A stretch of DNA of 64,000 bases, taken from assembly GCA_964556185.1 (NCBI GenBank), contig CAZKVI010000003.1, positions 2,089 to 66,088 on the forward strand. The letters are read 5' to 3'. A program made the translations under genes and the position numbers. The notes beneath the pieces are model-generated. The model was not told where the DNA came from. It worked only from the letters and a program-made list of their open reading frames with translations, and did no database searches. Below, piece after piece: positions 1 through 64,000 of the stretch. The DNA comes from an uncultured Methanosarcinales archaeon (GTDB taxonomy: Archaea > Nanobdellota > Nanobdellia > Woesearchaeales > DSVV01). The number at the start of each line of letters is the position of its first letter. Position 1 is the stretch's first letter.

Positions 1-683
1 AACGAGGTTTTGCAGTTAAACAAAAATATCTTGTAAAAACTTTTGTAATCGGCGGATTAATATTTGGATTAGTTCCAATTGCATTGTGTTTATTAGGGTT
101 TGTTGCAGCAAATCCAGCTGTAAGTATAGAAGTAGCAGATCCACAAATGGTTGGTCCATTAGTTATTGGACACTTTTTACCAAAAGCAGCATTATTGTTA
201 TTTGTATTTATGGCTTTTGCAGGTTTGTCCTCGACACTAGACTCTGCTTATTGTGCAATTAGTTCTTTGGGAACAATTGATTTGTATAAAAAATACATAA
301 ATCCAAATGCAAGTAGTAGAATATTATTAAAAGTTTCAAGAACTTTAATGATAGCCATGGCTGTAATTGGTACAGTAATTGCATTATTACAACCAAAACT
401 ACTTTGGGTGTTCTTAATTTACGGTGCACTAGCATCTGCTGCCTTATTTCCAACAATATTTAGTTTGTATTGGGATAGATTAGAGAAAAATGCTGCATTC
501 TTAGCAGTAGCATTGTCCTTAGTAATTGGATTACCACTTTCAATCTATGCCAATGTTGTTGAGAATGTAAACTTGATTGTATTAGCAGCAGTATTAAGCG
601 CAACTATTGGATTAGTTGTTTGTTTAGTTGGTGGATTCATGAATACAAAACGATATAAGTTTGAAGTTTACGAGAAAGAGTAA
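1..683 (+). CDS. sodium:solute symporter family transporter, C-terminal part (5' end outside window; frame open from position 3)
   Basis: Frame is open from the window edge. Multiple TM segments; conserved SSF-like stretch LSSTLDSAYCAISSLGTIDLY. Confidence 0.55.
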   Translation, partial: RGFAVKQKYLVKTFVIGGLIFGLVPIALCLLGFVAANPAVSIEVADPQMVGPLVIGHFLPKAALLLFVFMAFAGLSSTLDSAYCAISSLGTIDLYKKYINPNASSRILLKVSRTLMIAMAVIGTVIALLQPKLLWVFLIYGALASAALFPTIFSLYWDRLEKNAAFLAVALSLVIGLPLSIYANVVENVNLIVLAAVLSATIGLVVCLVGGFMNTKRYKFEVYEKE

Positions 684-1055
684 TCAAACCTCACAAACCA
701 ATCTAGAATTTGGCAATGGCTCAGAGATCTGTTGCATTATGATTGGATTCTTTTCTATAATTTTATTTCTAATCTCTACTTGGAACATCAATCTAATCTC
801 TAATTTTCCATCATTAACACTTACATTAAATTCCCATTTTGGAATTTTTAAAAGTTTATTCTTACTTAATTCTAAAAATTTAGATGCTTCGAATATTTGA
901 ATACCAACAATATAACCTTCTTTATCTATATCAAGAACTATGTTCTCCAATTCTATTGATTTAATATAATCTCTTTCTAATGTTTTAAAGAATAATATAT
1001 CTTGTTTAAAGTCATAATCAAATTCTCCTTTTGCTCTTAAAAATTTATCTTTCAT
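684..1055 (-). CDS. small DUF2283-like hypothetical protein
   Basis: 123-aa ORF; motif DKEGYIVGIQIFEASKF resembles the DUF2283 core. Confidence 0.35.
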   Translation of the reverse strand: MKDKFLRAKGEFDYDFKQDILFFKTLERDYIKSIELENIVLDIDKEGYIVGIQIFEASKFLELSKNKLLKIPKWEFNVSVNDGKLEIRLMFQVEIRNKIIEKNPIIMQQISEPLPNSRLVCEV

Positions 1056-1057
1056 TG

Positions 1058-1408
1058 TTATCTATGTTTAACAACAATCTTTTTCTTTATTTTGTTGTGT
1101 ACATGGTGTTTGGTTGTTTCCCAATAGAAATCTCTGAATTTTTTAATTACTGGGTTTGTTAATGCAAGTTTATACATCTTGGCTTTTCCAACAATTCTTG
1201 TATTAATTACAATTCCTTCATCTTCTAATCTTTGCCAAAATAATTTTAATGTAGAATAACCAACTCCAGATAAACTAGCTATGTCTGTCATACTGTAATC
1301 AAAGTCTTCATTAACTACAAGAAAATCTAAAACTCTCAAAATAGGAGTATCTCCAAATATTTCCAAAAATACTGTTTTTCCTTCCATTGTATACATAATA
1401 AGACACAT
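1058..1408 (-). CDS. winged-helix transcriptional regulator
   Basis: wHTH-like LRVLDFLVVNEDFDYSMTDIASLSGVGYSTLKLFWQRLEDEGIV. Minus-strand TATA tatatataaatctttc about 20 bp upstream. Confidence 0.5.
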   Translation of the reverse strand: MCLIMYTMEGKTVFLEIFGDTPILRVLDFLVVNEDFDYSMTDIASLSGVGYSTLKLFWQRLEDEGIVINTRIVGKAKMYKLALTNPVIKKFRDFYWETTKHHVHNKIKKKIVVKHR

Positions 1409-1502
1409 TTCATATATAAATCTTTCTATTTATAGCCAATATAAGCTATATATAAGAACTAAAATAAATAAGCTTTTAAATAATTACTTTATTGAATTTT
1501 TT

Positions 1503-1772
1503 ATGGGGAAAAAGTTAACTAATTCTGATTATGTAAAAATTAAGAAAAACATTCTTAAAAGATTATATTCTAAACAAGCATTTAGTCAAGGCCATTTGTT
1601 ATATGAAAGATTACGATCAAGTATCCCCCCTCATTTACATGGATTTGTAGAAGATGTTCTTAAAGATCTTATAAAAGATGGGTTAGTTATATCTTATGGA
1701 AAAACAAAACATGGAAATGCTTATCAATTAAATATTAAGAAATTAGATGAGATTGAGAATATAATAATTTAA
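1503..1772 (+). CDS. hypothetical small basic protein
   Basis: 89-aa ORF with ATG start and host-like codon bias. Confidence 0.3.
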   Translation: MGKKLTNSDYVKIKKNILKRLYSKQAFSQGHLLYERLRSSIPPHLHGFVEDVLKDLIKDGLVISYGKTKHGNAYQLNIKKLDEIENIII

Positions 1773-2914
1773 TTGAAATAACTCAAAACCCTATCTATTT
1801 TTTTATTTTTCTTATATTCTTTAGCTAAAGACATAACTTTCTTCTTGTCAATATCCAATCCACTTCTCTCGATAAACTTACCTGAAGAGAAGAATTGCAG
1901 AACTTGAGTTACATTCTTTGGTCTTTCAGAATAATTAGATCTTTCAAAGTCAATCAAATGAATTTTGTTCTTGTCGTCGATTATAATATGTTTCATTGGT
2001 TTATGCATCTCTTCTTTGTTTATGTTTAATTCATCCATTTTCTTCATCAATCGCAATAATTGTCTCATTACATCTTTTATTTCTTTTTTATTTCCTTTCT
2101 CAAATAAATCATGTATCAATTTCCCGTCAACAAATTCCATTACAAAGTAATCATCGCAACCAAAACACAATTTTGGACCTATTTTTTCTTTATTTAGTTT
2201 CTTTAGCCAGTTTTTCTCAATCTTTACTCTTGATATTGCTTCACTCATAGGATTTTTAGATTTGACAACAACTTTTTTACCTTTATAATTAGCTAAAAAC
2301 AATAATCCTCTATTACCTTTTGTAAAATATTGAACATTTGTTAATCCTTTTCCTTCTAAAGTTTTCAAAAACTTTTGTTTTTCAATAATATAAACATACA
2401 ATTCTTCAAAACCAACTTTCAACTTATCAATTTCCTTAAACTCAAATAAATTTCTATCTAAAATCTCACAAACTTTCTTTTTCTTAGATAATGAACTAAA
2501 TAATAACAATATTTTACCATTTTCAACTAAATAAGAATTAACATTATCCAAAAACCTCTCAATAAGTTCATAACCTTTTTTACCTCCATCTAATGCAATA
2601 TCTCGAGCATAATCTTTCTCAGGATCTGGTAAATAAGGCGGATTAAAAATAACTAAATCAAACTTCCCAGTAACTTTTGAGAACAAATCACTTTCAATAA
2701 CTTTTACATTCTTCAAATTTTGTTGTTTAACATTCTTTTGAACAAACTTAACAGCTTCTGGATTAATATCAACAGCTAATACATTAGCATATTTAGCAGC
2801 TTCTAAAGCAAGTATTCCAGAACCAGTACCTATTTCCAATACATTACCTTTGCAATAGTCTTTCAAATGCTTTTGCAATAGATAAGAGTCTTCTCTTGGT
2901 TGATATATTTCCAT
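1769..2914 (-). CDS. HemK/Mtq2-like N5-glutamine methyltransferase fused to a Bud32/RIO-like small kinase domain
   Basis: N-terminal VLEIGTGSGILALEAAK...DINPEAV...DLVIFNPPYLP (SAM methyltransferase with the NPPY motif). C-terminal Gly-rich loop KGNRGLLFLANYKGKKVVVK, hinge FVMEFVDG, IHLIDFERS (DFG-like). Confidence 0.55.
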   Translation of the reverse strand: MEIYQPREDSYLLQKHLKDYCKGNVLEIGTGSGILALEAAKYANVLAVDINPEAVKFVQKNVKQQNLKNVKVIESDLFSKVTGKFDLVIFNPPYLPDPEKDYARDIALDGGKKGYELIERFLDNVNSYLVENGKILLLFSSLSKKKKVCEILDRNLFEFKEIDKLKVGFEELYVYIIEKQKFLKTLEGKGLTNVQYFTKGNRGLLFLANYKGKKVVVKSKNPMSEAISRVKIEKNWLKKLNKEKIGPKLCFGCDDYFVMEFVDGKLIHDLFEKGNKKEIKDVMRQLLRLMKKMDELNINKEEMHKPMKHIIIDDKNKIHLIDFERSNYSERPKNVTQVLQFFSSGKFIERSGLDIDKKKVMSLAKEYKKNKKIDRVLSYFN

Positions 2915-2950
2915 AAAGGTAATAATTCATAACTATTTATTAATTCTTTC

Positions 2951-3451
2951 CTAAAAATCCAAATCAATTTTCCTAAAATAGTCAGTTACTCTGCTCATTA
3001 TTGGTGGTAAAACATATTGTTCAATCTTCTCCCTATAAACATCTTGTAAATCACTGAATTCAACAATTCTATAATTATTCTTAATTTTCTCAACAAGAAA
3101 AATATCTCGAAGTCTTTTAATTTGTCTTCTTACATTTGAAGAAGCCACTCCAGTCAAAGGTAATTCATAATTATTCCTTGTTTCAATTACCATTGATCTT
3201 ATTTCATCAGAACTTAAGTTCTTTCTGTCTTTTTTTGCTTCTAAAATAACATAGAGTACATCAACAATTACATCTCTACTATCACCTGGCTGTAAAAGAC
3301 CCATGCTTAAGCAGAACTTTCTTACTAATTCTCTTTTATCCAAGGAATCTGGTTTTTCATATCTTCTTAATGTGAGTTCCATCAAAGGAGTATCGCGGGA
3401 GATTGTTGCCATAATTATCACCTCAATTATATGTAGCAGCATTGAGCTCAA
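2951..3451 (-). CDS. hypothetical protein (possible DNA-binding)
   Basis: 166-aa ORF, basic. Start may be an internal Met (MATISRD). Confidence 0.35.
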   Translation of the reverse strand: MSSMLLHIIEVIIMATISRDTPLMELTLRRYEKPDSLDKRELVRKFCLSMGLLQPGDSRDVIVDVLYVILEAKKDRKNLSSDEIRSMVIETRNNYELPLTGVASSNVRRQIKRLRDIFLVEKIKNNYRIVEFSDLQDVYREKIEQYVLPPIMSRVTDYFRKIDLDF

Positions 3452-3454
3452 AAT

Positions 3455-3545
3455 TCACTCAAAGAACACATCGCGACCGTTGCGAGGGGTTGCTCCCTCC
3501 GGGAACGCAGGTCCTTTGAAACATCATCCAGAATTTTGAAGCTGC
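3455..3545. ncRNA. GC-rich island with local hairpins (GAGGG-GTTGCT-CCCTC); candidate small RNA or UTR structure
   Basis: Sharp local GC rise in a roughly 30% GC background, between the IleRS 3' end and the start of the next gene. Confidence 0.2.
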
Positions 3546-3741
3546 TATATTTATTATGATCAAACTTGTTTATATACTTCACACCAACCTGTCCAGTGTA
3601 AACAATAATACAAGCTATAACAACAAAATATAGCTAATACAAGCCATATCAACCACTCGCCAACACCTTGTCCAATACATTATTTACATATAAAAAAACT
3701 AAAATTCTGTCCACTGGATGCTAAGAAATAATAAGTAATTC

Positions 3742-6700
3742 CTAAACCTTCTCACAACTTATCAAAACTTCCATCTTTTTAATCTTCTCTTTAGAACAAT
3801 CTTGTAATGTGTCTGCTTCAACACCAACAAAGATCTCAACAGCCCCACATTTGTCTTTAATATCATCTTGCCATTTGATTAACATATCAACATATGATTG
3901 AGTACTCTGCAAATGCAATTTAATATTATCTTTTTTCTCCAATCCTAACTTTTTCCTAAATGCTTGAACTCTTCGCATGACTTCTCTGGAATAACCTTCT
4001 GCATCTAAGTCAGGAGTTCTTGTTTTATCTAAAAACAATTGTCCATGTCTATATTCTGCTTCAACTAAGTTCTCAGGCAGTTCTTTCTCAATAATAAAGT
4101 GCTCTTTTTTCAAACTTACTTTATGTCCATCTAAAACAACAGTATGTGCACCTTTTTCAACATCTGCCAAGATTTTCTCGTCAGCAACTTGTATTAATCT
4201 AGTAATTATTTTAGGAACTAATTCACCATATTCTTGACCAATTGTTCTATGGTTTGGTTTCATTTTTATCTTAACTTCAGTACACTTATCAACTAATTCA
4301 ATATGTTTGACATTTGTTTGTTTTTTAATAGTTTCATCTAACTTAGTAATAGATTCAATAGTATCATTATCAGTAACTACAATCCTAATTTTACCAACAG
4401 GCCATCTTACTCCTAGTTGTGCTCTTTCACGAGCAGCTAAAATACTTTGAATTGTATCTTTTGCAATAGAAAACTCTTTTTCTAAAGAGTTATCAATAAA
4501 CTTTGCATCAAATTTAGGCCAATCAAACAAATGAATACTCTCAACCTCAAGATCAAAGTACTCTTTCAAATCTTGATACATTCTCTCAGCTATAAATGGA
4601 GAAACAATTGCAAACATTTTCAAATTCTCTAAAAATGTTTCAAATATAACATTAAATACAACTTGTTTTTGTTCTTCCAACCCAAGAGCTGCTTTCTCAC
4701 GAACCAATTGAATATATGTTCTTGATAATTCCATAAATATTTCTTCAACTTTCAAAGGAACTTCATTTATCTTATAACTATCCATTAATTCTGTTATTTC
4801 TTTAATACCAGAATGTAATTTTGAAATCATATACTCTTCTTCTTGTTCTAAACAATTCTTATCAATTCCAGTGAATTTCAAACCATTATTCTTAGCTAAA
4901 TCAATTATAAACTTGTGCAGATTCCAATACACACCTAAATTCTTATATTTTAATTTACAGTCATCAAAATTATAATTAATATCAATTCCAGGATTAGCTC
5001 CACCAATCATATAATATCTTAATGTGTCTGCTCCGTATTTATCAACAACTTCTTGAGGTAAAATATAATTACCAAGAGATTTACTCATCTTACGTCCCTG
5101 TGAATCTTGTACAAAACCATGCATGTAAACATTTCTAAAAGAAGGTTTTTCCATGCTTACCATAGAAGCAACATGTAATAAATTAAACCAACCTCTAATT
5201 TGATCTTTTCCTTCTAAAATAAAATCAGGTGGAAACAAATTCTTAAAATTCTCTTCTTTATGTGGATAATCCAAACAAATCCATGAAGTACAACCAGCAT
5301 CTACCCAAACATCTAAAATATCTGGAATTCTTTTTTTAACACCACCACAATCACATTTGATTGTTACTTCATCAATCCAAGGTTTATGTAATTTCTCTAC
5401 TTTTTGTCCTGATAACTTTTCTAATTCAGCAACATCACCGACGACAATATAATTATCACACTCTTCACATCTCCATACTGGTACTGGTGTTCCCCAGAAT
5501 CTTTGTTTTGTAATAGAATTGTCTCTTAAGTTTTCTAACCATGAATTAAAAGCATTATAAGCAGCTTGAGGTACCCATTTAATTTTATTATTCTCTTCAA
5601 TTAACTTTTCTTTCATATCATCTACTTTAAAGAACCATTGTTTTGTAGTTTTATAGACAACAGCTTCATGACATCTCCAACAATGTGCATAACTATGATT
5701 AGTTTTACTTTGTGCAATTAAAGTGCCATTCTCATCCATTAGTTCAACAAATTTCTTATCATCTTTCTTAGCAACTAAACCAGAGAACTTTGAATCATCC
5801 TTTGGATATGTGCCATTTTCATCAATAAGATTAAATGGTTTAATACCTTTTCTTACACATAATTCATAATCAGAATCCCCGCAACCAGGTGCAAAATGCA
5901 CTAAACCAGTACCATCATCTAAATGTACATATTCATCTGATAATAAAACTGTATAAATCTTATCTTGTGTTTTTCTTGCTTCTTTAATTTGAGGAAATGA
6001 ATTTTCAAAAGAAGGAATATATTCTTTGCCTTCTAATTTCTTTCCTTTGAATTCTTCAACAATTTCATAATCTTTTCCTGCTTTTAATTTAATAACTTCT
6101 TCTGCAAGGTCTTTTGCAACAATCCAATGTTCATCACCAACTTTACATTTAACATATTCAAAATCAGGATGTACAACAACTGCTAGATTAAAAGGAATTG
6201 TCCATGGAGTTGTTGTCCAAATGATTAAATAATCATTTTCAGTTCCTCTTAATTTAAATCTTAAATAAATAGAATCATCAGTAATATCTTGGTATTCTAA
6301 TTCATGCTTTGCTAATGCTGTTGCACACGAAGCACACCAAGTCATTGCTCTTTCTCCTTCATACAATCTTTTATTTTCATGTGCTTTTTTAATTAACCAC
6401 CATTCTCCTTCAATAAATTCTTTTGAAATAGGTTGGTAAGCATTTTCAAAGCCCATCCATACACCTAATCTAGTAAAATCCTTATTCATTACATGCATAT
6501 TTTCTATAGATAGTTTTTTACATTCTTCAATAAACTTAGCAACACCAAACTTCTTGATTCCTTCTTTTCCATTAATTCCTAGTTTCTTTTCAACTGCATG
6601 CGCTGTAGGTAATCCATGCATATCATAGCCAGCTCTATCCCAAACATTGAAACCAGCCATTCTTTTATATCTAAGAACCATATCTTTTAGTGATTTGTTC

Positions 6701-6870
6701 CAAGCAGTACCTATATGAACCTTCCCAGAAGTATAAGGTGGTCCATCTAAGAAATAGTAGTCTTGGCCATCTTTACATTTATCTTTAGCTTTCTGGTATA
6801 TACTGTTCTTATCCCAGAACTCTAAAGTGCCTTCTTCAACTTCCTTGAAATCATAATTCCCTACTTGCAT
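3742..6870 (-). CDS. ileS: isoleucine--tRNA ligase (archaeal/eukaryotic type)
   Basis: HIGH motif (PPYTSGKVHIGTAW) and KMSKS motif (KMSKSLGNY), editing domain, 1040-1059 aa. Start assigned to MQVGNYDFKEVEE because the TATA box at about 6925-6935 would place the transcription start downstream of the first ATG at 6921. Confidence 0.9.
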   Translation of the reverse strand: MQVGNYDFKEVEEGTLEFWDKNSIYQKAKDKCKDGQDYYFLDGPPYTSGKVHIGTAWNKSLKDMVLRYKRMAGFNVWDRAGYDMHGLPTAHAVEKKLGINGKEGIKKFGVAKFIEECKKLSIENMHVMNKDFTRLGVWMGFENAYQPISKEFIEGEWWLIKKAHENKRLYEGERAMTWCASCATALAKHELEYQDITDDSIYLRFKLRGTENDYLIIWTTTPWTIPFNLAVVVHPDFEYVKCKVGDEHWIVAKDLAEEVIKLKAGKDYEIVEEFKGKKLEGKEYIPSFENSFPQIKEARKTQDKIYTVLLSDEYVHLDDGTGLVHFAPGCGDSDYELCVRKGIKPFNLIDENGTYPKDDSKFSGLVAKKDDKKFVELMDENGTLIAQSKTNHSYAHCWRCHEAVVYKTTKQWFFKVDDMKEKLIEENNKIKWVPQAAYNAFNSWLENLRDNSITKQRFWGTPVPVWRCEECDNYIVVGDVAELEKLSGQKVEKLHKPWIDEVTIKCDCGGVKKRIPDILDVWVDAGCTSWICLDYPHKEENFKNLFPPDFILEGKDQIRGWFNLLHVASMVSMEKPSFRNVYMHGFVQDSQGRKMSKSLGNYILPQEVVDKYGADTLRYYMIGGANPGIDINYNFDDCKLKYKNLGVYWNLHKFIIDLAKNNGLKFTGIDKNCLEQEEEYMISKLHSGIKEITELMDSYKINEVPLKVEEIFMELSRTYIQLVREKAALGLEEQKQVVFNVIFETFLENLKMFAIVSPFIAERMYQDLKEYFDLEVESIHLFDWPKFDAKFIDNSLEKEFSIAKDTIQSILAARERAQLGVRWPVGKIRIVVTDNDTIESITKLDETIKKQTNVKHIELVDKCTEVKIKMKPNHRTIGQEYGELVPKIITRLIQVADEKILADVEKGAHTVVLDGHKVSLKKEHFIIEKELPENLVEAEYRHGQLFLDKTRTPDLDAEGYSREVMRRVQAFRKKLGLEKKDNIKLHLQSTQSYVDMLIKWQDDIKDKCGAVEIFVGVEADTLQDCSKEKIKKMEVLISCEKV

Positions 6871-6991
6871 AAGAATTAGTGAATGAATGAGTGATTTATA
6901 AATATTATGGCATAATAACACATATTATATATGAAAAAGGCGTATTTTATTACACAAAAATTTAAATACTTCCTTACCAAGAAATTAAATC

Positions 6992-7219
6992 ATGGCTAAA
7001 TTATGGTTCAAAGCTAAGAAATATGGATGGGGATGGACTCCATGCACAAAAGAAGGATGGTTAATAACTTTGCTTTTTATTTTAGCTGTAATAACAATAG
7101 CAATGAGATACGCAGAAACAAATAGTATAATGTTCTTTACTTCTTTGATTGCATTAATAGCAATTTTCTTATTAATTGCTTACAAAAAAGGCGAAAAACC
7201 AAGATGGTCTTGGGGATAA
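6992..7219 (+). CDS. small membrane protein
   Basis: 75 aa, two predicted TM helices. Confidence 0.3.
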   Translation: MAKLWFKAKKYGWGWTPCTKEGWLITLLFILAVITIAMRYAETNSIMFFTSLIALIAIFLLIAYKKGEKPRWSWG

Positions 7220-7239
7220 TAAAAATCGAGGTGAATTAA

Positions 7240-7452
7240 ATGGGATTAATAAATTGGATGGAAAGTATGATAAAAAAGATGAAATGGTATGATATTTCAC
7301 TTGTTAAAATGTCAACACTATGTTCAACATTGTTTTTAATGACAGTTTGGCCAGCATTTGCAAACTTTGTATACAGCATTGCTTGGTATTATTGGTTAAT
7401 CTTAGTGTTTGTATTCGCAGCAATACCATTGAAAAGAATGTTTCTAGATTGA
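7240..7452 (+). CDS. small membrane protein
   Basis: 70 aa, hydrophobic, directly downstream of the previous ORF. Confidence 0.3.
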   Translation: MGLINWMESMIKKMKWYDISLVKMSTLCSTLFLMTVWPAFANFVYSIAWYYWLILVFVFAAIPLKRMFLD

Positions 7453-8769
7453 ACATAACATATGCTCTCTGAAGAAATTCATCTTCCGAGGGTATTTATT
7501 TATTTTTTCTATTGTTTTCTTATAATTATTTCTTAATTTAATAGCTTCTTTATTAGTCAATCCTGAAGAAACTTCATAAGTTAATCTAGGCTCCAATACA
7601 GTTCTTTGTTCTTCAATAATCTTAGTTATTTTGAATTTCTTTGGGTTTTTGTATACTTGAGAATCTTTTTGCAAACCAAATATTGAAACAGAGACTAAAT
7701 CAATATATTCATCATTATCTTTTAAGAATTGAATAGTTTCTAAGAATTCTTCTCTAGTTTCCCCTGGAAAACCAAACATTATGTAGACTACATTCTTTAT
7801 TCCTACTTCATGTGAATGTTTTAATACTTTTTCAACTTCTTCTTTGTTTGTTCCTTTGTTCATTAATTTCAAAACTCTATTATTTCCAGACTCAACACCC
7901 CAAATAACCATTGATAAACCAGATTCTTTTAATTTAACTAATGTTTCTTTGTTAATATCTTTTGGTTTTAATTGACAAGTGTAATTAACTTTTAATGGTT
8001 TTAAAACATTAGCTATTTCTAATAATCTTTTCTCATGTATCATGTCATCAATTAAAAAGAAATGTTTTTGTTTTGATTTCTTAATTGTTTGTTTTATTAA
8101 TTCTAAATTATATTCACAATAAGGTTGATTTGTAAAATGTGTACAAAAAGTACATCCTTTATAATAACAAGTTGATGATGTTTTAATTGGAATAACTGGT
8201 TCTGGACAAAAATACTCTTTTAGATTGTAAATAGAAAAATCAGGAACAATTTCACAGTTTAATTCATCATGTTTCACTTCTTCACCAATATATTTCAATA
8301 ATTCAACTTCATTATTCAAACACTTGGCCAGAGATTTTAATTTATCATTAACAGCAGGCCCACCAATTACAACATTCTTTAATTCTTTCAATAAAGCATA
8401 TGCATAAAATGCTTGACTTGAATAAACTAAACTAAATAAAACCAAATCAGGTTTCTTTTCTTGAATTTTCTTTAACATTTCTTCAAACAATTCTGGTTTT
8501 TCACCATTTACAACTGCTCTATTATTTTTCAGATATAATTTTGAAGTTATTTTGTTAAATTCTGTTGTTGTTTTTTCATAATCATCAAATTTACCTTCTT
8601 GGTAGTATTTATGATACTCTGGAAATTTCTTTTTATGAAATTCTAAATTCAAATCTAATACATCAATATTATGCTTTGAATTAGCCTTTAGAAATGAAGC
8701 TAAATAAGTCAATGAATAAGGAGGACTCGCAGGAGTACAAAACGGTAAATATACTAGTAATATGTTCAT
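7444..8769 (-). CDS. B12-binding domain radical SAM protein
   Basis: N-terminal MNILLVYLPF...PPYSLTYLASFL (B12-binding fold typical of class B radical SAM). Cys cluster CYYKGCTFC. Confidence 0.6.
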   Translation of the reverse strand: MNILLVYLPFCTPASPPYSLTYLASFLKANSKHNIDVLDLNLEFHKKKFPEYHKYYQEGKFDDYEKTTTEFNKITSKLYLKNNRAVVNGEKPELFEEMLKKIQEKKPDLVLFSLVYSSQAFYAYALLKELKNVVIGGPAVNDKLKSLAKCLNNEVELLKYIGEEVKHDELNCEIVPDFSIYNLKEYFCPEPVIPIKTSSTCYYKGCTFCTHFTNQPYCEYNLELIKQTIKKSKQKHFFLIDDMIHEKRLLEIANVLKPLKVNYTCQLKPKDINKETLVKLKESGLSMVIWGVESGNNRVLKLMNKGTNKEEVEKVLKHSHEVGIKNVVYIMFGFPGETREEFLETIQFLKDNDEYIDLVSVSIFGLQKDSQVYKNPKKFKITKIIEEQRTVLEPRLTYEVSSGLTNKEAIKLRNNYKKTIEKINKYPRKMNFFREHMLCSI

Positions 8770-8852
8770 TTCTTTAGTTAATTATCAATTGTTATTAAGG
8801 TTTTGGGTAAATAAGCATAGTCTTATATACTACCACTAATTTCACATGAATT

Positions 8853-9290
8853 ATGGGAAGATTTGAAGGTTCAAGAGGCAGAAGTTCTGGCCGTGGAAGA
8901 GACTCAAGAAGAGGCGGTAGAAGCGGCAATAGAAGAGATTCTAGTTATAGTAGAGACTCTAGCAGAAGTAATTATGGCAGAAGAGACTCTGGCAGAAGTT
9001 CTTATGGTGGAAGATCTAGCAGAGGCAGAGATTCTGGACGAAGTTATGGTGGCAGAGGCAGTAGAAGAGATAGTAATGACATTGAAATGACCAAAGTTAT
9101 TTGTGCTTCTTGTAAAGAAGAATGCGAAATCCCATTCAAACCTAAAACAGACAAGCCAGTCTATTGCAGAGATTGTTATTCAAAAGAAGGCAATGGCAGA
9201 TCATCTGGCAGATCTAATAATTCTAGCAGAGACCTTGACCAAATCAACGAAAAACTCAACAAAATCATGAAAGCATTAAATGTTGAATAA
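8853..9290 (+). CDS. Arg/Ser/Gly-rich low-complexity protein with C-terminal CxxC...CxxC zinc ribbon
   Basis: RGRDSRRGGRSGNRRDSSYSRDSSRS repeats followed by CASCKEECEIPFKPKTDKPVYCRDCY. Confidence 0.5.
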   Translation: MGRFEGSRGRSSGRGRDSRRGGRSGNRRDSSYSRDSSRSNYGRRDSGRSSYGGRSSRGRDSGRSYGGRGSRRDSNDIEMTKVICASCKEECEIPFKPKTDKPVYCRDCYSKEGNGRSSGRSNNSSRDLDQINEKLNKIMKALNVE

Positions 9291-9339
9291 ACTCTTAGTT
9301 AGGTTTATATACTGTATTTGATTTCTCTAGTATAAAGAG

Positions 9340-10713
9340 GTGGTTTTATGGGTGCAAAAATTGAGTTTAATAATAGATCCAAACGCAGCAGAAGAATTTG
9401 ATTATCAATTAGATAGATCTCTAAGAGTTGATATTACTTATGATCTTGATCTTGGTCTTTCAGAAAATTTAGAAAGAAAAATAGCAGCAGTCGCTAGTTC
9501 AAGAGAAAGACCAGATATTATTTGTGGGCAAAGATCTTCTTTAATACAATTACCTGAACCTTCTACTATTTTCAAAGGCTTTGATTTACAAGCCATACAA
9601 GTAAAAGGACATTTCTTTAGACCAACAGAAGAAAGCCGTGTTATTCATAATCCACAAATGACTATTTACACAGGAAGAGGTCATCCTGAAGTAATTTGGC
9701 ATTTCGATGATAAAGGAACACTAATTCTTATTCCAAATCCTGATATTCCTTGTGGTGCAATGCTCTTAGAAAATGCAAAACTTGAATTTAGAGCAGCAAA
9801 AGAAATGATGGAAGTAGGTTTACCTGTTGTTTGTCCAATGGGTTATGGAAATTTTCCTGATTTAGGATTTAATGTATATGATTCTATAATGGCTGCAACT
9901 CCAGGCACACTAAGTGGGTTTGCTATACAAGCTGGAGCATATGGTGATTTGGCAGCTATTAATAGAAGACAAGAAGTTGGATTTATGGTTTATGGAATTT
10001 ACACACCTGATAATTGTCGTTGTTTTGAAAGTGTTCTCAATGTAACTTCTGAATTAGATAAATCAAATAAAAGATTATTTTTAGCTGATTTCTTTAGAGC
10101 TTATGGAGCAGCACTAAGACAATTTCATGATAAAGGTTATATTCATGGGTCTCCTAATTTAGATAATCTTTCTCTTGTACCAGTTAGTGAAGCTAGACGA
10201 GGAATGAAATTACCAAATAAATTACAAACATTTTCTGTGTATGAAATTGTTTTCCATGATCTAACAGGAGACCTTGGAACTATTACGAGAAGAAAAGATG
10301 TTTCAAAAGAAAAATGGTTAAGTCATGTTATTTGGGATTTATCAGTTACAACAGGATTGTTATCTAATTTTTATTTTACACCAGAACGATGGGATATGGT
10401 TTATGGACATGATGGAGAAGCCCGTAGAAATATAATTAGAAGAAACCAAAGAATTGCTGAATTAACACAAGAAGTAGGTTATAATCCTGGTCCTGCTTTT
10501 TTTAAAGGATATTTAGGTGAAGATTTTCATAAACTTCCATCAGATTATTTTGAACATGATGGCAGTATGCTTATGCCATGCGATATAAGAACAAGAATAA
10601 CAATACCTTTACAATTAGCCATGAACAGAGGAGAAAAACCACAAGTAAACATCCCAGAATTCTGCAAAACAGAACCTTTAATGAATGTTGTTAGAAATGT
10701 TTATATGCAGTAA
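9340..10713 (+). CDS. hypothetical protein with kinase-like motif (possible pseudokinase); GTG start, true start uncertain
   Basis: GYIHGSPNLDNLSL resembles the HGDLHPGN catalytic loop with Asp replaced by Ser. Lys-poor composition. Confidence 0.35.
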   Translation: MVLWVQKLSLIIDPNAAEEFDYQLDRSLRVDITYDLDLGLSENLERKIAAVASSRERPDIICGQRSSLIQLPEPSTIFKGFDLQAIQVKGHFFRPTEESRVIHNPQMTIYTGRGHPEVIWHFDDKGTLILIPNPDIPCGAMLLENAKLEFRAAKEMMEVGLPVVCPMGYGNFPDLGFNVYDSIMAATPGTLSGFAIQAGAYGDLAAINRRQEVGFMVYGIYTPDNCRCFESVLNVTSELDKSNKRLFLADFFRAYGAALRQFHDKGYIHGSPNLDNLSLVPVSEARRGMKLPNKLQTFSVYEIVFHDLTGDLGTITRRKDVSKEKWLSHVIWDLSVTTGLLSNFYFTPERWDMVYGHDGEARRNIIRRNQRIAELTQEVGYNPGPAFFKGYLGEDFHKLPSDYFEHDGSMLMPCDIRTRITIPLQLAMNRGEKPQVNIPEFCKTEPLMNVVRNVYMQ

Positions 10714-10757
10714 ATATTATAAATACTACTTCATTTCTCTCTTTTTGGGGTTAGTTA

Positions 10758-11843
10758 ATGGGTGTTGAAGAACTTAGAGCAGCAGTAATTGGAGCAAATA
10801 AAACTAATTCAGGCTTAGGTCTATATATTGTTCAGAAATTCCATAAATTAAGTAGAGTAGATTTAGTTGCATTCTCGTGTAGAACAGAAGAATCTGCTAG
10901 ATATGCAAATACTGCTTTTAGAGAACACGGAATTGATGCAACACCTTATTATACTCATAATGGTTCTCCAGAAGATTCAATAGATGCAATGTTAACAGAA
11001 AAAAGACCAGATATTGTTGCAATATGTACACCTAATAGAACACATTTAGATTATCTTGAACTTGTTCTTGATCATAATGATACTTCTGATCGTAAAACCC
11101 ATGTTCTTCTTGAAAAACCTTTAGCAGAAAGTTCTCCAGAGCATATAGAAAGAGATCTTGACAGAGCAATTGAACTTGTAGAAAGAGCTGAAAAACAAGA
11201 CATAGTTCTTACATACAATGCTTCACTTGCTGCATTAGTTGACCCATATAAAGGAAAAGTTGGAGATTTAGATGATAATCAATTTACTGTAGCAATGCAT
11301 ATGAAACATAAAGGAGGGGAATTACCTTCTCCAAGAACACTCCAATACTCAATCTTATCCCATACAATAGGAATACTTCAAGCATATTTTGGTCCAAACA
11401 TGGGTATTGAAAATCTTGAAAGAAAAACTACTGAGCCAACAGGTGATGATAATGCAGTTGGTGCTTATCACAAATTTACATTAACATATGGTGGATGGAA
11501 AAGTGTTCCTTGCATTATTGATCTTTCTAAATCACCAGAACTTGCGAAGCATGAAAGATATTTTGGAGTTAAAGACAATTATGCTCACATTGAAAAGAAA
11601 GATGGTTTCTGGCATCTTGTTTTCAAAGATGAAGAACGAAAAGTTGAAGACTTCCAAGACACAGTTATTGCAAACATGGTAGATGTAGTCAGAACAGAAC
11701 CAAATCGTCGAGGTGTACTTGATCACCCAAAACCAATCCTCGACGGTAGAGCAATGATAATGAACCAAGTCATATTGCACACATTAATGGGAGATCTAAC
11801 ACCAGAAAAAGCTGAACAATATCAGAGAAAGTTGTATAATTAG
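10758..11843 (+). CDS. Gfo/Idh/MocA-family NAD(P)-dependent oxidoreductase
   Basis: N-terminal Rossmann fold; PDIVAICTPNRTHLDY...HVLLEKPLA (the family's EKP motif). Confidence 0.55.
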   Translation: MGVEELRAAVIGANKTNSGLGLYIVQKFHKLSRVDLVAFSCRTEESARYANTAFREHGIDATPYYTHNGSPEDSIDAMLTEKRPDIVAICTPNRTHLDYLELVLDHNDTSDRKTHVLLEKPLAESSPEHIERDLDRAIELVERAEKQDIVLTYNASLAALVDPYKGKVGDLDDNQFTVAMHMKHKGGELPSPRTLQYSILSHTIGILQAYFGPNMGIENLERKTTEPTGDDNAVGAYHKFTLTYGGWKSVPCIIDLSKSPELAKHERYFGVKDNYAHIEKKDGFWHLVFKDEERKVEDFQDTVIANMVDVVRTEPNRRGVLDHPKPILDGRAMIMNQVILHTLMGDLTPEKAEQYQRKLYN

Positions 11844-11937
11844 ATCTTATTCTACCGTAACCTTTATAAACCACCTCTCAATTCATCAGTCTATTCCCGT
11901 ACAACTATTACCAGAACGGCAATAGGAGGGCCTAAAC

Positions 11938-12585
11938 ATGAAAACAGAAGATATTCAAAAAGCATTAGAAACAATAAGAAAGGACTCTAAAAAGCGTAAT
12001 TTCCCACAAACTGTGGAATTAATTCTAGGATTACAAAACTTAGATTTGAAAAAACCTGATCATCAAGTAGAGTTCTTTACAACATTAGCAAAATCACCTA
12101 AAAAACGAAGAATTTGTGCTTTCGTAGGTCCAGAATTAAAAGATGAAGCAGAGAAAGTATGTGATTTAATAATCTCAGCAGATGACTTTAATAAATATAC
12201 AGACAAGAAAAAAGCTAAAGCATTAGCAGTAGGTTACGACTTCTTCATAGCCCAGGCAAACATCATGGCAAAAGTAGCAACTGCATTTGGTAGAACATTA
12301 GGTCCAAGAGGAAAGATGCCAAATCCAAAAGCAGGTTGTGTAGTTCCACCTAAAGCAAACTTACAACCATTATACGATAAATTACAAAGAACAATAAAAG
12401 TAAGTGCAAAAACTCAATTACAATTACAACTTTCAATTGCAAATGAAGACATGGAAGATAAAGATATTATTGAAAACATATCACATGTTTACAAACAATT
12501 AGTACATCACTTACCAACACATGAAAATAATATAAAAACTACTTATATTAAATTTACAATGTCAAAACCAGTTAGGGTGTTATAA
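11938..12585 (+). CDS. rpl1: 50S ribosomal protein L1 (uL1)
   Basis: L1 fold motifs; GGAGG ribosome-binding site; sits upstream of P0 and P1. Confidence 0.9.
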   Translation: MKTEDIQKALETIRKDSKKRNFPQTVELILGLQNLDLKKPDHQVEFFTTLAKSPKKRRICAFVGPELKDEAEKVCDLIISADDFNKYTDKKKAKALAVGYDFFIAQANIMAKVATAFGRTLGPRGKMPNPKAGCVVPPKANLQPLYDKLQRTIKVSAKTQLQLQLSIANEDMEDKDIIENISHVYKQLVHHLPTHENNIKTTYIKFTMSKPVRVL

Positions 12586-12587
12586 AG

Positions 12588-13892
12588 ATGGTAAAAAGAG
12601 CTGGAATGAAACAAAAGTTAGGAGTAATTAAGGAATTTGAAGACTTAATAGTTGAATATCCTATTATTGGTTCTGTTAATATGACTTCTTTACCAACTAA
12701 AACAGTTCAGCAAATGAGAGCTCAATTAAGAAAAAAAGGCGTTGTCCTTAAAATGAGCAAAAGAAGATTAATTAATATTGCAATAAATAATTGTAAAGAG
12801 AAAAAGAAAGGTATTGAAAATCTTCTACCTGAACTTAAAGGTATGCCAGCATTAATATTCACAAAAGAAAATCCTTTTGCATTATACAAGTTTTTATCTA
12901 AGAATAAATCATCTGCTCCTGCAAAAGCAGGCCAAATAGCTCCAAATGAAATTGTAGTTAAAGCAGGTCCAACAGGTTTTTCACCAGGACCAATTATTGG
13001 AGAACTAGGTGCTGTAGGAATTAAAGCAGGTGTTGATGGTGGAAAGATTGCAATCAAAGCAGATAGTGTTGTAGCTAAAGAAGGAGATGAAATTACAGAA
13101 CAATTAGCAGCAATATTAACAAGACTTGGTATTGAACCAATGGAAATTGGTTTAAACATGGTTGCAGTATTTGAAGAAGGTAATGTTTATGATAGTAAAA
13201 TCTTAGCAATTGATGAAGATGAATACATGAATAACATAACAACAGCAGCAACTTGGGCTTTCAACTTAGCAGTTGAAGCAGCAATACCAACACCAGATAC
13301 AACAGAATTACTATTACAAAAATGTTTCAAAGATTCCAAAGCAGTTGCAATGGAAGGAAATATTATGGCAGATGCTGTTGCAGAAGAATTACTTGCAAAA
13401 GCTGAAAGAGAAATGTTAGCTCTAAAAGCAGAAGCAAATATTAGTGATGCACCAGTAGTTGACAAAGTCAACGAAGAAGCGCAAGCTTCTGTAAAAGAAG
13501 AAGTTAAAGAAGAACCAAAAGCTGAAGAAAAACCAGCTGAAGAAGCAAAAGAAACAGAAACAAAAGAAGTTTCCGAACTTTCCGAGGGAAAGCAAGAAGC
13601 TGATAAAGCTTCTGTGGGAAACGAAGAAGTCGCAGAGACTTCTGAAGAAAAACCAGCAGAAACTACAGAAACTAAAGAAGGACCTGAAGCAGAAGGAGCT
13701 GATGAGGCACCTAAAGCAGAAGAAAAACCAGCTGAACCTGCACCAGCAGAGGAAGCAAAAGCTGAAGAGAAAGCTGATGAGGCTAAACCTGAAGCTAAAG
13801 AAGAAGCTGCACCAGAAGAACCAGCTAAAGAAGAACCTAAAGCTGAAGAAGCTCCTGCAAAAGCAGAAGATAAACCAGCTGATGAATCATAA
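12588..13892 (+). CDS. rplP0: ribosomal stalk protein P0 (uL10) with roughly 130-aa EKPA-rich C-terminal extension
   Basis: uL10 core domain, then [17 protein letters not shown] repeats. Ends ...KPADES without the conserved stalk peptide (GxGALF-type) seen in P1. Confidence 0.85.
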
Positions 13893-13933
13893 TCAAGAGG
13901 TTGATTAATTATTATAACAAGGAGGAATTAAAA

Positions 13934-14245
13934 ATGGAATACGTTTATGCCGCAATGTTAATCCACAAAGCAGGTGGAAAAGTTGATGAAGCTAATGTTA
14001 AAAAAGTTTTAGAAGCAGCCGGAGTTAAAGCTGATGATGCAAGAATCAAAGCTTTAGTCGCAGCTCTCGATGGTGTCAATATTGACGAAGCAGTCGAGAA
14101 AGCAGCAGCAGCTCCTGTCGCAGCCGCACCAGCAGCTGCTCCAGCAGAAGGAGACGCAGCACCAGCTGAAGCTAAAAAAGACGAAGCTAAAGAAGAAGAG
14201 AAAAAAGAGGAAGCAGCAGCTGGCCTTGGAGCTCTTTTCGGATAA
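13934..14245 (+). CDS. rpl12: ribosomal stalk protein P1 (aL12)
   Basis: [17 protein letters not shown]...[17 protein letters not shown] ribosome-binding site at 13921. Confidence 0.9.
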
Positions 14246-14275
14246 AGGCTTTTTAGCCTTTTTTTATTTTATTTT
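14245..14275 (+). terminator. hairpin AAGGCT-TTTT-AGCCTT followed by a T-run after the P1 gene
   Basis: Perfect 6-bp stem plus oligo-T, read directly from the sequence. Confidence 0.55.
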
Positions 14276-14307
14276 TAATAGAAGTTGACAACGCCAAGTG
14301 AGATCTA

Positions 14308-15198
14308 ATGGATAAAAAAGAAAAAGATAATTTATTGAAAGACATTTCTGATAAAAAGAAGGATGTTTCTGGGTTAAAACAACAACTCAATGACATTAAT
14401 TTAGAAAAGGAAAAATTCTATCAAGAAAAAGAAACTCATTCTAAGAAGATAAAAGAATTATTATCTAATCTAAAGTCTCTAAAAAAAGAAAGAGATAAGT
14501 TTACTAGAGCTGTAAGAGAACATAAAGGTAAAAGAGAAGTTATCAATAAACAAATTCAAAAGAAAATTAAAGTAGTAAGAGAATTTACTAAAGAAAAAGA
14601 CCAAGTAACTAAAAAACTCCAGATTAAAGACGATCCTGTAAAATTAAAGAAAACTATTGACCATTTAGAGCTTTCAATTGAAATAGAAGCAATGTCTTTT
14701 AAAAAAGAACAAGGAGTTATGAAAAAAATCAAGGAATTAAAGAAGAAATACGAAGATCTTTCTGAAATTACAGTTGTTCATAAAAAAATTAAAGAATTTT
14801 CAAAAGAAATAAAGAAATTAAAAAAAGAAGCAGACCAAATTCATAGAAGTGTTCAAGAGAATGCTAAAAACTCTCAAGAAAGACATGAAAAACTATTAGG
14901 ATTTTCTAAAGAAATTGACGAATTAAAAGAAAAAGAAAAAACAGCTTATGAAAAATTCTTAGAACAAAAGAAAGCTTTTACTAAAATAAATAATAAACTA
15001 AAAGAAATCTTGCCTGATATGAATAAATTACATGGAAAACTAAGTGACGAAAAGAAAAAACAAAGAAAAAAACACGAAGAAAAACAACAAAAAACTCTTC
15101 AAGAAAAAAAGAAACAAGTAAACGAGAAACTCAAAAAAGGCAAAGGCGTTACATTAACAATGGAAGATCTTCTAGCATTTCAATCTGGTAAAGAATAA
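14308..15198 (+). CDS. Lys/Glu-rich coiled-coil protein
   Basis: 296 aa of heptad-like K/E-rich sequence. Confidence 0.4.
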   Translation: MDKKEKDNLLKDISDKKKDVSGLKQQLNDINLEKEKFYQEKETHSKKIKELLSNLKSLKKERDKFTRAVREHKGKREVINKQIQKKIKVVREFTKEKDQVTKKLQIKDDPVKLKKTIDHLELSIEIEAMSFKKEQGVMKKIKELKKKYEDLSEITVVHKKIKEFSKEIKKLKKEADQIHRSVQENAKNSQERHEKLLGFSKEIDELKEKEKTAYEKFLEQKKAFTKINNKLKEILPDMNKLHGKLSDEKKKQRKKHEEKQQKTLQEKKKQVNEKLKKGKGVTLTMEDLLAFQSGKE

Positions 15199-15262
15199 TT
15201 CCGAGTAAATATCTAACTTTTCTACAGAAAGTAAAGAATAAGTATAAATAAAAAAAATAATT

Positions 15263-15439
15263 TTACAATTTCTCCATATAATGGCATTTACCGCAAGTCA
15301 TTCTGTTTTTGTGTTGTGCCATGAATACACCTTTACCACACTTTGGACAGAATTTATTTTTAGATTTGCCATTCTCATAGGATTTGTATAATTGTGATGG
15401 TTTTCTTTTAGTATCTTTTTTTCCTTTGTCTGCTGCCAT
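15263..15439 (-). CDS. rps27ae: 30S ribosomal protein S27ae (eS31)
   Basis: Manual translation [58 protein letters not shown] (C4 zinc ribbon). Not in the supplied ORF track. Abuts S24e. Confidence 0.8.
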
Positions 15440-15441
15440 TT

Positions 15442-15873
15442 TTATTCACTCTTTTCTGCAGGTGCTTCTGCTTTCTCTTCACCAGCGTCTTCTTTCTTTT
15501 CTTCGGCTGGAGCTTCTTTTTTATCATCAGCACTTTCTTCCTTCTTTTCTGGTGCTGGAGCTTCTTGTTCTTCCTTCTTCTCAATCACTTTCTTAAAATG
15601 CTTTGCAATTAAACCTTCGCTCTCTAATTTCTCAAGCAAGTCTTTTTTATCATAGACATGAGCAATTAATTTAGCTCTTCTTGCTCCAAATCTTTGATAA
15701 ATGTGTTTAATTATAACTAAATCAGGATTAACTTTTAATTGAGTACCTAATGCAAACTTTAATTCTAGTCTTGAAGGTGTTGTAGCTGCAAAATTAACAA
15801 ATGCAGTTACTCTTTTCCTTGATAATAAAGGTGCGTCATTTTGTTTTGTTACTTCGATTTCCATCATCTTCAC
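15442..15873 (-). CDS. rps24e: 30S ribosomal protein S24e with acidic EKAP-rich tail
   Basis: [36 protein letters not shown]...IKHIYQRFG, then [13 protein letters not shown]... tail. Confidence 0.85.
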
Positions 15874-16058
15874 CTACACTTAATTGCATATTCGCCATCT
15901 TTTTCTATGCCAATCTTCTTTGCAATCTCAGATTTTTTAACATCAGTTATTGTGATTTTCCCTTGCCAGTTATTTGTAAAAGAACTTGCCTTACAAAGTG
16001 GACATTTAGCTCCTTCAACAAAACTTTTGCATAATTTACAAACTTTTTTCTTTGCCAT
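15870..16058 (-). CDS. spt4: transcription elongation factor Spt4 (RNA polymerase subunit E'')
   Basis: CKLCKSF...CPLCKAS...NWQGKITITDVKKSEIAKKIGIEKDGEYAIKC. Confidence 0.8.
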   Translation of the reverse strand: MAKKKVCKLCKSFVEGAKCPLCKASSFTNNWQGKITITDVKKSEIAKKIGIEKDGEYAIKCR

Positions 16059-16059
16059 T

Positions 16060-16638
16060 TTACTTACCTGCTTTTGAGACTTTCTTTACTTTGCCTTCTC
16101 TTTTAGCTTTGTCCTCGTCAAACCATTCAGGCTTACCCAAACCTGATTGTCTCATTGTAAGTCCTAATTTTGGATTTGTTGGATCTTTGTAACTTACTGC
16201 AATAACCCTTGCTTTACAATCGTCACCAACTTTTAAACTTCTTTTACTTTCTTTTCCAAGTAAAACCTTATCCTTAGAAAAACTCACAAAATCATCCATT
16301 GTTTGTGATACATGAACCATTCCTTCTGTTGGTCCAATACTTAAGAAACCTCCAAAGTCTGCAATATCTTTCATTTTTCCTAAGAGAACTTCTTGCAACT
16401 CTGGTTTAAATGTGAATAAGTCAAAAACACATTCATAATAAGGGCTTCCATCGCCCGGAATTATAATTCCATCTTTTATCTCTTCAATACCACCTACATC
16501 AATAACGATTCCTAGGTCTTTTGAGATAAAACCCTCAAACTTAGCTTTGATTTGTTTAACAACTGCACTCTTTAATTCTAAATCGAATAATTCAGGAGTG
16601 ACTCTTATATGATCCCTAACTTTTGTTTTATAAAACAT
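16060..16638 (-). CDS. rpoE: DNA-directed RNA polymerase subunit E' (Rpo7) with S1 domain
   Basis: N-terminal Rpo7 fold plus S1-like domain. Conserved Spt4/S24e/S27ae neighbourhood. Confidence 0.85.
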   Translation of the reverse strand: MFYKTKVRDHIRVTPELFDLELKSAVVKQIKAKFEGFISKDLGIVIDVGGIEEIKDGIIIPGDGSPYYECVFDLFTFKPELQEVLLGKMKDIADFGGFLSIGPTEGMVHVSQTMDDFVSFSKDKVLLGKESKRSLKVGDDCKARVIAVSYKDPTNPKLGLTMRQSGLGKPEWFDEDKAKREGKVKKVSKAGK

Positions 16639-16640
16639 TT

Positions 16641-17021
16641 TTATTCAAACACCAAATATTTTTTTTGTCTTAGGAAGACTTTCCTTCCTGTCAATCTTTT
16701 TTTCAACTCTGTATCTTGCGTTGCAATAATGTAATCATCATTTAACCTTACTAATACATCATCAACATAGTCATCAGAGTCTTCTATTAACACATTGATT
16801 TTCTTTGCGTCAATTAAACTCAAAGCAAGCTTAGCTTCCCTCGAATCCTTGCCACGGCCCCTTTCCTGGATTCTCTCCAGTTCTTGCTTGGACTTTTCCA
16901 AGACAAAAAGCTCATAGGGGAAATCACACATTTCCTCAAACTTCTCAAAGATATCTACACCAAGACTGGCTGGTATCATCAAAAAGTTTGTATCAAGTAT
17001 GATTTTCTTTGCCACAGGCAT
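16641..17021 (-). CDS. PIN-domain protein (conserved partner of the rpoE' operon)
   Basis: ILDTNFLMIP... PIN signature with acidic residues; position in the operon. Confidence 0.7.
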   Translation of the reverse strand: MPVAKKIILDTNFLMIPASLGVDIFEKFEEMCDFPYELFVLEKSKQELERIQERGRGKDSREAKLALSLIDAKKINVLIEDSDDYVDDVLVRLNDDYIIATQDTELKKRLTGRKVFLRQKKYLVFE

Positions 17022-17113
17022 TTATAGAGAAGATTTGAAGGGGATTTATAAATGTTTAGGTCCTTACTACTATTTTCCATTACATACAGAAGCTAACGCT
17101 TCTTACTTTACTG

Positions 17114-17129
17114 CGTAAAGTTTATATAT
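17114..17129 (+). promoter_or_regulatory. BRE/TATA box (gcgtaaagTTTATATA)
   Basis: Matches the recurring promoter consensus, about 35 bp upstream of the ATG at 17165. Confidence 0.5.
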
Positions 17130-17164
17130 GAACTAATCCCTAAAATACTAAAAGAGGGGACAAT

Positions 17165-19261
17165 ATGGCATTCTTTGGATCAGGATATAAAGGAGAAATG
17201 AAAGAGTACTTCTCAAGTCCAGCAGGTTATTTAGGTAGTTTTGGTGATAATCCTAGAGCTCCAAACATAGAAGCACCAATTATAGGTGTGAAAGATCTTG
17301 GCCAGAGCGTTACAGAAGGTCAAAGATTTGGTAGCTTATTACAAACTTCTACAGAAGCAATAAGAAGAGGAGCAGGTAATATGGAACTTGCAACTATTGC
17401 AGGTGGTCAAGAACCAGGCGGTGCAGAATCTTATGGTGTAGAAGCTAGACAAGCACTAAGAGAATTAGCAAGAGCAAATAATATTTACTTTACTTCAGTC
17501 CATTCGCCTGTTCAAGTTGGAAATGTTTCTGGATTTAATCCTCAAGAAAGAGGTTTTAATGATGAATTTAGACATAGAAGTGTTGAAGAAGTTAAAAGAG
17601 CAATTGAATTTGCAGCAGATGTAGGCGCAGGCGCAGTTGTTGTACATACAGGAGAAGCACAAAGAGATATGTCTCAAGCTCCTTGGAATAGAGAAATTGC
17701 TCCAGGACTGATGGAAATGATGAGTTTTGAAGAAGAACCAGGCAGACAAGTTCTTTATATGGTAGACAGAAGAAATGGTAAATTAATTACAGAAGTTAGA
17801 AAATCTCAAATTGTTTTCGAACCAGAATATGAAAGAGTAGAAATAGCAAACGGTGATTGGAGATATGTATCTGCAGATGGAGATATATTAGATGAGAATA
17901 ATGTCGACCATCTACTACTGAGAGTACCAAAATGGGATAATGAAAGAGCTAAGTTTAAAACATTTAGAAGAGATTGGGATTGGTTTAAATATAAAGCAGA
18001 ACGTTGGGATAAACTTTATCCAAGACCAGATAAAAGAAACTGGACAGCAGAAGAAATGTTTTTTAGAACACAAATGGAAACCAGAATTTTACAATCAAGA
18101 GGTCATTCTTTATTCTATGCAGGTAGATATGAAAAACAAGTAAAACAAAGAGATAGATTATTGAAAGCATTGGAATATTATGGGGAACTTGAGAAAAATA
18201 TACCTGAAGAAGAACTTTGGAAAATTATGAGAGAAGATACTGTATTTTATGGTGCTGCAGGCCAGATTGTCCACGGTGAAAAGAAAAAACCATCTGAAAT
18301 ATTAAAAGATGAACTTAGAGAAACAAATTTAAGTCTAAGACAGATTCATGAAGCTTCTTCTGCAGCAGACGCGCAAGCGGACGAGTATGAAGAAACCCTA
18401 TTACATGTCATGCCAGTTGTTGATTATGCAAAAGATAAAACATCTAGAAGTTATGCAGAAGCAGGAATCTTAGCAATGGATGTAACCCAAAATAATAAAA
18501 ATGTTCAACAAGATGTTTTTGTTGCTCCAGAAAACCTTTGGCCAGAGATGGGTTATGGAACACACCCTCAAGAATTAATTGAATTAGTGTCTGGTGCAAG
18601 AGAACGAATGGTTCAAATGCTTACAGAACAAATGATACCTGATCCTCACGAGCGAAGAGATGAAAAAGGACACCTTCTTATGGTTCCAAATCCTAATTAT
18701 CAGAAAATGGAGAAAGGCAAAGCACAAGAATATGCAAAAAGACATATTAGAGCAACATTTGATACACAACATTTAGGTATGTGGTGGAAACATTTTCAAC
18801 CTTTACCAGGAGAAACAAGAGATAAAAGAAGAGGACGTTTTAAAAAATGGTTTAAGTCTCAAGTTAAAGATATGTTAAAAAAAGATATTCTTGGTCATGT
18901 GCATGCAGTCGATGCTCTTGGTGGTGGTCATCATCACTTACCAATTGGTCAAGGTGACTTACCAGTTAAATGGGCCTTAGAATATCTAAAAAAGAAAGGT
19001 TTCAAAGGAACAATGGTTTCAGAAGGTCATGAAGAAGAATCAAGATTTGGTGCAGGAAGACAATTAACAGCTTCTTGGAGACACTTAGGCACAAATATTA
19101 CTGGTTCTCATGCTGGTGCAGGTGGTGCTGTACCAGGTGGTGGAAATTGGAATGATATTCAATATTCTTATTTCAGAAATATGCAATCTCCTTATTTTAT
19201 TTTCGGAGCTTATTCACCAAGCAATGATTGGCAATTATGGTCACAAGTACCAATGGAATGA
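17165..19261 (+). CDS. large xylose-isomerase-like/AP-endonuclease-2-type TIM-barrel protein with roughly 400-aa insertion
   Basis: N-terminal part ELATIAGG...VHSP...DVGAGAVVVHTGE. C-terminal part HVHAVDALGGGHHHLPIGQGDLPVKWALEYLKKKGFKGTMVSEGHEEE (typical barrel end). Lys-poor. Confidence 0.45.
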   Translation: MAFFGSGYKGEMKEYFSSPAGYLGSFGDNPRAPNIEAPIIGVKDLGQSVTEGQRFGSLLQTSTEAIRRGAGNMELATIAGGQEPGGAESYGVEARQALRELARANNIYFTSVHSPVQVGNVSGFNPQERGFNDEFRHRSVEEVKRAIEFAADVGAGAVVVHTGEAQRDMSQAPWNREIAPGLMEMMSFEEEPGRQVLYMVDRRNGKLITEVRKSQIVFEPEYERVEIANGDWRYVSADGDILDENNVDHLLLRVPKWDNERAKFKTFRRDWDWFKYKAERWDKLYPRPDKRNWTAEEMFFRTQMETRILQSRGHSLFYAGRYEKQVKQRDRLLKALEYYGELEKNIPEEELWKIMREDTVFYGAAGQIVHGEKKKPSEILKDELRETNLSLRQIHEASSAADAQADEYEETLLHVMPVVDYAKDKTSRSYAEAGILAMDVTQNNKNVQQDVFVAPENLWPEMGYGTHPQELIELVSGARERMVQMLTEQMIPDPHERRDEKGHLLMVPNPNYQKMEKGKAQEYAKRHIRATFDTQHLGMWWKHFQPLPGETRDKRRGRFKKWFKSQVKDMLKKDILGHVHAVDALGGGHHHLPIGQGDLPVKWALEYLKKKGFKGTMVSEGHEEESRFGAGRQLTASWRHLGTNITGSHAGAGGAVPGGGNWNDIQYSYFRNMQSPYFIFGAYSPSNDWQLWSQVPME

Positions 19262-19498
19262 TTAAGGTAAGAAATCAAAGTCAGCTGGATGTCTATAAAT
19301 TTTAGGATTAACAGGTTTTTTGTTTTTCTTATAACAATCTTTACAAAAAAAGAATTTCTTATAAGTGTTAGGAATTTTTCTAGCATGCATATGTTCTTTA
19401 CAAATATACATACCACAATGATCACAGAACATATCTGTATGGGCTTTGCATTCTTTACACTTTCCGTCGACATGCATACGAATTCCCAATAAAATCAC
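19262..19498 (-). CDS. small Cys-rich zinc-finger protein
   Basis: Three CxxC pairs in 78 aa. Confidence 0.4.
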   Translation of the reverse strand: MILLGIRMHVDGKCKECKAHTDMFCDHCGMYICKEHMHARKIPNTYKKFFFCKDCYKKNKKPVNPKIYRHPADFDFLP

Positions 19499-19505
19499 CT
19501 ATTAA

Positions 19506-19775
19506 TTATTTAATTAGTTCATCTAATTTATCAGTTGCTTTTTCATCACCAGGTTGCTTTGCAGCCATTTCCTTAGCTTGTGCTTCTAAATCAACACCTA
19601 AATCCTTAAGTCCTTTAACATGCATTTGCATTAATTGCTCTACAATATTTAAGATCTTAATCATTTCTTCTCTTTCTTTTGCTAATGTAGCTAATGCTCC
19701 CTTGTGAAAACCTATTTGTTCTTCTTTACTTGCTGCAGGAACTTGAGCAGCAGGTTGTGGTTGTTCTTCAGCCAT
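19506..19775 (-). CDS. hypothetical small acidic protein
   Basis: ORF with internal Met start MAEEQPQ. Confidence 0.3.
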   Translation of the reverse strand: MAEEQPQPAAQVPAASKEEQIGFHKGALATLAKEREEMIKILNIVEQLMQMHVKGLKDLGVDLEAQAKEMAAKQPGDEKATDKLDELIK

Positions 19776-19856
19776 TATGTACACCTCATAATCTTGATAA
19801 AGTTGATTAAATTACAATCATATATAAATTAATCGCTTAAAATTATTTATTCTAAT

Positions 19857-19877
19857 AGCGTAAACTTTATATATCTC
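19857..19877 (+). promoter_or_regulatory. BRE/TATA box (cgtaaacTTTATATAT) for the histone gene
   Basis: Consensus promoter about 25 bp upstream of the ATG at 19897 (leaderless). Confidence 0.5.
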
Positions 19878-19896
19878 TACATACTAAATCAACAAC

Positions 19897-20112
19897 ATGG
19901 GAACAAAAAGATCAACAATAATACCAAAAGCACCTTTAGCAAGAATTCTAATGAATGCAGGTGCAAAAAGAGTTTCAGCAGATGCAGTAAATGCACTAAC
20001 AGATGCAATGGAAGATTTCGCAGAAAGAATAGGAACACAATCTGTTAAAATCGCAAAACACTCAGGTAGAAAAACAGTACATGAAGGAGATGTTAAATTA
20101 GCTGCAAAATAA
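19897..20112 (+). CDS. archaeal histone (HMfB family) with short N-terminal extension
   Basis: PLARILMNAGAKRVSADAVNALTDAMEDFAERIGTQSVKIAKHSGRKTVHEGDVKLA (histone fold). Confidence 0.9.
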   Translation: MGTKRSTIIPKAPLARILMNAGAKRVSADAVNALTDAMEDFAERIGTQSVKIAKHSGRKTVHEGDVKLAAK

Positions 20113-20144
20113 GTTATTTCTTTTATTATTTAATTTAGAATTGA

Positions 20145-21065
20145 TTAAGCTGCAGGTCTAGGTTGTTGTTGACGTACTGGTCGAGGTCTTGCAGCAAGAT
20201 ATGTTCCAGTAGCATCTTCTAAAGAATATGCATGAACATCTATTCTTGTTTCTATTGTTGTAGTTGCATCAGCTTCAATAATTTTTGGTCTTGATCTAGC
20301 CTTAGCAGCACAAGCCATCATCGCATCAATTGTACTATTAGCTCTTGTTGATCCATCATATTTATTGAAAGCTCTCATTGTATATTGAAGTCTTTGATCT
20401 TCCATTCTTTGTTGTATCTGTAAATCTTCTTCACGAGCAGCATCTTCTGTTTCTCTATATCTATCAACTGCTGCAACTAAAGTAGATCTATTAACTTCTC
20501 TCTTAATAGGTTGCCTTAGTGGAACTACATTAGCAGGTCTTTCTAAATACTCATCAACTGCTGTAACTATTCCTGGTTTAGTACCAGAAGCTCTCCTACT
20601 ACCTACTAAATCTCCATAAGAATAACCTGTTGCAGCCCTTGTTCTTGCTCTTTGCTTAGCAGCTGTTTGAGAATATTGTCTAACTTGAGGTTTAGCATAA
20701 CTTTTTCCACCATATGCTGAAACCATATCTGCATGACTTGGACTATTTCCATAAGCTGATCTTCCAGAACGTACAGCAGGTTTTCTTTCTGAGTCTGCAT
20801 ATGTTATAGCAGGAAGATTTGCATACCATGTTCTATATGCTTGAGCTCCAGCTATTACTGCAGCACCTACCAAAGCAAATAATGATGAAGTTTTATCAAA
20901 TCCATAAGTTAATGCTTCATTAATACCAAAAAGAACTCCACCTAATCCAGCTGCTTGAGCTGTTCTAACCATCATTTCTGTAAGTAAATCTACTTCTCCT
21001 ACTGCTGACTCAACTACATCATCTATTGTTCTAGTTATTGAGGTCATCCCATATCTATTAAACAC
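20145..21065 (-). CDS. hypothetical protein with atypical composition (Ala/Arg/Thr/Gln-rich, about 3.5% Lys) and one hydrophobic segment
   Basis: Long ORF with locally higher GC. No recognisable domain. Confidence 0.45.
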   Translation of the reverse strand: MFNRYGMTSITRTIDDVVESAVGEVDLLTEMMVRTAQAAGLGGVLFGINEALTYGFDKTSSLFALVGAAVIAGAQAYRTWYANLPAITYADSERKPAVRSGRSAYGNSPSHADMVSAYGGKSYAKPQVRQYSQTAAKQRARTRAATGYSYGDLVGSRRASGTKPGIVTAVDEYLERPANVVPLRQPIKREVNRSTLVAAVDRYRETEDAAREEDLQIQQRMEDQRLQYTMRAFNKYDGSTRANSTIDAMMACAAKARSRPKIIEADATTTIETRIDVHAYSLEDATGTYLAARPRPVRQQQPRPAA

Positions 21066-21228
21066 TTCAATTATTTAAAATTTTACTTATTATCACCTAA
21101 AAGTTTATAAATAACCCCGAAAAAACAGACTATAGCCTGTGACTAATGAGAATCGAAAGGTTTGAATGAGGCCATAAGTTCTATTAGTCATTTACTATTA
21201 ATTAAAGGCATATTGGAGGTAAATAAAA

Positions 21229-21545
21229 TGGCAGACAATGATAAAGTATACGAAGCTATTGAAGTAGCAAAAGCTACTGGAAAAATTAGAAAAGGTACAA
21301 ATGAAGTTACAAAAGCAATTGAAAAAGGCAATGCAAAATTAGTTGCAGTTGCATCTGATGTTAATCCACCAGAAATTACAATGCATCTTCCTTTATTATC
21401 AAAAGAAAAAGGTGTTCCATGTTTTACAGTTGGAAATAGAGAAGAACTTGGAGCTGCTGCTGGTTTAGGAGTTTCTACAACTGCTGTTGCAATTGTTCAA
21501 GAAGGAGAAGCAAAAAACCTTATTGGAAGATTATCTAAAGAATAA
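21229..21545 (+). CDS. rpl7ae: 50S ribosomal protein L7Ae
   Basis: [29 protein letters not shown]...VPCFTV. GGAGG ribosome-binding site. Confidence 0.9.
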
Positions 21546-21556
21546 GGTGTAATAAG

Positions 21557-21847
21557 ATGGCAGCAATAAAGAAAATGGTTAAAAAACCTGGCAAAGAAGA
21601 AGCCTCTGCAAAAGGTCAAGTTAATTTTTCTTATGCAGTTCCTGCAAAAGTTGAAGAAGTAATTGGCAGAACTGGATCAAGAGGAGAAGCTACTCAAGTA
21701 AGATGCAGGGTTTTAGATGGTCGTGATAAAAACAAAGTATTGAGAAGAAATGTTAAAGGTCCTGTTCAAAAAGATGATGTGTTAATGTTAAGGGAAACAG
21801 AAATCGAAGCTAGACCATTAACAAAAGCAGGAAGAGGACAAGGGTGA
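21557..21847 (+). CDS. rps28e: 30S ribosomal protein S28e
   Basis: [46 protein letters not shown]. Confidence 0.9.
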
Positions 21848-21852
21848 TTATA

Positions 21853-22035
21853 ATGGTTAAATGTACTTTTTGTGCAAACGAATTCCCTAAAGGAACTGGA
21901 AAGATCTTTGTTAAAAAAGATGGAAAAATATTTTATTTTTGTTCAAGCAAATGCGAAAAAAGTCTCTTAAAATTAAAGAGAAATCCAAGAAAAACTTCAT
22001 GGACAGAAACATGGAGAAAAATAAAAAAGAAATAG
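21853..22035 (+). CDS. rpl24e: 50S ribosomal protein L24e
   Basis: MVKCTFCANEFPKGTGKIFVKKDGKIFYFCSSKCEKS. Confidence 0.85.
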   Translation: MVKCTFCANEFPKGTGKIFVKKDGKIFYFCSSKCEKSLLKLKRNPRKTSWTETWRKIKKK

Positions 22036-22524
22036 GTGATGTTAATGATTCAACAAACATTAGTTTTACTAAAACCTGATGCAGTCGAAAGAGGACTTAC
22101 AGGTAGAATAATTGATAGGTTTGAAACAGCTGGATTAAAACTTATAGCTATGAAAATGGTTTGGATTGATAAGGAGTTTTCAAAAAAGCATTACAAAGCT
22201 CACGTCGACAAACCTTTTTATGCAGGTCTTGAAGAATTTATTGTTTCAGGTCCAGTAGTTGCAATAGCTATTGAAGGTATTGAAGCTGTTGAACTTGTAA
22301 GAAAAATGGTTGGTGCAACAGAACCAAAAGCTGCTCAACCTGGTACAATTAGAGGAGATTTTTCACATCACTCTTATGGTTATGCTGACGAAAAAGGCAT
22401 AGCAATCAAAAACCTAGTTCATGCTTCTGGTAGCTTAGATGATGCTAAAGAAGAAATGAAAATTTGGTTTACAGAAGAAGAACTACATAAATATGATTTA
22501 GTTCATGAAAAACATACAAGATAA
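22036..22524 (+). CDS. ndk: nucleoside diphosphate kinase
   Basis: LVLLKPDAVERGLTGRIIDRFE...; NDK catalytic His region. Confidence 0.9.
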   Translation: MMLMIQQTLVLLKPDAVERGLTGRIIDRFETAGLKLIAMKMVWIDKEFSKKHYKAHVDKPFYAGLEEFIVSGPVVAIAIEGIEAVELVRKMVGATEPKAAQPGTIRGDFSHHSYGYADEKGIAIKNLVHASGSLDDAKEEMKIWFTEEELHKYDLVHEKHTR

Positions 22525-22549
22525 ACAAAAGAATTAGTGAGGTAGTAAA

Positions 22550-24718
22550 ATGGGAGAAAAGATGGTAGATAGGGTTACAAGAAGTATGAAGAACAAAGAA
22601 CAAATTAGAAATATTGCTATTTGTGCTCATATTGATCATGGTAAAACAACATTCTCAGATAACTTATTAGCAGGAGCAGGAATGTTGAGTGAAGAAATCG
22701 CAGGAAAAGCTTGTGTTCTTGATTTTCACGATGACGAACAAGAAAGAGGAATCACAATTGATTCTGCAAGTGTATCTATGGTTCACACTTTCAAAGAAAA
22801 AGATTACTTAATTAACTTAATTGATACTCCTGGTCACGTTGATTTTGGTGGAGACGTTACAAGAGCAATGCGTGCAGTTGATGGTGCAATTGTTTTAGTA
22901 GACGCTGTTGAAGGTGTTATGCCACAAACAGAAACAGTTCTAAGACAAGCATTAAAAGAAAGAGTTAAACCAATACTTTTCATTAATAAATCTGATAGAT
23001 TAATCAAAGAATTACAATTAACACCAGAACAAATGCAAGAAAAGTTTGTCAAAGTGATTACACATGTTAATAAATTAATCAAAGATATTGCAGGCGAAGA
23101 ACTTGGAAACAAATGGCAAGTTAATGTTCAAGACGGTTCTGTTTGTTTTGGATCTGCTTTCCACAATTGGGCACTTTCTATTGACTACATGCAGTCAAAA
23201 GGAATTTCTTTTAAAGATATTATTGATGCTTATGAAGCAGGCGAAGAAGCTTACAAAGAACTTGGAAAAAAAGCACCTTTGCATGAAGTTATCTTAAATT
23301 CTGTTATTACACATCTACCAAATCCAGATGAAGCTCAAAGATATAGAATTCCAAAGCTTTGGAGAGGAGATATGGAAAGTGAAGACGGAAAAGGATTAAT
23401 ATCATGTGATCCAAATGGCCCTTTATTTTTTATAATTACAAAAATTGTTGTTGATCCTCAAGCAGGAGAAATCTCTGCCGGTAGATTATTCTCAGGAACA
23501 ATGAAAAAAGGGACACCTGTTTACTTAAACAGAGCAAAGTGTAATTTAAGAGTACAACAAGTGTTTATTTACAATGGATCTAAAAGAGAAATTGTCGACG
23601 AGGTTCCAGCAGGAAACATTATTGGTGTAGCTGGATTAAAAGCAGCTCCTGGAGAAACAATTACATTAGAACCTTCAGAACCTTTTGAAGAAATTAAACA
23701 CATTTTTGATCCTGTTGTTACAAAAGCAATTGAAGCAGCAAGACCAAGCGATCTTCCAAAATTAATTGAAGTCTTAAGAATGGTTCAAAAAGAAGATCCA
23801 ACAATTAAAATTGAAATTAATGAAGAAACAGGCGAACATTTAATGAGTGGAATGGGTGAACTACACCTGGAAGTAATTGAAAATAGAATTAAGACAGAGA
23901 AAAATGTAGAAGTAAAGACTTCACCACCTGTTGTTGTTTACAGAGAAACCATTACAAAAACATCTGAAATATTTATGGGTAAATCCCCTAATAAACACAA
24001 CCATTTATTCTTTAGTGTGGAACCAGTTCCACAAGCTGTAGCTGATGCAATTAAGTCTGGCGACATCCCATCTGGAAGAATAAAGAAAAAAGACATTGAA
24101 TTAAGAGACAAATTGGTTGATTTAGGAATGGACTCTAAAATGGCTTCACAAGTTAAAAATATTCATGAAGGAAATATGTTATTTGAAACCACACGTGGTC
24201 AAGTACATATTGGAGAAATCATGGAAATGGTTAACGATATGTTTGAAGATGTTATGCATGCAGGTCCAGTTGCTAGAGAACCATGTACAGGAGTTTTAGT
24301 GAAATTTGTTGATTGTAAATTACATGAAGATGCTATTCACAGAGGTCCTGCACAAATGTACCCAGCAATTAGAGAAGGTATTAGAGAAGCAATGGCACAT
24401 GCAAAACCAATGATCTTTGAACCAGTACAAACCCTTCAATTCGAGGCTCCTGAAGAATTTATGGGAGAAGTTTCCAAATTAATCTCTAACAAAAGAGGAC
24501 AACTATTAGACATGCAACAAGATGCAGGTACAGTAGTTGTAAAAGGTAAAATGCCAGTTGGAGAAATGTTTGGGTTAAGTAATGATCTTAGATCTGCAAC
24601 AGGGGGAAGAGGAAGCTCTTCTTTAGTTGATCAGACATTCGAAAGACTACCTGATGAATTACAGCAAAAGATCATAAAACAAATTAGAGATAGAAAAGGG
24701 CTAACAGATGCTCAATAA
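22550..24718 (+). CDS. fusA: elongation factor 2 (aEF-2)
   Basis: AHIDHGKTT G-domain; diphthamide-loop HRG (DAIHRGPAQ); 722 aa. Confidence 0.95.
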   Translation: MGEKMVDRVTRSMKNKEQIRNIAICAHIDHGKTTFSDNLLAGAGMLSEEIAGKACVLDFHDDEQERGITIDSASVSMVHTFKEKDYLINLIDTPGHVDFGGDVTRAMRAVDGAIVLVDAVEGVMPQTETVLRQALKERVKPILFINKSDRLIKELQLTPEQMQEKFVKVITHVNKLIKDIAGEELGNKWQVNVQDGSVCFGSAFHNWALSIDYMQSKGISFKDIIDAYEAGEEAYKELGKKAPLHEVILNSVITHLPNPDEAQRYRIPKLWRGDMESEDGKGLISCDPNGPLFFIITKIVVDPQAGEISAGRLFSGTMKKGTPVYLNRAKCNLRVQQVFIYNGSKREIVDEVPAGNIIGVAGLKAAPGETITLEPSEPFEEIKHIFDPVVTKAIEAARPSDLPKLIEVLRMVQKEDPTIKIEINEETGEHLMSGMGELHLEVIENRIKTEKNVEVKTSPPVVVYRETITKTSEIFMGKSPNKHNHLFFSVEPVPQAVADAIKSGDIPSGRIKKKDIELRDKLVDLGMDSKMASQVKNIHEGNMLFETTRGQVHIGEIMEMVNDMFEDVMHAGPVAREPCTGVLVKFVDCKLHEDAIHRGPAQMYPAIREGIREAMAHAKPMIFEPVQTLQFEAPEEFMGEVSKLISNKRGQLLDMQQDAGTVVVKGKMPVGEMFGLSNDLRSATGGRGSSSLVDQTFERLPDELQQKIIKQIRDRKGLTDAQ

Positions 24719-24738
24719 TTCTTTCTTTATTTTTCTTA

Positions 24739-26331
24739 TTATTTTTTCAATTGCTCAGATTTAGCAAAATCTCTATTTGCTTCATCTTGTCTATCCATCC
24801 TTTCTAGTGCACAACCTCTATTGTTATAACATGTAGCCAAGAATTCATCTGAAACGTCTTCTGCTTTATCAATTACAATTGAATATTGTTCAAATGCATT
24901 TTCATTATCTCCTTTTTTAAGGTAAGCATATCCTAATCCTGATATTGCATCATAATCATCTGGTTCTAATTTTAATTGTTCAAATCTACACTCAATAGCT
25001 AAATCATATTCTTCTAAGCTTACAGCTGCAACTGCAGCATTATTATAAACAGCTTTTTGTGTTCCTTCCTCTAATTCATTTCTAACTTCTATTAATATTT
25101 TATAATGACGTAGTGCATCTTCTTTATTTCCAAGTTCTCCATTAGCATAAGCTACACCAAAACGTGCATCATGATTATTTGGATCAAAAGCAAGTAAATA
25201 ATAACCATCTACAATAGCACCTTTCCAATCACCGACTTCTCTTCTTGCACCAAAACTATTAGTTCGTATATACATACAATTAGGAAATAAAGAACTTGCT
25301 CTATTCAAACAATCAGAAGCTTTTTCCATACATTGCTCTTTTTCACCTTCTTCAGCAATATCAGATCTTACTATCCATTCATATCCTAAGTTCCCATACA
25401 TAATTCCAGCAATTTGTTTTTTATTAAGACCTTTCATATATCCTCCTCTTTCTAATTCATCTCTACCTAAACCAAATTCTTCAATATATTCTTCATCACT
25501 CCTTGCAATTCCTGCAGTAGTTTCCCAATTCACATGACTACCATCAAATTTCCCCCATCTTACAAACATATGTTCTGGGCCTAATACAGCTTCAATAGGG
25601 AAATTAAGTACTTGCCCAATTGCAAGATAAATCATTGACATATTGTCACAATCCATTTGGTAAAATCCTTGACTATATTTTTCTATTTTTCTTCTTCTTG
25701 AACCTCTTCTATATTCACTAAGGAAAGAGAAATAACCAGAAGGAGATTGAGTACGTAAAATATGATCATTTATGAAATCATTTACTTCTTCTGATGCTTC
25801 TGTAAATTCATCTCCTTCAAAATCAATAATTTTTTGAGCATTTCCTTCATCTTTTAGATATTCTACAATTTCTCCTTCTTGTTTTGTAAATGCTGAACCT
25901 AGTCTATTATTTTCTTTATAAACAACATTAAATATATCAGAAAGAGCTTCATCAATCCATCCCATAATCTTTCTTATGTCATCTAGATCATATGTTTCTA
26001 TCATTTCACTACTAAAAGCTGAGTCAACTCCTTCCTCACCAAGCCTTGAACCTAAAGATACTCTTTCTGGGCTTGCAATTTCTGCTTTATATTTTGTTCT
26101 AATTTCATGAATAACAGAATCTAAGAAATCATAATTTTCTTGAGTTACTTCAAAACCTTGTAGATGTTCAGCATCTAAAAATGAATGAGCATATGTATTA
26201 TATCTAGAATCAAATCCAGATCTTTCTCTCTCAATTGCCAAGGCTGTAACAGGTGCAAAACTAGTCACAATTGCTGCCAAACCAGCTGCAGCTCCACTAG
26301 CACCCAAAAACCACCTTCTACTCCTTTCCAT
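24739..26331 (-). CDS. Tat-signal transglutaminase-like cysteine protease-fold protein with C-terminal TPR repeats
   Basis: SRRWFLGASGAAAGLAA (twin-arginine signal motif). Cys-His-Asp core QMDCDNMSMIYL...PEHMFVRWG...NWETT. TPR-like C-terminus. Confidence 0.55.
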   Translation of the reverse strand: MERSRRWFLGASGAAAGLAAIVTSFAPVTALAIERERSGFDSRYNTYAHSFLDAEHLQGFEVTQENYDFLDSVIHEIRTKYKAEIASPERVSLGSRLGEEGVDSAFSSEMIETYDLDDIRKIMGWIDEALSDIFNVVYKENNRLGSAFTKQEGEIVEYLKDEGNAQKIIDFEGDEFTEASEEVNDFINDHILRTQSPSGYFSFLSEYRRGSRRRKIEKYSQGFYQMDCDNMSMIYLAIGQVLNFPIEAVLGPEHMFVRWGKFDGSHVNWETTAGIARSDEEYIEEFGLGRDELERGGYMKGLNKKQIAGIMYGNLGYEWIVRSDIAEEGEKEQCMEKASDCLNRASSLFPNCMYIRTNSFGARREVGDWKGAIVDGYYLLAFDPNNHDARFGVAYANGELGNKEDALRHYKILIEVRNELEEGTQKAVYNNAAVAAVSLEEYDLAIECRFEQLKLEPDDYDAISGLGYAYLKKGDNENAFEQYSIVIDKAEDVSDEFLATCYNNRGCALERMDRQDEANRDFAKSEQLKK

Positions 26332-26569
26332 TAAATCAAGGAATAAATTGGCTATATATAATCCTTTCTATAGCGTATTATTTCTAAGTAAATACGCTTT
26401 ATTCAGCTAAAAAACCCAAAAAAAGCCCATTTTCAGCTTTAGAATACGTAACCTTTTTAAATCACTGAAATTTTATCCCTAATACATAAAAAGAGGCAAA
26501 GAAGCCTTTAAATCATGAATAGGGCTCAATTAAGGCTCAAAATCAAGAAAACAGTTGGAGGAATAGAGA

Positions 26570-27862
26570 ATGGCAGATAAAAAAATCCATATAAACCTTG
26601 TTTTTATCGGACACGTCGATCACGGTAAATCCACTACAGTAGGAAGACTACTTTTCGATTCAGGAAATATTGATGAAGCAGCAATGAGAAAGTTAAAAGA
26701 CAAAGCACAAGAGCTTGGAAAAGGTGGCTTTGAATTCGCTTTTGTCATGGACAACTTAAAAGAAGAAAGAGAAAGAGGAGTTACAATTGATCTAGCTCAC
26801 AAAAAGTTTGAGACAGACAAATACTACTTCACTATTATCGATGCACCAGGTCACAAGGACTTTATCAAGAACATGATTACAGGAGCATCACAAGCAGATG
26901 CAGGTGTTTTAGTTGTAGCTGCAAATGATGGTGTAAATGCACAAACAAAAGAACACGTCTTCTTATCCAAAACACTTGGAGTTAACCAATTAATTGTTGC
27001 AGTTAACAAAATGGATATCTCAGGTGTTGACTATGCTGAAGCAAAATTCAATTCAGTTCAAGAAGAAGTAGGAACACTTTTGAAATCAGTAGGTTATAAA
27101 GCAGATGAAATTCCATTTGTAGCAATCGCTTCTTTACCAGGAGATAATGTTGTTAAGAAAACAGACAAAATGCCATGGTATAAAGGAAAATCATTATTAG
27201 AAACAATCAATGATCTTAAGGAACCTGAAAAACCAACAGAACTTCCACTAAGACTTCCAATCCAAGATGTTTATAACATCACAGGTATTGGTGTTGTCCC
27301 AGTTGGAAGAGTTGAAACAGGTGTACTAAAAGTTGGACAAAAAGTTGTAGCAATTCCAGGAAGAGAAGGAAAAGGAGTTCCAGGCGAAGTTAAATCTATT
27401 GAGATGCATCACGAACAATTACAAGAAGCTGTTCCAGGTGACAACTGCGGATTTAATGTTCGAGGCTTTGGAAAAACAGACATTGCAAGAGGCGATGTTA
27501 TTGGTCCAGCAGATAATGCACCAACATTAGCAACAGAATTCACAGCACAAATTGTTGTGTTAAATCATCCATCTGTTGTAACTGTCGGTTACACACCAGT
27601 ATTCCACATACATACAGCTCAAGTTGCATGTCAAATTACAGCAATTGAGAAAAAGCTAAATCCAGCAACTGGAGAAGTTTTAGCAGAAAATCCTGACTTC
27701 ATCAAAAATGGTGACGCAGCAATTGTTAAAATTAAACCAGTACAACCTTTAGTAATTGAAACACAAAAGGAAATTCCACAACTTTCAAGATTCGCAATCA
27801 GGGATTCCGGTGCAACAGTTGCAGCAGGTATGTGTACAGCTTTAACTAAAAAGGAACTTTAA
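26570..27862 (+). CDS. tuf: elongation factor 1-alpha (aEF-1A)
   Basis: [21 protein letters not shown] motifs. GGAGG ribosome-binding site. Confidence 0.95.
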
Positions 27863-27926
27863 ACCTTTTTATTTTATTTTATTTTTTTCATGATCATTCA
27901 CACGGTTTTCATGAGGTAAACAGAGA

Positions 27927-28235
27927 ATGCAAAAAGCAAGAATAAAGATAGCAAGTACAGACATAGACAAGATTAATAATACTTGTAGGTATATTTCTGA
28001 TATAGCTGATAAAACTGGTGTTGATATGCGTGGTCCTATTCCTTTACCAACTAAAAAATTAAAATTAACTACTCGTAAAACTCCTTGCGGAGACGGAAAA
28101 GCTTCCTGGGAAAGATACGAAATGCGAATTCATAAAAGATTCATTGATCTCGGCTTAGATGAAAGAGCTTTAAGATTGGTTATGAGGGTACCAATACCTG
28201 AAGGCTTGAACATAGAAATTGAAATGATTGATTAA
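27927..28235 (+). CDS. rps10: 30S ribosomal protein S10 (uS10)
   Basis: KARIKIASTDIDKINNTCRYI... Conserved EF1A-S10 gene order. Confidence 0.9.
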   Translation: MQKARIKIASTDIDKINNTCRYISDIADKTGVDMRGPIPLPTKKLKLTTRKTPCGDGKASWERYEMRIHKRFIDLGLDERALRLVMRVPIPEGLNIEIEMID

Positions 28236-28297
28236 GTTTGTTCTTGATTAACTCTTAGAATTGAGGCCGAAAGGCTCGAAGTCGAAGACTTCGCCCG

Positions 28298-28336
28298 CCT
28301 GAAGGCTTGAACATTGAGATTGAAATGATAGACTGA
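28298..28336 (+). repeat. degenerate 39-bp direct repeat of the S10 gene 3' end (about 34/39 identical to 28197-28235)
   Basis: cctgaaggcttgaacatTgaGattgaaatgatAgaCtga versus the gene end cctgaaggcttgaacatagaaattgaaatgattgattaa. The 62-bp insert between the copies holds a GAA-triloop hairpin. Confidence 0.7.
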
Positions 28337-28390
28337 TTCTACCCAAAAGCTTTTATTTGATACTTGATTTCTCTCTATTTAGGGTGCAAA

Positions 28391-28828
28391 ATGGCTAAAG
28401 TTAAGAGTAATGCAATTGGAAAACTTGAAGATGGTACTGAAGATAATAGAGCATATAATGCATTGGTTCGTCAATATGGTGTTGCATTTAAAGAATTATA
28501 TGATAATTTTCCAAGAGAACCAAAACCAAGATTAGGTCTTTATATGATGAGTATTAAAAGACCTGAAGGAGTCTTACGTCTTACACCAGGGGTTGTTGGT
28601 AGTTCATCAGATGGGATCCAGAAAAGAGTTCAAGCACATCTAGGAAAATGCTTAGATCAAATTGGATTAGATGATTTATGTATGGACGTTTTTACAGTTT
28701 CTTGTAATAGTACGAGCAGTGTTTGTGAAATAACTCCTTACACACTTGAAGCTAGAGCTTATTTAAAACATTATGGACAACAAATACTTGTTCCAGAAAT
28801 GCGAAGATTAAGATCTCAATCAAAATAA
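28391..28828 (+). CDS. hypothetical protein
   Basis: ORF with internal ATG start (MAKVKSN). No recognised domain. Confidence 0.3.
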   Translation: MAKVKSNAIGKLEDGTEDNRAYNALVRQYGVAFKELYDNFPREPKPRLGLYMMSIKRPEGVLRLTPGVVGSSSDGIQKRVQAHLGKCLDQIGLDDLCMDVFTVSCNSTSSVCEITPYTLEARAYLKHYGQQILVPEMRRLRSQSK

Positions 28829-29232
28829 TCTTCATAAGCAAATTTTCTTTTTTCAAATGTACAAGATCCTTTGTCTTCAATAACATTTCCATCTAGAGAA
28901 TTCCTAAATCTAGCAATTAATGCATTACAATCACTACATCTTCGAAAACAAGTTCCAATTTCCACTTCAAAACCTTTTTCATTTAATTGTTTTAACTTAG
29001 TTGGCACTTCTGCTCTTTCTCTGAAGACATTATAAACATTATGAACAAAAGAAGAATCAATTATTGCATCAGAGAGTCTAATTTGAAGTTTACATTTCTT
29101 AGGTGCTTTAGTTTCAACAACATCTTTCCTTATAAGGATACATCTAGAATTCTTTAGTCTATTCTCTCTATCTTGCTTTTGCTTTGCAAACTTATCAGGA
29201 AGTTTAATACTTCCATCAGGATTGAATTCCAT
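28816..29232 (-). CDS. hypothetical Cys-containing protein (5' end trimmed to avoid the tRNA)
   Basis: The ORF-track N-terminus overlaps tRNA-Lys. Internal start MEFNPDGS chosen. Contains CFRRCSDC. Confidence 0.35.
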   Translation of the reverse strand: MEFNPDGSIKLPDKFAKQKQDRENRLKNSRCILIRKDVVETKAPKKCKLQIRLSDAIIDSSFVHNVYNVFRERAEVPTKLKQLNEKGFEVEIGTCFRRCSDCNALIARFRNSLDGNVIEDKGSCTFEKRKFAYEDYFD

Positions 29233-29236
29233 TTTA

Positions 29237-29356
29237 CGGGCCCACGGGGATTCGAACCCCGGGCCTATGGCTGTCTGTGCGTAAGCAAAGACCCAGTGGA
29301 TCTTTGATCCTAACGCGTAAGAGGCCACCGCTCTAACCAGGCTGAGCTATGAGCCC
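29237..29356 (-). tRNA. tRNA-Lys(CUU) with about 45-nt intron after position 37
   Basis: Manual fold: GGGCTCA/TGGGCCC acceptor, GCTC/GAGC D-stem, GTGGC/GCCAT anticodon stem, loop CU-CUU-A, T-arm CGGGG-TTCGAAT-CCCCG, discriminator G. Confidence 0.7.
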
Positions 29357-29443
29357 ATAAAGGGCTTGACTGACCAAAGGGAAGGAAACCCTTCTTGCGT
29401 GTCGACCGAGCGTAACCAGTCGCCACGGGTGAGATTGAGCCCA
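29357..29443 (-). ncRNA. GC-rich structured segment immediately 5' of tRNA-Lys; also begins GGGCUCA; identity unknown
   Basis: Local GC above 50% with stems (AAGGG...CCCTT). No T-arm, so not called as a tRNA. Confidence 0.2.
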
Positions 29444-29485
29444 TATTATTCTCAGAATTAAATATTAATTTATAAAAGTTCTTGA

Positions 29486-30367
29486 TTATCCTTGATAAAA
29501 ACCAATTAACTGTCTTTGTCTCTTAACATGTCTTAATTTTCTTAAGGCTTTTACTTCGATTTGTCTTATTCTTTCTCTTGTTAAATCAAATACTTGACCA
29601 ATCTCTTCAAGAGAATAATGACGAGGATGATCAATTCCATATCTCATTTTCATAACTTTTTCTTCTCTGGGTGTTAATTCAGCAAGTACACTTCTAACAG
29701 CCTTTGCTAAATCAGAATCCCCTACATTTTCATCAGGTCTTCGAACACTAGCTCCTTCTATAAAATCACCTATGGTTGCATCTGATTCATCACCAACTTT
29801 TTGCTCTAATGATAATGGTTCTCTTGCAAGCCTATAAATATCTTCAATTTTTTCAACTGGTTCACCTAACCAATCTGCAATTTCTTCAGAAGTTGGTTCT
29901 CTACCAAGATCAGTAACAAGTTTTCGAGCCGTTCTTCTAACTTTAGTAACCATTTCTAATTTATAAATTGGAATTCTTATTGTTCTTACTGTAGCTTCTA
30001 TTCCTCTAATAACACTTTGTCTAATCCACCAAGAAGCATATGTAGAAAATTTATATCCTCTTCTATATTCAAATTTTTCAACAGCTCTTATTAAACCTAA
30101 ATTACCTTCTTGAATTAAATCACCAAGTGGCAAGCCTCTATATTGGTATTGTCTTGCAATACTAACAACTAGTCTTAAATTGCCTTTTATTAAATCTTCT
30201 TTAGCTGTAGCTGCTTCATAAGGAGTGCCTTCTTCCATTGTTGTAGCTAATCTAACTTCATCATCTCTAGATAATAATGCTACAGCCCCCATTTGATTCA
30301 TATACTTCCTTAGAACTCTAGGATCATCTCTATATCTTGGCCCACCTTGATAATGACTAACACCCAT
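29486..30367 (-). CDS. bacterial-type RNA polymerase sigma-70 family factor (regions 1.2, 2, 3, 4)
   Basis: Region 1.2 [28 protein letters not shown]. Region 2 [58 protein letters not shown]. Region 4 [15 protein letters not shown]...[29 protein letters not shown]. Confidence 0.8.
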
Positions 30368-30406
30368 TTCATAAGGTAATCAATAGTTACTTTTAAACCT
30401 TCCTAG

Positions 30407-31510
30407 GTGGTCTGTGTTGATTATACCCATTCTCAAGTAGTTAAAAACAGAAAGGCTTATATATGGGATAAAGTACCTTCATATATAAAGTGGGGTTTAA
30501 ATATGAGTAAAGCAAGACAGCTTATACAAAGAGCATTGGCAGCAAAAGATGATGAATTTTTTGATGGTGTTTATAGATTTAAAAGAGGAAATGTGTTTTC
30601 ACCAATCCCTATAGACACAGCTGACCATCTTGATCTTTATAGTTCTATAGTTCAGCTTTTGAGACCAAGCAGAACACCAAGAAAATCTATTGGGGCAACT
30701 CTACTTTATCTTTTCTTAGTATCTTCACAGGAGTTTTATGGTCAAGGACCTAAAAATTATACAACTTTTGGAAGAAGAGGAAGAGATCAAATGAAAGAAC
30801 AATTGGAAGCATATTGTAGTTCTATATCTGCTTTAGAAATTGTTTATCATGATAATAATACACCAGATGGAGCTAATGCAACTGTAGGTAAATTTGATGA
30901 ACATAGCACAAGACATGAATTAGAAGATTTACTAGATCTTGTTCGAACTGATGAATGGAGAGAAGGAAGAAGTTATGAAATTGTTTATGTACAATCACCA
31001 GGAGATCTTGTTAGTGAAGATGGCAGAGAAGATATTGTAGCAGGTAGTTTATCTCAAAGATTTATAGAAGGACTTAGAGTACACGAAGATTATTTTGCAA
31101 CAAATGATACATTTAGAGAAGAAGTACCTGATGAAGATTATGCACACCTTTTTGAAGGTGATGTTAGTCATAGGGAAACATATGAACTATGTGATCAATA
31201 TCTTGTAGATCACCAAGAACTTTCAGATACAACAAGAGAACATCTTGAAGGATTTAGAGCTAGAATGTTATTCATGGCATGCTCACAAGAACAAGACCCA
31301 AAGGCGGAAGCTTTCTTTGATGGATTAGTTGCCCAAGTTTTACCAGCTCTCCCAACAGAAGAGTTTTACATAAATCAACTAGCTAGAAACGTTGCACAAA
31401 CTGGCGGTGTGTTAATTCTTGAAGGATTCCAACAACAAGAAGTAGAAGGTTTCGAACTTCTCCAAGAAGATAGGAATGTTCGTTTATACACTAGAGTTGT
31501 TGAGGAATAA
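30407..31510 (+). CDS. hypothetical acidic protein (Lys-poor)
   Basis: 367-aa ORF. True start may be at MSKARQL (30503). Confidence 0.35.
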   Translation: MVCVDYTHSQVVKNRKAYIWDKVPSYIKWGLNMSKARQLIQRALAAKDDEFFDGVYRFKRGNVFSPIPIDTADHLDLYSSIVQLLRPSRTPRKSIGATLLYLFLVSSQEFYGQGPKNYTTFGRRGRDQMKEQLEAYCSSISALEIVYHDNNTPDGANATVGKFDEHSTRHELEDLLDLVRTDEWREGRSYEIVYVQSPGDLVSEDGREDIVAGSLSQRFIEGLRVHEDYFATNDTFREEVPDEDYAHLFEGDVSHRETYELCDQYLVDHQELSDTTREHLEGFRARMLFMACSQEQDPKAEAFFDGLVAQVLPALPTEEFYINQLARNVAQTGGVLILEGFQQQEVEGFELLQEDRNVRLYTRVVEE

Positions 31511-31561
31511 CTCTAACTATTTATCAATAAACTTTAAAAGGACTTAATTTATTCCTAATTT

Positions 31562-32260
31562 ATGGATAACTCATTTATTGCTGAAGTTTTGAAATATTCT
31601 AATATGATGAATGTTGAGCAAGGTATGAATATTTATCATTTATTAAGTCAAGTACTTGCACAAGATATTCCTGGAGAAATAGTTGAACTTGGGTGTTATG
31701 AAGGTATTACAGGTGTTCTTATCCAGAAAACATTAGATCAAGCAAATAGTAAAAAAGAATTACATTTATTTGATTCTTTTGAAGGCTTACCAAAAGTCTT
31801 ACCAGAAGATGGTCTTACTACAGCAAAAGAAGGTATGTTACGAACAGCAAAAGATAGTGTTATAGCAAACTTTAACAGATTTAATTTAAAACAACCTACT
31901 ATTTTTGAAGGTTGGTTTAAAGATACTTTACCAACTAATCTACCTGATAAAATATGTTTTGCACATTTAGATGGAGATATGTATTCTTCAATAATAGAAA
32001 GTCTTAATTATATTTATCCAAAACTTTCTAAAGGTGCAATTGTTATTATTGATGATTATTATTGTCGTGAAGGCCATATGAAAATAGAAAAAAGAATGAA
32101 TGAAAATTCATACCAACAATTTCGTAATATAATAACAGAAGTCAAAGATATTCTTCCAGGTGTAAAAAAAGCATGTGATGAGTTCTTTGAAGATAAACCA
32201 GAGAAAATAATTGTTTTAATGGCAGGTTGCGAAAGACATGCATATTTTAAGAAAATGTAG
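31562..32260 (+). CDS. TylF/MycF-like class I SAM-dependent O-methyltransferase
   Basis: GEIVELGCYEGITGVLI...LHLFDSFEGLP...FAHLDGDMYSS...IVIIDDY. Confidence 0.55.
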   Translation: MDNSFIAEVLKYSNMMNVEQGMNIYHLLSQVLAQDIPGEIVELGCYEGITGVLIQKTLDQANSKKELHLFDSFEGLPKVLPEDGLTTAKEGMLRTAKDSVIANFNRFNLKQPTIFEGWFKDTLPTNLPDKICFAHLDGDMYSSIIESLNYIYPKLSKGAIVIIDDYYCREGHMKIEKRMNENSYQQFRNIITEVKDILPGVKKACDEFFEDKPEKIIVLMAGCERHAYFKKM

Positions 32261-32295
32261 TTAAATTTATAATACATTGCTTCTAATCTAAGAAA

Positions 32296-32973
32296 ATGGA
32301 AAAACTACACAGAGTTCAGAAATTATTAAGCAACTACGGCTATTGTTCTAGACGAAAAGCTGAAACATTAATCCAAGATGGAAGAGTTAGAGTAAATAAC
32401 AAAAGAATTACAATTGGTGATAAAGCTACTGAGAAAGATAATTTATATGTAGATAATAAACTAGTAAATAAAGAAAGTAAAATATACATAATCTTCAACA
32501 AACCTGTTGGTTGTGTAACTGCAGTAAGAGACAGAGATTACAAAACAGTTATGGATTTTGTAAAAGTTAAAGAAAGAGTTTTCCCAATTGGAAGATTAGA
32601 TTTCAACACTTCTGGATTATTATTGTTAACAAATGATGGAGACTTTGCTAACAAAGTAATGCATCCAAGATATGAAGTAGAGAAAACATACATCGTAGAA
32701 ATTGACAGACAAATTAGTAAAAAAGATATGCTAAATATCCAAAGAGGAGTTAAATTAAGAGATGGATTCACTTCCCCAGCTAAACTTAGAAGAATTAACT
32801 TAGATATAATAGAAATTAAAATCCACGAGGGCAAAAACAGAGTTGTAAGAAGAATCTTCAACAAATTAGGTTATAGAATTAACTCATTAGAAAGAGTTGC
32901 AATTGGTAAACTAAGATTAGGCAAATTACAATCTAAAAAATACAAAATTCTAAAAACAGAACCAAGAATTTAA
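32296..32973 (+). CDS. RsuA/RluB-family pseudouridine synthase with N-terminal S4 domain
   Basis: S4 domain LHRVQKLLSNYGYCSRRKAETLIQDGRVRVN. Catalytic VFPIGRLDFNTSGLLLLTNDGDFANKVMHP. Confidence 0.85.
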   Translation: MEKLHRVQKLLSNYGYCSRRKAETLIQDGRVRVNNKRITIGDKATEKDNLYVDNKLVNKESKIYIIFNKPVGCVTAVRDRDYKTVMDFVKVKERVFPIGRLDFNTSGLLLLTNDGDFANKVMHPRYEVEKTYIVEIDRQISKKDMLNIQRGVKLRDGFTSPAKLRRINLDIIEIKIHEGKNRVVRRIFNKLGYRINSLERVAIGKLRLGKLQSKKYKILKTEPRI

Positions 32974-35222
32974 CCCCAAGAATAATCAACAACTATATGC
33001 ACTGGAACTATTGTGCCACCATACTCAAAATTTCCCATACCTGCTCCTTGTAATCTTGTTGCATCGTTATTTAATTCTGCTAAAACATCTGGATTATTTG
33101 GATAATGAGGAACAACACTAGTCTTACTTGTAGATGAATCATGGAAATATCCAAATGGATCTGGTGTTGCAATTCCCCAGAAATCACATGTTCTTGAGAA
33201 CTCAGAAGACTCCCACCAAGATAATAACCAGTCAGTACTTCCATCATAAACATTCAAATTAACTTCATAAGCAGAAGGATCATCTTCAGAAGCTTCTAAT
33301 CTTGTTGGTGCTTTACTTGAAGAAGGATATTTCTCATCAACTTCCCATGTATTATATTCAGAACCACTTACAGTACTTGAATCACTTTCCCATTGCAGAC
33401 TACATGATCTTGCGTATTCTATAAATTGGTGTTCATTATAACTATAATAAAGCATTTGATCTTTAACAACAAACTCATCATTGTCCTCGTCATAAACCAA
33501 TGTATCTCTTGACATCATATATCCTCTTTCAAACCAAGATCCTGTTCCAGGATCTCCTGATAAAGTTAATTCAGACATATCTACAGATGTACTATAACTC
33601 CATGAATAAGTTGTATAACCACTCCATTCAGGAGCACATTTACCTTCTGCATCAATATCAAATTGAGTAAATGCAATATTATCTAAATGTGAATTTGCAA
33701 CAATAACAACTGCTACATCTATTTCTTCTGTTGGTCTTGTTCTACAAAATTTTAACTTTTTCAACTCAGAAACATCTTGGTAAAACCAATGCTCTCCAAT
33801 TTTATAAACTATTTGTGTTGCAAAGTCTGGTTGAGAATCTGTAGTAATTAAACTAAAATCAAACTCAACTCTATCAATATCATCTTCAAAGAAATAATAA
33901 TAATACATTATTCCTCCTGGGTTTAAATTAACTTCTTGAGTGTATTTTTCTTTATTCTCAAATGTTTTCTTTTTCCTACTTTGTCCATATGGTTTTTTTG
34001 TTGGTTTATTATTATGATCATAATAAAACTTAAATGGTTCTGTATTGTAATTGTATAAAGCATATTGTTTAAACTCTTCATAAAAGTCTGGTCTATTTTT
34101 TATTGCATCTTTCATACCTAATAAACCTGCTTCATCTAACATTTTCTTGACGACCATTCCATCTTTTCCATATCTATGTGATAAAAACCAAGGCCATAAA
34201 TAAGAACCATATTGATGATAAGTTACATTATCAGAGTCAAAAAAATCTTTATTAAAATAAGGAAAAATATTACTATCAAAACCATGCTCTGTATTAACTT
34301 CAGGATATGTAAAATCTTCTGACCATGTTGCAGTTGATTCCCAAATCCATTCTTCTGTAGAATATGACTTCAAAGGAATATATTGTTGAAAACAATGAAA
34401 TAATTCATGTGCTGTTGATGTTTTTAATGCATCATCACTTTGTGAAGTACTAATTAAAATATGACATCTATTAGCTCCTTCATGATCATCCATATATTGT
34501 TGTCCATCATCTTCTAAGCTTTGTACTTTTACATAAATCCAATCTGTTGGTTCTTTCATTCCAAGATTTTTATATTTATTATAAGAATGTTCTAAAGCAG
34601 CTTTTACAATATCTGCTTTATCAGTTATCCAAGGATCATCATAATGCACTTGCCATTTTCCATCAATTGGATGTTCATTATCCATTGCATTTACTGAAGG
34701 TATAATAGCTACTGCATCTAAAAATTCCCTTGCTAAAGATTCATCTTCTTGATTAATTTTATACCAATAACTTTCAGGATCATCAGGATTTGTAACAAAA
34801 GGTCTTAGAATATCTTGTGTTTCCTCAGAGAAATCATCAATTCTATCATTAATCATCAATAATAAGAAAGAACTATCTCTTCTTTCTGCTCTAATTGATT
34901 TGTATTCATTTGGTAAGTTTTTATGATCAAATGCTTCCAAAACTCTTAGAATATAATACTCTTCTTCTGTAATTATTCCTTTATTATGATAAGCATCATT
35001 GATTAATGTTAGAGATAATGGTTCTTCAGGTTCCTCTGGTTCTCTTTCTTCATAAATATCTAATAACCAGTCTTCAAAATCACTTGTATCTACATTACCA
35101 CCACCAATTGAAAATCCACTATCATCACTTCCACAACCTTTGAATAACAAGAATAGAATTACTAATATTACAATACCTACAATTGCAAGAAGAATAGTTT
35201 TCCGCCCCATAGGCATTTCCAA
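32970..35222 (-). CDS. large secreted/membrane-anchored protein with HExxH zinc-metallopeptidase motif
   Basis: N-terminal TM/signal segment (ILLAIVGIVILVILFLLFKGCGS); TAHELFHCFQ. Confidence 0.5.
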   Translation of the reverse strand: MEMPMGRKTILLAIVGIVILVILFLLFKGCGSDDSGFSIGGGNVDTSDFEDWLLDIYEEREPEEPEEPLSLTLINDAYHNKGIITEEEYYILRVLEAFDHKNLPNEYKSIRAERRDSSFLLLMINDRIDDFSEETQDILRPFVTNPDDPESYWYKINQEDESLAREFLDAVAIIPSVNAMDNEHPIDGKWQVHYDDPWITDKADIVKAALEHSYNKYKNLGMKEPTDWIYVKVQSLEDDGQQYMDDHEGANRCHILISTSQSDDALKTSTAHELFHCFQQYIPLKSYSTEEWIWESTATWSEDFTYPEVNTEHGFDSNIFPYFNKDFFDSDNVTYHQYGSYLWPWFLSHRYGKDGMVVKKMLDEAGLLGMKDAIKNRPDFYEEFKQYALYNYNTEPFKFYYDHNNKPTKKPYGQSRKKKTFENKEKYTQEVNLNPGGIMYYYYFFEDDIDRVEFDFSLITTDSQPDFATQIVYKIGEHWFYQDVSELKKLKFCRTRPTEEIDVAVVIVANSHLDNIAFTQFDIDAEGKCAPEWSGYTTYSWSYSTSVDMSELTLSGDPGTGSWFERGYMMSRDTLVYDEDNDEFVVKDQMLYYSYNEHQFIEYARSCSLQWESDSSTVSGSEYNTWEVDEKYPSSSKAPTRLEASEDDPSAYEVNLNVYDGSTDWLLSWWESSEFSRTCDFWGIATPDPFGYFHDSSTSKTSVVPHYPNNPDVLAELNNDATRLQGAGMGNFEYGGTIVPVHIVVDYSWG

Positions 35223-35294
35223 TGTCTTCTACTATTTAAATTTTAAGAAAATCTTTATAAATAACTATATTAATTAATTCCATGGGGTGATATA

Positions 35295-35828
35295 ATGAAA
35301 TACTTAGCAATAATCTTAGCAATTTCACTTTTATTTTTAGCAGCCTGTGGTGGAGATAATGATGACCAATCTGCTCTACAACAAAGAGCAGCTGAAAAAC
35401 AAGTTGAATATGCAGCAGACGCAGCTGAAGATGCTGCAGAAGAAGCAGCTCACGAAGCTTCACAAGAATTAGTAAACTTCAAATGTGTAATTGCAGACAT
35501 GCAAACAATATATTTCTACAAAGAAAAAGCCAAAATAAAATCTGATTGGAGTGAATCATGGTTAAATGATGATGGTTCTTTTGTAGTAATGGAATTAATG
35601 GGTGAAGAATATCTTGTTCAATACCCAGCAGATCAATCTGAAATGGATAGAGAAGGAATGATGACAACTTATCACACTTCTAAAACATTAGATAATATTG
35701 ATTGTGAATTAGATGTTGTCACAGAAGCAGACGTAACTCTTCCAGACTTAGAAATAGTTAGTGACGAAGAATTCCAGAACTTATTAATGGAAGATATGAT
35801 GGCTGGTTACGAAGATATGTATGAATAA
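35295..35828 (+). CDS. acidic lipoprotein
   Basis: Signal peptide with lipobox LFLAACGG. Confidence 0.5.
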   Translation: MKYLAIILAISLLFLAACGGDNDDQSALQQRAAEKQVEYAADAAEDAAEEAAHEASQELVNFKCVIADMQTIYFYKEKAKIKSDWSESWLNDDGSFVVMELMGEEYLVQYPADQSEMDREGMMTTYHTSKTLDNIDCELDVVTEADVTLPDLEIVSDEEFQNLLMEDMMAGYEDMYE

Positions 35829-35846
35829 TTATTTCTTTTTTTCTTT

Positions 35847-36605
35847 TTATTCTTTTGCTTGTTTCCATAAAGTCTCAAAAAACTTTCTAAAACCATCAAC
35901 TGTTTCTTGATTTTTCATTAAAATTCCAATTGGTTTTTTCTGAGAAATAAACAAAAGCACATATTCATTATAAACATAAGTTTCAACTAATGTTTTTTGA
36001 TGTAAATATCTTATTTCATGTAATTTACAATTATCATAATATATATGTCTTTGTTTTCTTTTTCTCATGTCCTCATTAAAGATTATTCTAACTTTGAAAC
36101 CTCGTTTCTCAACTCTAGCTTGGTGTTTTCTCCAAAAAATATCACCAACTTCAGGTTCTTTTCCAGCACTTGCTCCAAAAACTAAACTTTCATCTCCTTT
36201 TGACATAGAATTCTCAAGAGTTAAAAAAGCAGTTTTCAATCCATCCCAACCATAAAAGACTTCAACATCAACACTTTCTTCTGTTTTTTGATACTTCAAC
36301 AATAATGTTGGTAATAATTCTTCAACTAAAGTTTCTTCTTCAATAATCTCTTTTTTCTTTTCTTGAATAAAGTCCTTTAGTCTTTTAGGATTCGCAGCAC
36401 TAAAATGAATTACTCCATTTTTCTTTACAGATGAGATAATACCTTTTTCTAATAATCTATTTGCTATTTCATAAACCTTTGAAGAAGAAATACCAGATTT
36501 CTTAACTAGTTTTGTTCTAGTACTTTCACCTAATTCTAATAAAGCATTGTATACCTTGATTTCACCTTCTGTAAGCCCTATTTTCTTTAAATCTTTGAGA
36601 TCCAT
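35847..36605 (-). CDS. TrmB-family transcriptional regulator
   Basis: N-terminal LGLTEGEIKVYNALLELGESTRTKLVKKSGISSSKVYEIANRLLEKGII plus C-terminal effector domain. Confidence 0.7.
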   Translation of the reverse strand: MDLKDLKKIGLTEGEIKVYNALLELGESTRTKLVKKSGISSSKVYEIANRLLEKGIISSVKKNGVIHFSAANPKRLKDFIQEKKKEIIEEETLVEELLPTLLLKYQKTEESVDVEVFYGWDGLKTAFLTLENSMSKGDESLVFGASAGKEPEVGDIFWRKHQARVEKRGFKVRIIFNEDMRKRKQRHIYYDNCKLHEIRYLHQKTLVETYVYNEYVLLFISQKKPIGILMKNQETVDGFRKFFETLWKQAKE

Positions 36606-36705
36606 ATATTTAGATTATATTAAGAATATATAAATCTTTCTATAGTTGCCCCTGAAGGGGGTGCATGAGTTTAAATACCTAATACTATTCAGTAGTAATA
36701 AAATG

Positions 36706-38541
36706 TGCGGAATAAATGGAATAGTGGATTATAAAGCCTCAATTGATGATTCAATAGTTCATGCTATGAATGATTCATTAGCACATAGGGGTCCAGATGG
36801 TGAAGGAATTTTCACATCAAGAACCAGGAATGTCGCATTAGGGAATAGGAGATTAAGTATTGTTGATATTGACAATGGTTCACAACCTGTTGTTGTAACT
36901 CACAATGGTTATGAATTTGCAATAACTTATAATGGTGAAGTTTACAATCACAAAGAGTTAAGACACGAATTAGAAAGCAGAGGATATAAATTTAAAACAA
37001 ACTCTGATACAGAAGTTGTATTAAATGCATATGTTGAATTTGGAGAAAGATGTGTAGATAGATTTAATGGTCAATTTGCTTTTGCAATCTATGATGGAAA
37101 AAAAGATTCAGTTTATTTAGCAAGAGATAAATTTGGAATTAAACCTTTATATTATGCTAATGTTAATGGTGCACTTGTTTTTAGTTCAGAACCAAAAGGA
37201 ATTTTAACTCATCCTAATTTTAATGCTAAACCAAATTTAGAAACAATTGCAGACTTTTTTTTAACAATGGATATATTTACAGATGGCCATATTTCATTAA
37301 ATAGAACTTTTTTTGATGGAATTCATGCACTTGAACCAGGAATGTATTGTGTTGTTGATAGAAATGGTTCTGAAATACAAAGATATTGGGATGTTAATAT
37401 TCATACAGATAATCCGGATGAAATTACAGAAGAATTAATTAGAAATGCAGTCTCAATTAGAATTCCTGATGAAGTTAGAGTAGGAACTGCTTTAAGTGGT
37501 GGTTTAGATTCAAGTATTGTAACTTATTTAACATTACAACAAGGACACCAACTTCCTGCTGCAACTGTTAAATACAATGGTGTTAAGTACAATCCAGATT
37601 GGGATCATGCACAATTATTTGCAGACGAGTTTGGAGTAGAAAATCTTTGTGTAGGATTAGATGCAAACACACTACTTGATGATATTGATCCAATGATTAG
37701 AGCAATGGATGAACCACATACTTCAATAAGACAACTTGGGTTGTATGCAACTTATAGGGCTTTAAGTAATGCAGGTTGTAAAGTTGTATTGGTTGGAGAG
37801 GGTGCAGATGAATTTAACATGGGTTATTTCTGGGATTATCCTGGGTTTTTTAAAGATCATGATAAAGTCGCTAGTGCAAATTCACTAAGAACATTCATGC
37901 AAAGAAAAGTAGGATTTGTTTCAAGATATTTTACAAGAGATTTTTTAGATGGGATTAATTTTAACACAGTAATTGATTCTACAATTGAAAATTATTACAG
38001 TAGATGTAAACATCCAGATAAATTTGAAAGAATGAGATATTATTATGCTAAAAAATTCTTAAAATATAGATTGGATGCTAATGATAAGTGTGGAATGGCA
38101 CATTCAGTTGAAGCTCGTGTCCCATTTTTAGATCCGGGTGTTGTGGCTGCAGCATTAAGCATACCTTACAAAGATCATTTAAGATTTGGAAGTGAAAAAT
38201 ATCCTTTAAGACATGCATTTGAAACCCAACTTCCACAAGCAATCATTGATAGAAGAAAATATTCTTTTCCTGAGAGCCAAGATGTTAGATTTCATAAAAT
38301 GGTTGCAGATGAATTAGATAGAAATATGTATGGAATTAATAGTGAAGTTTGGGATATTTTTGATAGAAATTATGTAACAGAATTAAATACAAGATTCAGA
38401 AGAAAATTAAGTTTATTACATGGAAAAGACGCTACTGATTTAACCACTGAAACAGCAATGAATGAAGATGATGATGTCAGAATAAAACATGTATTTAGTG
38501 TATTAACATTCATGCGTTGGTTTGAGATGAATTTTGGTTAA
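36706..38541 (+). CDS. asnB: asparagine synthetase (glutamine-hydrolysing) / AsnB-family amidotransferase
   Basis: N-terminal MCGINGI (Cys2 nucleophile); SGGLDSS PP-loop. Confidence 0.85.
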   Translation, partial: CGINGIVDYKASIDDSIVHAMNDSLAHRGPDGEGIFTSRTRNVALGNRRLSIVDIDNGSQPVVVTHNGYEFAITYNGEVYNHKELRHELESRGYKFKTNSDTEVVLNAYVEFGERCVDRFNGQFAFAIYDGKKDSVYLARDKFGIKPLYYANVNGALVFSSEPKGILTHPNFNAKPNLETIADFFLTMDIFTDGHISLNRTFFDGIHALEPGMYCVVDRNGSEIQRYWDVNIHTDNPDEITEELIRNAVSIRIPDEVRVGTALSGGLDSSIVTYLTLQQGHQLPAATVKYNGVKYNPDWDHAQLFADEFGVENLCVGLDANTLLDDIDPMIRAMDEPHTSIRQLGLYATYRALSNAGCKVVLVGEGADEFNMGYFWDYPGFFKDHDKVASANSLRTFMQRKVGFVSRYFTRDFLDGINFNTVIDSTIENYYSRCKHPDKFERMRYYYAKKFLKYRLDANDKCGMAHSVEARVPFLDPGVVAAALSIPYKDHLRFGSEKYPLRHAFETQLPQAIIDRRKYSFPESQDVRFHKMVADELDRNMYGINSEVWDIFDRNYVTELNTRFRRKLSLLHGKDATDLTTETAMNEDDDVRIKHVFSVLTFMRWFEMNFG

Positions 38542-38647
38542 TTTCCTCAGTAAACCTTAAATACTTGTTCTGTATTCTAACTAATGATAAGGGCTCTTTG
38601 AACAATAGTTTTCTATTGGCTTGATGATAAGTATTTAGAGGAATATT

Positions 38648-39094
38648 ATGCTAGACGGAAAACAAATTGCAGATGTTGTTAGAGCTTTTGAAGAAGAAGT
38701 ATTAAGCCAAATAGCTCCTGATCAAGCAGCAGATGCAGCTGCAGATCTTGATATGAGGTTACGTAGAGATTTATTAGGTGATGCAGTGTTCGGTGATATT
38801 GTTTTTAAAGATGGTTATTATTATAGCACAAGTTCCCAGTATGGCAAACAAAAAGCAGACTCAACACCAGGTCTTATCTTAAGGTATTTATTGGACCATG
38901 AAGGAGAAACTTTCTCAAAAGATGAACTCTTTCCAAACATTCCACGTGAAGACAGTACTTGTTCTGGTGCATTAACACTTGATGTTATTCCTTGGGTAAA
39001 TGAATATTCAAAAGTCTATGAAGCATTTAAAGAAGGATATGCACCTACAAAATATGGAATAAGAAGAATACAAGAAGCTCCTCAAGATACTTAA
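38648..39094 (+). CDS. hypothetical acidic protein
   Basis: 148-aa ORF with no recognised domain. Confidence 0.3.
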   Translation: MLDGKQIADVVRAFEEEVLSQIAPDQAADAAADLDMRLRRDLLGDAVFGDIVFKDGYYYSTSSQYGKQKADSTPGLILRYLLDHEGETFSKDELFPNIPREDSTCSGALTLDVIPWVNEYSKVYEAFKEGYAPTKYGIRRIQEAPQDT

Positions 39095-40038
39095 TCTTCC
39101 ATATCTTTTATTTTCTTCCAATCTTCTTCCATCTCTCGCAACAATTCAATATCAAATTTCTCAGATAACTTTTTCCTTAATTTTGCAGCACCAGGAACAC
39201 CTTTTGTGAAAAAGAATGCGTGCTGTTTTAAGTCATTGAAATCAAGATTAAACTCTTTCCATAACTTAAGATACTCTTCAAACATTTCAACTTTCGATTT
39301 CTGCTCCAAAACTTTCCCAGTCCTAAGATACTCATCAATCTGTTTAAACAAAAATGGATTTCCACATGCAGCTCTTCCAATCATTATTCCATCACAATTA
39401 GTCTGTTTCAATAATAACTCTGCACTTTTGCAATCAACAACATCTCCATTTCCAATAACTGGAATATTTAATTCATCCTTAACTTCCTTAATCACAAACC
39501 ATTTTGCTTTGCCAGAATAAGATTGCGCAACTGTTCTACCATGAATAGTTATTGCAGATGCTCCTGCCTTCTCTATCACCCTCGCAATCTTCAAACAATT
39601 ATGCTTTTTAATACCAGATCGAATTTTCGCAGTAACTGGTTTATCAGTAGAAGAAACCATTGCTTCAATAATTTCTTTAATCTTTGCAGGCCTTTTCAAT
39701 AAAGCAGAACCAGCACCTTGTTGTATAATTTTTCTAGCAGGACAACCAAAATTAAAATCAATTATATCTGCTTTTTTCTCAATAATTGAAACAGCTTTTT
39801 TAATAACATCTATTCTAGTTCCAAATAATTGCATTGCTACTGGCTTATCTCTAGCACAAGTAGCTGTCATTCTTATTGTAGCTTTATTATTCCTAGATAA
39901 GGCATTTGCATTGATCATCTCACTAACACATAATCCAGCATTATACTTATTACACATAACCCTAAAAGCCACATTTGAAACACCTGCCATAGGTGCCAAT
40001 ATAAGGTTATTCCTTAACTTTAGCTTGCCAATCTTCAT
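39091..40038 (-). CDS. dus: tRNA-dihydrouridine synthase
   Basis: KLRNNLILAPMAGVSNVAFR...FNFGCP... FMN-binding TIM barrel. Start set at MKIGKLKL. Confidence 0.85.
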   Translation of the reverse strand: MKIGKLKLRNNLILAPMAGVSNVAFRVMCNKYNAGLCVSEMINANALSRNNKATIRMTATCARDKPVAMQLFGTRIDVIKKAVSIIEKKADIIDFNFGCPARKIIQQGAGSALLKRPAKIKEIIEAMVSSTDKPVTAKIRSGIKKHNCLKIARVIEKAGASAITIHGRTVAQSYSGKAKWFVIKEVKDELNIPVIGNGDVVDCKSAELLLKQTNCDGIMIGRAACGNPFLFKQIDEYLRTGKVLEQKSKVEMFEEYLKLWKEFNLDFNDLKQHAFFFTKGVPGAAKLRKKLSEKFDIELLREMEEDWKKIKDMED

Positions 40039-40091
40039 ATATGTGAAGAAATTCATAATATTTATAAAACCTTCCAACTTCGCAATTTTCT

Positions 40092-42887
40092 ATGTCAATA
40101 CAACCTACAAAGAAAAACCCAATATTCTCATTTATTATACCGATCTTAATTGTAATTTTCTTTTCATCAACTAAATTAATCAATTTAGTAACAGATTATT
40201 GGTGGTTCGATGCATTAGGTTTCAAAGAAATCTTTATGATCAGCTTAAAAGCTAAATTAACATTATTCATAGCAGCAGCATTATTCTTCTTCATATTCGC
40301 ATTAATTAATCTAACTATCTCAACCTATCTAAACAAGAAAATAACAATGCCAAAAGGTGTTAAACCAATACCATTTAGATTCAAACTTTTATTAACATCT
40401 TTAGTGGCTTTATTTGTTGGTTTTGTATCTTACAATTCTTGGTTTAATGTTTTGCAATACTTAAATCAAACACCTTTTAATTTACAAGATCCAATATTTT
40501 TTAGAGATGTTGCATTCTATGTGTTTTCATTGCCATTTTTCTTATTTGCCTGGAAATTTTTAATGGCAACTTTAGTAATTACAACAATTATTGTAGCTAT
40601 AGATTATTTACAAGCAATATTCTTTTCATTACTTAAGAAAAAACATGACAAACCACAAGTTGTTGATGCAAACGGAATCCCAAGAAGTACTGGTCAAATA
40701 AACATAGCTGAAATATTCAAAAACATAAAACAATATGCATTAGTACATCTAGCTTTCTTAGGTTCATTATTTTTCATTTTATTAGCTGTAAAACATTATT
40801 TAACAAAATTCTCAATTATGTATTCAGAAGCAGGAATTGTCGTCGGAGCCGGTTATACAGATGTAGTAGTTTTTGTCCCAATTGTAAAATTACTTACAAT
40901 CTTAGCAGTCATTGTGTCTGTATTATTCTTTGTCTGGATTTTTGTAATATCAAAATCACAAAGATTAAAGAAAAGACATATTTTAGCTTACTTCGTAATC
41001 CTATATTTGATATTTTTCTTTATAGCACCAACAGTAATCCCAGGTGTAATTCAAGCATTAAAAGTTGATCCAAATGAAATCAATCTAGAAAAACCTTATA
41101 TTGAAAACAATATTGAATTTACAAAAATTGCTTACGGTTTAGAAGATGTTGAAGAAACAGATTTCTCAGTAGAAATGTCATTAACACCAGAAATCTTAGA
41201 AGAAAATCCAGAAACAATTGATAATGTAAGAATATTAGATTGGAGACCATTAACACAAACATATAAACAAACACAAGAAATAAGGTTGTATTATGATTTA
41301 GCAAATATTGATATTGATAGATATACAATTGAAGGAAAATATACAGAAGTCATGCTCTCACCAAGAGAAATTAATCAATATCAAATCATAGATAATGCAC
41401 AAACATGGGTTAATTTACACATGGTTTATACTCATGGTTATGGTGTTGTAGTAAGTCCTGTTAATAAAGTCACAGAACAAGGAATGCCTGAGTATCTTGT
41501 ACAAGATATTCCATCTGTGTATAATGTTGATGAACCTTCTTTAATTGTAGAAACACCACAAATATATTATGGAGAAATAGACAATGATTTTATCTTAACA
41601 AACACATTAACTCCAGAATTTGATTATCCAAAGGGAAACACAAATGAATACCTGCATTATGATGGAAATGGCGGAATTGTTCTCGACACTTTCTGGAAAA
41701 AAGCATTAATGGCATTAAGATTCATGGATATTAAGATATTATTATCAGATGATTTAACTATAGAAAGTAAGATAATGTTTACAAGAGCAATCCAAGACAG
41801 AATTGCAAAATTAACACCATTCTTAATGCTTGATTATGATCCTTATTTAGTTATCAATGATGGAAAATTATATTGGATACAAGATGCTTACACTTATACA
41901 GGGAACTTCCCATACTCTGAAAAATACAACATGATTAATTACATGAGGAACTCTGTGAAAATTGTAGTCGATGCATACAATGGAGATGTAACTTATTATA
42001 TTGTTGACACAGAAGATCCATTAATTGCAACATATGCAAAAATCTTCCCAGATCAATTTAAGTCATTCGAAGAATTCCCAGAAGGATTAATTGAACATAT
42101 TAGATATCCTGAAAACTTATTTGATATACAAGCTTACATTTATAGTACATATCATATGAATGATCCAACTGTCTTTTATAATAAAGAAGATGCATGGGAT
42201 ATTCCTACAGAAGTCTATGGTACTGGTCAACAAATATATGTTGAACCATATTATATTATTATGAAATTACCAGGAGAAGAATCTGAAGAATTTGTTTTAA
42301 TGACTTCATTTACTCCAATAAGTAAAGATAATATGATTGCATGGCTAGCAGCAAGATCTGACGGAGATAATTATGGTAAACTATTGTTATACAAATTCCC
42401 AAAAGATAAATTAATCTATGGTCCATTACAAATAGAAGCTAAATTTGACCAAGACTCAGAAATATCTCAGCAATTAACACTTTGGTCTCAACAAGGTTCT
42501 AGTGTTACAAGAGGTAACTTATTAGTAATTCCAATTGATGATAGTATTTTATACATTGAACCACTTTATATCCAAGCAGAAACAGGTCAATTGCCAGAAT
42601 TAAAAAGAGTTTTAGTTTCAGATGGAGAAAGAGTAGTAATGGAACAATATTTATCAGATGCATTAGAAATTCTATTCGGAAAATCATCAACAGTTGAAGA
42701 TACAGAAGACGACAGGGAATATACTGGAGATGTAGAATACTCAGGCGATGAAACAGATGAAGAATTAATGCAATCTGCTCAAGATTACTATGATTCAATA
42801 TTAGAATCTATGGAATCTGGTGATTGGGTAGAATTTGGAGAAAACTTTGACAATCTTGGCCAAGTTTTGAATGAATTGAATAATTAA
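40092..42887 (+). CDS. UPF0182 (COG1615) family large membrane protein
   Basis: 931 aa; N-terminal polytopic TM region, large extracytoplasmic domain, acidic C-terminus. Confidence 0.55.
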   Translation: MSIQPTKKNPIFSFIIPILIVIFFSSTKLINLVTDYWWFDALGFKEIFMISLKAKLTLFIAAALFFFIFALINLTISTYLNKKITMPKGVKPIPFRFKLLLTSLVALFVGFVSYNSWFNVLQYLNQTPFNLQDPIFFRDVAFYVFSLPFFLFAWKFLMATLVITTIIVAIDYLQAIFFSLLKKKHDKPQVVDANGIPRSTGQINIAEIFKNIKQYALVHLAFLGSLFFILLAVKHYLTKFSIMYSEAGIVVGAGYTDVVVFVPIVKLLTILAVIVSVLFFVWIFVISKSQRLKKRHILAYFVILYLIFFFIAPTVIPGVIQALKVDPNEINLEKPYIENNIEFTKIAYGLEDVEETDFSVEMSLTPEILEENPETIDNVRILDWRPLTQTYKQTQEIRLYYDLANIDIDRYTIEGKYTEVMLSPREINQYQIIDNAQTWVNLHMVYTHGYGVVVSPVNKVTEQGMPEYLVQDIPSVYNVDEPSLIVETPQIYYGEIDNDFILTNTLTPEFDYPKGNTNEYLHYDGNGGIVLDTFWKKALMALRFMDIKILLSDDLTIESKIMFTRAIQDRIAKLTPFLMLDYDPYLVINDGKLYWIQDAYTYTGNFPYSEKYNMINYMRNSVKIVVDAYNGDVTYYIVDTEDPLIATYAKIFPDQFKSFEEFPEGLIEHIRYPENLFDIQAYIYSTYHMNDPTVFYNKEDAWDIPTEVYGTGQQIYVEPYYIIMKLPGEESEEFVLMTSFTPISKDNMIAWLAARSDGDNYGKLLLYKFPKDKLIYGPLQIEAKFDQDSEISQQLTLWSQQGSSVTRGNLLVIPIDDSILYIEPLYIQAETGQLPELKRVLVSDGERVVMEQYLSDALEILFGKSSTVEDTEDDREYTGDVEYSGDETDEELMQSAQDYYDSILESMESGDWVEFGENFDNLGQVLNELNN

Positions 42888-43204
42888 TCAACTTTCATAT
42901 CTTTTAATTTCTTATTTATTGTAATTTCAATTAAATCTAAATTAATATTTTCATAACCTTTAGATATTCTTAATTGTAACTCTGCATTTACTTTTCTGTT
43001 TAATTTATTCTTAATATTTTCAATATCTTTATCTGGCAATACTGTATAAGTTGGATTTATCTTCTCTCTGTATTTCATAGAAATATCAAAACTATTCTTA
43101 AGTTCTTTATCATAATGTTTTCTAATGTTGTCGTCATCAATGGCTTTAGATAATATTTCATGGATTATTGAATTTGATAAGTTACCAATAAATAAGTCTA
43201 TCAA
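42884..43204 (-). CDS. hypothetical protein
   Basis: 106-aa ORF directly downstream of the palindromic promoter element. Confidence 0.3.
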   Translation of the reverse strand: MIDLFIGNLSNSIIHEILSKAIDDDNIRKHYDKELKNSFDISMKYREKINPTYTVLPDKDIENIKNKLNRKVNAELQLRISKGYENINLDLIEITINKKLKDMKVD

Positions 43205-43208
43205 TTTA

Positions 43209-43300
43209 TACTAAAAGTGATTAATTTTCGTACAAATTAATCACTTTTGTATATACCAGAGTGTAAAATAATTTGACTTTATTTTACACTTTAAGTATAT
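43209..43300. promoter_or_regulatory. palindromic operator/promoter module, copy A (AAAAGTGATTAATT-n9-AATTAATCACTTTT, TATATA, AGAGTGTAAAATAA-n6-TTATTTTACACTTT)
   Basis: Same module as 50043..50122. AAAGTG/CACTTT half-sites flank a TATA box. Confidence 0.6.
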
Positions 43301-43302
43301 TT

Positions 43303-44100
43303 CTATTTTGAACCACTTTTAATCCCTCTCAAAATCTTTGTTTCTAATTTCTTATACAATTTCTTGTATTTTCTAAGAAATCTCTTTTTATCACTTATTA
43401 TGTTCTCTTTTATTTCTTTGTATGCATTCTTTCCGAACAATTTATCAATTTCCTTGTCAACTTTATCTTTACTTATCTTATTTTTATTTAAAAACAATGA
43501 AATAGAAACAACATTCCTTAACATTTCATATTTTTCATTACCATTTAACATATTAAAGTTTTCAATTAATAATTTGCTTTTTAATAAGTGCAAATCTAAT
43601 ATTTTATAATTAATTTTATGTTTTGTTTTATAGATAAATCTTTTTCTAGTAATACATTTACTTAACATTGTTTGATACAATGGATCTGTATTCAAACCAT
43701 TAATTAAGGCTTTATTATTTATTAGAATTATGTGCGGTTTAATACCTAATTTATTTTCTAATTCTTCTTCAAGATATTTCTCATCAATTTGATCATCCAT
43801 AATAACTAATACATCAATATCATTAAAATGAAACCCTTTTTCTAAAAATGAACCTGTTATGATTAGGTTATCATAAGTTTTGAATATTTTATCTATATTC
43901 TCAAATATTTGGCTGATTATATTAACTTTTACAGGCTCTAAGAAGTCAATATTATAGAAAAATGGTTTCTCAATAGGTCTTTCTAACTCTTGTAATGGTT
44001 TTATGGTTACATGACTACCTACTTCAAACCCAAGCCTTCTTTTTGGGATGTATATTTGATCCATCCTACTTCCTTTACTAATCTTACTTATTAGTTTCAT
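43303..44100 (-). CDS. AbrB/MazE-like N-terminal domain fused to a minimal nucleotidyltransferase domain
   Basis: SKGSRMDQIYIPKRR...EVGSHVTI (swapped-hairpin-like), then ITGSFLEKGFHFNDIDVLVI (GS...D.D). Confidence 0.45.
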   Translation of the reverse strand: MKLISKISKGSRMDQIYIPKRRLGFEVGSHVTIKPLQELERPIEKPFFYNIDFLEPVKVNIISQIFENIDKIFKTYDNLIITGSFLEKGFHFNDIDVLVIMDDQIDEKYLEEELENKLGIKPHIILINNKALINGLNTDPLYQTMLSKCITRKRFIYKTKHKINYKILDLHLLKSKLLIENFNMLNGNEKYEMLRNVVSISLFLNKNKISKDKVDKEIDKLFGKNAYKEIKENIISDKKRFLRKYKKLYKKLETKILRGIKSGSK

Positions 44101-44140
44101 ATTACGTAATATTACGTAATAATATATAAATCTTTCGGTT

Positions 44141-44443
44141 TTATTTCAGGCTTTTATTATTTAATCTAGCTTTTCTAATTTTAATAAGCTTCTTAATCTT
44201 CTTATTCCATCTTTTAATATCTAAAAATTTAGCAAAACAAGATTTATCACTTCTTAATTTTGTTCTGTCATCATAACCTCTAAATCCATCTCTATAATTT
44301 GTCCAATCATCATACATTTCTTTTGGTTCTAGACATTCTTCAATTAGTTTACTCTTTTTTAACTTAATGGTTGAGTTAGGAGTAACTCTACCACTATGTC
44401 TTCTTTTCTTTCTGTTCATTTTATTAGAATACCCTAATGACAA
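44141..44443 (-). CDS. hypothetical basic protein
   Basis: 100-aa ORF. Confidence 0.3.
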   Translation of the reverse strand: MSLGYSNKMNRKKRRHSGRVTPNSTIKLKKSKLIEECLEPKEMYDDWTNYRDGFRGYDDRTKLRSDKSCFAKFLDIKRWNKKIKKLIKIRKARLNNKSLK

Positions 44444-44556
44444 GGCTTTTACCTTGCCATTTTAAGATTATATCTATTAAGGGTAGCAGCACATGGCTTT
44501 GCATCTTTTCTCACCATCTGTCCAAAAGTACATGACTTATTTTTATTGTTCTTGGA

Positions 44557-44904
44557 CTATGAGTTAATTGTTGGAGAAGTTTTACTAATCTCTTCAATAG
44601 ATTTTAAAGCTTCTTCAATTGCTTTAATCTTTTCTTCAGAGATCTCTTCTTTTTCCACAATCCTTTGTTTCATATTATCATATTCTTGTATGGCTTTCTC
44701 AATCTCTCTTTCTTTATTCCTTTTTTCTCTTTTTATGTCTTCTTCAATATCTTTGTTCCAGTTTTCTAAATCAATCTTTAATTCTTCTATTTGTTGTTCT
44801 TTGTGTTTTAATTTTTCCTTAAATGTTGACTTGGTAGTCATGATGTCAAGTTTTCTTCCTGTAAGTCTTTCCACAATACTATATCTTGATTGACTTTCTG
44901 TCAT
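44557..44904 (-). CDS. coiled-coil protein
   Basis: E/K-rich heptads. The opposite-strand ORF is low complexity. Confidence 0.3.
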   Translation of the reverse strand: MTESQSRYSIVERLTGRKLDIMTTKSTFKEKLKHKEQQIEELKIDLENWNKDIEEDIKREKRNKEREIEKAIQEYDNMKQRIVEKEEISEEKIKAIEEALKSIEEISKTSPTINS

Positions 44905-44927
44905 GTTCTCACCTCATTTTTTTACTG

Positions 44928-45063
44928 TTAATAGCGCCAGGGACGGGAGTTTCAGTAACTTCAAAGAGTTACACCCCATCAGTTGACATTTGAACCCACG
45001 TGACATTCAGGGGACGAATGTCAACTGGATCATCAGTCCAGCGTCTTGAGCCAGACTCGACCA
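44928..45063 (-). tRNA. tRNA-like gene with Ile(GAU) anticodon arm interrupted by two insertions (possible non-canonical introns) or a pseudo-tRNA
   Basis: Minus-strand TATA about 25 bp upstream. Acceptor GCCAGGG/CCCTGGC, anticodon arm CTGGA-CUGAUGA-TCCAG, GGGTTCAAAT T-loop. A 9-bp hairpin insert and a 40-nt insert interrupt it. Confidence 0.3.
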
Positions 45064-45100
45064 CCCTGGCCTCGCCAACAGTAAAGTTTATATACTTGTT

Positions 45101-45146
45101 TGAATATACAATTAATTAAGGGGACGAATGTCAATTTGGATTATCA
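45101..45146. repeat. degenerate duplicate of the anticodon-arm/hairpin segment of the adjacent tRNA-like gene
   Basis: ggggacgaatgtcaaTttggatTatcaAtccag versus ggggacgaatgtcaaCtggatCatcaGtccag at 45002-45033. Confidence 0.6.
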
Positions 45147-45224
45147 ATCCAGTTTCTTTGGCCAACTTGGCCTTTTTTCTTTTTCAATATTCATTTTATA
45201 TATTGGCTCTATAAAGAACCATTA

Positions 45225-45725
45225 TTGGTAACCAATATAGATTACAATAAATATATAAAGTTTTCGGTTACTAATATATATTGTAATATGTATCCAGCTA
45301 AAAAAGAAAAGATAATTCATACAAAAATTATTGAATTTTTGAGAAATAATCCAAAAGGCCTTACTATGACTCAATTAGTAAGAGCCACAAAATTCTCTAG
45401 AAAGGCCATTGAAAAGCACCTAGAAGTATTAATATTGGAAAATGAGATTTATATGAAAAAATTTGGAGTTACAAAGGTTTATTACCCAAACCATAGAATT
45501 CATCACTTTGATTTTGAAAAATTGAGCTTTAACAACAGAACTATTTGGTTTGATATTTTAGAGAATGAATACGGGAAATATTTATTGATACAAAAAAAGA
45601 AAAAAGTAGAAGATAAATGGGAACATGAGCATTCAATCACAATACCATTAGAAAAAAGCAAAGAATTCTTAAAAACATTAGATAATCTTTTGAAATCAAG
45701 TAGAATGAAGAAATTGATTAAATAA
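45225..45725 (+). CDS. probable winged-helix DNA-binding protein
   Basis: KIIEFLRNNPKGLTMTQLVRATKFSRKAIEKHLEVLILENEIY. Confidence 0.4.
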   Translation: MVTNIDYNKYIKFSVTNIYCNMYPAKKEKIIHTKIIEFLRNNPKGLTMTQLVRATKFSRKAIEKHLEVLILENEIYMKKFGVTKVYYPNHRIHHFDFEKLSFNNRTIWFDILENEYGKYLLIQKKKKVEDKWEHEHSITIPLEKSKEFLKTLDNLLKSSRMKKLIK

Positions 45726-45766
45726 CCATCAATAAATTTATTAATACATCAATCAATAATCTTTCT

Positions 45767-46648
45767 ATGAACAAATCAATTATAATCTCATTAATACTTA
45801 TACTTGTCTTAATCACATCAGTTTATGCATTAGAAGGTTCTAGAACTGAATTAGAAAAAGCATCTGCTCAAGAATATGGCTATGCAAGAGGATATGACCA
45901 AGCTTCTGATGGAATGTCAAAAGATCCAAATTGGGTTAGCAAATATACAAATAGATTAAGTAGTATTGCAAGACACTATGTAATTGATGTAACTGAAGAA
46001 GAAATTGAAGCATATCAATCAGCAAAAGGTACATATTTGTTAGCATATAAACAAGGCTATGATGATTATAAACAAGGAGAACCTGAACCACAAACTAAAA
46101 AAGTTGAAAAAGTTGAAAGATATGGAACAGTTACAGAAGAAATAACAGAATCACCTTTAACAAATATAGATTGGGATAAATCTACAGAAGAACTTGGTTA
46201 TGAATTCGGTGTTTATGATGCACAACAAGGCAATGCAAAATCTCCTTATACAATTTTGAATAAACTTAGTTGGGATACTTCTTTGAAAATAAAAGCACGA
46301 AGAATAGTTAATGAAAAAGTAGACTTTATCAAAGCATACAAAAAAGGATATGAAGCATCTGATTCTGTTGAAATAGTAAGACAACAAGACAAAGGCATGG
46401 CTGAAAAAGGAGAATCTGAAATAATTGGCTGGGCACTAGGTTATTCTCATGCAATTAATGGCCAAGAACAAGACTCAGGAGTTATTTATGATTACACATA
46501 CCTTAGCAGGCTTCCTAAGGATCTATTTGACAAAAGTGTACATCATATGTTACCACGTAGATTAAAAATCAGTCCTAATGAAAGACATTGGTTTGAACAA
46601 GGCTATAACAATGGCTATGCAGATGGTTTGCTGAAGTTAGAAGAATGA
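45767..46648 (+). CDS. secreted acidic protein with six GY-containing repeats
   Basis: Signal peptide; repeats YGYARGYDQASDG / AYKQGYDDYKQGE / LGYEFGVYDAQQGN / AYKKGYEASDS / LGYSHAINGQEQD / FEQGYNNGYADG. Confidence 0.5.
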   Translation: MNKSIIISLILILVLITSVYALEGSRTELEKASAQEYGYARGYDQASDGMSKDPNWVSKYTNRLSSIARHYVIDVTEEEIEAYQSAKGTYLLAYKQGYDDYKQGEPEPQTKKVEKVERYGTVTEEITESPLTNIDWDKSTEELGYEFGVYDAQQGNAKSPYTILNKLSWDTSLKIKARRIVNEKVDFIKAYKKGYEASDSVEIVRQQDKGMAEKGESEIIGWALGYSHAINGQEQDSGVIYDYTYLSRLPKDLFDKSVHHMLPRRLKISPNERHWFEQGYNNGYADGLLKLEE

Positions 46649-46755
46649 TGGTAATTATATAACATTAAATATTGTTTATCACAACATCTGATGTTAAACT
46701 AAAGTTCTCTAAAATTAACAGATTGTTAATAACAAAGAACAAGTGAAAAACTTCT

Positions 46756-47571
46756 CTACTTAAAGTCATGTTCTTTGTATTTCTTAAGAAGTCCTAAAAT
46801 TTCCTTATCTTTAATATCTTTCAATTTTAAAATAATATTATTTATATCATCGCCTTCTTCACTATTGTCTTCTTTTCTAAAACTTATTGAAATTTTATCA
46901 TCTTGCCAAATAAAATATCTCAATATCTCAATATCTTTATCATTAGAGTTGTCCTCTAGCCATTTTCCAAGCTTTTTCTTTAATTTAAATAAATCTTCAT
47001 CATATTTTGGTGTTTTAGTATAAAGTGCTCTAGCGAAACCCTCTAATCCAATAATACTATTAAGTTTTTTCTTTGTTTTTCTTGAATAATATTCATAGTC
47101 TGTTCTACTAATTGGTTTTTCCTCAATAATCCTTTTAATTATTTGTTTTTCTTTTTTTGTGAAAATTTGAGATAGCCACATCTGTAGATTTCTCTCTGCA
47201 TAGATTTTTTGCTTGTCAATTATTAATTCAGATTTTTTTAATCTAGCTAATTGCAATTCAAACTCTTGTTTAAATTCATCATAATCAAGATTTCCTTTAT
47301 TACTAAACTCAGGCAATTGTTTATCAATATTATTCTCTTCAAATATTATTCTTGTAAAAGCTAATATTTGGCTAAAAATCTTTTTTTTAGGTGTTTTTTG
47401 ATATAATTCTTCAATATCTAAGTCATACTTATAAATTAGAAATGGAATAGCTTTCAAATATCTTATATTCTCAGTCTTCAAAATAGATAAAATTAGTTTT
47501 TCTTTGCTTTTATCTGCACCAAGCATCCTGTAGCCTGCATCAGTAAGCTTTTTCTCTATTGCTGTTGCCAT
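46756..47571 (-). CDS. hypothetical protein, second gene of the cassette operon
   Basis: Overlaps the upstream nucleotidyltransferase gene by 16 nt. No recognised domain. Confidence 0.4.
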   Translation of the reverse strand: MATAIEKKLTDAGYRMLGADKSKEKLILSILKTENIRYLKAIPFLIYKYDLDIEELYQKTPKKKIFSQILAFTRIIFEENNIDKQLPEFSNKGNLDYDEFKQEFELQLARLKKSELIIDKQKIYAERNLQMWLSQIFTKKEKQIIKRIIEEKPISRTDYEYYSRKTKKKLNSIIGLEGFARALYTKTPKYDEDLFKLKKKLGKWLEDNSNDKDIEILRYFIWQDDKISISFRKEDNSEEGDDINNIILKLKDIKDKEILGLLKKYKEHDFK

Positions 47572-48176
47572 TTTTTAACCTCATTTATTATTTCTTTATT
47601 TTCCATATTCCATTCTTTAAATTTTATTTCAATTAGATCTAATAATTTTTGTTTATAATTTGCAACAATAGATGTTTGCATAGTTTCTTTATATCTACTA
47701 ACAAGTTCTTTAAGATCTATTTTCTCTTTTTCAAAAATTCTTTTTACATCATCAAAGTCTCTAGAATCACCTCTTGCTAATTTACTTATTATAACATCAT
47801 ACAAAGATAATGTATAAAGTTCAATCTTACCAAATGATTGAATATGTTTGGATTTTTCTAAACAATCTGGAAGTAAATCAGTTCCTAAAATATATGAACT
47901 ATGAAAGACATCAAAAGCCAAACCTTCTTGTGTAATCCAGCGAATATGTCCTGTTTTCTCAAATCCAATCTGTTCAAATATCTTACAGATATATTTGTAT
48001 TCTTTATCTGAGTGGATATTAATATCTATGTCTAATGTTGATTGTTTGATATTAAGTATTGTTAATGCTGTTCCACCTAATGCATACATCTTAGTTTTCT
48101 TTTCAATAAATTTTGATAGGGATTCAAGTAATTCAAAGAGTTCATTAGCATTAATTTCTTTTTTATTGTGAGGCAT
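47556..48176 (-). CDS. AbiEii/DUF1814-like nucleotidyltransferase (putative toxin/abortive-infection component)
   Basis: YALGGTALTILNIKQSTLDIDINI matches the GGTAL...S.DIDf nucleotidyltransferase motif. Confidence 0.45.
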   Translation of the reverse strand: MPHNKKEINANELFELLESLSKFIEKKTKMYALGGTALTILNIKQSTLDIDINIHSDKEYKYICKIFEQIGFEKTGHIRWITQEGLAFDVFHSSYILGTDLLPDCLEKSKHIQSFGKIELYTLSLYDVIISKLARGDSRDFDDVKRIFEKEKIDLKELVSRYKETMQTSIVANYKQKLLDLIEIKFKEWNMENKEIINEVKKWQQQ

Positions 48177-48544
48177 ATTACTAATAAAACAGCTTTAGTA
48201 TATAAATCTTCCTATTTTTGTACGTATATATACAATTATTGTATAAAAAACTCACAAAGAAGGCTATAACAATGACTATGCAGATGGATTGTTGAAGTTG
48301 GAAGAATGAATATAAACAAAGAAAACTAGCAAATAATGTAGTGGTTAACTTTTTAATAAATTACTATTTAATATGTAAAATGTAGTGGTTATATATTTCT
48401 CTAAATTAGGTGTCTACATTTATGGTGTTTTGTAGTCACCCATATATTGATTATTTATTTCTAACTAGTTCAATTAATTTCATTCTTACTTTGGTTCAAA
48501 TTAAGACCAAAAAAGTTCTTCTTAAGATTTGAGTATGGATTGTA

Positions 48545-48600
48545 AGAAAAAAACGCCACGACCCGGACTTTCAAACCACAGGTTTGAACCTTTTGGTTTT
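48545..48600 (-). repeat. degenerate partial duplicate of the tRNA-Ser 3' end with an internal hairpin insertion
   Basis: tatcccggttcaaa...tccgggtcgtggcg versus the tRNA 3' end tatcccggttcaaatccgggccacagcg. No valid cloverleaf. Confidence 0.5.
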
Positions 48601-48649
48601 TGAACCGGGATACAATATGAGCTTTGCTCATATGTACAAAAAATTAAAA

Positions 48650-48763
48650 CGCTGTGGCCCGGATTTGAACCGGGATATCCCGGAGGAAACAAGCTAAACA
48701 GTGCATGCCTTGAAAATACATACATTTCCAGGCTTGCGCAGTACCAGGTTGTGCCACCACAGC
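48650..48763 (-). tRNA. tRNA-Ser(GGA) with about 30-nt anticodon-loop intron and long variable arm
   Basis: Acceptor GCTGTGG/CCACAGC, anticodon stem CAAGC/GCTTG, loop CU-GGA-A, T-arm CCCGG-TTCAAAT-CCGGG, discriminator G. Confidence 0.55.
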
Positions 48764-48772
48764 AAAAAAAGG

Positions 48773-48897
48773 TGGCAGTGGCGGGATCTGAACCCGCGGC
48801 TTCTAGATCGCCCAGATATAAAGTTTAATCATCGGCATGAGCCTCATCACTCAAATCTTATGAGTCTAGCACTCTAACCAGGCTGAGTTACACTGCC
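48773..48897 (-). tRNA. tRNA-Met/Ile2(CAU), elongator type, with 50-nt intron
   Basis: Acceptor GGCAGTG/CACTGCC, D-stem ACTC/GAGT, anticodon stem CTAGA/TCTAG, loop CU-CAU-AA, T-arm GCGGG-TTCAGAT-CCCGC. Intron contains GUGAUGA. Confidence 0.7.
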
Positions 48898-48914
48898 TTA
48901 ATTATTGTTTAGAA

Positions 48915-49334
48915 CTAGTGGTCTTTTAAAAAGCTTACTATCTTTTCCTGTACAGATTCAGCTTCTCCTTCTGCATACTGGCCACCTGGCCAATGTTGAT
49001 AACCATCATTTGGTATCCTTGGAATAACATGAATATGAGCATGGAATACTATTTGTCCAGCTACTGCTTTGTTATTCATTATCAAATTAACACCAGATGC
49101 TTCAGTAGATTCAAGTATTGCAGTAGATATCTTCTTAGCAACAGCAATCATATTCTTAGAATCTTCCTCTGGCAAATCAACAATATCAGCATAATGCTTT
49201 TTTGGAATAACTAATGTATGCCCAGGATTATTTGGAGCAATATCTAAGAATGCAAACACATTGTCGTCTTCATAGACTTTTTTACAAGGAATATCTCCTT
49301 TGATAATTTTGCAGAATATACACTCATCTGTCAT
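48915..49334 (-). CDS. HIT-family (histidine triad) nucleotide hydrolase
   Basis: CIFCKII...; HAHIHVIP histidine triad. Confidence 0.9.
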   Translation of the reverse strand: MTDECIFCKIIKGDIPCKKVYEDDNVFAFLDIAPNNPGHTLVIPKKHYADIVDLPEEDSKNMIAVAKKISTAILESTEASGVNLIMNNKAVAGQIVFHAHIHVIPRIPNDGYQHWPGGQYAEGEAESVQEKIVSFLKDH

Positions 49335-49375
49335 TGTAATCTCTAGGAGAATATAGTTGTTAAAAAATGTTTTGG

Positions 49376-49879
49376 TTAATAACTACCTTGCATTTCTTTG
49401 ATTTTTTCTTTAAGAACTTCGATTGTTCGTGCATTATCTTGTTGTTGTAATAATGTACCACATTCAGGACACTTAAACTCTAACTCTGTACTTTGCTCAA
49501 AATCTAATCTAGCGCAAGCATTTGTGCATAAAAAGAAACATCCTTTGTTTGATTCTTCTCTTTCAAGTCTTTCTTGTAGTTTTTCTAAGCGAGTACTATG
49601 AATAACAGAAGCAACATCTTTAAGTCTTTTAGGAAAATAAGTCCAATAACTGATATAATAACCTTTTTTAGAGTCTTTTTTTCTTTTATATGTAGCAAGA
49701 TTCATACTATGCATTCTATATAAGATATTTCTTACTTGATGGATCTCAATCTCAGTTTTCTCAGAAATTATAAACTCAGAAATATTTTTCCTATTTTTAA
49801 GGAAATCTACAATAGGTAAACAGTCTTCACCGATTGCATTTGTTATTGTATCTTGAGCCATCTTATTTGTCATACGCAT
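49376..49879 (-). CDS. tfe: transcription factor E (TFE / TFIIE-alpha homologue)
   Basis: N-terminal winged helix plus C-terminal zinc ribbon CFFLCTNACARL...CPECG. Confidence 0.8.
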   Translation of the reverse strand: MRMTNKMAQDTITNAIGEDCLPIVDFLKNRKNISEFIISEKTEIEIHQVRNILYRMHSMNLATYKRKKDSKKGYYISYWTYFPKRLKDVASVIHSTRLEKLQERLEREESNKGCFFLCTNACARLDFEQSTELEFKCPECGTLLQQQDNARTIEVLKEKIKEMQGSY

Positions 49880-50042
49880 AAGTCTCTTCCCCCATTCTCG
49901 GAGCGACAGAGTCCTATGTTTTGGAGTCTTGTTTTACTTCCCCAACAACACATTACTCTCAATTCCCCGTATAGTTCCTCTGGTAACTTATATAAAAACT
50001 TTTTCATTGTGTCATATATACGTTTTCTGAGGTTTCTGTTTA

Positions 50043-50122
50043 TACTAAAAGTGATTAATCACTTTTGTATATACAAAAGTGTGAAATAATGAAATTATTT
50101 TGCACTTTAAGTATATATATAG
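50043..50122. promoter_or_regulatory. palindromic operator/promoter module, copy B (AAAAGTGATTAATCACTTTT; CACTTTTGTATATACAAAAGTG; AAAGTGTGAAATAAT-gaa-ATTATTTTGCACTTT)
   Basis: Three overlapping perfect or near-perfect palindromes sharing AAAGTG/CACTTT ends. Homologous to 43209..43300. Confidence 0.6.
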
Positions 50123-50269
50123 CGAAGTTAGAAGTTCAACAAGAACTTCTCATTATTACCCATATACTGGATAATAACCTTCATATCAATATTAATGCCA
50201 TAGGTTATATATAAACCTTTCGGTTATGTAGTTACTTTAGAGGAGTTAATATATAAAAGAAAGTATATA

Positions 50270-50341
50270 TGGACTCACCGAGATTTGAACTCGGAGTCTC
50301 CCCGAAGCCAACGGGGTGCGATACCATTTCGCCATAAGCCC
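50270..50341 (-). tRNA. tRNA-Ala(GGC), no intron
   Basis: GGGCTTA acceptor with the G3:U70 Ala identity pair; D-stem GCGA/TCGC; anticodon stem CCCCG/CGGGG; loop UU-GGC-UU; T-arm CCGAG-TTCAAAT-CTCGG. Confidence 0.8.
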
Positions 50342-50508
50342 ATACAATGCTAGCTACATATATGCTTATATATAATTTACGCTAATTTCTCACTATATGT
50401 AGTACTTGTACACATTACATAACTTTCTAATAAAGCAATCCTAATATACAAATCATAACCTTTTTATATCACCTTAGTCATACTTTGACTTAACACGGGG
50501 GTGTTTAA

Positions 50509-50895
50509 ATGGTAATTTTATTTGATAGATTCAATATGCCGGATGATGTTTTCGAAGTCATCTTCGCTACACCACAACAGAAAATAGTTGGTAAACTTCT
50601 AATTAAAATGATAAAAGAAAAAGGTGGAGAAATTACTAAAACAGAAATGAGCACTTTTGCAATGGCTCTCCATGAAGGAAGACTAGTAACAAATGAAGTT
50701 GATGATCCACAATACAAAAATAAAGAAGTCAAACTAAGTTATAACAAAAGACAATTCTACGACAGAATATTGACTCCAATGAAAGGTATGGGTTTAATCG
50801 ACTACGATCTTTACAAAAAGACATACAGAATCTCAGACAAATTCAACAAAGCAATGATAAAAGTAGGATTAATGTGGATGAGAGAGATAAGGTAA
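50509..50895 (+). CDS. hypothetical protein
   Basis: 128-aa ORF. Confidence 0.3.
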   Translation: MVILFDRFNMPDDVFEVIFATPQQKIVGKLLIKMIKEKGGEITKTEMSTFAMALHEGRLVTNEVDDPQYKNKEVKLSYNKRQFYDRILTPMKGMGLIDYDLYKKTYRISDKFNKAMIKVGLMWMREIR

Positions 50896-51297
50896 TCATC
50901 CACCAATCTTTTTATCTATATCTTCAGCTATTTCTTTAAGACTATCAAAAGTCCTATGCATATCCTTCTCTAACTCATCAATTAATCTACTCAAGTTGTG
51001 AACTCTTAGAATATAACCTTTCTTTTCCTGCACTACAATCCCTGAATCCATTAACTTATGCAAGTGATGCACTACAGTGCCCCTAGATAATTGCAATCTA
51101 ACAGCTAATCCATCACTAGAAATAGGCTCATCTTTCTTTGCTTGCTTTAATAATTCAATAAATATTCTAAAACATGATCGATCTTTATCACGTAAACTAA
51201 ATAATCCAAGAGAAGTACCAAACCACTGCAATTTCTCATTAATATTACTTCTCACAGGCCTTCTAATCTTGATTATAGTGATTCTTCGTTGCTCCAT
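50896..51297 (-). CDS. ArsR-like winged-helix transcriptional regulator
   Basis: CFRIFIELLKQ...SDGLAVRLQLSRGTVVHHLHKLMDSGIV. Confidence 0.5.
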   Translation of the reverse strand: MEQRRITIIKIRRPVRSNINEKLQWFGTSLGLFSLRDKDRSCFRIFIELLKQAKKDEPISSDGLAVRLQLSRGTVVHHLHKLMDSGIVVQEKKGYILRVHNLSRLIDELEKDMHRTFDSLKEIAEDIDKKIGG

Positions 51298-51340
51298 ATT
51301 AGAAATTGATGTAGAAGATGTTTATAAATATTCTTTAATT

Positions 51341-51583
51341 TTACTGTAAATCTTTATGATATAAAGCAATAATATAAATGACTCTTTTTTCAATCCTATA
51401 TGATAATCTAAATGGAGGAATATACAACTCTCTTGTCCCTTTTCTATTATACATCATAGGTTTGCCAATCTCAGGATTATCTTTTATTTTAGAAATTTGT
51501 TTGATGATTTTCTGTTTAAGGGCATTATTCTTAATCTTACTAAATTCCTTCTTAAATAAAGAATCAAAAATAACTTCTACCAC
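51341..51583 (-). CDS. relE: RelE/ParE-family toxin
   Basis: 80 aa; NRKGTRELYIPPFRLSYRIEKRVIYIIALYH. 7-nt overlap with the upstream antitoxin gene. Confidence 0.7.
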   Translation of the reverse strand: MVEVIFDSLFKKEFSKIKNNALKQKIIKQISKIKDNPEIGKPMMYNRKGTRELYIPPFRLSYRIEKRVIYIIALYHKDLQ

Positions 51584-51843
51584 TTTTTCATTTCCTCAAG
51601 AAAATCATCAAATTCCATTTTAATGCCTTTACCTTCTTCAATTCTCTTCCAAGCTTGTTCTGTTCTTTTTGCAAATTCTAGATCTTCTTTTAGATTTTTC
51701 TCTAATTCTGTAGCTTTCTTCATAATTAATTGATGGTCATTCTTAATAATGATTAATTTATCTCCTTCATGAAGATCTCCTCTCATTTCATTAGGAATTA
51801 CAACTTGGCCTTTTGAACTCATTCGTGTTATAGCAACATCCAT
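51577..51843 (-). CDS. AbrB/MazE/SpoVT-type antitoxin
   Basis: MSSKGQVVIPNEMRGDLHEGDKLII. Confidence 0.7.
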   Translation of the reverse strand: MDVAITRMSSKGQVVIPNEMRGDLHEGDKLIIIKNDHQLIMKKATELEKNLKEDLEFAKRTEQAWKRIEEGKGIKMEFDDFLEEMKKW

Positions 51844-51906
51844 ATTATCACCAAGTAAGATTAATCTTACTTAGTATATAAAGTTTACGGTTTTACACGT
51901 AAACTA

Positions 51907-51923
51907 AGAAGTCGAAGACTTCT
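51907..51923 (-). terminator. GNA-triloop hairpin AGAAGTC-GAA-GACTTCT followed on the minus strand by a U-rich tract; probable terminator of the 51961..52386 gene
   Basis: Perfect 7-bp stem. The same hairpin occurs at 28277..28293, and a variant at 53170..53188. Confidence 0.45.
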
Positions 51924-51960
51924 GTATCTTTCTATTTTAGTATATAAATTAGTATAATAT

Positions 51961-52386
51961 TTACTGTAACCAAATAGGCAACATTGGACTAACTATTGGA
52001 GCTACTAATTCCCATGCATATGGTGCTAATATGATAATAACTCCTAAAATCAATGTATGATACCAACGTTCACCAACTTTTCCTGCAATAGCTGCTGCAC
52101 CAGCAATTTTAAACATTGCAATAATACCTATCACAACCCTAATACCAAATTCTACAAACCAATCAGCTGTAAAAGCTAAATTCATCCATCCAAGAACAAA
52201 ACTAATATTCATACTTACAAAAACAAAGAATAATGTAAATGGCAGAGCATGCAAAGCATGAGTAAACCAACCCATTCCTGCTTCATCACTATGTACAAAC
52301 ACAACTTCAATAAGCCCAATCAAAATACCCATAACAATAGCAGGCCCTATAACATATGTTTGTACAACTATCTCTTCTGTCACCAT
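51961..52386 (-). CDS. polytopic membrane protein
   Basis: 141 aa, four hydrophobic helices. Confidence 0.4.
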   Translation of the reverse strand: MVTEEIVVQTYVIGPAIVMGILIGLIEVVFVHSDEAGMGWFTHALHALPFTLFFVFVSMNISFVLGWMNLAFTADWFVEFGIRVVIGIIAMFKIAGAAAIAGKVGERWYHTLILGVIIILAPYAWELVAPIVSPMLPIWLQ

Positions 52387-52469
52387 CTTGTCAATAATTC
52401 TGAAGATTTTCCTATAAAAACTTTTCTATTGTGACAATATTTAAATATGAGTAATCTGCAAATATACCT

Positions 52470-53072
52470 ATGCAGTGGAAAAAACTATCTCCATACATAT
52501 TATCTTTCTTTGTGTTACTTACAGCAGTTTATGCAAGAACTAGGTTTCCAACAGGAGAATTAAGAGATGTTATGAATGTATTTGGAGATATTTACAACCA
52601 AGCACCATATTTAGTTGATGCATTAGTATTATTAATTATATTTGTACCTTTAGCAAGGAAGATCCTAGGAGAAAGACTAGGTAAAGTCCCAGCAACAGGC
52701 TTAGGATTTTTATTAGTGCTTTCAGTTATTGTTTCAGAAGCAAAATTCGATTATAGTATTATTAGGGATTTTAGTATTCCAGCAGTTATAATCTTATTAT
52801 CAATGTTTGGAATTAGTTTATTTGTTATGTTAAAACAATTTGATGCAAATACTTGGTTAGCAGTCAGTGCTGGTTGGGTAGCTGTTGTCGTAGTATCTTA
52901 TTTTGCAGTCCCAGATGTTGTTGAAATGATACAAAGAGATTATGAAGTCATTTGGTGGTTTTTAATTGTATTAACTGGATTTTTTATACTTGCATTTGTT
53001 TTTAGTATGTTCTTTGGCGGTGGCGGAGGGGGCCATCATGAACCAGCAGCTCCAGCAGCACCTCATCCTTAA
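52470..53072 (+). CDS. membrane protein with Gly/His-rich C-terminus (paralogue of 53136..54143)
   Basis: TM helices; ...FFGGGGGGHHEPAAPAAPHP tail; IYNQAPYLVDAL motif shared with the next gene. Confidence 0.4.
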   Translation: MQWKKLSPYILSFFVLLTAVYARTRFPTGELRDVMNVFGDIYNQAPYLVDALVLLIIFVPLARKILGERLGKVPATGLGFLLVLSVIVSEAKFDYSIIRDFSIPAVIILLSMFGISLFVMLKQFDANTWLAVSAGWVAVVVVSYFAVPDVVEMIQRDYEVIWWFLIVLTGFFILAFVFSMFFGGGGGGHHEPAAPAAPHP

Positions 53073-53135
53073 TTACTTTTAGTATAAAATCAAACTAAAC
53101 ATTTATATATACTATTTCTTAGAAATTATACTATT

Positions 53136-54143
53136 GTGGGTAATCAATTAAACTTTCCGAAGGAAAGCAAGAAGTCGATGAGACTTCTGTGGAAGAGGAT
53201 AATATTAGTTTTATCTATATTTCTTGCTACATTGCAGACTACTCTAGCTTATTCTTGGAGTGAGTTTGTAAGCACAACAATGAAAATATACAATGCTCAA
53301 GCAGATTTCTTTTCTAATATATTTAATGCAGCACCTCCTTTATTCCATGCACTCTTTTATTGGCTTTTTATCTATATTGCAATCTTCAGAAAATATGTAA
53401 AACCAAAATTAGGAGCAGGTTTTGCATTGGGAATGCCTGTTTTATTAGCTCTTGGGGTTGTTACAGCTGAACGCTTAACAGGAGTAAGCTTTTTTTGGAT
53501 GTTTTTAATCTTTTTTGGAATATATAAAACATTGTTTGTAATTCTTGCATTCAGAAAAGCTAATTTTCCAGTAATTTTAATTGGATCATTAGCTTTTATT
53601 ATTGCATTTGTTCTTTTATTATTTTACCAACCAGCATGGTTTATTGATTTTAGACAAGATCATCCACTTATTATGTTATTAGGATATATTTTGTTTGCAA
53701 TCTTTTCAATAATTACTTTATTTGGTGCTTTTAGATACATAATTGGTGGAGGTTATAGTAATATTCAATGGCCACCTCCATTTAGACAAACATATAAAGA
53801 TTTATATGGTGATCCAGGATCCTCCTCCTCTTCAGGTCAATCAACACCAAATATGTCAAGATTACATAGAAAAGCTGAAAAGTTTCTTGCAAATTCTGCA
53901 GAATACGCTGCTGCAGAACAAAAGTATGCACAAATGAATGCATCACAAAGAGCAAAAGTAGAAAAAGATATGCAAGATAGTCGAATTTCTTTGATAGCAA
54001 GGGGAACTGCAATAAGAAATCATAAAAAATATGAAAGAGATGTTCCACAAGATGTTAAACATAGATTTGAAACAGCATTTAATGCTATTATGACTCAAGG
54101 TGGCTCACATGGTGGAGCAGGTGGCGGAGGCCCTGGCCATTAA
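53136..54143 (+). CDS. membrane protein with Gly/His-rich C-terminus; probable start at the ATG at 53178
   Basis: MRLLWKRIILVLSIFLA... TM helices; tail GGSHGGAGGGGPGH. A hairpin overlaps the start codon. Confidence 0.4.
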   Translation: MGNQLNFPKESKKSMRLLWKRIILVLSIFLATLQTTLAYSWSEFVSTTMKIYNAQADFFSNIFNAAPPLFHALFYWLFIYIAIFRKYVKPKLGAGFALGMPVLLALGVVTAERLTGVSFFWMFLIFFGIYKTLFVILAFRKANFPVILIGSLAFIIAFVLLLFYQPAWFIDFRQDHPLIMLLGYILFAIFSIITLFGAFRYIIGGGYSNIQWPPPFRQTYKDLYGDPGSSSSSGQSTPNMSRLHRKAEKFLANSAEYAAAEQKYAQMNASQRAKVEKDMQDSRISLIARGTAIRNHKKYERDVPQDVKHRFETAFNAIMTQGGSHGGAGGGGPGH

Positions 54144-54176
54144 CCAGGACATTAAAATAAAGAAAAGAGGGAATAA

Positions 54177-55388
54177 ATGGGAATAAGAGATCTTTTTGAA
54201 TCACATCTACAAAGAGTCTTTGAAGATGCAATGGCTAAAGTAGAAGAAGATCTAGAATACTTAGAACAAGAAATAGCTAAAATAAAAGCTAGAGCAGAGA
54301 AAAAAAGACAATTAATTTTACAAGCACAACAATCTGGTCAATATACAGAAGCTCAAGCAGCAGAGCAATTAAGATTTGTAAATGGCAAAGAAGAAAGAGA
54401 ACTAAATAGATTAAGGCAAGGTTTGGATTTAGTTGATGGAACTACCCCAGAAAAAGAAACAGCAGCAAAAGCAGAAATCCCTCGAAGAAAAGAATTTGAT
54501 TCTTTAAGTCATCAAGTTGAAGGTTGTGCAGATGATGCAGAACATACTTTAGCTAAAACTAGAAAATATCTAAATTACTTAAAATCACTTTTGGTTCTAA
54601 GAGTTAGAGAAACACATGAAATTGAAGCAGATATGCAAAAAATAAGAACTCTACTTTCAAATTTTCAACATGCAACGGAATCTGAACAATTAAAACAAGA
54701 TTCAACAAGAATGCAAAAAATAAAACACAATGCTCTTAAAGAATTAGAGGTACTTATAATGCAAGCATCTCATTTTCTTAAATTAGAAGAAAGAGCAGAG
54801 AGAAAAGTAGTAAGAATTGAGAGAAGAATCTTTAGCACAGAAGCAGATTTTGAAAAAGCAGACCAACAATTACAACAATTTATTCTTAAAACAGAATATT
54901 TTATTAAACAAGCATGGCATAATCAACAAGCTTATCAAAAAGCAGAACAACAATTTGGTCAATTAAACTCAGCTTTACATTCCCTGAATGATGATTTTAT
55001 TAATGTTTATAGGCCATTATTAGCAATGACAAAAAAAGTTTATCTAAGAGAACAAAGAATGGAATCTGCATTAAAACAAGTAAGGAACATGGTAGAAACA
55101 TTAGATACTTCATCTAATCAATTACAAAATGCACAAACTTTTAGAAGATTATTTGAACAACTTAGTTTAATTGAACAAGTTTTACAACAAGAAATGGGTA
55201 CTGGTTCTATCCAAGAGTTCTTTCCAGGAATACAAGGAGAAGTGCGAGCATTAAGAAGAGCTGAACAAGATATAGATAGAATGATCCAAGTTCTTGAACA
55301 AATAAATTCTATATTTGATGAATTAAGAAAAATGGAACTTGAAGCAATACAACAACAATCTCCTGAATTAATAGAGCTAGCAGCATAA
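54177..55388 (+). CDS. Gln/Glu-rich coiled-coil protein
   Basis: 403 aa of predicted coiled coil; 33-bp spacing to the upstream gene. Confidence 0.4.
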   Translation: MGIRDLFESHLQRVFEDAMAKVEEDLEYLEQEIAKIKARAEKKRQLILQAQQSGQYTEAQAAEQLRFVNGKEERELNRLRQGLDLVDGTTPEKETAAKAEIPRRKEFDSLSHQVEGCADDAEHTLAKTRKYLNYLKSLLVLRVRETHEIEADMQKIRTLLSNFQHATESEQLKQDSTRMQKIKHNALKELEVLIMQASHFLKLEERAERKVVRIERRIFSTEADFEKADQQLQQFILKTEYFIKQAWHNQQAYQKAEQQFGQLNSALHSLNDDFINVYRPLLAMTKKVYLREQRMESALKQVRNMVETLDTSSNQLQNAQTFRRLFEQLSLIEQVLQQEMGTGSIQEFFPGIQGEVRALRRAEQDIDRMIQVLEQINSIFDELRKMELEAIQQQSPELIELAA

Positions 55389-55389
55389 A

Positions 55390-57348
55390 ATGAAAAACAA
55401 ACTTATTCTTATAATTTGTATCTCAATCTTTTTAATAATTCCATTATTTTCCACAATATCTTTTGCACAAGCTGGCCATTTAAAATTATTAGCAGTAACT
55501 TCTGAGACTAAAGGTGTAGAAGCAAACCTTGATTTAAGACTAATGCCAGGTACTGGAAGTGTTTTTATTGCAACATCTCCTTTAACAAAAATAGATACAC
55601 AATTATCTACAAGATTTGCTAAAGATATTGCATGCAAATTCCTCGAGAAGGATTGTTCAAATTTAGATTTCTTTTATACAATAACAAGTAATGCATCTAT
55701 TGTTGGTGGCCCAAGTGCAGGTGCAGCAATAAGTGCTTTAACAATAGCCTTACTTGAGGGCTATGAATTAGATGAAAGCTTTACAATAACAGGAACAATT
55801 AATTCAGGTGGTCTAGTCGGAAGTGTAGGTGGCTTAAAACCTAAAATAGAAATTGCTTCAAAAATTGGAGTAAAGAAAGTTTTAATACCTGCAGGAGAAA
55901 GATTTATCATAAATGAAACAATTATTTCTTTAAACACCACTGGATCAAATGCAACATTAAATTCATCAATCAATAATATTAACAATACAAACACTAATAA
56001 TAACACAACAAACACCAATTCAACACTTACTGCAACTATAAACAATACAATTGATTTATACGAATTTGGTAAAGAATTTGGAATAGAAGTAAAAGAAGTT
56101 GCAAATTTATATGATGTTATGTATGAATTTACAAATATAACTTATGAACAACTCTCAGGAGAAATCACACCAGATGATTGGTATATTGAAACAATGAGAA
56201 ATATTTCTAATGATCTTTGCGAAAGAAGCAATAACTTACAAAATGAACTTACTACACCTGAAAACACATCTAGTGATTACTTGTTTTACTCAACAGGATT
56301 AAATTTAACACAAAATGCAGAATCTGCATTATCTGAACAAGATTATTACTCAGCAGCATCATTTTGTTTTGGAGCAGCAGGTAAATTTGGTTATTTATTT
56401 CTAAAAAAACAAAATATGACAAACAATGAAACCTTAATAATACTTAATGAAACAAATGGTTCTATTGATTCAATAAGACAAAAAATAAACAATATTAATT
56501 TACAAACAATCACAGATATTCAAACTTATGTTATTGTAAATGAAAGATTAAAAGAAGCAGAGAACACATTAACTCTTGTTAATGATGCTCTTCAAGAATA
56601 TATTAATATGACTTTAACTTTAACAAATGCTAATATAACAGAAACAAATAACACAAAACAACAACTTGAACAAGTTCATGATATACTTTTACAAAAATTA
56701 GCTTATTCAATAGAAAGATTAAATAGTGCAGTTGCCTGGAGTAGCTTTTTCAATAAACCAGGTTCTACTTTTAACTTTAGCCCAGAATCTATTCATCAAT
56801 CATGTATAATAAAACAAAAAGAAGTAGAAGAAAGAATAAACTATATTCAAATTATTACTCTATTAGGTTTAGAAGGTGTAAAACAAGGTTTAGATGATGC
56901 AAAACAAGAAGAAAAAAGAGGTAATTTTATTCTTTGTCTTTTCAAAGCATCTAAAGCAAAAGCAGAAGCAGATACTGTAATGAGTATGATTGGAGCTAAA
57001 GAAGACTCAATTCAAGGTATTATTGATACAAGATTAACATTAGCTACAGATGTTATACTAAAACAACAACGCCAAGCTAGTTTCCCAATATTTGGTTATA
57101 GTTATTATGAATATGCAAAGACATTACAAATTGATGATCCTAGTTCTGCTTTGATATATTCTCATTATGCTCTTGAATTAAGTAACCTTGATATGTACTT
57201 TGAAAAAGAGCTTGATTTAGCTACTTTAGATACAGAGCTAACTAAAGATCCTGGCAATACATTCTATTTTATAATTGGATTTATTCTAGGAATATTAGTA
57301 ACAATACTCTATGTAATGAATTTTAAACCAAAGAAATCAAAAAAGTAA
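55390..57348 (+). CDS. secreted Lon-like (S16) peptidase-domain protein with Asn/Thr-rich linker and C-terminal TM anchor
   Basis: Signal peptide; GGPSAGAAISALTIALL (Lon catalytic Ser motif) ... IGVKKVLIPAGE; N-x-S/T-rich region; C-terminal FYFIIGFILGILVTILYV. Confidence 0.55.
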   Translation: MKNKLILIICISIFLIIPLFSTISFAQAGHLKLLAVTSETKGVEANLDLRLMPGTGSVFIATSPLTKIDTQLSTRFAKDIACKFLEKDCSNLDFFYTITSNASIVGGPSAGAAISALTIALLEGYELDESFTITGTINSGGLVGSVGGLKPKIEIASKIGVKKVLIPAGERFIINETIISLNTTGSNATLNSSINNINNTNTNNNTTNTNSTLTATINNTIDLYEFGKEFGIEVKEVANLYDVMYEFTNITYEQLSGEITPDDWYIETMRNISNDLCERSNNLQNELTTPENTSSDYLFYSTGLNLTQNAESALSEQDYYSAASFCFGAAGKFGYLFLKKQNMTNNETLIILNETNGSIDSIRQKINNINLQTITDIQTYVIVNERLKEAENTLTLVNDALQEYINMTLTLTNANITETNNTKQQLEQVHDILLQKLAYSIERLNSAVAWSSFFNKPGSTFNFSPESIHQSCIIKQKEVEERINYIQIITLLGLEGVKQGLDDAKQEEKRGNFILCLFKASKAKAEADTVMSMIGAKEDSIQGIIDTRLTLATDVILKQQRQASFPIFGYSYYEYAKTLQIDDPSSALIYSHYALELSNLDMYFEKELDLATLDTELTKDPGNTFYFIIGFILGILVTILYVMNFKPKKSKK

Positions 57349-57658
57349 TATCTATATTAGTTATTCTAAAAAGCTCTAAATAATCTTCTTTTAACTAGAA
57401 ACGGTTAAAAAACCCCGCAAACACTCCCGAAGGAATGTTTGCGCGGGAAAAAGAGGTGATCGTGATTGTTATCTGGCCAATGGCCAATAAATCCCCAAAT
57501 TAGCTTAAGATACCTACTTCATTTATTAAGACCATAATCATATTTAAACCTTTCCATTCTAGAGTGGTGACATTTGTTTAGGAGTTTAGAGTGAACTTGG
57601 GATACATACTTCATGTTACCGGAAAATTTATATACCTTATTTCAGAGAAATAAGACTT

Positions 57659-58192
57659 ATGGCCACTGGTAAGAATGTCGACAGAAGTTTATTACAAGTT
57701 GTACGTTATAGGGGTATTTTTGATATAGAAGCAGTCTATAAAGCTGTATATGATTGGTTGAGATCAAGAGGTATGGAAGTCCAAGAAACAAAATTCAAGA
57801 CATATGATAGGGCATATGGAAGAGAACATCAAATTAAATGGAGTGCTTGGAATAATGAAACTGACTTTGTAAAAAATTGGATATTTATCACATGGAGATT
57901 TATTGATGTTGTAGAATTAGAAGTAGTTAAAGATGGAAAAAAGAAAAAGTTAAGTAAATGTCAAGCAGATATTAGAATTCAACACGCAATGGAGTTTGAT
58001 TATAGTGAACGTTTTACAAAAACAGTGTACCAAATCCGCGCATTGGAATTTATTACAGGTTGGTTATTTAGAAAAAAGATAGATACTTTATGGGAAGATA
58101 AGTTAAGGTTTAAATGTTATGAATTGCAAAATGTTGTAAAAGAAACATTAGAAGCTCAAACAAAAGGTAATGAGCATTATGATGTATGGTAA
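57659..58192 (+). CDS. hypothetical protein, tandem paralogue A
   Basis: Shares VYDWLRSRG / VVKDGKKKKLSK motifs with 58215..58715. Confidence 0.4.
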   Translation: MATGKNVDRSLLQVVRYRGIFDIEAVYKAVYDWLRSRGMEVQETKFKTYDRAYGREHQIKWSAWNNETDFVKNWIFITWRFIDVVELEVVKDGKKKKLSKCQADIRIQHAMEFDYSERFTKTVYQIRALEFITGWLFRKKIDTLWEDKLRFKCYELQNVVKETLEAQTKGNEHYDVW

Positions 58193-58214
58193 TTAGATAA
58201 ACAAAGGTATTAAT

Positions 58215-58715
58215 ATGGTCGAGAGAAGAATTGTTGTAGATACAATGAGGATGCATTACCAAGGTCTTCTTAATGTAGTTGAATTTATGGAATTTGTAGA
58301 TCGTTGGCTTCGTGAAAAAGGTTATTATAAAAAAATTGGCAGAACAGATGAAAAAGTTTTCAAAGAAAACAGACAAGTAGAAATTGAATGGGAACCTTGG
58401 AAAAAAGTTGATGAAAATGCAAAAATAGTTATTCAAATGAAATTCTTATTCACAAATGTAAAAGATGTTGTTGTAGAAAAAGACGGAATGAAGAAAAAAC
58501 TTCAACAAGCCAAGATCTCAGTTACAATGATGGGACTTATGGAATCAGACTGGGAACACAAATGGGAAAAAAGACCTTTTTACTTCTTATTCTTCTCAGT
58601 TATTGATCAGTTTGTCTGGAAAATTCATTCTGATAAGTACTTTGGTTTAGTAGCAGAAGACTGCACAGAACTAAGAAACGAAATGAAAGCTTTCTTGAAT
58701 TTGTATAGGTTCTGA
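58215..58715 (+). CDS. hypothetical protein, tandem paralogue B
   Basis: FVDRWLREKGYY / VVEKDGMKKKLQQ align to paralogue A. Confidence 0.4.
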   Translation: MVERRIVVDTMRMHYQGLLNVVEFMEFVDRWLREKGYYKKIGRTDEKVFKENRQVEIEWEPWKKVDENAKIVIQMKFLFTNVKDVVVEKDGMKKKLQQAKISVTMMGLMESDWEHKWEKRPFYFLFFSVIDQFVWKIHSDKYFGLVAEDCTELRNEMKAFLNLYRF

Positions 58716-58772
58716 GTCACAATACAAACATTTTTAAATATTCTAAATTTCATTTGAAAAAGACCAGATATT

Positions 58773-58938
58773 TGTGGGGGTAGCCCGTAAGAAGATTCTT
58801 TGGGTTCCCTAGAGCAAAGTCTGGTCAAATGCGCAGGACTTAAGATACACTGAAGACAGCCTTCACGGCAAAGTCTTTGTTTTGAATTAGACATCCTGTC
58901 ACTTAGTGTGTTCGGGGGTTCGAATCCCCTCCCCCACA
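58773..58938 (+). tRNA. tRNA-Leu(UAA)-like gene with two introns (about 29 nt near the D-arm and about 48 nt in the anticodon loop)
   Basis: Acceptor GTGGGGG/CCCCCAC. AGTCTGGTCAAATGCGCAGGACTTAAGA matches the archaeal Leu D-loop and anticodon arm; TCCTG is found 48 nt on; long variable arm; T-arm GGGGG-TTCGAAT-CCCCT; discriminator A. 166 nt = about 87 mature + 78 intron. Confidence 0.5.
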
Positions 58939-59036
58939 TTTTATTCTTTATTTTCTATTTTATGTGCGTACTGCTTTGCAAAGCAAATGCAGTACTCGCT
59001 GACTTTTTCCCAAGTTTTTACGAACGTAAAAAGCTG

Positions 59037-59058
59037 GTGGGGATCATCCTCCCCCACA
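59037..59058 (+). repeat. degenerate duplicate of the tRNA-Leu 3' end (ggtggggATCATcctcccccaca), separated from the tRNA by two strong hairpins (58968..58995, 59015..59032)
   Basis: Compare the tRNA 3' end gggggTTCGAATcccctcccccaca. Hairpins GTACTGCTTTGC-AAA-GCAAATGCAGTAC and TTTTTACG-AA-CGTAAAAA. Confidence 0.55.
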
Positions 59059-59083
59059 TTTTCTTTTTGATTTTGATTAAGAA

Positions 59084-60844
59084 TTAAGGTTCAGTTGGTT
59101 CATCTAGTGATGCACTTGTTTCTAAGCCACTTCTTCTTAAACCTTTAAGAGTATAAGTTGGATCTTCAAGATAACTCTCACACTGTGCTTTAATTCCAAG
59201 AGCAGCCATAAGCATTTTATCTTTATCATCGTAAATTTCTCTAATAGAATCTCTATCTTTCATTGTTCTTGGATTAAATACTTCTGATAAAATTCCATCA
59301 AAAGAAAATTCATCTGCTGATTCAGATTGTTCTGTTACTTCACCAAATCCTCCTTTTGCTTTATAAGTTTCATAAAGCCTATGGATTTTATAAACTTTAT
59401 AATGGCTTAAGGAAGAAGAATCACTTGTATGGTAAGAACACAAATGATCAATTATTTGGTTTGTTTCTTCTAAAGTTTTTCTTACTAATACAAAGTTTTG
59501 AACATCTGGAATTTCACGACCTTCTTCGGCTTTCCATCTTCTGTAAGCATTTACAAGAATAACATTTTTGTATAATCTGTATAATCTTTCAAATCCTGCA
59601 TAATATTTTGTTCCTTTTCTAACATTTATTATTGGGTGTTTTTCAGCTAATGCATTTGCTCTTTCCTTTAATTGAGTTCTTATATCTCTTGTCCCATGTA
59701 AATCTTGTCCACTATATGCTGCAATAATTTCATCATAAGTTATTTCTTCAATTGACTCACCATCATCAGTTAATCTTTTTCTTTTCTTACTTCCATGTTC
59801 TCGTCTGCGAATTTCATCAGTATTTGCATGACAATCTGCAAACTTAACCATTATAGCTCTTTCTATATCTTCTTCTTTTATTGCTCTCTCTTTTCCTCCC
59901 CAACAAATTATTCCATCCCAGTCACTAGGTCTAAATATTTTGTTTACAGAATCATAATAATTTTGTTTAGTCCCCTTTGTCAAAAGATAACTAGTAACAG
60001 CAACTCCTCCAATCATTTCAACCATTGTACTATCAATAGCACCACCAAGGTCTTTCATGTAATTTTCTAAACAATTATAAATCCCATGATCGACAAAAAT
60101 ATCAGCTACTCTTTCCCCTTTTGTCATTAATTTACCTCTAACTTCAGATTTCTCTGAGAAACCATGTTTTCTTATTTCATCCCTCTTTTCTTGGATAAAT
60201 TTCTTCTTCTCAATAATTTCTTCTTCAACTCCCTCTAGTTCTTCCATTCTTTCTGCAACCTTTGCTTTATAACCATCTCTTCTTTTCCCTTCTAATTGTT
60301 TAATACTTCTTGTTAAGAAACCATGTCTTTCTATCAATCCACCAAGTTCTTCATGTTCAGCCATATTATAAATTCTAACAGTGTCTCTGATATAATGATC
60401 AATAAATTCTTCAGCAGTATCATGATATAATGCTGCAATAATTGTTGTAAGATCAGTAACACCAGCTTTGATGAGTGTTCTTGTAACTCTTAGTGGATGT
60501 TGTACAAAAGGTGCTCCTGTTAATTTTCTATCTGGTGCAATTCTATATTTCTCAAAACTATCATACAATGCAACTTTTAAGAATGTTTGTTCATCATCTT
60601 CTAAAGCAGAATAAGCTTCTTCTTGACCTCTATAAAGCATTCCAACAACGCTTTCGAGTTTTTCTTCTTTGTCTTTAAAATCAACTTTAAAGCTATCATC
60701 AGAATCTTTGTTTGTAAAGAAAGCAACCATTCCATGATCTATTCGACTTAAATAAAGCTCATTTCTTCCAATAAGCCTTTCAAGATTTACATGGCCACTA
60801 TGTGGACTTGGACTAACACCCATCTTCTCTTCAAATAATCTCAA
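59084..60844 (-). CDS. HD-domain phosphohydrolase related to the RelA/SpoT (p)ppGpp hydrolase domain, with N- and C-terminal extensions
   Basis: PFVQHPLRVTRTLIKAGVTDLTTIIAALYHDTAEE matches the Rel/SpoT HD signature HPL..A..L......D..T..AALLHD..ED. Confidence 0.6.
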   Translation of the reverse strand: MRLFEEKMGVSPSPHSGHVNLERLIGRNELYLSRIDHGMVAFFTNKDSDDSFKVDFKDKEEKLESVVGMLYRGQEEAYSALEDDEQTFLKVALYDSFEKYRIAPDRKLTGAPFVQHPLRVTRTLIKAGVTDLTTIIAALYHDTAEEFIDHYIRDTVRIYNMAEHEELGGLIERHGFLTRSIKQLEGKRRDGYKAKVAERMEELEGVEEEIIEKKKFIQEKRDEIRKHGFSEKSEVRGKLMTKGERVADIFVDHGIYNCLENYMKDLGGAIDSTMVEMIGGVAVTSYLLTKGTKQNYYDSVNKIFRPSDWDGIICWGGKERAIKEEDIERAIMVKFADCHANTDEIRRREHGSKKRKRLTDDGESIEEITYDEIIAAYSGQDLHGTRDIRTQLKERANALAEKHPIINVRKGTKYYAGFERLYRLYKNVILVNAYRRWKAEEGREIPDVQNFVLVRKTLEETNQIIDHLCSYHTSDSSSLSHYKVYKIHRLYETYKAKGGFGEVTEQSESADEFSFDGILSEVFNPRTMKDRDSIREIYDDKDKMLMAALGIKAQCESYLEDPTYTLKGLRRSGLETSASLDEPTEP

Positions 60845-60893
60845 TTAATATTTAAATCTTCCCAACATTAACCACTATAAAGTGGAATAGAAA

Positions 60894-61373
60894 TTAAGCA
60901 ATATTCCACATGTCATCGCCTACATGGTGGATATTCTCAATGACTTTCCCAGAATTCATTCCTAACATTTCCTCAGAATTAAACAAAACCTTACCAATTG
61001 CCAGAGCTTTTCCATGTGTTTCATCAACAATAACTACAAACTCACCAACTTTAATTCCTTCATCAATCTTTGTAATACCTGGTCTCATAATGTCTGCACC
61101 AGATGTTACAAACTTTATTGCACCCATATCAACTGTAATATTTTTCAATAACTCTAAATTGTCCATAACCAATTTCAAACAAGGAATTAAAACATCATCT
61201 TGAAAAAAGAAATACAACTTTTGATTTACAAAAACTAAATTATTTTCTTTCTCAACTTTATCTTTTTTACTTAGAAAGTTCTCTTTTCCATACAATTCAA
61301 AAATCTTAGAATTCAATTCTTTAATTTCTGACTTATTAAGCTGTTTCCTCATAAGGTACAACCTCAATCTCAA
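60894..61373 (-). CDS. PUA-domain RNA-binding protein
   Basis: MGAIKFVTSGADIMRPGI ... VVIVDETHGKALAIGKV. Confidence 0.6.
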   Translation of the reverse strand: MRLRLYLMRKQLNKSEIKELNSKIFELYGKENFLSKKDKVEKENNLVFVNQKLYFFFQDDVLIPCLKLVMDNLELLKNITVDMGAIKFVTSGADIMRPGITKIDEGIKVGEFVVIVDETHGKALAIGKVLFNSEEMLGMNSGKVIENIHHVGDDMWNIA

Positions 61374-61746
61374 TTTTCATCTTATGATCTTTTGCTTTTT
61401 CTCTAAATTCATCAGAAAAATCTATAGAAGCTTTGTTTGTATTAAATGCAAGTGTTCTATTATCTAAGAAATCAGATTTTCTAACAACAAATTCATGATC
61501 ATCGTCGTAAAACTCATTATATTCTGCAATTACTTCTTCAACAACATCATCTGCAGTAATTTTAATTAATAATTTTCCACCATTACCAACTTTCTCACCA
61601 ACTTTTTGCAATTCTTTCTTATCAAAAGTTGATTTAATTCCACAAATACAATTACCTTTCCATGTTACAAAATCATCTTTTGTAAATTCAAAAGTAGTTT
61701 CGTGGTTAGCTCTAATTTCTCTATGTCCATATGCAAAGAATTTCAT
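61336..61746 (-). CDS. hypothetical protein
   Basis: 136-aa ORF overlapping the start of the PUA gene. Confidence 0.35.
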   Translation of the reverse strand: MKFFAYGHREIRANHETTFEFTKDDFVTWKGNCICGIKSTFDKKELQKVGEKVGNGGKLLIKITADDVVEEVIAEYNEFYDDDHEFVVRKSDFLDNRTLAFNTNKASIDFSDEFREKAKDHKMKIEIEVVPYEETA

Positions 61747-61799
61747 AAAATAAATTAATTATGTGTTAGTTATAAACTTTCCGGTGTTTTTGTCGTTAT

Positions 61800-61995
61800 T
61801 TTAGTTACCATCAATTTACGAGGCTCTTTAAGTTTTATATGAACAAGCAGAGGGGGTTGCCCCATCCGGGGAGATGCTGCTCTTTGAATTAAGCATAGAA
61901 AGCTGAGTCGATGGTAACTCAATAGAATTATGAAAAAAGTCATGGCCCGTTTCAACAATTCTGTGGGGTGGGGGTTTAGAATTAAGATCAGTATC
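61800..61995. ncRNA. GC-rich structured intergenic region (9-bp closing stem GTTACCATC/GATGGTAAC, GGGG-TTG-CCCC and GGCCCG...CGGGCC stems); candidate ncRNA of unknown class
   Basis: GC content and stems read from the sequence. No RNase P or SRP consensus recognised. Confidence 0.25.
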
Positions 61996-62101
61996 TACGG
62001 GCCTGACCTCTAATCTATATTATAGTTAAACTAGTATATAAATGTTACGTTTTTGTATACTGGTGTGGTTATTCTATATTTAAAGAGTATATCTTCACTA
62101 T

Positions 62102-62133
62102 AAAGTGATTAATATAACGAAAGGTTTATATAC
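62102..62133 (+). promoter_or_regulatory. AAAGTGATTAAT half-site immediately upstream of BRE/TATA (cgaaaGGTTTATATA) for the gene at 62168
   Basis: Shares the half-site with the palindromic modules at 43209 and 50043. Confidence 0.45.
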
Positions 62134-62167
62134 ACCCTACAGATTACGTTTTCAAGGAGTTTAGAAA

Positions 62168-63631
62168 ATGAAACATGGAGTTTTGGGTAGTCTAGCTGGA
62201 TTAGTATCAATCTTATTCACAGCTCTAGCTCCAGGCAATGCAGGAGCGATTTCTCCTGACTTAAGAAAACAATTAGCAAGTGAAGAAGATAGACAAGAGC
62301 AAGTTGAATACACTCCAGATGTTTCTCAATTACAAATTGGTTTGTCAAGAGATGTTTCAACTTTAGAAGGTTGTTTAGATATTGAAGGAGAAGTTCTTCC
62401 TTGGAATGTTTATCATAAATTCAAACATAGAGATAATTTAGGCCAAGAATTAATTGCATATGCTCAAAACATTGATTCATTAACAACACAAGGAAATGAA
62501 CCAGAACAATTTGAGTTATTATTAAATGGATTACAAATTTATGCTCAGAATTTAGCTATTATTGGAAATGCACCAGAGGATCCACAAAAAGAACGACAAC
62601 TATTAGAAGATATAACACAAGCTAGAACTACTTTACAAGATTATAACACACAACAATCACATCTGGCCAATAATGATTCAATACTTCAACAATATGTAAA
62701 TAATCTAGATCAAAGTTCACTAAATCAAAGACAACAAACTCAATTATTCCAAAGACTTTTTACTTTGGATGATAAGCCACAATTACAAACACAAATTGCA
62801 ACAATTCTTAAACAAAGTTTTGAAAACATGCCAGGAGATAAGATTGGAATTATTGGTACAAATGATATTCCTTATGCAATTGCTGACAACAGAGTTGCTC
62901 AACTTTCTATTTTAGGAGTAGATATTCAAGATACAAATAGAAAACTCTTAAGATCAGGACCAGTTAGAGCTATTGACAGAGAATTAAATCCTGTTGATGG
63001 TTTTTATTTATTAAATGCTGAAAGATTAGCTCATTATGGAATTAATCCAGATGATACAATAACAATAGAAGGTGAAACAGGACTTGTTTATGCAACTGGT
63101 GATACAACTACAACTGACTTTTTATTTAGTTTATATGAACAACTCCCAATAAATCCAACACAACAACAAAGACTTTTAGTTAATTACATGTTCTCAGATA
63201 TTGATCCAGATAATATTTCTGGTCAAGTAACTCAACCTAGAAACAGAGGAAAATCTGTTGTTTTTTCATTTGTTCCAATGTTAGACACAACTGTTGAAGT
63301 TTTACATCCATCTTCTCAAAAATATTCAACAACAACACTTTATATATCTCCAGAAATGGAACAAGGTGTAGAAGATTATAAATTACCTGCATGGGGAGTT
63401 TCTCCTATTGATTTACAACAAATACAATCTTCTTTAGATCAATATGATCAAGCTTTTGCAGACTATGTAAGAGCAAATCTTCCTGAACTTGAACAGAGTG
63501 CAAGAGAACAAGCAGAAGCTTTTTCTAGAATGATTACACCATATCTACAAATAGCTAGTAATCCAGCTCTAGAATATACTATTGATGCAAATAGCTCTCA
63601 AGAACCAAATGAACACCTACCAATAGAATAA
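62168..63631 (+). CDS. secreted Gln/Asn-rich protein
   Basis: Signal peptide MKHGVLGSLAGLVSILFTALAPGNAGA. Lys-poor. Confidence 0.4.
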   Translation: MKHGVLGSLAGLVSILFTALAPGNAGAISPDLRKQLASEEDRQEQVEYTPDVSQLQIGLSRDVSTLEGCLDIEGEVLPWNVYHKFKHRDNLGQELIAYAQNIDSLTTQGNEPEQFELLLNGLQIYAQNLAIIGNAPEDPQKERQLLEDITQARTTLQDYNTQQSHLANNDSILQQYVNNLDQSSLNQRQQTQLFQRLFTLDDKPQLQTQIATILKQSFENMPGDKIGIIGTNDIPYAIADNRVAQLSILGVDIQDTNRKLLRSGPVRAIDRELNPVDGFYLLNAERLAHYGINPDDTITIEGETGLVYATGDTTTTDFLFSLYEQLPINPTQQQRLLVNYMFSDIDPDNISGQVTQPRNRGKSVVFSFVPMLDTTVEVLHPSSQKYSTTTLYISPEMEQGVEDYKLPAWGVSPIDLQQIQSSLDQYDQAFADYVRANLPELEQSAREQAEAFSRMITPYLQIASNPALEYTIDANSSQEPNEHLPIE

Positions 63632-64000
63632 TCACTTACTTATTTTAATAGCTCTTAATTTATCACAAACACTTCTTGAATATGCTAATCTGTCTTTTGT
63701 ATCAGAATAAATTGTAAATAATTTATCTCCTGGTTTAACATGATCTCCTGTATGCACATGCAAATAAACTCCTGCTTCTTTATCATGTGGTGCACCAGCA
63801 AACCTTGCAAATTTATTTATTAAATTATTGCCAATATGTAAAACTTTTCCAGGCCTATTTGTTTTTACAGTATAAAAGTGTTTAGCCAATCTAATTTTCT
63901 CAGCTTTAACTTTTTTGCCATTCTGTGCTTTAATAATTTCCCAGAATTTCTTCTCAGCTTTTCCACTCTCAAGAATTTCTCTTGCTAATTTCTTACCTTT
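63632..64000 (-). CDS. C-terminal part of a thymidine/AMP phosphorylase-like protein (PYNP_C domain); 5' end beyond the window
   Basis: Frame open to the window edge; ...HVHTGDHVKPGDKLFTIYSD resembles the PYNP C-terminal domain. Confidence 0.4.
   Translation of the reverse strand, partial: KGKKLAREILESGKAEKKFWEIIKAQNGKKVKAEKIRLAKHFYTVKTNRPGKVLHIGNNLINKFARFAGAPHDKEAGVYLHVHTGDHVKPGDKLFTIYSDTKDRLAYSRSVCDKLRAIKISK

What the first reader, a model, noticed from the sequence alone, without database searches (positions are those of the whole stretch)
29486..30367. Complete bacterial sigma-70 factor gene in an archaeal chromosome
The 293-aa product has recognisable sigma regions 1.2, 2.1-2.4, 3 and 4.2, including the -10 recognition helix YASWWIRQ and the -35 helix-turn-helix. 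It sits on the same contiguous sequence as unambiguous archaeal markers (intron-containing tRNA-Lys 130 bp away, aEF1A/S10 1.3 kb away, histone, Spt4, TFE). Its codon and AT content match the host, so it is not recent contamination. Archaeal RNA polymerase uses TBP/TFB/TFE and has no known sigma-binding interface, so a resident sigma factor is functionally puzzling. Possible explanations are a repurposed DNA-binding regulator, an activity aimed at a bacterial partner or host, or a relic of a mobile element inserted at tRNA-Lys.
Basis: partly seen in the sequence, partly recalled or inferred. Interest (0 to 1): 0.85.

Follow-up and report, generated by a model that had tools for sequence, protein, structure and literature searches.

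The report
Bacterial sigma factor in a Woesearchaeon
A complete, intact bacterial-type sigma-70 transcription factor gene really does sit in the chromosome of a tiny DPANN archaeon (Woesearchaeota), but this oddity was already reported for that group in 2021 and what the protein does there is still unknown.

Summary
ORF 29486-30367(-) encodes a 293-aa sigma-70-family protein: all four Pfam regions score above cut-off and the protein is RpoD-like. The contig carries a histone, Spt4, Rpo7, TFE, aEF1A/aEF2 and e-type ribosomal proteins, and the host is a Woesearchaeon. It is not a chimera, because independent assemblies with sigma 75-83% identical keep the same gene order. The gene's GC3 is 0.11, against 0.90-0.96 in its bacterial sister clade, so the transfer is old.

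The four archaeal orthologues are monophyletic. They evolve fast (dN/dS 0.3-0.5, against about 0.1 for neighbouring housekeeping genes). They still keep the bacterial pattern of site constraint, including 28 of 32 residues named (from memory) as core-docking, -10 and -35 contacts.

I found no anti-sigma factor, bacterial RNAP subunit, integrase, defence system or sigma-70 promoter enrichment. Sigma-70 genes in Woesearchaeota, with the same functional puzzle, were published by Castelle et al. 2021, so the phenomenon is already known.

My best guess, which is inferred and not shown, is an accessory regulator that still uses sigma's DNA-reading and polymerase-docking surfaces.

The parts
29486..30367 (-). 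Sigma-70-family gene, 293 aa, with a group-2-like architecture (regions 1.2, 2, 3, 4; no region 1.1, no non-conserved insert)
   Evidence: Only four Pfam families hit, none of them Sigma70_r1_1 or Sigma70_ner.
30227..30313 (-). Region 1.2 (aa 19-47)
   Evidence: Pfam PF00140, 34.6 bits.
29996..30193 (-). Region 2 (aa 59-124). Contains the core-docking helix DLIQEGN and the -10 melting/recognition motif [11 protein letters not shown].
   Evidence: Pfam PF04542. The residues are invariant in the four archaeal orthologues.
29726..29947 (-). Region 3 (aa 141-214), including the poorly conserved region 3.2 finger/linker
   Evidence: Pfam PF04539. Region 3.2 is the most divergent part and has low model confidence.
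29528..29689 (-). Region 4 (aa 227-280) with the -35 helix-turn-helix TRERIRQIE
   Evidence: Pfam PF04545. R584/E585/R586/R588/Q589 equivalents are invariant.
30390..30397 (-). TTTAAAAG, a TATA-box-like element at -30 to -23 from the sigma ATG, with no Shine-Dalgarno sequence. This suggests an archaeal promoter with a leaderless or short-leader mRNA (inferred).
   Evidence: Sequence. Conserved in all four archaeal lineages.
30368..30502 (.). 135-nt divergent intergenic region shared with the neighbour gene. It holds a 9-bp inverted repeat, TTATATATG (30457-30465) and CATATATAA (30480-30488), and a TATAAT at 30420-30425(-).
   Evidence: Identity to L003 is 87%, no higher than other intergenic regions (83-89%), so the conservation is not exceptional.
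30503..31510 (+). Divergently transcribed, fast-evolving protein of unknown family (335 aa from ATG 30503). It lies next to sigma in every member of this clade. A functional link is not established.
   Evidence: The counter-example without sigma is L024.
29237..29356 (-). tRNA-Lys(CUU) with a roughly 45-nt intron at the canonical 37/38 position. It is an archaeal context marker immediately downstream of sigma.
   Evidence: The intron-less orthologue is in L003.

Best explanation
SHOWN: this is a horizontally acquired bacterial alternative sigma-70-family gene (primary-like, group-2-type architecture). It has long been resident and vertically inherited in a narrow, roughly genus-level clade of Woesearchaeota (DPANN archaea). 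Its composition matches the host fully. It lies in a variable segment just downstream of the conserved aEF2-aEF1A-S10 cluster. It is kept intact by weak but significant purifying selection, and that selection still spares the same sites that are constrained in bacteria. INFERRED mechanism: the protein still works in a sigma-like way. Its region 4.2 helix-turn-helix and regions 2.3/2.4/3.0 read -35/-10-like DNA, and its region 2.2 and 4.1 surfaces dock on an RNA polymerase. The only polymerase known in such cells is the archaeal one, so the most likely partner is the host RNAP clamp coiled-coil, the site used by TFE and Spt4/5. That would make sigma an accessory, promoter-selective modulator of a small regulon beside TBP/TFB/TFE, and not a general initiation factor. 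The gene itself appears to be transcribed from an archaeal TATA-type promoter. Identity and history carry confidence above 0.9. The confidence figure given for this entry refers to the mechanism.
For: Identity. Archaeal host: (histone, Spt4, Rpo7, TFE, e-type ribosomal proteins, aEF1A/aEF2); Woesearchaeota by aEF2. Not chimeric: the same order S10-orf148-orf138-(tRNA)-sigma-neighbour-pseudoU synthase-DUF6055 appears in independent assemblies from other samples, with sigma 75-83% identical. Old transfer: GC3 is 0.105-0.122 against 0.90-0.96 in the sister bacteria, while amino-acid composition is unchanged. Phylogeny: the four archaeal orthologues are monophyletic in 50/50 bootstraps, and the bacterial clade of about 287-aa proteins is their sister in 36/50. 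That clade has its own conserved bacterial synteny. Selection: dN/dS is 0.30-0.52 with bootstrap intervals of 0.20-0.71, all below 1. Bacterial-type constraint persists: only 21 of 132 bacterially invariant sites vary among the archaeal copies, against 87 of 161 other sites (odds ratio 0.16, p = 1e-11). All five core-docking residues of region 2.2 and all five -35 residues are invariant, and 28 of 32 named functional residues are invariant (hypergeometric p = 0.001). There is no region 1.1, the domain that auto-inhibits DNA binding in primary sigma (role of region 1.1 from established knowledge). An archaeal TATA-like box at -30 to -23 is conserved in four lineages. The clamp coiled-coil is the docking site of TFE and Spt4/5 in archaea (PMC7289017).
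Against: No sigma has ever been shown to bind an archaeal RNAP. The docking residues are identical to the bacterial consensus and show no sign of re-adaptation to an archaeal surface, which fits a bacterial partner at least as well. Sigma-70-type -35/-10 pairs are not enriched around the locus (75 found, 88 +/- 7 expected). dN/dS is 3-5 times that of neighbouring housekeeping genes, and the archaeal copies have lost 8-11% of universally conserved residues against 0.5% in bacteria, so constraint is clearly relaxed. The gene is missing from the syntenic site in Woesearchaeota at 77-80% aEF2 identity, so it is dispensable for the group. The list of 'functional residues' comes from my knowledge of E. 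coli sigma-70 and was not computed from contacts here.
Confidence: 0.35

Rival explanations
1. Stand-alone DNA-binding regulator. The protein no longer touches any polymerase. It acts like the many bacterial-type helix-turn-helix regulators of archaea, binding operator-like DNA through region 4.2 (and perhaps regions 2/3) to block or assist TBP/TFB.
For: The -35 helix is invariant. Region 1.1 is absent. Sigma region-4-type HTH domains already occur in archaeal regulators (PMC5413776). The window holds other HTH regulators (TrmB, ArsR/MarR-like). A palindromic AT-rich element lies in the promoter region sigma shares with its neighbour.
Against: If only the HTH mattered, regions 1.2, 2 and 3 should decay or be lost. 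Instead region 2 is the best conserved part (83% among the archaeal copies). The surface residues of helix 2.2, whose known role is core docking, are all invariant.
Confidence: 0.25
2. Nearly neutral passenger. The gene has no important role and is drifting slowly towards loss.
For: dN/dS is high for a sigma factor (0.3-0.5). The copies have lost 8-11% of universally conserved residues. The gene lies in a variable region flanked by fast-evolving proteins of unknown family. It is absent from the syntenic site in other Woesearchaeota.
Against: The gene is intact and full-length in at least five independently assembled lineages. All dN/dS intervals lie below 1. Substitutions avoid bacterially constrained sites (p = 1e-11). 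Amino-acid composition resisted a GC3 swing from about 0.9 to 0.1.
Confidence: 0.12
3. Effector aimed at a bacterial RNA polymerase. The archaeon, a presumed episymbiont, delivers sigma to a bacterial partner or competitor to redirect that organism's transcription, as phage-encoded sigma factors do.
For: Core-docking and flap-docking residues are identical to the bacterial consensus, with no re-adaptation. The gene evolves fast, in a cluster of very fast-evolving genes (dN/dS 0.75-0.88), as host-interaction loci often do. The archaeal clade and its bacterial sister clade were recovered from adjacent run accessions (L015 SRR24302412, L014 SRR24302418). Phage families include RpoD-like sigma factors (phrog_351).
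Against: No signal peptide or secretion/transfer apparatus is evident next to the gene. No bacterial host is established for this clade. The co-occurrence rests on one pair of run accessions. The region 3.2 finger, which works inside the bacterial active-site cleft, is the most diverged part.
Confidence: 0.1
4. Relic of a mobile element (integrative element or virus) inserted at tRNA-Lys, or part of a defence system such as MZA.
For: Sigma abuts tRNA-Lys. The stretch between sigma and orf138 differs among close relatives: intron-bearing tRNA plus a GC-rich element here, tRNA plus LAGLIDADG in L003-5, a second sigma plus radical SAM in L006/L022. A 35-nt duplicate of the S10 3' end marks an old rearrangement. 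MzaA appears among the profile hits.
Against: There is no integrase, transposase or tRNA-derived direct repeat. The IMG/VR scan found nothing. PHROGs gives only the generic sigma family, with no hits for the neighbours. The MzaA match covers only the generic sigma2-4 part (200.7 bits in PADLOC; 313 bits against a cut-off of 800 in NCBIfam), and no other Mza protein is present.
Confidence: 0.05
5. Assembly chimera or bacterial contamination, or a bacterial-type RNAP encoded elsewhere in the genome for which this is the true sigma.
For: None for a chimera. For a hidden bacterial RNAP, the only support is that the rest of the genome is unseen.
Against: The same junctions occur in at least five independent assemblies at graded divergence. 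GC3 is host-like. Castelle et al. 2021 excluded mis-binning and reported the expected archaeal factors, and the paper's main text never uses the term 'RNA polymerase'. No bacterial RNAP subunit lies in the 64 kb.
Confidence: 0.03

Closest known systems
Sigma-70-family genes of DPANN archaea (fam00359 of Castelle et al. 2021, Front Microbiol, PMC8204110)
   Same: The host phylum is the same (Woesearchaeota). Both are bacterial-type sigma-70 genes on bona fide archaeal contigs. No anti-sigma factor is found, archaeal TFE is present, and the mechanism is equally unexplained.
   Different: I could not test whether this gene was in their family set, because the supplements held no entry. New here are the sister clade, the composition shift, the rate and site-constraint analysis, and the restriction of this orthologue group to a narrow clade.
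An unnamed bacterial subfamily of about 287-293-aa primary-like sigma factors (P0006-P0019 and Myxococcota/'Deltaproteobacteria' MAG proteins)
   Same: Identity is 55-69% over the full length. The architecture is the same (regions 1.2-4.2, no 1.1). The subfamily signatures YASWWIRQS(I/V)I (Ile in place of E. coli T440) and IPIYKLE (Tyr in place of H455) are shared.
   Different: The bacterial members sit in 64-70% GC genomes with conserved bacterial synteny (TatAC, ExbBD, DivIC, GGDEF, PF10023) and GC3 of 0.90-0.96. They keep 99.5% of universally conserved positions, against 89-92% in the archaeal copies.
Bacterial primary sigma factors RpoD/SigA (group 1) and RpoS/SigB (group 2)
   Same: The sigma2-sigma4 sequence and fold match (296 bits to RpoD, 243 to M. 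tuberculosis SigB, 207 to RpoS; Foldseek probability 1.0). Equivalents of D403, Q406, E407, N409, Y430, W433, W434, Q437, R441, E458, R584, E585, R588 and Q589 are conserved.
   Different: Region 1.1 and the non-conserved insert are absent. The protein scores below every NCBIfam equivalog cut-off: RpoD 377 against 555, RpoD_Cterm 313 against 354, RpoS 266 against 379. The host has no bacterial core enzyme in view.
Archaeal initiation factors TFB and TFE
   Same: Sigma is functionally analogous to TBP/TFB, and TFE docks on the clamp coiled-coil, the homologue of sigma's docking site (PMC7289017). TFE is encoded in this window.
   Different: There is no detectable homology to the sigma protein here. 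These are the canonical factors and sigma is an add-on.
Phage-encoded sigma factors (e.g. phrog_351) and the MZA defence-system sigma MzaA
   Same: They share the sigma2-4 module. They offer a precedent for a sigma that acts on someone else's polymerase.
   Different: There is no viral or defence context. The MzaA N-terminal 430 residues and its partner proteins are absent.

Membership tests
Sigma-70 family (superfamily level) | Regions 2 and 4 are present and score above curated cut-offs | tested here: met
   PF04542 scores 71.1 bits (cut-off 24) and PF04545 scores 68.9 (cut-off 24.1). TIGR02937 scores 118.1 (cut-off 42.9).
Sigma-70 family (superfamily level) | Sigma fold, with helical sigma2, sigma3 and sigma4 domains | tested here: met
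   In the AF2 model the domains have pLDDT of 70-90. The top 50 Foldseek PDB hits are all sigma chains, mostly in RNAP holoenzyme or initiation complexes, with E down to 8e-18.
Group 1 (primary RpoD/SigA) | N-terminal region 1.1, and a score at or above the RpoD equivalog cut-off | tested here: not met
   There is no Sigma70_r1_1 hit, and only 18 residues precede region 1.2. NF004208 scores 377 against 555, and TIGR02393 scores 313 against 354.
Group 2 (primary-like alternative sigma) | Regions 1.2, 2, 3 and 4 with RpoD-like -10/-35 determinants, and no requirement for region 1.1 or the insert | tested here: met
   Dispensability is consistent with absence from the syntenic site in related genomes.
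RpoS equivalog | Score at or above the TIGR02394 / NF004207 cut-off | tested here: not met
   266.3 against 378.7, and 261.1 against 394.
Functional bacterial sigma factor | Binds bacterial core RNAP and directs promoter-specific initiation | not testable with these tools
   Only indirect evidence: docking and DNA-contact residues are conserved. No bacterial core genes lie in the window.
Functional bacterial sigma factor | Cognate -35/-10 promoters are present in the genome | tested here: not met
   75 consensus-like sites in 20 kb, against 88.1 +/- 7.3 in shuffles. The test has low power, because the genome is AT-rich and this subfamily's specificity is unknown.
DPANN sigma-70 genes (Castelle et al. 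2021) | A sigma-70-family gene on a contig whose co-encoded marker proteins are archaeal (DPANN) | tested here: met
   Synteny in independent assemblies is shown.
DPANN sigma-70 genes (Castelle et al. 2021) | Membership of their protein family fam00359 | not testable with these tools
   The family model is not available, and the held supplements contain no entry.
MZA anti-phage system (MzaA) | A roughly 700-aa protein with a long N-terminal part, and the partner genes MzaB-E | tested here: not met
   The match is confined to profile positions 430-668 of 683. The NCBIfam score is 313 against 800. No neighbour has a PADLOC hit.
Integrative element at a tRNA gene | An integrase, plus direct repeats derived from the tRNA 3' end that bracket the cargo | tested here: not met
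   No integrase domain appears among the neighbours. No tRNA-derived repeat was found in 27.8-36 kb.

The most novel reading that the evidence does not exclude
The sigma factor is retained because it still docks on an RNA polymerase across the domain boundary. In the most radical version it is an effector that the episymbiotic archaeon uses on the bacterial RNA polymerase of a partner or competitor. That would explain why its core-docking and flap-docking residues remain identical to the bacterial consensus, with no re-adaptation, while the rest of the protein and the adjacent genes of unknown family evolve quickly. The milder version is a first case of a sigma factor working with an archaeal RNAP clamp beside TBP/TFB/TFE. 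That is my best explanation and would also be without precedent.
Probability: 0.1. Interest if true: 0.9.

Novelty: already known. Interest (0 to 1): 0.4.

Why it matters
Sigma factors are a hallmark of bacterial transcription initiation, while archaea use TBP/TFB/TFE. A sigma gene kept under selection in an archaeon, with its polymerase-docking and promoter-reading residues intact, could mean one of three things: these surfaces can be re-used on the archaeal machinery, the protein is used against bacteria, or bacterial parts can be domesticated as ordinary regulators. Each outcome says something about how modular the two transcription systems are, and about how DPANN genomes assimilate bacterial genes. 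The occurrence itself is published. What this analysis adds is evidence that the bacterial pattern of constraint persists long after transfer, which sharpens the question and points to a simple experiment: which RNAP, if any, does the protein bind?

Tried and rejected
The host was identified through aEF2 instead.

(2) Naming the bacterial sister lineage failed. Cluster look-ups of sigma and ten flanking proteins returned no organism names. It is described only as a 64-70% GC lineage with TatAC/ExbBD, whose nearest named relatives are Myxococcota/'Deltaproteobacteria' MAGs.

(3) Co-transfer of the bacterial upstream gene (PF10023 aminopeptidase, 367 aa) as the archaeal 367-aa neighbour is rejected: BLASTP E = 0.11.

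(4) The neighbour as an anti-sigma factor or obligate partner is not supported. It has no Pfam, NCBIfam, PADLOC or PHROG hit. Its AF2 model has pLDDT 54 and no fold match (best E = 0.58). An exhaustive profile search found 21 representatives. The one informative remote context (L024) has no sigma, and the last look-up gave a contig with no flanks.

(5) The conserved sigma-neighbour intergenic region looked special, but its 87% identity equals that of other intergenic regions. The conserved TATAAT at -58 has no usable -35 partner (my reading).

(6) Sigma-70-type promoters are not enriched.

(7) The viral-contig scan found nothing.

(8) The AT-codon-restricted motif scan of metagenomes found one more clade member (L022). 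The other hits were unrelated low-GC sigma genes. The two with enough flanking sequence (L020, L021) sit in bacterial contexts; L019 and L023 were too short to judge.

(9) The second sigma in L006/L022 is only 47% identical to the window protein, with altered -35 residues. NJ places it outside the clade, but long-branch attraction cannot be excluded, so 'duplication or second transfer' stays open.

(10) NG86 dS is probably underestimated at GC3 of about 0.1. I therefore use dN/dS only relative to neighbouring genes of the same two genomes.
Full report
OBSERVATION. The ORF at 29486-30367 on the minus strand exists and encodes 293 aa. It matches Pfam Sigma70_r1_2, r2, r3 and r4, each well above its gathering score. 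It hits no other family, so region 1.1 and the non-conserved insert of primary sigma factors are absent. NCBIfam ranks RpoD models first, but the protein is below every equivalog cut-off (RpoD 377 against 555, RpoD_Cterm 313 against 354, RpoS 266 against 379). It passes only the superfamily model. Against solved structures the best matches are RpoD/SigA chains (E = 3e-87), ahead of M. tuberculosis SigB and RpoS. The alignment to E. coli sigma-70 spans equal lengths (query 51-290 against residues 371-610), and both motif anchors fit an offset of 320. An AlphaFold model built on 18 homologues has confident sigma2, sigma3 and sigma4 domains and a disordered 3.2 linker. Foldseek returns only sigma chains, mostly from holoenzyme or initiation complexes. 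The 293-aa start is right and the 271-aa product in one public record (P0002) is too short: residues 11-22 ([12 protein letters not shown]) are conserved in archaeal and bacterial homologues, and a stop codon lies just upstream in L015.

THE CONTIG IS ARCHAEAL AND THE JUNCTION IS REAL. Pfam confirms an archaeal histone, Spt4, Rpo7/E', S24e, L7Ae, S28e, L24e, aEF2, P0/P1, aEF1A, S10 and TFE-alpha in the window. Rfam finds a tRNA at 29237-29356(-), 129 nt from the sigma stop codon. It is tRNA-Lys(CUU) with about 45 extra nucleotides in the anticodon loop, and its orthologue in L003 is an ordinary 75-nt tRNA. The nearest named aEF2 relatives are Candidatus Woesearchaeota (about 77% identity). Independent assemblies from other samples carry sigma orthologues of 75% (L003-L005), 79% (L006, L022) and 83% (L015) identity in the same order: aEF2, aEF1A, S10, orf148, orf138, sigma, a divergent gene of unknown family, pseudouridine synthase, DUF6055. 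A chimera cannot be reproduced at graded divergence in different samples. The gene's GC3 is 0.105, inside the host range of 0.08-0.22.

ORIGIN. Among 5.8 billion proteins the hits fall into tiers: the archaeal orthologues (75-83%), then a set of about 287-aa proteins at 64-69%, then a plateau at or below 62% that includes MAG proteins labelled Myxococcota, Deltaproteobacteria and Alphaproteobacteria. Three members of the 64-69% tier sit in 68-70% GC contigs that share a clearly bacterial neighbourhood (TatA/TatC, ExbB/ExbD, DivIC, GAF-GGDEF, PF10023 aminopeptidase, sigma, PKD protein). In a neighbour-joining tree the four archaeal orthologues are monophyletic (50/50 bootstraps), the bacterial tier is monophyletic (50/50), and the two are sisters (36/50). 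Sigma GC3 is 0.90-0.96 in the sister bacteria and 0.105-0.122 in the archaea, while FYMINK and GARP amino-acid fractions are essentially the same. I infer that synonymous sites have turned over completely since the transfer while the protein was held in place. I could not put a name on the sister lineage. Woesearchaeota with 80% and 77% aEF2 identity keep the L7Ae-S28e-L24e-NDK-aEF2...aEF1A-S10 backbone but have other genes downstream of S10 and no sigma there. So this orthologue group at this site is confined to a narrow clade. The rest of those genomes was not seen.

HOW IT EVOLVES. The window organism and the L003/L004 organism are very close (aEF1A 97.4%, aEF2 95.8%, S28e 100% identical; dN/dS 0.00-0.13). 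Their sigma proteins are only 75% identical, with dN/dS 0.52. Across all six pairs of archaeal orthologues dN/dS is 0.30-0.52, and the bootstrap intervals of the three window pairs run from 0.20 to 0.71, all below 1. The flanking genes of unknown family are faster still (neighbour 0.88, orf148 0.75), while the interleaved orf138 and the pseudouridine synthase are at about 0.15. Of 132 positions that are at least 95% conserved in 113 bacterial relatives, the archaeal copies keep 117-121. Bacteria keep 99.5% on average, with a minimum of 95.5%. Most archaeal losses are conservative substitutions, and divergence is greatest in the region 3.2 finger/linker. Constraint is therefore relaxed, but it still has the bacterial shape. 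Only 21 of 132 bacterially invariant sites vary among the archaeal copies, against 87 of 161 other sites (odds ratio 0.16, p = 1e-11; Spearman correlation of site entropies 0.43). I named 32 residues from established knowledge of E. coli sigma-70: core docking in 2.2 (D403, Q406, E407, N409, M413); melting and -10 contacts in 2.3/2.4; the extended -10 residues in 3.0; the flap-docking MRFGI in 4.1; the -35 residues R584, E585, R586, R588 and Q589; and the activator patch. Of these, 28 are invariant in all four archaeal copies (hypergeometric p = 0.001). The subfamily as a whole carries Ile at the T440 position and Tyr at the H455 position, in bacteria too, so its -10/-12 specificity may differ from TATAAT.

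WHAT IS AROUND IT. The 135-nt region upstream of sigma is shared with a divergently transcribed gene (probable start ATG 30503). TTTAAAAG lies at -30 to -23 from the sigma ATG with no Shine-Dalgarno sequence, and it is conserved in all four lineages. I read this as an archaeal TATA box driving a leaderless or short-leader mRNA (inference). The intergenic region is 87% identical to L003, no more than other intergenic regions (83-89%), so I draw nothing from its conservation. The neighbour is next to sigma in every clade member and has invariant FDEHSTRHEL and SYEIVY.QSPGDLVS blocks. It matches no Pfam, NCBIfam, PADLOC or PHROG profile, folds with low confidence (pLDDT 54) and has no structural match. 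A word-indexed search found only the clade's own four clusters. An exhaustive profile search found 21 representatives among 1.84 billion proteins. The closest remote one lies beside Dus and an integrase/TIR cluster with no sigma (L024). A sigma-partner relationship is therefore not established. Nowhere in the 64 kb is there an anti-sigma domain, a second sigma or a bacterial RNAP subunit. Sigma-70-type -35/-10 pairs are not enriched (75 found, 88.1 +/- 7.3 expected). There is no integrase or tRNA-derived repeat, no relative in IMG/VR, and only a generic match to the sigma module of MzaA.

WHAT IS KNOWN. Castelle et al. [quoted passage not shown] They ruled out mis-binning through the phylogeny of co-encoded proteins, found no anti-sigma factor, and concluded that with TBP, TFB and TFE present the controlling mechanism 'remains unclear'. 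Four full-text searches found no later functional study. The finding is thus a correct rediscovery of a published and still unexplained phenomenon. Archaeal initiation uses TBP, TFB and TFE, and the clamp coiled-coil is where TFE and Spt4/5 dock (PMC7289017). Sigma region-4-type HTH domains already serve in archaeal regulators (PMC5413776).

MECHANISM. Shown: identity, host, authenticity, age, vertical inheritance, relaxed but real purifying selection, and persistence of bacterial-type site constraints. Inferred: because substitutions avoid the surfaces that dock on RNAP and read -10/-35 DNA, the protein probably still does sigma-like biochemistry. I rank the options as follows:
- Docking on the host's own archaeal RNAP as an accessory promoter-selective factor: 0.35.
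- Stand-alone DNA-binding regulator: 0.25.
- Nearly neutral passenger: 0.12.
- Effector acting on a bacterial partner's RNAP: 0.10.
- Mobile-element or defence-system relic: 0.05.
- Chimera or hidden bacterial RNAP: 0.03.
The main argument against my first choice is that the docking residues are unchanged from the bacterial consensus. One would expect them to change if they had been re-fitted to an archaeal surface. That same fact keeps the effector reading alive. None of this can be settled without binding assays or complex prediction.

VERDICT. The phenomenon is already known, so interest is moderate: the oddity is real and unexplained but published, and what I add is descriptive evolutionary evidence and not a mechanism.

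Noticed in passing
window 29237-29356 (-); L003 7060-7134: tRNA-Lys(CUU) carries a roughly 45-nt intron in the window but is intron-less (75 nt) in a relative whose aEF1A is 97% identical. This is an intron presence/absence polymorphism between very close Woesearchaeota. ARAGORN, as run here, missed the intron-bearing gene.
   Followed up: partly
L003 7096-7833 (-), also L004 and L005: A free-standing LAGLIDADG_3 homing-endonuclease ORF (245 aa) sits between tRNA-Lys and orf138 in these relatives and is absent from the window. Its 3' end overlaps the tRNA on the opposite strand.
   Followed up: no
L006 2264-3154; L022 1632-2522: One sister lineage has a second sigma-70 gene (296 aa) directly downstream of the orthologue. 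It is only 47% identical, with a changed -35 helix (SGSRIHQ in place of TRERIRQ) and host-like GC3 (0.195). It is followed by a radical-SAM gene where tRNA-Lys would be. Whether it arose by duplication or a second transfer is unresolved.
   Followed up: partly
window 29360-29441 (-): A GC-rich element of about 82 nt lies between the sigma stop codon and tRNA-Lys in a 31% GC genome. It folds into a closed multi-stem structure (-30.7 kcal/mol, z = -2.6, 1 of 200 shuffles as good). It has no Rfam match and is absent from L003, where the spacer is only 45 nt.
   Followed up: partly
window 28197-28231 and 28298-28332: A 35-nt direct repeat (91% identical) duplicates the 3' end of the S10 gene 101 nt downstream, and it is also present in L003. 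It looks like a rearrangement scar, at exactly the point where synteny with more distant Woesearchaeota ends.
   Followed up: partly
window 28382-28828 (+) and 30503-31510 (+): Two genes of unknown family flanking the sigma/tRNA block evolve almost neutrally between near-identical genomes (56% and 51% protein identity; dN/dS 0.75 and 0.88). Interleaved genes sit at about 0.15.
   Followed up: partly
window 30457-30465 and 30480-30488: A perfect 9-bp inverted repeat, TTATATATG / CATATATAA, with a 14-nt spacer lies upstream of the neighbour gene and is conserved in four lineages. It could be a pair of TATA boxes or an operator.
   Followed up: no
window 48650-48763 (-) and 48773-48897 (-): Two more over-long tRNA hits (114 and 125 nt) lie side by side. 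They are presumably intron-containing as well, and ARAGORN missed both.
   Followed up: no
L024 (same sample as L016): The closest remote homologue of the neighbour protein lies next to a tyrosine-integrase gene, a TIR-domain protein and an SDH-family protease, which looks like an integrated element or defence island in a related archaeon.
   Followed up: no
L014 (SRR24302418) and L015 (SRR24302412): A member of the bacterial sister clade and a member of the archaeal clade were assembled from adjacent run accessions, so both lineages may share a habitat. This was not examined further.
   Followed up: no
window 20145-21065 (-): A 306-aa ORF with no Pfam match has an unusual composition (GC2 0.51, GC3 0.08) and is rich in Ala, Arg and Gln.
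   Followed up: no

What the first reader, a model, noticed from the sequence alone, without database searches (positions are those of the whole stretch)
44928..45146. Promoter-driven tRNA-like RNA with Ile(GAU) anticodon arm, two insertions and a duplicated fragment
On the minus strand a TATA box (rc of 45081-45100) precedes an RNA with a 7-bp acceptor pairing (GCCAGGG/CCCTGGC), a D-arm with GG, and a perfect anticodon stem-loop CTGGA-CUGAUGA-TCCAG (GAU). A 9-bp hairpin (TTGACATTC...GAATGTCAA) then sits where the variable loop should be, and a 40-nt insertion follows the GGGTTCAAAT T-loop. This may be a tRNA-Ile with two non-canonical introns, a pattern known in some archaeal lineages, or a tRNA-derived pseudogene. 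A 33-nt degenerate copy of its anticodon-arm segment lies at 45101-45146, and the loop CUGAUGA also reads as a C-box.
Basis: partly seen in the sequence, partly recalled or inferred. Interest (0 to 1): 0.5.

Follow-up and report, generated by a model that had tools for sequence, protein, structure and literature searches.

The report
Odd intron-bearing long-arm tRNA, Ile anticodon
This is a real tRNA gene with its own promoter and one intron in a Woesearchaeota (DPANN) archaeon; it has the body of a leucine/serine-type tRNA but an isoleucine anticodon, and belongs to a conserved gene family whose anticodon changes between relatives, so it may put the wrong amino acid at Ile codons.

Summary

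**What is there.** Window 44935-45070 (minus strand) encodes a 136-nt pre-tRNA. It has:
- a 7-bp acceptor stem and a D-arm;
- a perfect anticodon arm reading GAU;
- an 8-bp hairpin;
- a T-arm interrupted by a 40-nt insert.

A TATA box lies at -24 to -17, and a degenerate partial copy lies upstream at 45119-45172.

The hairpin is not an intron. It is the long variable arm of a class II (Leu/Ser-type) tRNA. Only the 40-nt insert is an intron, a bulge-helix-bulge intron at position 59/60.

**Family evidence.** I found 13 further distinct relatives beside the same conserved wHTH gene in other Woesearchaeota.
- On the 11 aligned members, 98.5% of cells pair and 20 of 31 pairs show compensatory changes.
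- All carry G73, a 59/60 intron, a promoter and an upstream partial copy.
- The anticodon varies: UAA, CAA, GAA, UAU, GAU.
- The closest marine relative has UAA.

**Context in this genome.** The window also holds a normal tRNA-Leu(UAA) with A73. TTA sits at conserved Leu positions and ATT/ATC at conserved Ile positions, so the code looks standard.

**Best reading.** This is a Leu(UAA)-derived paralog with a Ser-type discriminator and a shifted anticodon. It resembles bacterial allo-tRNAs. Which amino acid it carries, and whether it decodes at all, is not shown.

The parts
44935..45070 (-). Whole pre-tRNA gene: 136 nt, 96 nt after splicing. It is class II and has a 7/5 acceptor/T architecture.
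   Evidence: Sequence. ARAGORN calls it after intron removal. The family covariance model (CM) R1 scores it at 102 bits.
45087..45094 (-). TATA box TATATAAA, at -24 to -17 from the mature 5' end.
   Evidence: A TATA-like box sits at the same distance in all 11 members examined.
45025..45041 (-). Anticodon arm CTGGA-CTGATGA-TCCAG. The anticodon GAU is at 45034-45032. U33 and G37 are present, and so is the G30-C40 pair.
   Evidence: All five stem pairs show compensatory changes across the family.
45000..45024 (-). Long variable arm (class II): an 8-bp stem TGACATTC/GAATGTCA with a 7-nt loop. It is not an intron.
   Evidence: It has no bulges. Every member has it, with 5-8 bp, and 6 of 8 pairs show double changes.
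44949..44988 (-). 40-nt BHB intron at position 59/60 in the T-loop.
- The outer helix h is the T-stem.
- H is UUCA (54-57) paired with UGAA.
- The bulges are AA|U and AC|U.
- h' is 2 bp.
   Evidence: The register is the same in 14 of 14 members and H is fully paired in 13 of 14. Position 57 covaries: A57-U in 3 members and G57-C in 10.
44935..44935 (-). Discriminator G73. This is the Ser type; Leu tRNAs of this clade have A73.
   Evidence: All 14 members have G73. The window tRNA-Leu(UAA) and the L130 tRNA-Leu(CAA) have A73.
45119..45172 (-). Degenerate partial copy of the gene, running from about position 8 to the variable-arm loop. It also carries GAU (loop TTGATAA).
   Evidence: Pairwise alignment. 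An equivalent copy lies upstream of the gene in the relatives inspected and resembles that relative's own gene.
44557..44904 (-). Downstream 115-aa conserved coiled-coil gene. It starts 30 nt after the tRNA, with GAGGTGA as a likely ribosome-binding site. No oligo-T run and no room for a promoter lie in between, so it is probably co-transcribed.
45288..45725 (+). Divergent wHTH regulator gene. It is the conserved neighbour that anchors the family's locus.
58774..58938 (+). Context: a normal-looking tRNA-Leu(UAA) of the same genome. It has A73 and two introns. The detectors miss it.
   Evidence: A weak R1 hit, the sequence, and brute-force intron removal followed by ARAGORN.

Best explanation
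**Shown.**
- The locus is an intact archaeal class II tRNA gene. It has its own TATA promoter and one bulge-helix-bulge intron at position 59/60.
- It belongs to a structurally conserved family in Woesearchaeota. The body of that family (D-arm, anticodon stem, T-arm) resembles tRNA-Leu(UAA). The acceptor end resembles tRNA-Ser (C2-G71, G73).
- The anticodon differs between relatives: UAA, CAA, GAA, UAU, GAU.

**Inferred mechanism.**
- The gene is transcribed from the TATA box, probably together with the downstream ORF.
- The ends are cut by RNase P and RNase Z.
- The intron is removed by a broad-specificity splicing endonuclease.
- CCA is added.

SerRS and LeuRS both ignore the anticodon. The mature tRNA would therefore be charged whatever its anticodon. 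By published archaeal rules that points to Ser, because it has G73, G1-C72, G30-C40 and a long arm. Leu is possible if this lineage's LeuRS tolerates G73. The tRNA would then read AUC/AUU. In that case it is a natural missense (anticodon-shifted) tRNA, an archaeal counterpart of bacterial allo-tRNAs.

The UAA to GAU change is recent. The closest marine relative still has UAA, and it has a homologous intron.
For: **Structure**
- ARAGORN calls a 97-nt tRNA after the intron is removed.
- The BHB register was worked out and holds across the family.

**Family conservation**
- On the 11 aligned members, 98.5% of cells pair.
- 20 of 31 pairs show double changes.
- Slid controls give 40-49% pairing, and no shuffle in 500 reaches the observed value.
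- Loops stay canonical, Y32-U33-NNN-R37.

**Expression signals**
- A conserved TATA box sits at a fixed distance in all 11 members examined.
- No oligo-T terminator follows the family genes, unlike four of the five other tRNA genes in the window.
- In most members an ORF starts 6-30 nt downstream.

**Population**
- The allele is identical, with no differences, in all 10 other contigs fetched; seven of them cover the whole gene and three only part of it.

**Paralogy and identity**
- The genome has its own tRNA-Leu(UAA) with A73.
- L130 has a tRNA-Leu(CAA) with A73.
- Segment comparison places the body nearer Leu and the acceptor end nearer Ser.
- Identity rules are taken from the literature. 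Archaeal Leu needs A73 plus the variable arm. G73 and G30-C40 are Ser determinants. A73G converts a tRNA-Leu into a Ser acceptor (PMC9976931).
- Precedent: long-arm, G73 allo-tRNAs with Leu or UAU anticodons insert Ser at Leu codons (PMC5389517).
Against: - There are no expression, splicing or aminoacylation data.
- A Ser- or Leu-charged GAU tRNA should be harmful, because AUY is Ile in this genome.
- If the tRNA were Ser-charged, a single A35G change would give the harmless Ser anticodon UGA. No member shows it, and A35 is kept in 13 of 14 members.
- G37 next to a GAU anticodon is atypical.
- The predicted MFE fold of the pre-tRNA is an alternative structure, not the cloverleaf. It scores -58.2 kcal/mol against -45.6.
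- The window's T-stem has two G·U pairs.
- The alignment used for the covariation counts was fitted to the model.
- The family is absent from many close relatives at this locus, so it is dispensable.
Confidence: 0.45

Rival explanations
1. It is a tRNA-shaped processing and expression module. The gene supplies a promoter and RNase P/Z cleavage signals for the downstream mRNA, as in tRNA punctuation or archaeal t-elements. Decoding is irrelevant, so the anticodon drifts freely.
For: - No terminator follows the tRNA.
- A downstream ORF starts 6-30 nt after the tRNA 3' end in most members, including the window, with no room for a separate promoter.
- In relatives that lack the tRNA, the 70-aa ORF sits directly behind the shared divergent promoter.
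- The anticodon is variable.
Against: - RNase P and RNase Z need mainly the acceptor/T minihelix.
- Yet the D-arm, the anticodon stem (5 of 5 pairs with compensatory changes), the 7-nt loop with U33 and R37, and the long arm are all conserved.
- A well-folded tRNA with G73 would be charged anyway.
Confidence: 0.2
2. It is a redundant paralog on its way to becoming a pseudogene. A spare tRNA-Leu(UAA)-like copy sits at a recombination-prone locus. Its anticodon mutated recently, and it is neutral, poorly expressed or poorly charged.
For: - The genome keeps a normal tRNA-Leu(UAA) with A73.
- The family is patchy among close relatives.
- The locus is littered with partial copies. One gene is broken: in L154 the 5' part of the partial copy is fused to the 3' part of the real gene.
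- The nearest relative still has UAA.
- The window copy has the longest intron and two G·U pairs in the T-stem.
Against: - All stems are intact here.
- The allele is identical in all 10 other contigs fetched.
- Anticodon-shifted members (GAU, GAA, CAA) have diverged further while keeping every helix through compensatory changes.
- One genome keeps two shifted members in tandem, GAA and CAA.
Confidence: 0.2
3. The tRNA gene is, or was, the target or cargo of site-specific recombination by an integrative element. The partial copies are att-site remnants, and exchange of the D-arm to variable-arm segment explains both the anticodon swaps and the likeness between each gene and its partial copy. 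This is compatible with the other readings.
For: - A partial copy with consistent limits (about position 8 to the variable arm) lies upstream of the gene in the relatives inspected, and it matches that relative's own gene, including the anticodon.
- L118 has two tandem copies.
- L041 has a downstream T-arm fragment.
- L036 and L125 have a remnant of a second tRNA type downstream.
- Variable cargo, including nucleotidyltransferase genes, sits next to the locus.
Against: - No integrase was found among the 10 neighbouring ORFs scanned.
- Only about 50 nt separate the two copies.
- No family member was found in IMG/VR viral contigs.
Confidence: 0.1
4. One reading: it is a genuine tRNA-Ile(GAU) with two non-canonical introns.
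For: - The anticodon is GAU, with a perfect stem and U33.
- ARAGORN labels the spliced form 'Ile' from the anticodon alone.
Against: - The 'second intron' has no BHB motif and is a conserved long variable arm.
- It has G73 and G37, where Ile tRNAs have A73 and A37.
- Homologues at the same locus carry UAA, CAA, GAA or UAU.
Confidence: 0.03
5. It is a C/D-box or K-turn small RNA. CUGAUGA would be the C box and CUGA the D box.
For: The motifs CUGAUGA (anticodon loop), CUGAUGG and CUGA (intron) are present.
Against: - The motifs are not conserved in any homologue.
- No terminal stem can form.
- The spacing is wrong.
- The intron's UGAA is used by the BHB H helix.
- Rfam finds no C/D-box family match in this region.
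Confidence: 0.01

Closest known systems
Archaeal tRNA genes with non-canonical BHB introns (D-loop, T-loop, acceptor stem), processed by (alpha-beta)2 or epsilon2 splicing endonucleases
   Same: - It has the h-B-H-B-h' geometry, with 3-nt bulges around a 4-bp helix and a weak h' (the relaxed type).
- The intron is in the T-loop.
- Several tRNAs in the same genome or clade are disrupted in the same way or carry several introns (PMC6379350, PMC3241643).
   Different: - The 5' half of the intron is complementary to the 5' strand of the variable arm.
- Its 3' half can replace the 5' strand of the T-stem.
- Both relations covary. I know of no description of this for BHB introns.
Bacterial allo-tRNAs (Mukai et al. 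2017, PMC5389517)
   Same: - Both have a long variable arm plus G73, which predicts Ser identity, combined with non-Ser anticodons. Leu anticodons and UAU are prominent among allo-tRNAs.
- Both have a patchy distribution and occur near toxin-antitoxin-like genes.
- For both, the open question is whether they act as missense suppressors or as non-translational RNAs.
   Different: - Allo-tRNAs have an 8/4 or 9/3 acceptor/T-stem architecture. This family has the canonical 7/5.
- This family is archaeal and carries an intron.
- Its body is Leu(UAA)-like rather than Sec/Ser-like.
Anticodon-shifted class II tRNAs, such as Candida tRNA-Ser(CAG) and human tRNA-Ser or tRNA-Leu anticodon variants; also the A73G switch of tRNA-Leu to Ser acceptance
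   Same: - The features are a Leu/Ser hybrid.
- Aminoacylation is independent of the anticodon.
- A single-base change is enough to create a mistranslating tRNA (PMC9976931). The named examples come from my own knowledge.
   Different: - Here a whole gene family samples five anticodons of the NAN column in closely related genomes.
- The standard code is in use for AUY and UUA.
tRNA-Ile(GAU)
   Same: The anticodon is GAU with U33.
   Different: This gene has a class II long arm, G73 and G37, and its ancestry is Leu-like.

Membership tests
Archaeal BHB-intron-containing tRNA gene | A cloverleaf with 7-bp acceptor, D, anticodon and 5-bp T stems once the intron is removed | tested here: met
   ARAGORN calls the spliced sequence. 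All 31 modelled pairs form. The family covaries.
Archaeal BHB-intron-containing tRNA gene | Splice sites lie in two 3-nt bulges separated by a 4-bp helix | tested here: met
   H is UUCA/UGAA with bulges AA|U and AC|U. The register is the same in 14 of 14 members and H is fully paired in 13 of 14. Position 57 covaries.
Archaeal BHB-intron-containing tRNA gene | The intron is actually excised and a mature tRNA is made | not testable with these tools
   No RNA data are available.
tRNA-Ile(GAU) | Anticodon GAU | tested here: met
   It lies at 45034-45032.
tRNA-Ile(GAU) | A class I body (4-5 nt variable loop), A73 and A37 | tested here: not met
   The variable region is 25 nt with an 8-bp stem, and the gene has G73 and G37.
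tRNA-Ser (archaeal) | Long variable arm, G73, G1-C72 and G30-C40 (PMC9976931) | tested here: met
   All four features are present in the window gene.
tRNA-Ser (archaeal) | A serine anticodon (NGA or GCU) | tested here: not met
   The anticodon is GAU here. No member has a Ser anticodon.
tRNA-Ser (archaeal) | Serylation by SerRS | not testable with these tools
   This needs an aminoacylation assay.
tRNA-Leu (archaeal) | Discriminator A73 | tested here: not met
   All 14 members have G73. Normal Leu tRNAs of the clade have A73.
tRNA-Leu (archaeal) | Class II body with a Leu-type D-arm and anticodon arm, plus a Leu anticodon | tested here: inconclusive
   The D-arm, anticodon stem and T-arm are closest to the window tRNA-Leu(UAA). 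Six of 14 members have UAA or CAA, but the window has GAU.
allo-tRNA (bacterial) | A 12-bp acceptor branch split 8/4 or 9/3 | tested here: not met
   The split here is 7/5.
allo-tRNA (bacterial) | Long arm plus G73 (or U73), combined with a non-Ser anticodon | tested here: met
C/D box sRNA | C and D boxes brought together by a terminal stem (K-turn) and conserved in homologues | tested here: not met
   There is no terminal stem. The motifs are absent from all homologues.
tRNA pseudogene | Disrupted stems, or loss of promoter or processing signals | tested here: not met
   Stems, TATA box and BHB are all intact. The upstream copy at 45119-45172 does meet this definition.

The most novel reading that the evidence does not exclude
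Woesearchaeota maintain, under selection, a dedicated family of hybrid class II tRNAs. These have a Leu-like body and a Ser-type acceptor end with G73. Their anticodon moves within the NAN column (Leu, Phe and Ile codons). On this reading they are natural, possibly regulated, missense-decoding tRNAs in Archaea. Their pre-tRNAs would switch between two covarying folds, because the T-loop intron mimics the 3' strand of the variable arm and the 5' strand of the T-stem.
Probability: 0.3. Interest if true: 0.8.

Novelty: new variant of a known kind. Interest (0 to 1): 0.6.

Why it matters
**If these tRNAs are charged and used.** They would be the first archaeal example I know of where natural missense tRNAs are kept by selection. 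That gives a concrete system for asking how small-genome symbionts tolerate or exploit codon ambiguity. It also shows how tRNA identity can move between Leu, Ser and other codon boxes.

**Practical points that hold either way.**
- Standard detectors (ARAGORN and Rfam) miss this gene.
- They also miss a normal tRNA-Leu(UAA) in the same window.
- T-loop 59/60 introns recur in this clade. tRNAs reported as 'missing' in Nanobdellota genomes, such as Val and Trp (bioRxiv 10.64898/2026.05.13.725050), may therefore be detection failures.
- The intron looks like a tandem copy of the adjacent tRNA segment. That suggests a simple route by which BHB introns could arise.

Tried and rejected
- **Rfam and ARAGORN on the raw window.** Neither reports the gene. 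The RAGATH-34 match (18.5 bits against a 60.7-bit cut-off), and the MIR5643 and GcvB matches, are noise.
- **Viral-contig scan with the anticodon-arm pattern.** All 25 hits are coding sequence, apparently a WIDDP-type peptide motif. None is a tRNA.
- **Viral-contig scan with a T-loop plus intron pattern.** It returned 0 hits.
- **Hairpin as a second intron.** Rejected: it has no bulges and is conserved as a variable arm.
- **C/D box or K-turn.** Rejected: see the rival explanations.
- **Codon reassignment.** Rejected. TTA falls at conserved Leu columns 211 times out of 221. ATT and ATC fall mostly at conserved Ile columns.
- **Extra SerRS or LeuRS paralog next to the gene.** None is present. 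The window holds only an IleRS about 38 kb away.
- **Integrase nearby.** None was found among the ORFs scanned.
- **blastn of the tRNA against the 80 genome loci.** It did not pick up the homologues, apart from a short match at the 3' end of the L037 gene. ARAGORN found the L037 ortholog, and inspecting the intergenic regions next to the wHTH gene, then a covariance model (CM), found the rest.
- **Cloverleaf plus BHB as the minimum-energy fold.** It is not.

Full report
**1. The observation**

I read the minus strand of 44700-45400.
- GCCAGGG (45070-45064) pairs with CCCTGGC (44942-44936). A G follows as the discriminator.
- There is a D-arm with GG.
- The anticodon arm is CTGGA-CTGATGA-TCCAG, with anticodon GAU at 45034-45032.
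- The hairpin TGACATTC-GTCCCCT-GAATGTCA has 8 bp.
- GTGGG-TTCAAAT is followed by 40 extra bases and then CCCGT.
- TATATAAA lies at 45094-45087, which is -24 to -17 from the mature 5' end.

ARAGORN reports only a tRNA-Ala in the whole window. Rfam lists four tRNAs at gathering score, none of them here. In permissive mode Rfam gives a partial 18.7-bit tRNA match against a 29-bit cut-off. It adds no further tRNA in the window.

When the 40 bases are deleted, ARAGORN calls a 97-nt tRNA with a long variable arm and anticodon GAT. The strand folds far better than shuffles, with z = -5.25.

The 'duplicated fragment' is real but mis-placed. It spans 45119-45172 and matches the gene from the D-arm to the variable-arm loop. 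Its loop TTGATAA also reads GAU.

**2. Organism and locus**

The window has about 30% G+C. Its other tRNAs carry archaeal introns.

The two flanking proteins are conserved in Woesearchaeota and Pacearchaeota at 60-84% identity. They are a 115-aa coiled-coil protein downstream and a 145-aa wHTH protein divergently upstream.

The downstream protein occurs on 12 contigs, and I fetched 10 of them from JGI and ENA metagenome assemblies. Seven cover the whole tRNA region and are base-for-base identical to the window. The other three cover only part of it and show no differences. The GAU allele is therefore not an assembly error. It looks fixed in that population.

**3. Homologues**

I fetched 80 genome loci around the 115-aa gene and 80 metagenome loci around the wHTH gene. 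A few more came from exact protein look-ups.

ARAGORN flagged a 92-nt 'tRNA-Ile(gat)' in L037. I then inspected the intergenic regions next to the wHTH gene. I also built a covariance model (CM), R1, from six members. Together these gave 14 distinct family members, counting the window.

Every member has:
- a 7-bp acceptor stem and a D-arm;
- a 5-bp anticodon stem with a 7-nt loop of the form Y32-U33-NNN-R37;
- a 5-8 bp variable arm;
- a 5-bp T-stem and G73;
- a 15-40 nt insert at the same T-loop position.

Where I inspected the flanks, a TATA-like box sits at the same distance upstream (all 11 members). A degenerate partial copy lies further upstream.

On the CM-made alignment of 11 members:
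- 98.5% of cells form standard pairs;
- 20 of 31 pairs have changes on both sides;
- no shuffle out of 500 reaches the observed values;
- sliding the partners by 1-3 columns drops pairing to 40-49%.

One caveat applies. The alignment was fitted to the model, so these counts lean towards it. The sequences are nonetheless very different in the anticodon stem (CUGGA/UCCAG, CCUGA/UUAGG, ACCGC/GCGGU, AUAGU/ACUAU). They also differ in the variable arm.

**4. One intron, not two**

The hairpin has no bulges and is kept as a helix in all members. It is the long variable arm of a class II tRNA.

The 40-nt insert fits the bulge-helix-bulge rule.
- The T-stem is the outer helix.
- UUCA (positions 54-57) pairs with UGAA at the end of the insert.
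- The bulges are AA|U and AC|U.
- Cutting there removes 44988-44949 and leaves the T-loop UUCAAAU.

The same register holds in all 14 members, and H is fully paired in 13 of them. Position 57 covaries with its intron partner: A-U in three members, G-C in ten, and an A·G mismatch in L120. The inner helix is weak, which makes this a relaxed BHB.

Introns in T-loops and relaxed BHB motifs are established in Archaea. They are cut by (alpha-beta)2 or epsilon2 endonucleases (PMC6379350, PMC3241643).

Other tRNAs of this clade carry 59/60 introns too. Examples are the L130 tRNA-Leu(CAA) and a class I tRNA downstream of the 70-aa ORF in L140 and L199.

**5. What kind of tRNA it is**

The anticodon is not conserved.

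| Anticodon | Members |
|---|---|
| UAA | L120, L133, L156, L199 |
| UAU | L143 |
| GAU | window, L037 |
| GAA | L118, L197a, L125, L036 |
| CAA | L145, L197b |
| CUC (doubtful; poor anticodon stem) | L041 |

- **UAA looks ancestral.** The loop CUUAAGA and the stem CUGGA/UCCAG are shared by the UAA, UAU and window GAU members. The partial copy in L037 still reads CUUAA. L199, a Tara Oceans contig and the closest marine relative found, has UAA. Its 24-nt intron (UGCUAACUGACGGGUUGCUGAA) is homologous to the window's 40-nt intron.
- **The genome has a normal Leu tRNA.** The window holds a class II tRNA-Leu(UAA) with A73 and two introns at 58774-58938. The detectors miss it. L130 has a tRNA-Leu(CAA) with A73.
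- **Body nearer Leu, acceptor end nearer Ser.** Segment by segment, the family's D-arm, anticodon stem and T-arm are closer to that tRNA-Leu. The acceptor stem plus discriminator is a little closer to the clade's Ser tRNAs, which share C2-G71 and G73.
- **Published identity rules.** Archaeal Leu identity needs A73 and the variable arm. G73, with G30-C40 and G1-C72, defines Ser identity. A73G alone turns a tRNA-Leu into a Ser acceptor (PMC9976931). The window gene has G73, G1-C72, G30-C40 and a long arm.
- **The code is standard.** Across the 115-aa gene family, TTA sits at conserved Leu columns 211 times out of 221. ATT and ATC fall mostly at conserved Ile columns. In the window gene, TTA is at conserved Leu three times, and ATT/ATC are at conserved Ile five times out of six.

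**6. How it most likely works**

- *Shown:* an intact class II tRNA gene with a conserved promoter and a conserved, covarying BHB intron. It belongs to a family that keeps the whole L-shape while its anticodon changes.
- *Inferred:* it is transcribed, trimmed, spliced and given CCA. SerRS and LeuRS ignore the anticodon, so it is charged whatever the anticodon is. Canonical rules point to Ser, with Leu as the alternative. It then reads AUY.

This makes it an archaeal analogue of bacterial allo-tRNAs. Those are long-arm, G73 tRNAs with Leu or UAU anticodons. Some of them insert Ser at Leu codons in E. coli, while the UAU variants tested showed no suppressor activity. They often lie near toxin-antitoxin genes (PMC5389517). 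Nucleotidyltransferase genes, including DUF6036 and Pol-beta types, lie within 1-3 kb here.

Two points argue for Leu rather than Ser. A35 is kept in 13 of 14 members, which confines the family to Leu, Phe and Ile codons. And no member has taken the one-step route to the harmless Ser anticodon UGA. The sample is too small to make this more than suggestive.

I put about 0.9 on 'real class II tRNA gene with one 59/60 intron'. I put about 0.45 on the missense-tRNA mechanism.

**7. Rival readings**

- **Processing module.** The family genes lack the oligo-T runs that follow four of the five other tRNA genes in the window. In most members an ORF starts 6-30 nt downstream. The tRNA may therefore serve as promoter and 5'-processing signal for that mRNA. 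That would not explain the conserved anticodon arm and long arm.
- **Drifting spare copy.** The locus is patchy among relatives and one member, L154, is broken. But shifted members kept evolving compensatory changes, and one genome keeps GAA and CAA members side by side.
- **Recombination target.** The partial copies suggest repeated recombination, but I found no recombinase.

**8. Unexplained features**

- **The partial copies track their own genes.** In each relative inspected, the upstream partial copy resembles that relative's own gene, anticodon included. L118 has two such copies and L041 has a downstream T-arm fragment. This points to gene conversion or recurrent recombination.
- **The intron mimics neighbouring strands.** Together with A58 and A59, the 5' part of the intron is complementary to the 5' strand of the variable arm. 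This occurs in several independent sequence states:
  - window GUUGACAUU / AAUGUCAAC;
  - L037 GGUAAACA / UGUUUACC;
  - L118 GUAAGCGUU / AACGCUUAC;
  - L199 shows another state by inspection of its sequence.

  In the matrix, a member's own intron ranks 1st to 4th of 11 as the partner of its arm in seven of the eight type A members tested. The exception is L041. Members that share an arm type cross-match strongly. The 3' part of the intron can also replace the 5' strand of the T-stem: ACGG or ACGAG follows CCCGU or CUCGU. So the intron looks like a degenerate tandem copy of the segment just before it. The predicted minimum-energy fold of the precursor uses these alternative helices: -58.2 kcal/mol, against -45.6 for cloverleaf plus BHB. 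I cannot tell whether this reflects how the intron arose or a working switch.

**9. Verdict**

The feature is real and is more interesting than a pseudogene. It is not a tRNA-Ile with two introns. It is a new archaeal variant of two known themes: non-canonical BHB introns, and anticodon-shifted class II tRNAs. Its aminoacylation and use remain to be tested.

Noticed in passing
window 58774-58938 (+): A class II tRNA-Leu(UAA) with A73 and two introns. One intron of about 29-33 nt lies just after the acceptor 5' strand. The other, about 48 nt, is at 37/38. ARAGORN and Rfam both miss it.
   Followed up: yes
window 29486-30367 (-): A 293-aa ORF matches all the main bacterial sigma-70 regions (r1_2, r2, r3, r4). 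It sits in an otherwise archaeal context, next to an intron-containing tRNA-Lys. A relative's locus (L197/L198) also encodes a sigma-70-like protein near the wHTH gene.
   Followed up: no
window 48773-48897 (-): The 52-nt intron of the tRNA(CAU) contains GUGAUGA and CGAUGA motifs. It may encode a C/D-box guide, like the tRNA-Trp intron of haloarchaea.
   Followed up: no
L140:1120-1216 (-), L199:~524-618 (-), L126, L152: A class I tRNA (anticodon apparently GAC or CAC, Val-like) with a 59/60 T-loop intron follows the 70-aa ORF in many relatives. Standard tools could miss it. That may explain the 'missing tRNA-Val' reported for Nanobdellota genomes (bioRxiv 10.64898/2026.05.13.725050).
   Followed up: partly
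L042:2233-2345 and 3009-3133 (+): In a 44% G+C Woesearchaeon, two class II tRNAs flank the 115-aa gene. Both have anticodon UAA, canonical 37/38 introns, G73 and Ser-like D-arms. This may be a second, unrelated case of a Ser-type tRNA with a Leu anticodon.
   Followed up: no
window 45219-45240 and equivalents in all relatives: A conserved motif TTATATTGGTTACCAATA lies between the wHTH gene and the tRNA locus. It combines a TATA-like box with the palindrome TGGTTACCA. It is probably the shared divergent promoter and operator of the wHTH regulator.
   Followed up: no
L197:581-1004 (-): Two family members lie in tandem in one genome, one with GAA and one with CAA. Each has its own promoter and its own upstream partial copy.
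   Followed up: partly
window 3742-6921 (-): A class I aminoacyl-tRNA synthetase with a C-terminal DUF5915 domain, probably IleRS. aEF2 and aEF1A are encoded in the same window.
   Followed up: no
window 46756-48176 (-) and 43303-44100 (-): A DUF6036 nucleotidyltransferase gene overlaps a 271-aa partner ORF, and a second Pol-beta-type nucleotidyltransferase gene lies nearby. These look like toxin-antitoxin modules in the low-G+C stretch around the tRNA.
   Followed up: no

Follow-up and report, generated by a model that had tools for sequence, protein, structure and literature searches.

Gain and loss of non-canonical tRNA introns in archaea are unresolved, and transposition, mobile-element integration and att-site protection have all been proposed (PMC4090602, PMC3239211, PMC3293823). 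In the DPANN archaeon ARMAN-2, introns inserted between T-loop positions 59 and 60 are documented in pre-tRNA-Cys(GCA) and pre-tRNA-Pro(GGG) and are cleaved in vitro (Fujishima et al. 2011, PMC3239211). Caldiarchaeum subterraneum provides what is, by analogy, the closest precedent for the locus described here: close genomes differ in a non-canonical intron of tRNA-Thr(GGU), a partial direct-repeat copy of the tRNA lies beside the working gene, and the heterogeneity was explained by recombination between tRNA-like sequences with and without the intron (Sugahara et al. 2012, PMC3293823). Integration of SSV- and pNOB8-type elements generates attL and attR sites in which a tRNA 3' segment is directly repeated, the gene is rebuilt from incoming sequence while its old end is moved aside (PMC3293823, PMC4090602). 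Intron transposition in Thermoproteales, as cited in PMC4090602 (Fujishima et al. 2010), involves rapid, lineage-specific turnover of non-canonical introns among close relatives.

We analyzed a 64,000-nucleotide stretch of archaeal DNA (the window), in which a working tRNA-Ser gene is followed by a second tRNA-Ser 3' end, here called the relic, that is split by an intron. The intron resembles those of ARMAN-2 in its insertion between T-loop positions 59 and 60, its short length and its strict or relaxed bulge-helix-bulge (BHB) motif on the T-stem, and the host belongs to the same superphylum, DPANN, whose tRNA genes are known to be heavily disrupted. Unlike the ARMAN-2 introns, it resides in an orphan 3' fragment, its splicing is predicted from sequence, and its lineage is Woesearchaeota/Nanoarchaeota-like rather than Micrarchaeota. 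Whereas the Caldiarchaeum relic is a 5' fragment 1.8 kb away, with a recombinase-encoding element between the copies, and was read as intron gain, the present relic is a 3' fragment 38 nt beyond the gene, has no accompanying recombinase, contains the intron itself and reads as loss. It differs from SSV- and pNOB8-type sites in that the 37 bp between the copies hold no element or integrase, the repeat runs for 14 bp before the intron begins, the 3' acceptor strand differs at 4/7 positions and the 5' acceptor strand differs too. The locus appears to be a small genomic fossil of archaeal tRNA intron loss, not a new kind of element. Together with its sister genome, the window offers a before-and-after pair in which the intron would have been removed by a new 3' end rather than by precise deletion, the intron-bearing exon remaining as a scar.

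Layout of the tRNA-Ser locus

Read along the minus strand, the locus begins with tRNA-Met(CAU) (48773..48897; Rfam RF00005, 54.6 bits; also called by ARAGORN -i), which has a canonical intron of about 50 nt and lies 9 nt upstream of tRNA-Ser; the two genes are probably co-transcribed. The working tRNA-Ser(GGA) (48650..48763; Rfam, 41.1 bits; ARAGORN -i, Ser(gga) with a 30-nt intron) has the acceptor stem GCTGTGG/CCACAGC, discriminator G and a T-loop, TTCAAAT, without an intron. Its canonical 37/38 intron of 30 nt (48696..48725; ARAGORN i(40,30)) is identical at 29/30 positions to that of L024, a sister genome described below. The gene ends with a repeat copy, x1 (TATCCCGGTTCAAA; 48664..48677), covering the end of the variable region, the 5' strand of the T-stem and T-loop positions 54 to 59, followed by a segment y' (48650..48663), which comprises T60, the 3' strand of the T-stem, the acceptor strand CCACAGC and the discriminator G. 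Next comes a T-rich spacer of 37 nt (48613..48649) with no counterpart in L024, containing a TTTTAATTTTTT run and an imperfect hairpin, tacatatGAGCaaaGCTCatattgta, which is seen in the minimum-free-energy (MFE) fold and reaches 2 nt into the next element.

The relic itself, tatcccggttcaaa[31 nt]tccgggtcgtggcg plus T7 (48612-48547, minus strand), starts 38 nt beyond the 3' end of tRNA-Ser(GGA) (48763-48650). It consists of the second repeat copy, x2 (48599..48612), a 31-nt insert, AACCAAAAGGTTCAAACCTGTGGTTTGAAAG (48568..48598), a segment y, TCCGGGTCGTGGCG (48554..48567), with T60, the T-stem 3' strand CCGGG, the acceptor 3' strand TCGTGGC and discriminator G, and a T7 run (48547..48553). An initial annotation of this DNA had described a partial duplicate of the tRNA-Ser 3' end a short way beyond the gene. 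This was confirmed, in direct orientation, by the repeat, exact at 14/14 positions, and by the TCCGGG that the relic, TCCGGGTCGTGGCG, shares with the working gene, TCCGGGCCACAGCG (6/6), whereas the acceptor strands differ at 4/7 positions, all by transitions. The insert does form its own stem, as had also been stated, through an 8-bp complementary pair, TTCAAACC/GGTTTGAA, and the region folds better than shuffled sequences (z = -4.1; 0/200 shuffles as good). Likewise, the relic does not fold as a tRNA. No third tRNA was called at 48545-48612 by ARAGORN, with default settings or with introns, or by Rfam, at the gathering threshold or at E<=10, and only tRNA-Ser and tRNA-Met were called here. 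Across the window, ARAGORN with introns called only Lys (29236-29357), Ser (48649-48764), Met (48771-48897) and Ala (50269-50342). The same tandem arrangement is present in two assemblies of other samples, L001 (JGI) and L002 (ENA), and is therefore not an assembly artefact; the only polymorphism between L002 and the window is one SNP, in the spacer hairpin.

The relic is orthologous to an intron-bearing 3' end

The window has a syntenic sister genome, L024/L057, at about 91% nucleotide identity (TFE, 96% at the amino acid level; genes flanking the locus in L024, 87-94% at the nucleotide level). L024 has one tRNA-Ser(GGA), whose acceptor stem, GCCAGCG/CGCTGGC, is perfectly paired and whose 3' end reads TATCCCGGTTCAAA[aatcaaaaggttcaaacctttggtttgaaag]TCCGGGCGCTGGCG plus T7; L057, an independent ENA assembly, carries an identical allele. 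As seen in this comparison with related genomes, the single tRNA-Ser of L024/L057 ends in relic-type sequence with the intron, which there directly follows x. Pairwise alignment of the window with L024 gave one clean 65-bp gap in L024, exactly between the two x copies, x2 being orthologous to L024 positions 7735-7748. The exact 14-bp repeat (48664-48677 and 48599-48612) bounds 51 bp that are missing in L024, and y', absent from both L024 and L057, is the first part of the 65-bp insertion. The 14-mer repeat alone gave a BLAST E of 0.02. Decisive against a chance repeat is the whole 69-nt block, which matches the genuine 3' end of the L024/L057 tRNA-Ser orthologue at 91% identity. The insert is identical at 29/31 positions to the intron of that functional gene. 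In L024 and L057 an identical T7 run comes after the gene, suggesting that the T7 of the window is the ancestral tRNA-Ser terminator kept behind the relic.

The relic is thus the orthologue of a functional, intron-bearing 3' end. What had been taken for a duplicate appears to be the original 3' end, the inserted DNA being the current 3' end of the gene together with the 37-nt spacer, and the supposed secondary inverted-repeat insertion turns out to be the 59/60 intron of the sister tRNA-Ser. The 8-bp inverted repeat in the insert and the flanks that match the tRNA would fit another origin, in which part of the tRNA-Ser 3' end was copied locally and the copy was then split by a small inverted-repeat (MITE-like) element. 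We consider this origin extremely improbable: the same insert occupies the only tRNA-Ser 3' end of L024/L057, where it must be spliced for function, and searches of the window, of related loci totalling about 200 kb and of IMG/VR revealed no other copy of it. Simple tandem duplication was also ruled out, the trailers after the two copies differing beyond TTTT.

The tRNA-Ser body is about 98% identical to that of L024, and the relic is 91% identical, which equals the local background. Along with the 3' end, the 5' acceptor strand is altered (GCTGTGG in the window vs GCCAGCG in L024), and a 6-nt indel lies just upstream of it. The tRNA-Met exons are identical, and the L024 tRNA-Met intron has a 39-nt indel. 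L024 is not the direct ancestor, because its acceptor strand, CGCTGGC, differs from that of the relic, TCGTGGC, at 3/7 positions; its acceptor stem resembles that of tRNA-Ser in the distant genome L030, GCCAACG/CGTTGGC. The L024-specific genes between HIT and tRNA-Met are, judged by sequence, low-complexity and secreted-looking and not recombinases. When genome contigs were scanned with the adjacent HIT protein, only distant HIT genes from bacteria and archaea came up, and nothing syntenic.

A T-loop 59/60 intron with a BHB-type fold

Judged by its sequence and position, the 31-nt insert is an archaeal intron at T-loop 59/60 that belongs to a functional tRNA-Ser in the sister genome. Neither the L024 tRNA-Ser nor the L024 tRNA-Ala, which has an insert at the same position, was called by ARAGORN until the insert was removed, after which they were called as Ser(gga) and Ala(ggc); precise removal in silico gives back a 7-nt T-loop and a canonical cloverleaf. 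Inserts at 59/60 were also found in the tRNA-Ala of L030 and the tRNA-Leu of L063. The Ser intron and both Ala introns end in GAAAG before T, forming the bulge A-G-U60, and a 4-bp U54-A57/UGAA helix is present in Ser and in L030 Ala, whereas L024 Ala pairs just 3 bp (UUC/GAA). The L063 Leu insert, ending in GCATG before T, is a poorer fit to the motif.

In the relic, the BHB-type fold comprises the T-stem, a 4-bp UUCA/UGAA helix and two 3-nt bulges, A58-A59-i1 (AAA) and A-G-U60 (AGU). Its constrained energy is -17.5 kcal/mol, 1.5 above the MFE of -19.0 kcal/mol, and the BHB is thus not the MFE structure of the Ser intron. For L030 tRNA-Ala, the strict hBHBh' motif is the MFE, and the L024 Ala and L063 Leu inserts fit the relaxed BHB motif only. 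The two substitutions between the relic intron and that of L024 are both fold-compatible: one changes C-G to U-G in h', and the other lies in the inner intron and touches neither the H helix nor the bulges. Direct and inverted T-arm-like motifs, GGTTCAAACC / GGTTTGAA, are contained in the intron. In the window, the intron stands outside a complete tRNA gene, with no 5' half; the L024/L057 orthologue is complete by sequence, and we predict that the intron is spliced in that lineage.

Could the relic still be used, as the 3' piece of a split tRNA or as an alternative 3' exon that, after read-through, would join the body of tRNA-Ser and yield a second isoform with an acceptor stem rich in G-U pairs? 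Such a mature tRNA-Ser would end in ...UCGUGGCG-CCA. The T-stem of the relic is intact, its intron is BHB-competent, and both discriminator G and a T7 terminator are present. Moreover, the working 5' strand GCUGUGG can pair with UCGUGGC via four G-U pairs, ARAGORN calls Ser(gga) when the window tRNA-Ser body is joined in silico to the spliced relic, and split tRNAs occur in Nanoarchaeota (PMC3239211, PMC3218864). Nevertheless, the wobble pairing follows automatically from compensatory transition pairs, GCCACGA, the perfect 5' partner of the relic acceptor strand TCGTGGC, is absent from the 64-kb window, and the L024 orthologue is a contiguous gene, which speaks against a split tRNA. To our knowledge, no tRNA is split at the T-loop 59/60 position. 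A strong T-run, TTTTAATTTTTT, lies before the relic, and the relic has diverged from L024 at the background rate, unlike the tRNA body. We therefore regard a functional relic as highly improbable. Having no 5' half, it is most likely a non-functional fossil that would at most be read through in transcription and then discarded; it is probably without function, and its value is evolutionary and for annotation, not mechanistic.

The same topology at other genes

The topology of a new 3' end, a short spacer and a relic recurs at the tRNA-Leu of the window, at tRNA-Ser(UGA) of L030 and at the 3' end of a protein-coding gene. The view of the initial annotation that this was one of several 3'-end duplications was borne out, with a second tRNA case at tRNA-Leu and an analogous one in a protein gene. 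The working tRNA-Leu(UAA) (58774..58938, plus strand) was called by no tool and was read from the sequence, with an acceptor/T-arm scan and alignment with the tRNA-Leu of L058, L060, L061 and L063; it contains introns in the D-arm (58785-58813) and at the canonical site (58845-58892). Its relic, CCTCCCCCACATTTT (59048..59062, plus strand), identified from the sequence and the alignment of relatives, repeats the last 11 nt of tRNA-Leu plus a TTTT trailer and starts 109 nt after the 3' end of the gene. In the four relatives, which have no duplication, tRNA-Leu is followed directly by the flank that the relic borders in the window; the duplicated state at tRNA-Leu is therefore, by sequence comparison, clearly derived. 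In the protein-gene case, a 293-aa gene has its true 3' end at 46596-46648 and a 53-bp relic copy of that end at 48257..48309 (minus strand; 91% identical), and the two bracket an insert of a DUF6036 gene (by Pfam) and a 271-aa gene that is absent from L024. After the discriminator, the two tRNA-Ser 3'-end copies share only TTTT in the window and 9 nt in L030. The L030 copies are identical in the acceptor strand and the 9-nt trailer, and a foreign donor accounts for this less well than a local origin does. In three independent cases the spacers are short (37, 39 and about 110 nt), a somewhat surprising outcome for random non-homologous joining that hints at a more specific process.

At tRNA-Leu, the 5' flank and D-arm intron of the window allele are 85% identical to L062 over 114 nt, whereas the neighboring gene is closer to L058-type strains (93% vs 78%), which indicates, at the sequence level, an exchange of the tRNA-Leu allele. 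In L062, an open reading frame for a LAGLIDADG protein (Pfam E = 1.9e-13) adjoins a tRNA-Leu allele and reads into it; this allele has its D-arm intron and 5' flank in common with that of the window, and the window keeps about 48 nt from the 3' end of such an L062-type frame. One speculative reading is that tRNA genes of this DPANN clade move horizontally as cassettes, with a free-standing LAGLIDADG homing endonuclease driving their turnover and D-arm or T-loop BHB introns serving as immunity or insertion-site markers. If so, this would be an archaeal tRNA analogue of "collaborative homing", and the relic 3' ends of tRNA-Ser, tRNA-Leu and the L030 tRNA-Ser(UGA) would be scars of endonuclease-break repair copied from a donor allele. 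The endonuclease link is confined to tRNA-Leu, with nothing tying one to the Ser locus, and we consider this reading quite unlikely.

An all-against-all comparison of introns and spacers revealed no multi-copy intron family. Its sole non-orthologous match, 21 nt at 95% identity, was between the Leu-relic spacer and a D-loop insert in the tRNA-Met of L023. This shared short hairpin segment and the rapid turnover among close relatives recall Thermoproteales intron transposition as that work is cited in PMC4090602; the present case differs from the cited one in having no multi-copy family and in showing loss with a physical scar rather than spread. The GAGCAAAGCTC / GCAAAGC hairpin occurs only in the Ser spacer and downstream of an L063/L064 gene, with no sign of a repeat family.

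Probable displacement of the original 3' end

The segment 48612-48547 is probably the displaced original 3' end of tRNA-Ser(GGA), left by the 65-bp insertion, most likely via allele replacement. For the tRNA-Ser event, we infer the direction (loss, not gain), the donor and the enzymology as follows. In the window lineage, a 65-bp segment would have entered inside the 14-nt stretch TATCCCGGTTCAAA, bringing a 3' end without an intron (TCCGGGCCACAGCG), a foreign 37-nt trailer with a hairpin and a second 14-nt copy. The tRNA-Ser body would thus have been joined to an intron-free 3' end, with the old end placed 38 nt downstream. Gene conversion or repair may have copied from a diverged, intron-less tRNA-Ser template, either the allele of another strain or a paralogous Ser isoacceptor, and the donor would have read GCTGTGG...CCACAGCG followed by TTTTAATTTTTTGTACATATGAGCAAAGCTCATATTG. 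Homology would have stopped at the intron, so that the right-hand junction was non-homologous or formed via the 14-nt microhomology; its resolution would have duplicated x and stranded the old 3' end, and the expressed gene would have lost its T-loop intron. The relic 3' strand departs from the working one at four positions, and these are the four compensatory transition pairs that diverged alleles would be expected to show. No donor was found for the 65 bp. An exact 14-bp direct repeat bounding inserted DNA at the T-arm is also a product of site-specific integration.

The initial annotation had proposed remnants of att sites, and this was upheld for the topology, which is that of tRNA-targeting integration, and not for the rest. 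An element targeting tRNA-Ser would have carried an attP with an intron-less 3' part (TATCCCGGTTCAAATCCGGGCCACAGCG, on a plasmid or virus), a tyrosine recombinase would have crossed over within TATCCCGGTTCAAA, and deletion of the element to 37 bp would have left the working gene as attL and the relic as attR. A directly repeated tRNA 3' segment, a foreign end in the working gene and a displaced old end are canonical for integration. A hot spot of strain-specific inserts lies nearby (DUF6036 and 271-aa genes in the window, 253-aa and 122-aa genes in L024), and the Caldiarchaeum tRNA-Thr offers a precedent in which an att sequence containing an intron recombines with one lacking it (PMC3293823). 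However, the 37 bp between the repeats hold no integrase fragment, and Pfam scans across the 64 kb revealed no integrase, recombinase or transposase in about 45 open reading frames. A search for attP in IMG/VR gave 0 matches for the new 3' end or the intron, archaeal plasmids and DPANN mobilomes being poorly sampled. The T-arm target would have been interrupted by the intron, which should destroy the stem-loop core site, and the change in the 5' acceptor strand, which 3'-end integration leaves unexplained on its own, would need four later compensatory substitutions in a gene that otherwise kept about 98% identity to L024. In addition, tRNA-Leu shows the same topology with a replaced 5' flank, which is impossible from 3' integration. 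A classical att scar is therefore unlikely, and recombination with a non-homologous right-hand junction is favored over it because the scanned reading frames and IMG/VR yielded no integrase and no viral attP and both working acceptor strands are unlike the relic type. In IMG/VR, a 16-mer from the relic had 11 matches, all in unrelated contexts, and the spacer hairpin had one (32/35 nt), inside the open reading frame of a 619-aa GDD-motif polymerase on a 2-kb RNA-virus-like contig, which was judged to be chance.

The polarity of the event could also be the reverse. The window arrangement would then be ancestral, its partial copy having neutrally gained a hairpin insertion, and the L024 type would have arisen by deletion between the 14-bp repeats, capturing the insertion as a 59/60 intron. 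A 65-bp deletion between direct repeats is mechanistically easy, an intron made of T-arm-like motifs is what a local origin predicts, and this would offer a route to non-canonical intron gain, whose mechanism is unknown (PMC4090602). On the other hand, a random insertion would have had to produce, by chance, a BHB whose bulges are in the right places, and the L024 stem is perfectly paired and like that of the distant L030, suggesting that the L024 type is the conserved state. The duplicated state at tRNA-Leu is derived, and the 59/60 intron of tRNA-Ala is common to L024 and the distant L030 and missing in the window only; this latter distribution suggests T-loop intron loss in the window lineage. 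Gain by this route thus appears very unlikely. For displacement of the original end, a further polarity point is that the relic retains the ancestral T7; with L024/L057 as the sole sister lineage for the Ser locus, polarity there is argued from parsimony and by analogy with Leu and Ala.

Scars of this type at other tRNA genes of the clade bear on annotation as well. The tRNA sets of Woesearchaeota-like MAGs are likely under-called, because 3/6 tRNA genes examined in the window and L024 were missed by both Rfam and ARAGORN (L024 Ser, L024 Ala and window Leu), and orphan "3'-end duplicates" can flag such genes. On 20 related loci, Rfam at the gathering threshold missed every multi-intron tRNA, and these genes were sought instead via alignments, a custom acceptor/T-arm scan and ARAGORN on constructs spliced in silico. 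Rfam at the gathering threshold also missed L024 Met, and the missed genes (L024 Ser, Ala and Met and window Leu) all bear T-loop, D-arm or long introns.

Layout of the tRNA-Ser(GGA) locus

On the minus strand, a HIT-family gene (49334-48915) is followed by a tRNA-Met(CAU) gene (48897-48773) with an intron of approximately 50 nt and, after a gap of 9 nt, by tRNA-Ser(GGA) (48763-48650), whose canonical intron spans 30 nt (48725-48696). As seen downstream of the tRNA-Ser gene, a 37-nt spacer (48649-48613), made up of TTTTAATTTTTT and an imperfect hairpin, leads into a second, interrupted 3' end, hereafter the relic. It opens with the 14-mer TATCCCGGTTCAAA (48612-48599), an exact copy of 48677-48664 within tRNA-Ser, continues with a 31-nt insert (48598-48568) and TCCGGGTCGTGGCG (48567-48554), and is closed by a run of seven T residues (48553-48547). 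The TCCGGG of the relic is the same in the working gene, and its acceptor 3' strand differs from the CCACAGC of tRNA-Ser at 4 of 7 positions, all by transitions. The relic segment folds more stably than its shuffles (z = -4.1). Two more assemblies from other samples carry the arrangement, L001 identically and L002 with a single SNP in the spacer hairpin, indicating that it is real rather than a product of assembly. The initial annotation had described a partial tRNA-Ser duplicate split by an insertion, and this layout is borne out by both the sequence and these assemblies. No tRNA was called at the relic by ARAGORN as provided (which found only tRNA-Ala in the whole window), by ARAGORN with introns allowed, or by Rfam even at E <= 10; Lys, Ser, Met and Ala tRNAs were found in the window by ARAGORN with introns allowed and by Rfam at its gathering threshold.

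The relic and its counterpart in a sister genome

A metagenome scan with TFE as the query identified a sister genome, L024, collinear with the window (TFE identity, 96%; nucleotide identity, 87-94%). Its tRNA-Ser(GGA) begins with GCCAGCG, has a canonical intron identical at 29 of 30 positions, and ends in GATATCCCGGTTCAAA[aatcaaaaggttcaaacctttggtttgaaag]TCCGGGCGCTGGCG plus T7, with a perfectly paired acceptor stem (GCCAGCG/CGCTGGC). An independent ENA assembly, L057, carries the identical allele. On pairwise alignment, L024 shows one clean gap of 65 bp, which falls between the two 14-mers of the window. The 65 bp new in the window consist of a 3' end free of introns (TCCGGGCCACAGCG), a trailer of 37 nt and the second 14-mer. 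By this alignment, the relic is the orthologue of the sole 3' end of tRNA-Ser(GGA) in L024. It comprises the ancestral 3' exon together with intron and terminator, and very probably represents the original intron-bearing 3' end of tRNA-Ser, displaced from its gene. The acceptor stems of L024 and the relic differ at three positions, so neither genome is ancestral to the other.

We regard the relic as a non-functional fossil, since it lacks a 5' half (its 5' partner, GCCACGA, has no other occurrence in the window) and its identity to L024 (91%) is like that of the surrounding DNA, compared with 98% for the tRNA body. Four G-U pairs would allow the working GCUGUGG to pair with the UCGUGGC of the relic, and the resulting chimera is accepted by ARAGORN. 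This is an automatic result of the four compensatory transition pairs (C-G to U-A, A-U to G-C) that distinguish the two stems, and no function was assigned to the relic on this basis. A functional relic, a literal duplicate plus MITE and an artefact, taken together, retain hardly any probability.

The insert within the relic as a 59/60 intron

Removal of the insert restores the T-loop TTCAAAT, placing the insert between nucleotides 59 and 60, a site that corresponds in geometry, on the T-arm, to the canonical 37/38 site. In the predicted structure, the T-stem forms the outer helix, and U54-A57 pairs with a UGAA close to the intron 3' end in a 4-bp central helix, flanked by a 3' bulge (A-G-U60) and a 5' bulge (A58-A59 plus the first intron nucleotide), beyond which lies the inner helix. 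Folding of the relic under BHB constraints gave -17.5 kcal/mol (MFE, -19.0). The two substitutions that separate the relic from the L024 intron are fold-compatible, one changing C-G to U-G in the inner helix and the other affecting an inner intron position that belongs neither to the central helix nor to a bulge. As it stands, the L024 tRNA-Ser receives no ARAGORN call, and excision of the 31 nt yields a call of tRNA-Ser(gga); likewise, the L024 tRNA-Ala is called only after removal of 46 nt inserted at this T-loop position, where the window tRNA-Ala has no insert. In a third example, the tRNA-Ala T-loop intron of the related locus L030, a strict hBHBh' motif is the MFE structure. The tRNA-Ser intron and both tRNA-Ala T-loop introns end in GAAAG|T, and a tRNA-Leu in L063 also has a 59/60 insert, with a poorer fit to the motif.

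The window represents unremarkable archaeal chromosomal sequence (G+C, approximately 31%) and encodes EF-2, EF-1alpha, L1, L10, IleRS, an Rpb7-like subunit and TFE. Where their source is named, the TFE homologues come from Woesearchaeota, Nanoarchaeota or Nanobdellota, placing the organism in DPANN, whose tRNA genes are known to be heavily disrupted (PMC5829648). In the DPANN archaeon ARMAN-2, 59/60 introns with strict or relaxed BHBs are cleaved in vitro (PMC3239211). The restored T-loop, the ARAGORN call after removal and the BHB-type fold argue against the inverted-repeat insertion proposed at first; judged from its sequence, the insert is a 59/60 intron, of a type presumably spliced in this lineage.

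The tRNA-Ala(GGC) genes compared lie upstream of TFE. The L024 gene (4435-4552, plus strand) is followed immediately by a hairpin-rich insertion of approximately 90 bp (4553-4650) with (a/g)TATATAC repeats at its flanks, which the window lacks. The L030 gene (1771-1945, plus strand) has three introns (D-loop, anticodon and T-loop), and the intron-less window gene (50270-50341, minus strand) shows a compensatory T-stem change (52-62, A-T versus G-C). No relic was found at the tRNA-Ala locus. The tRNA-Met intron is approximately 40 nt longer in L024 (gene at 7468-7633), with extra hairpins.

Similar arrangements at other loci

A tRNA-Leu(UAA) gene (58774-58938, plus strand) was missed by all tools, Rfam and ARAGORN included, because it contains two introns, in the D-arm (58785-58813) and at the canonical site (58845-58892). 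Located 109 nt beyond its 3' end, CCTCCCCCACATTTT (59048-59062, plus strand) repeats the last 11 nt of the gene plus a TTTT trailer. Four relatives (L058, L060, L061 and L063) have tRNA-Leu without the duplication. The flank immediately 3' of the gene in L058 and L061, and similarly in L060, resembles the window flank after the relic (that of L063 is too short for comparison). On these flanks, the duplicated state is clearly derived, with the relic marking the ancestral position. Polarity at the Ser locus is read from one sister lineage and by analogy with Leu and Ala; the reverse order, in which the window type came first and the intron was gained via deletion between the 14-mers, seems very unlikely.

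In L030 (TFE 70% identical), tRNA-Ser(UGA) (7483-7250, minus strand) has an intron-less T-loop and, after a 39-nt spacer, TCCCAGTTCA[53 nt]AATCTGGGCGTTGGCGTTCATTCTT, which amounts to another 3' end whose T-loop is interrupted and whose acceptor strand and 9-nt trailer match those of the gene exactly. Its spacer ends in an inverted T-arm copy (AGATTTGAACTGG), which suggests hairpin-mediated template switching.

A protein gene shows the same pattern. The 3' end of a gene for a 293-aa protein (46596-46648) is directly repeated at 48257-48309 (53 bp, 91% identical), and the repeats bracket an insert (46650-48246) with two genes missing from L024, one for a DUF6036 nucleotidyltransferase (48176-47556) and one for a 271-aa product (47571-46756). 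L024, by contrast, carries two low-complexity genes with secreted-looking products (253 and 122 aa) between HIT and tRNA-Met.

Origin of the duplicated state

At the Ser locus, a diverged intron-less allele, originating either in a different strain or in a paralogous gene for a Ser isoacceptor, could have replaced the tRNA-Ser gene in one event. The left junction would fall within homologous sequence and the right would be resolved by microhomology or non-homologously, since homology ends at the intron. We give such recombinational replacement about an even chance. The change in the 3' end is accompanied by one in the 5' acceptor strand and by a 6-nt indel just upstream, and the rest of the gene is nearly identical to L024; a single replacement would explain this joint change, the intron-interrupted T-arm and the short repeat gap without an integrase. 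At the Leu locus, L062 matches the window allele at 85% over 114 nt of 5' flank and D-arm intron, whereas the neighboring protein is closer to L058-type strains (93% versus 78%), which supports allele exchange. No donor of the 65 bp was found.

An att-site remnant, as the initial annotation proposed from the duplicated 3' end, appears rather unlikely as a degraded scar here. Just 37 bp separate the repeats; none of the approximately 45 window ORFs is detectably an integrase, recombinase or transposase, and no attP was found in IMG/VR. Moreover, the T-arm target is interrupted by the intron, with identity extending over only 14 nt on one side, and the joint 5' change also speaks against it. Other mechanisms, such as template switching, under which the identity of the relic still holds, have a comparably small likelihood. 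That the spacer is short in three cases, and that the L030 trailer is identical, hints at a more specific process. A 32/35 match to the tRNA-Ser spacer in an RNA-virus-like, 2-kb IMG/VR contig (L065, 1204-1238), inside a 619-aa GDD-motif polymerase ORF, was judged coincidental.

Comparison with known systems and neighboring elements

The closest precedent, by analogy, is the tRNA-Thr locus of Caldiarchaeum, where variants within the population differ in carrying a non-canonical intron and a tRNA fragment lies beside the gene. The authors of that study invoked recombination of intron-bearing with intron-less tRNA-like att sequences (PMC3293823). The window case looks like its mirror image: the fragment is 3' rather than 5', lies 38 nt past the gene 3' end rather than 1.8 kb away, carries the intron itself and has no recombinase, and the net result is intron loss instead of gain. 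Introns have been proposed to shield tRNA genes against integration (PMC4090602); in the window, the intron-bearing 3' end would have been bypassed rather than protected.

Several further elements were observed near these tRNA genes. In L062, a 209-aa LAGLIDADG homing-endonuclease-like ORF (1188-1817, plus strand; Pfam LAGLIDADG_3, E = 1.9e-13) adjoins a tRNA-Leu allele and extends into it. This allele has the same D-arm intron as that of the window, where approximately 48 nt (58726-58774) are homologous to the 3' end of the ORF; the ORF may encode a free-standing endonuclease tied to a tRNA allele cassette. A D-loop insert in tRNA-Met of L023 (1681-1722; TFE 86% identical) and the spacer before the window tRNA-Leu relic have in common a 21-nt hairpin (ttttacgttcgtaaaagct; 95% identity, reverse orientation). 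The variable neighborhood of the tRNA cluster also contains a MazE-like/ParE toxin-antitoxin pair (51341-51843, minus strand) and a nucleotidyltransferase-like gene (43303-44100, minus strand) with weak Pfam matches (Polbeta/NTP_transf_2). Finally, a 293-aa sigma-70-like ORF (29486-30367, minus strand) with all bacterial regions 1.2, 2, 3 and 4 (E = 1e-19 to 1e-21) lies in otherwise archaeal surroundings and adjoins an intron-containing tRNA-Lys(CUU) (29237-29356).
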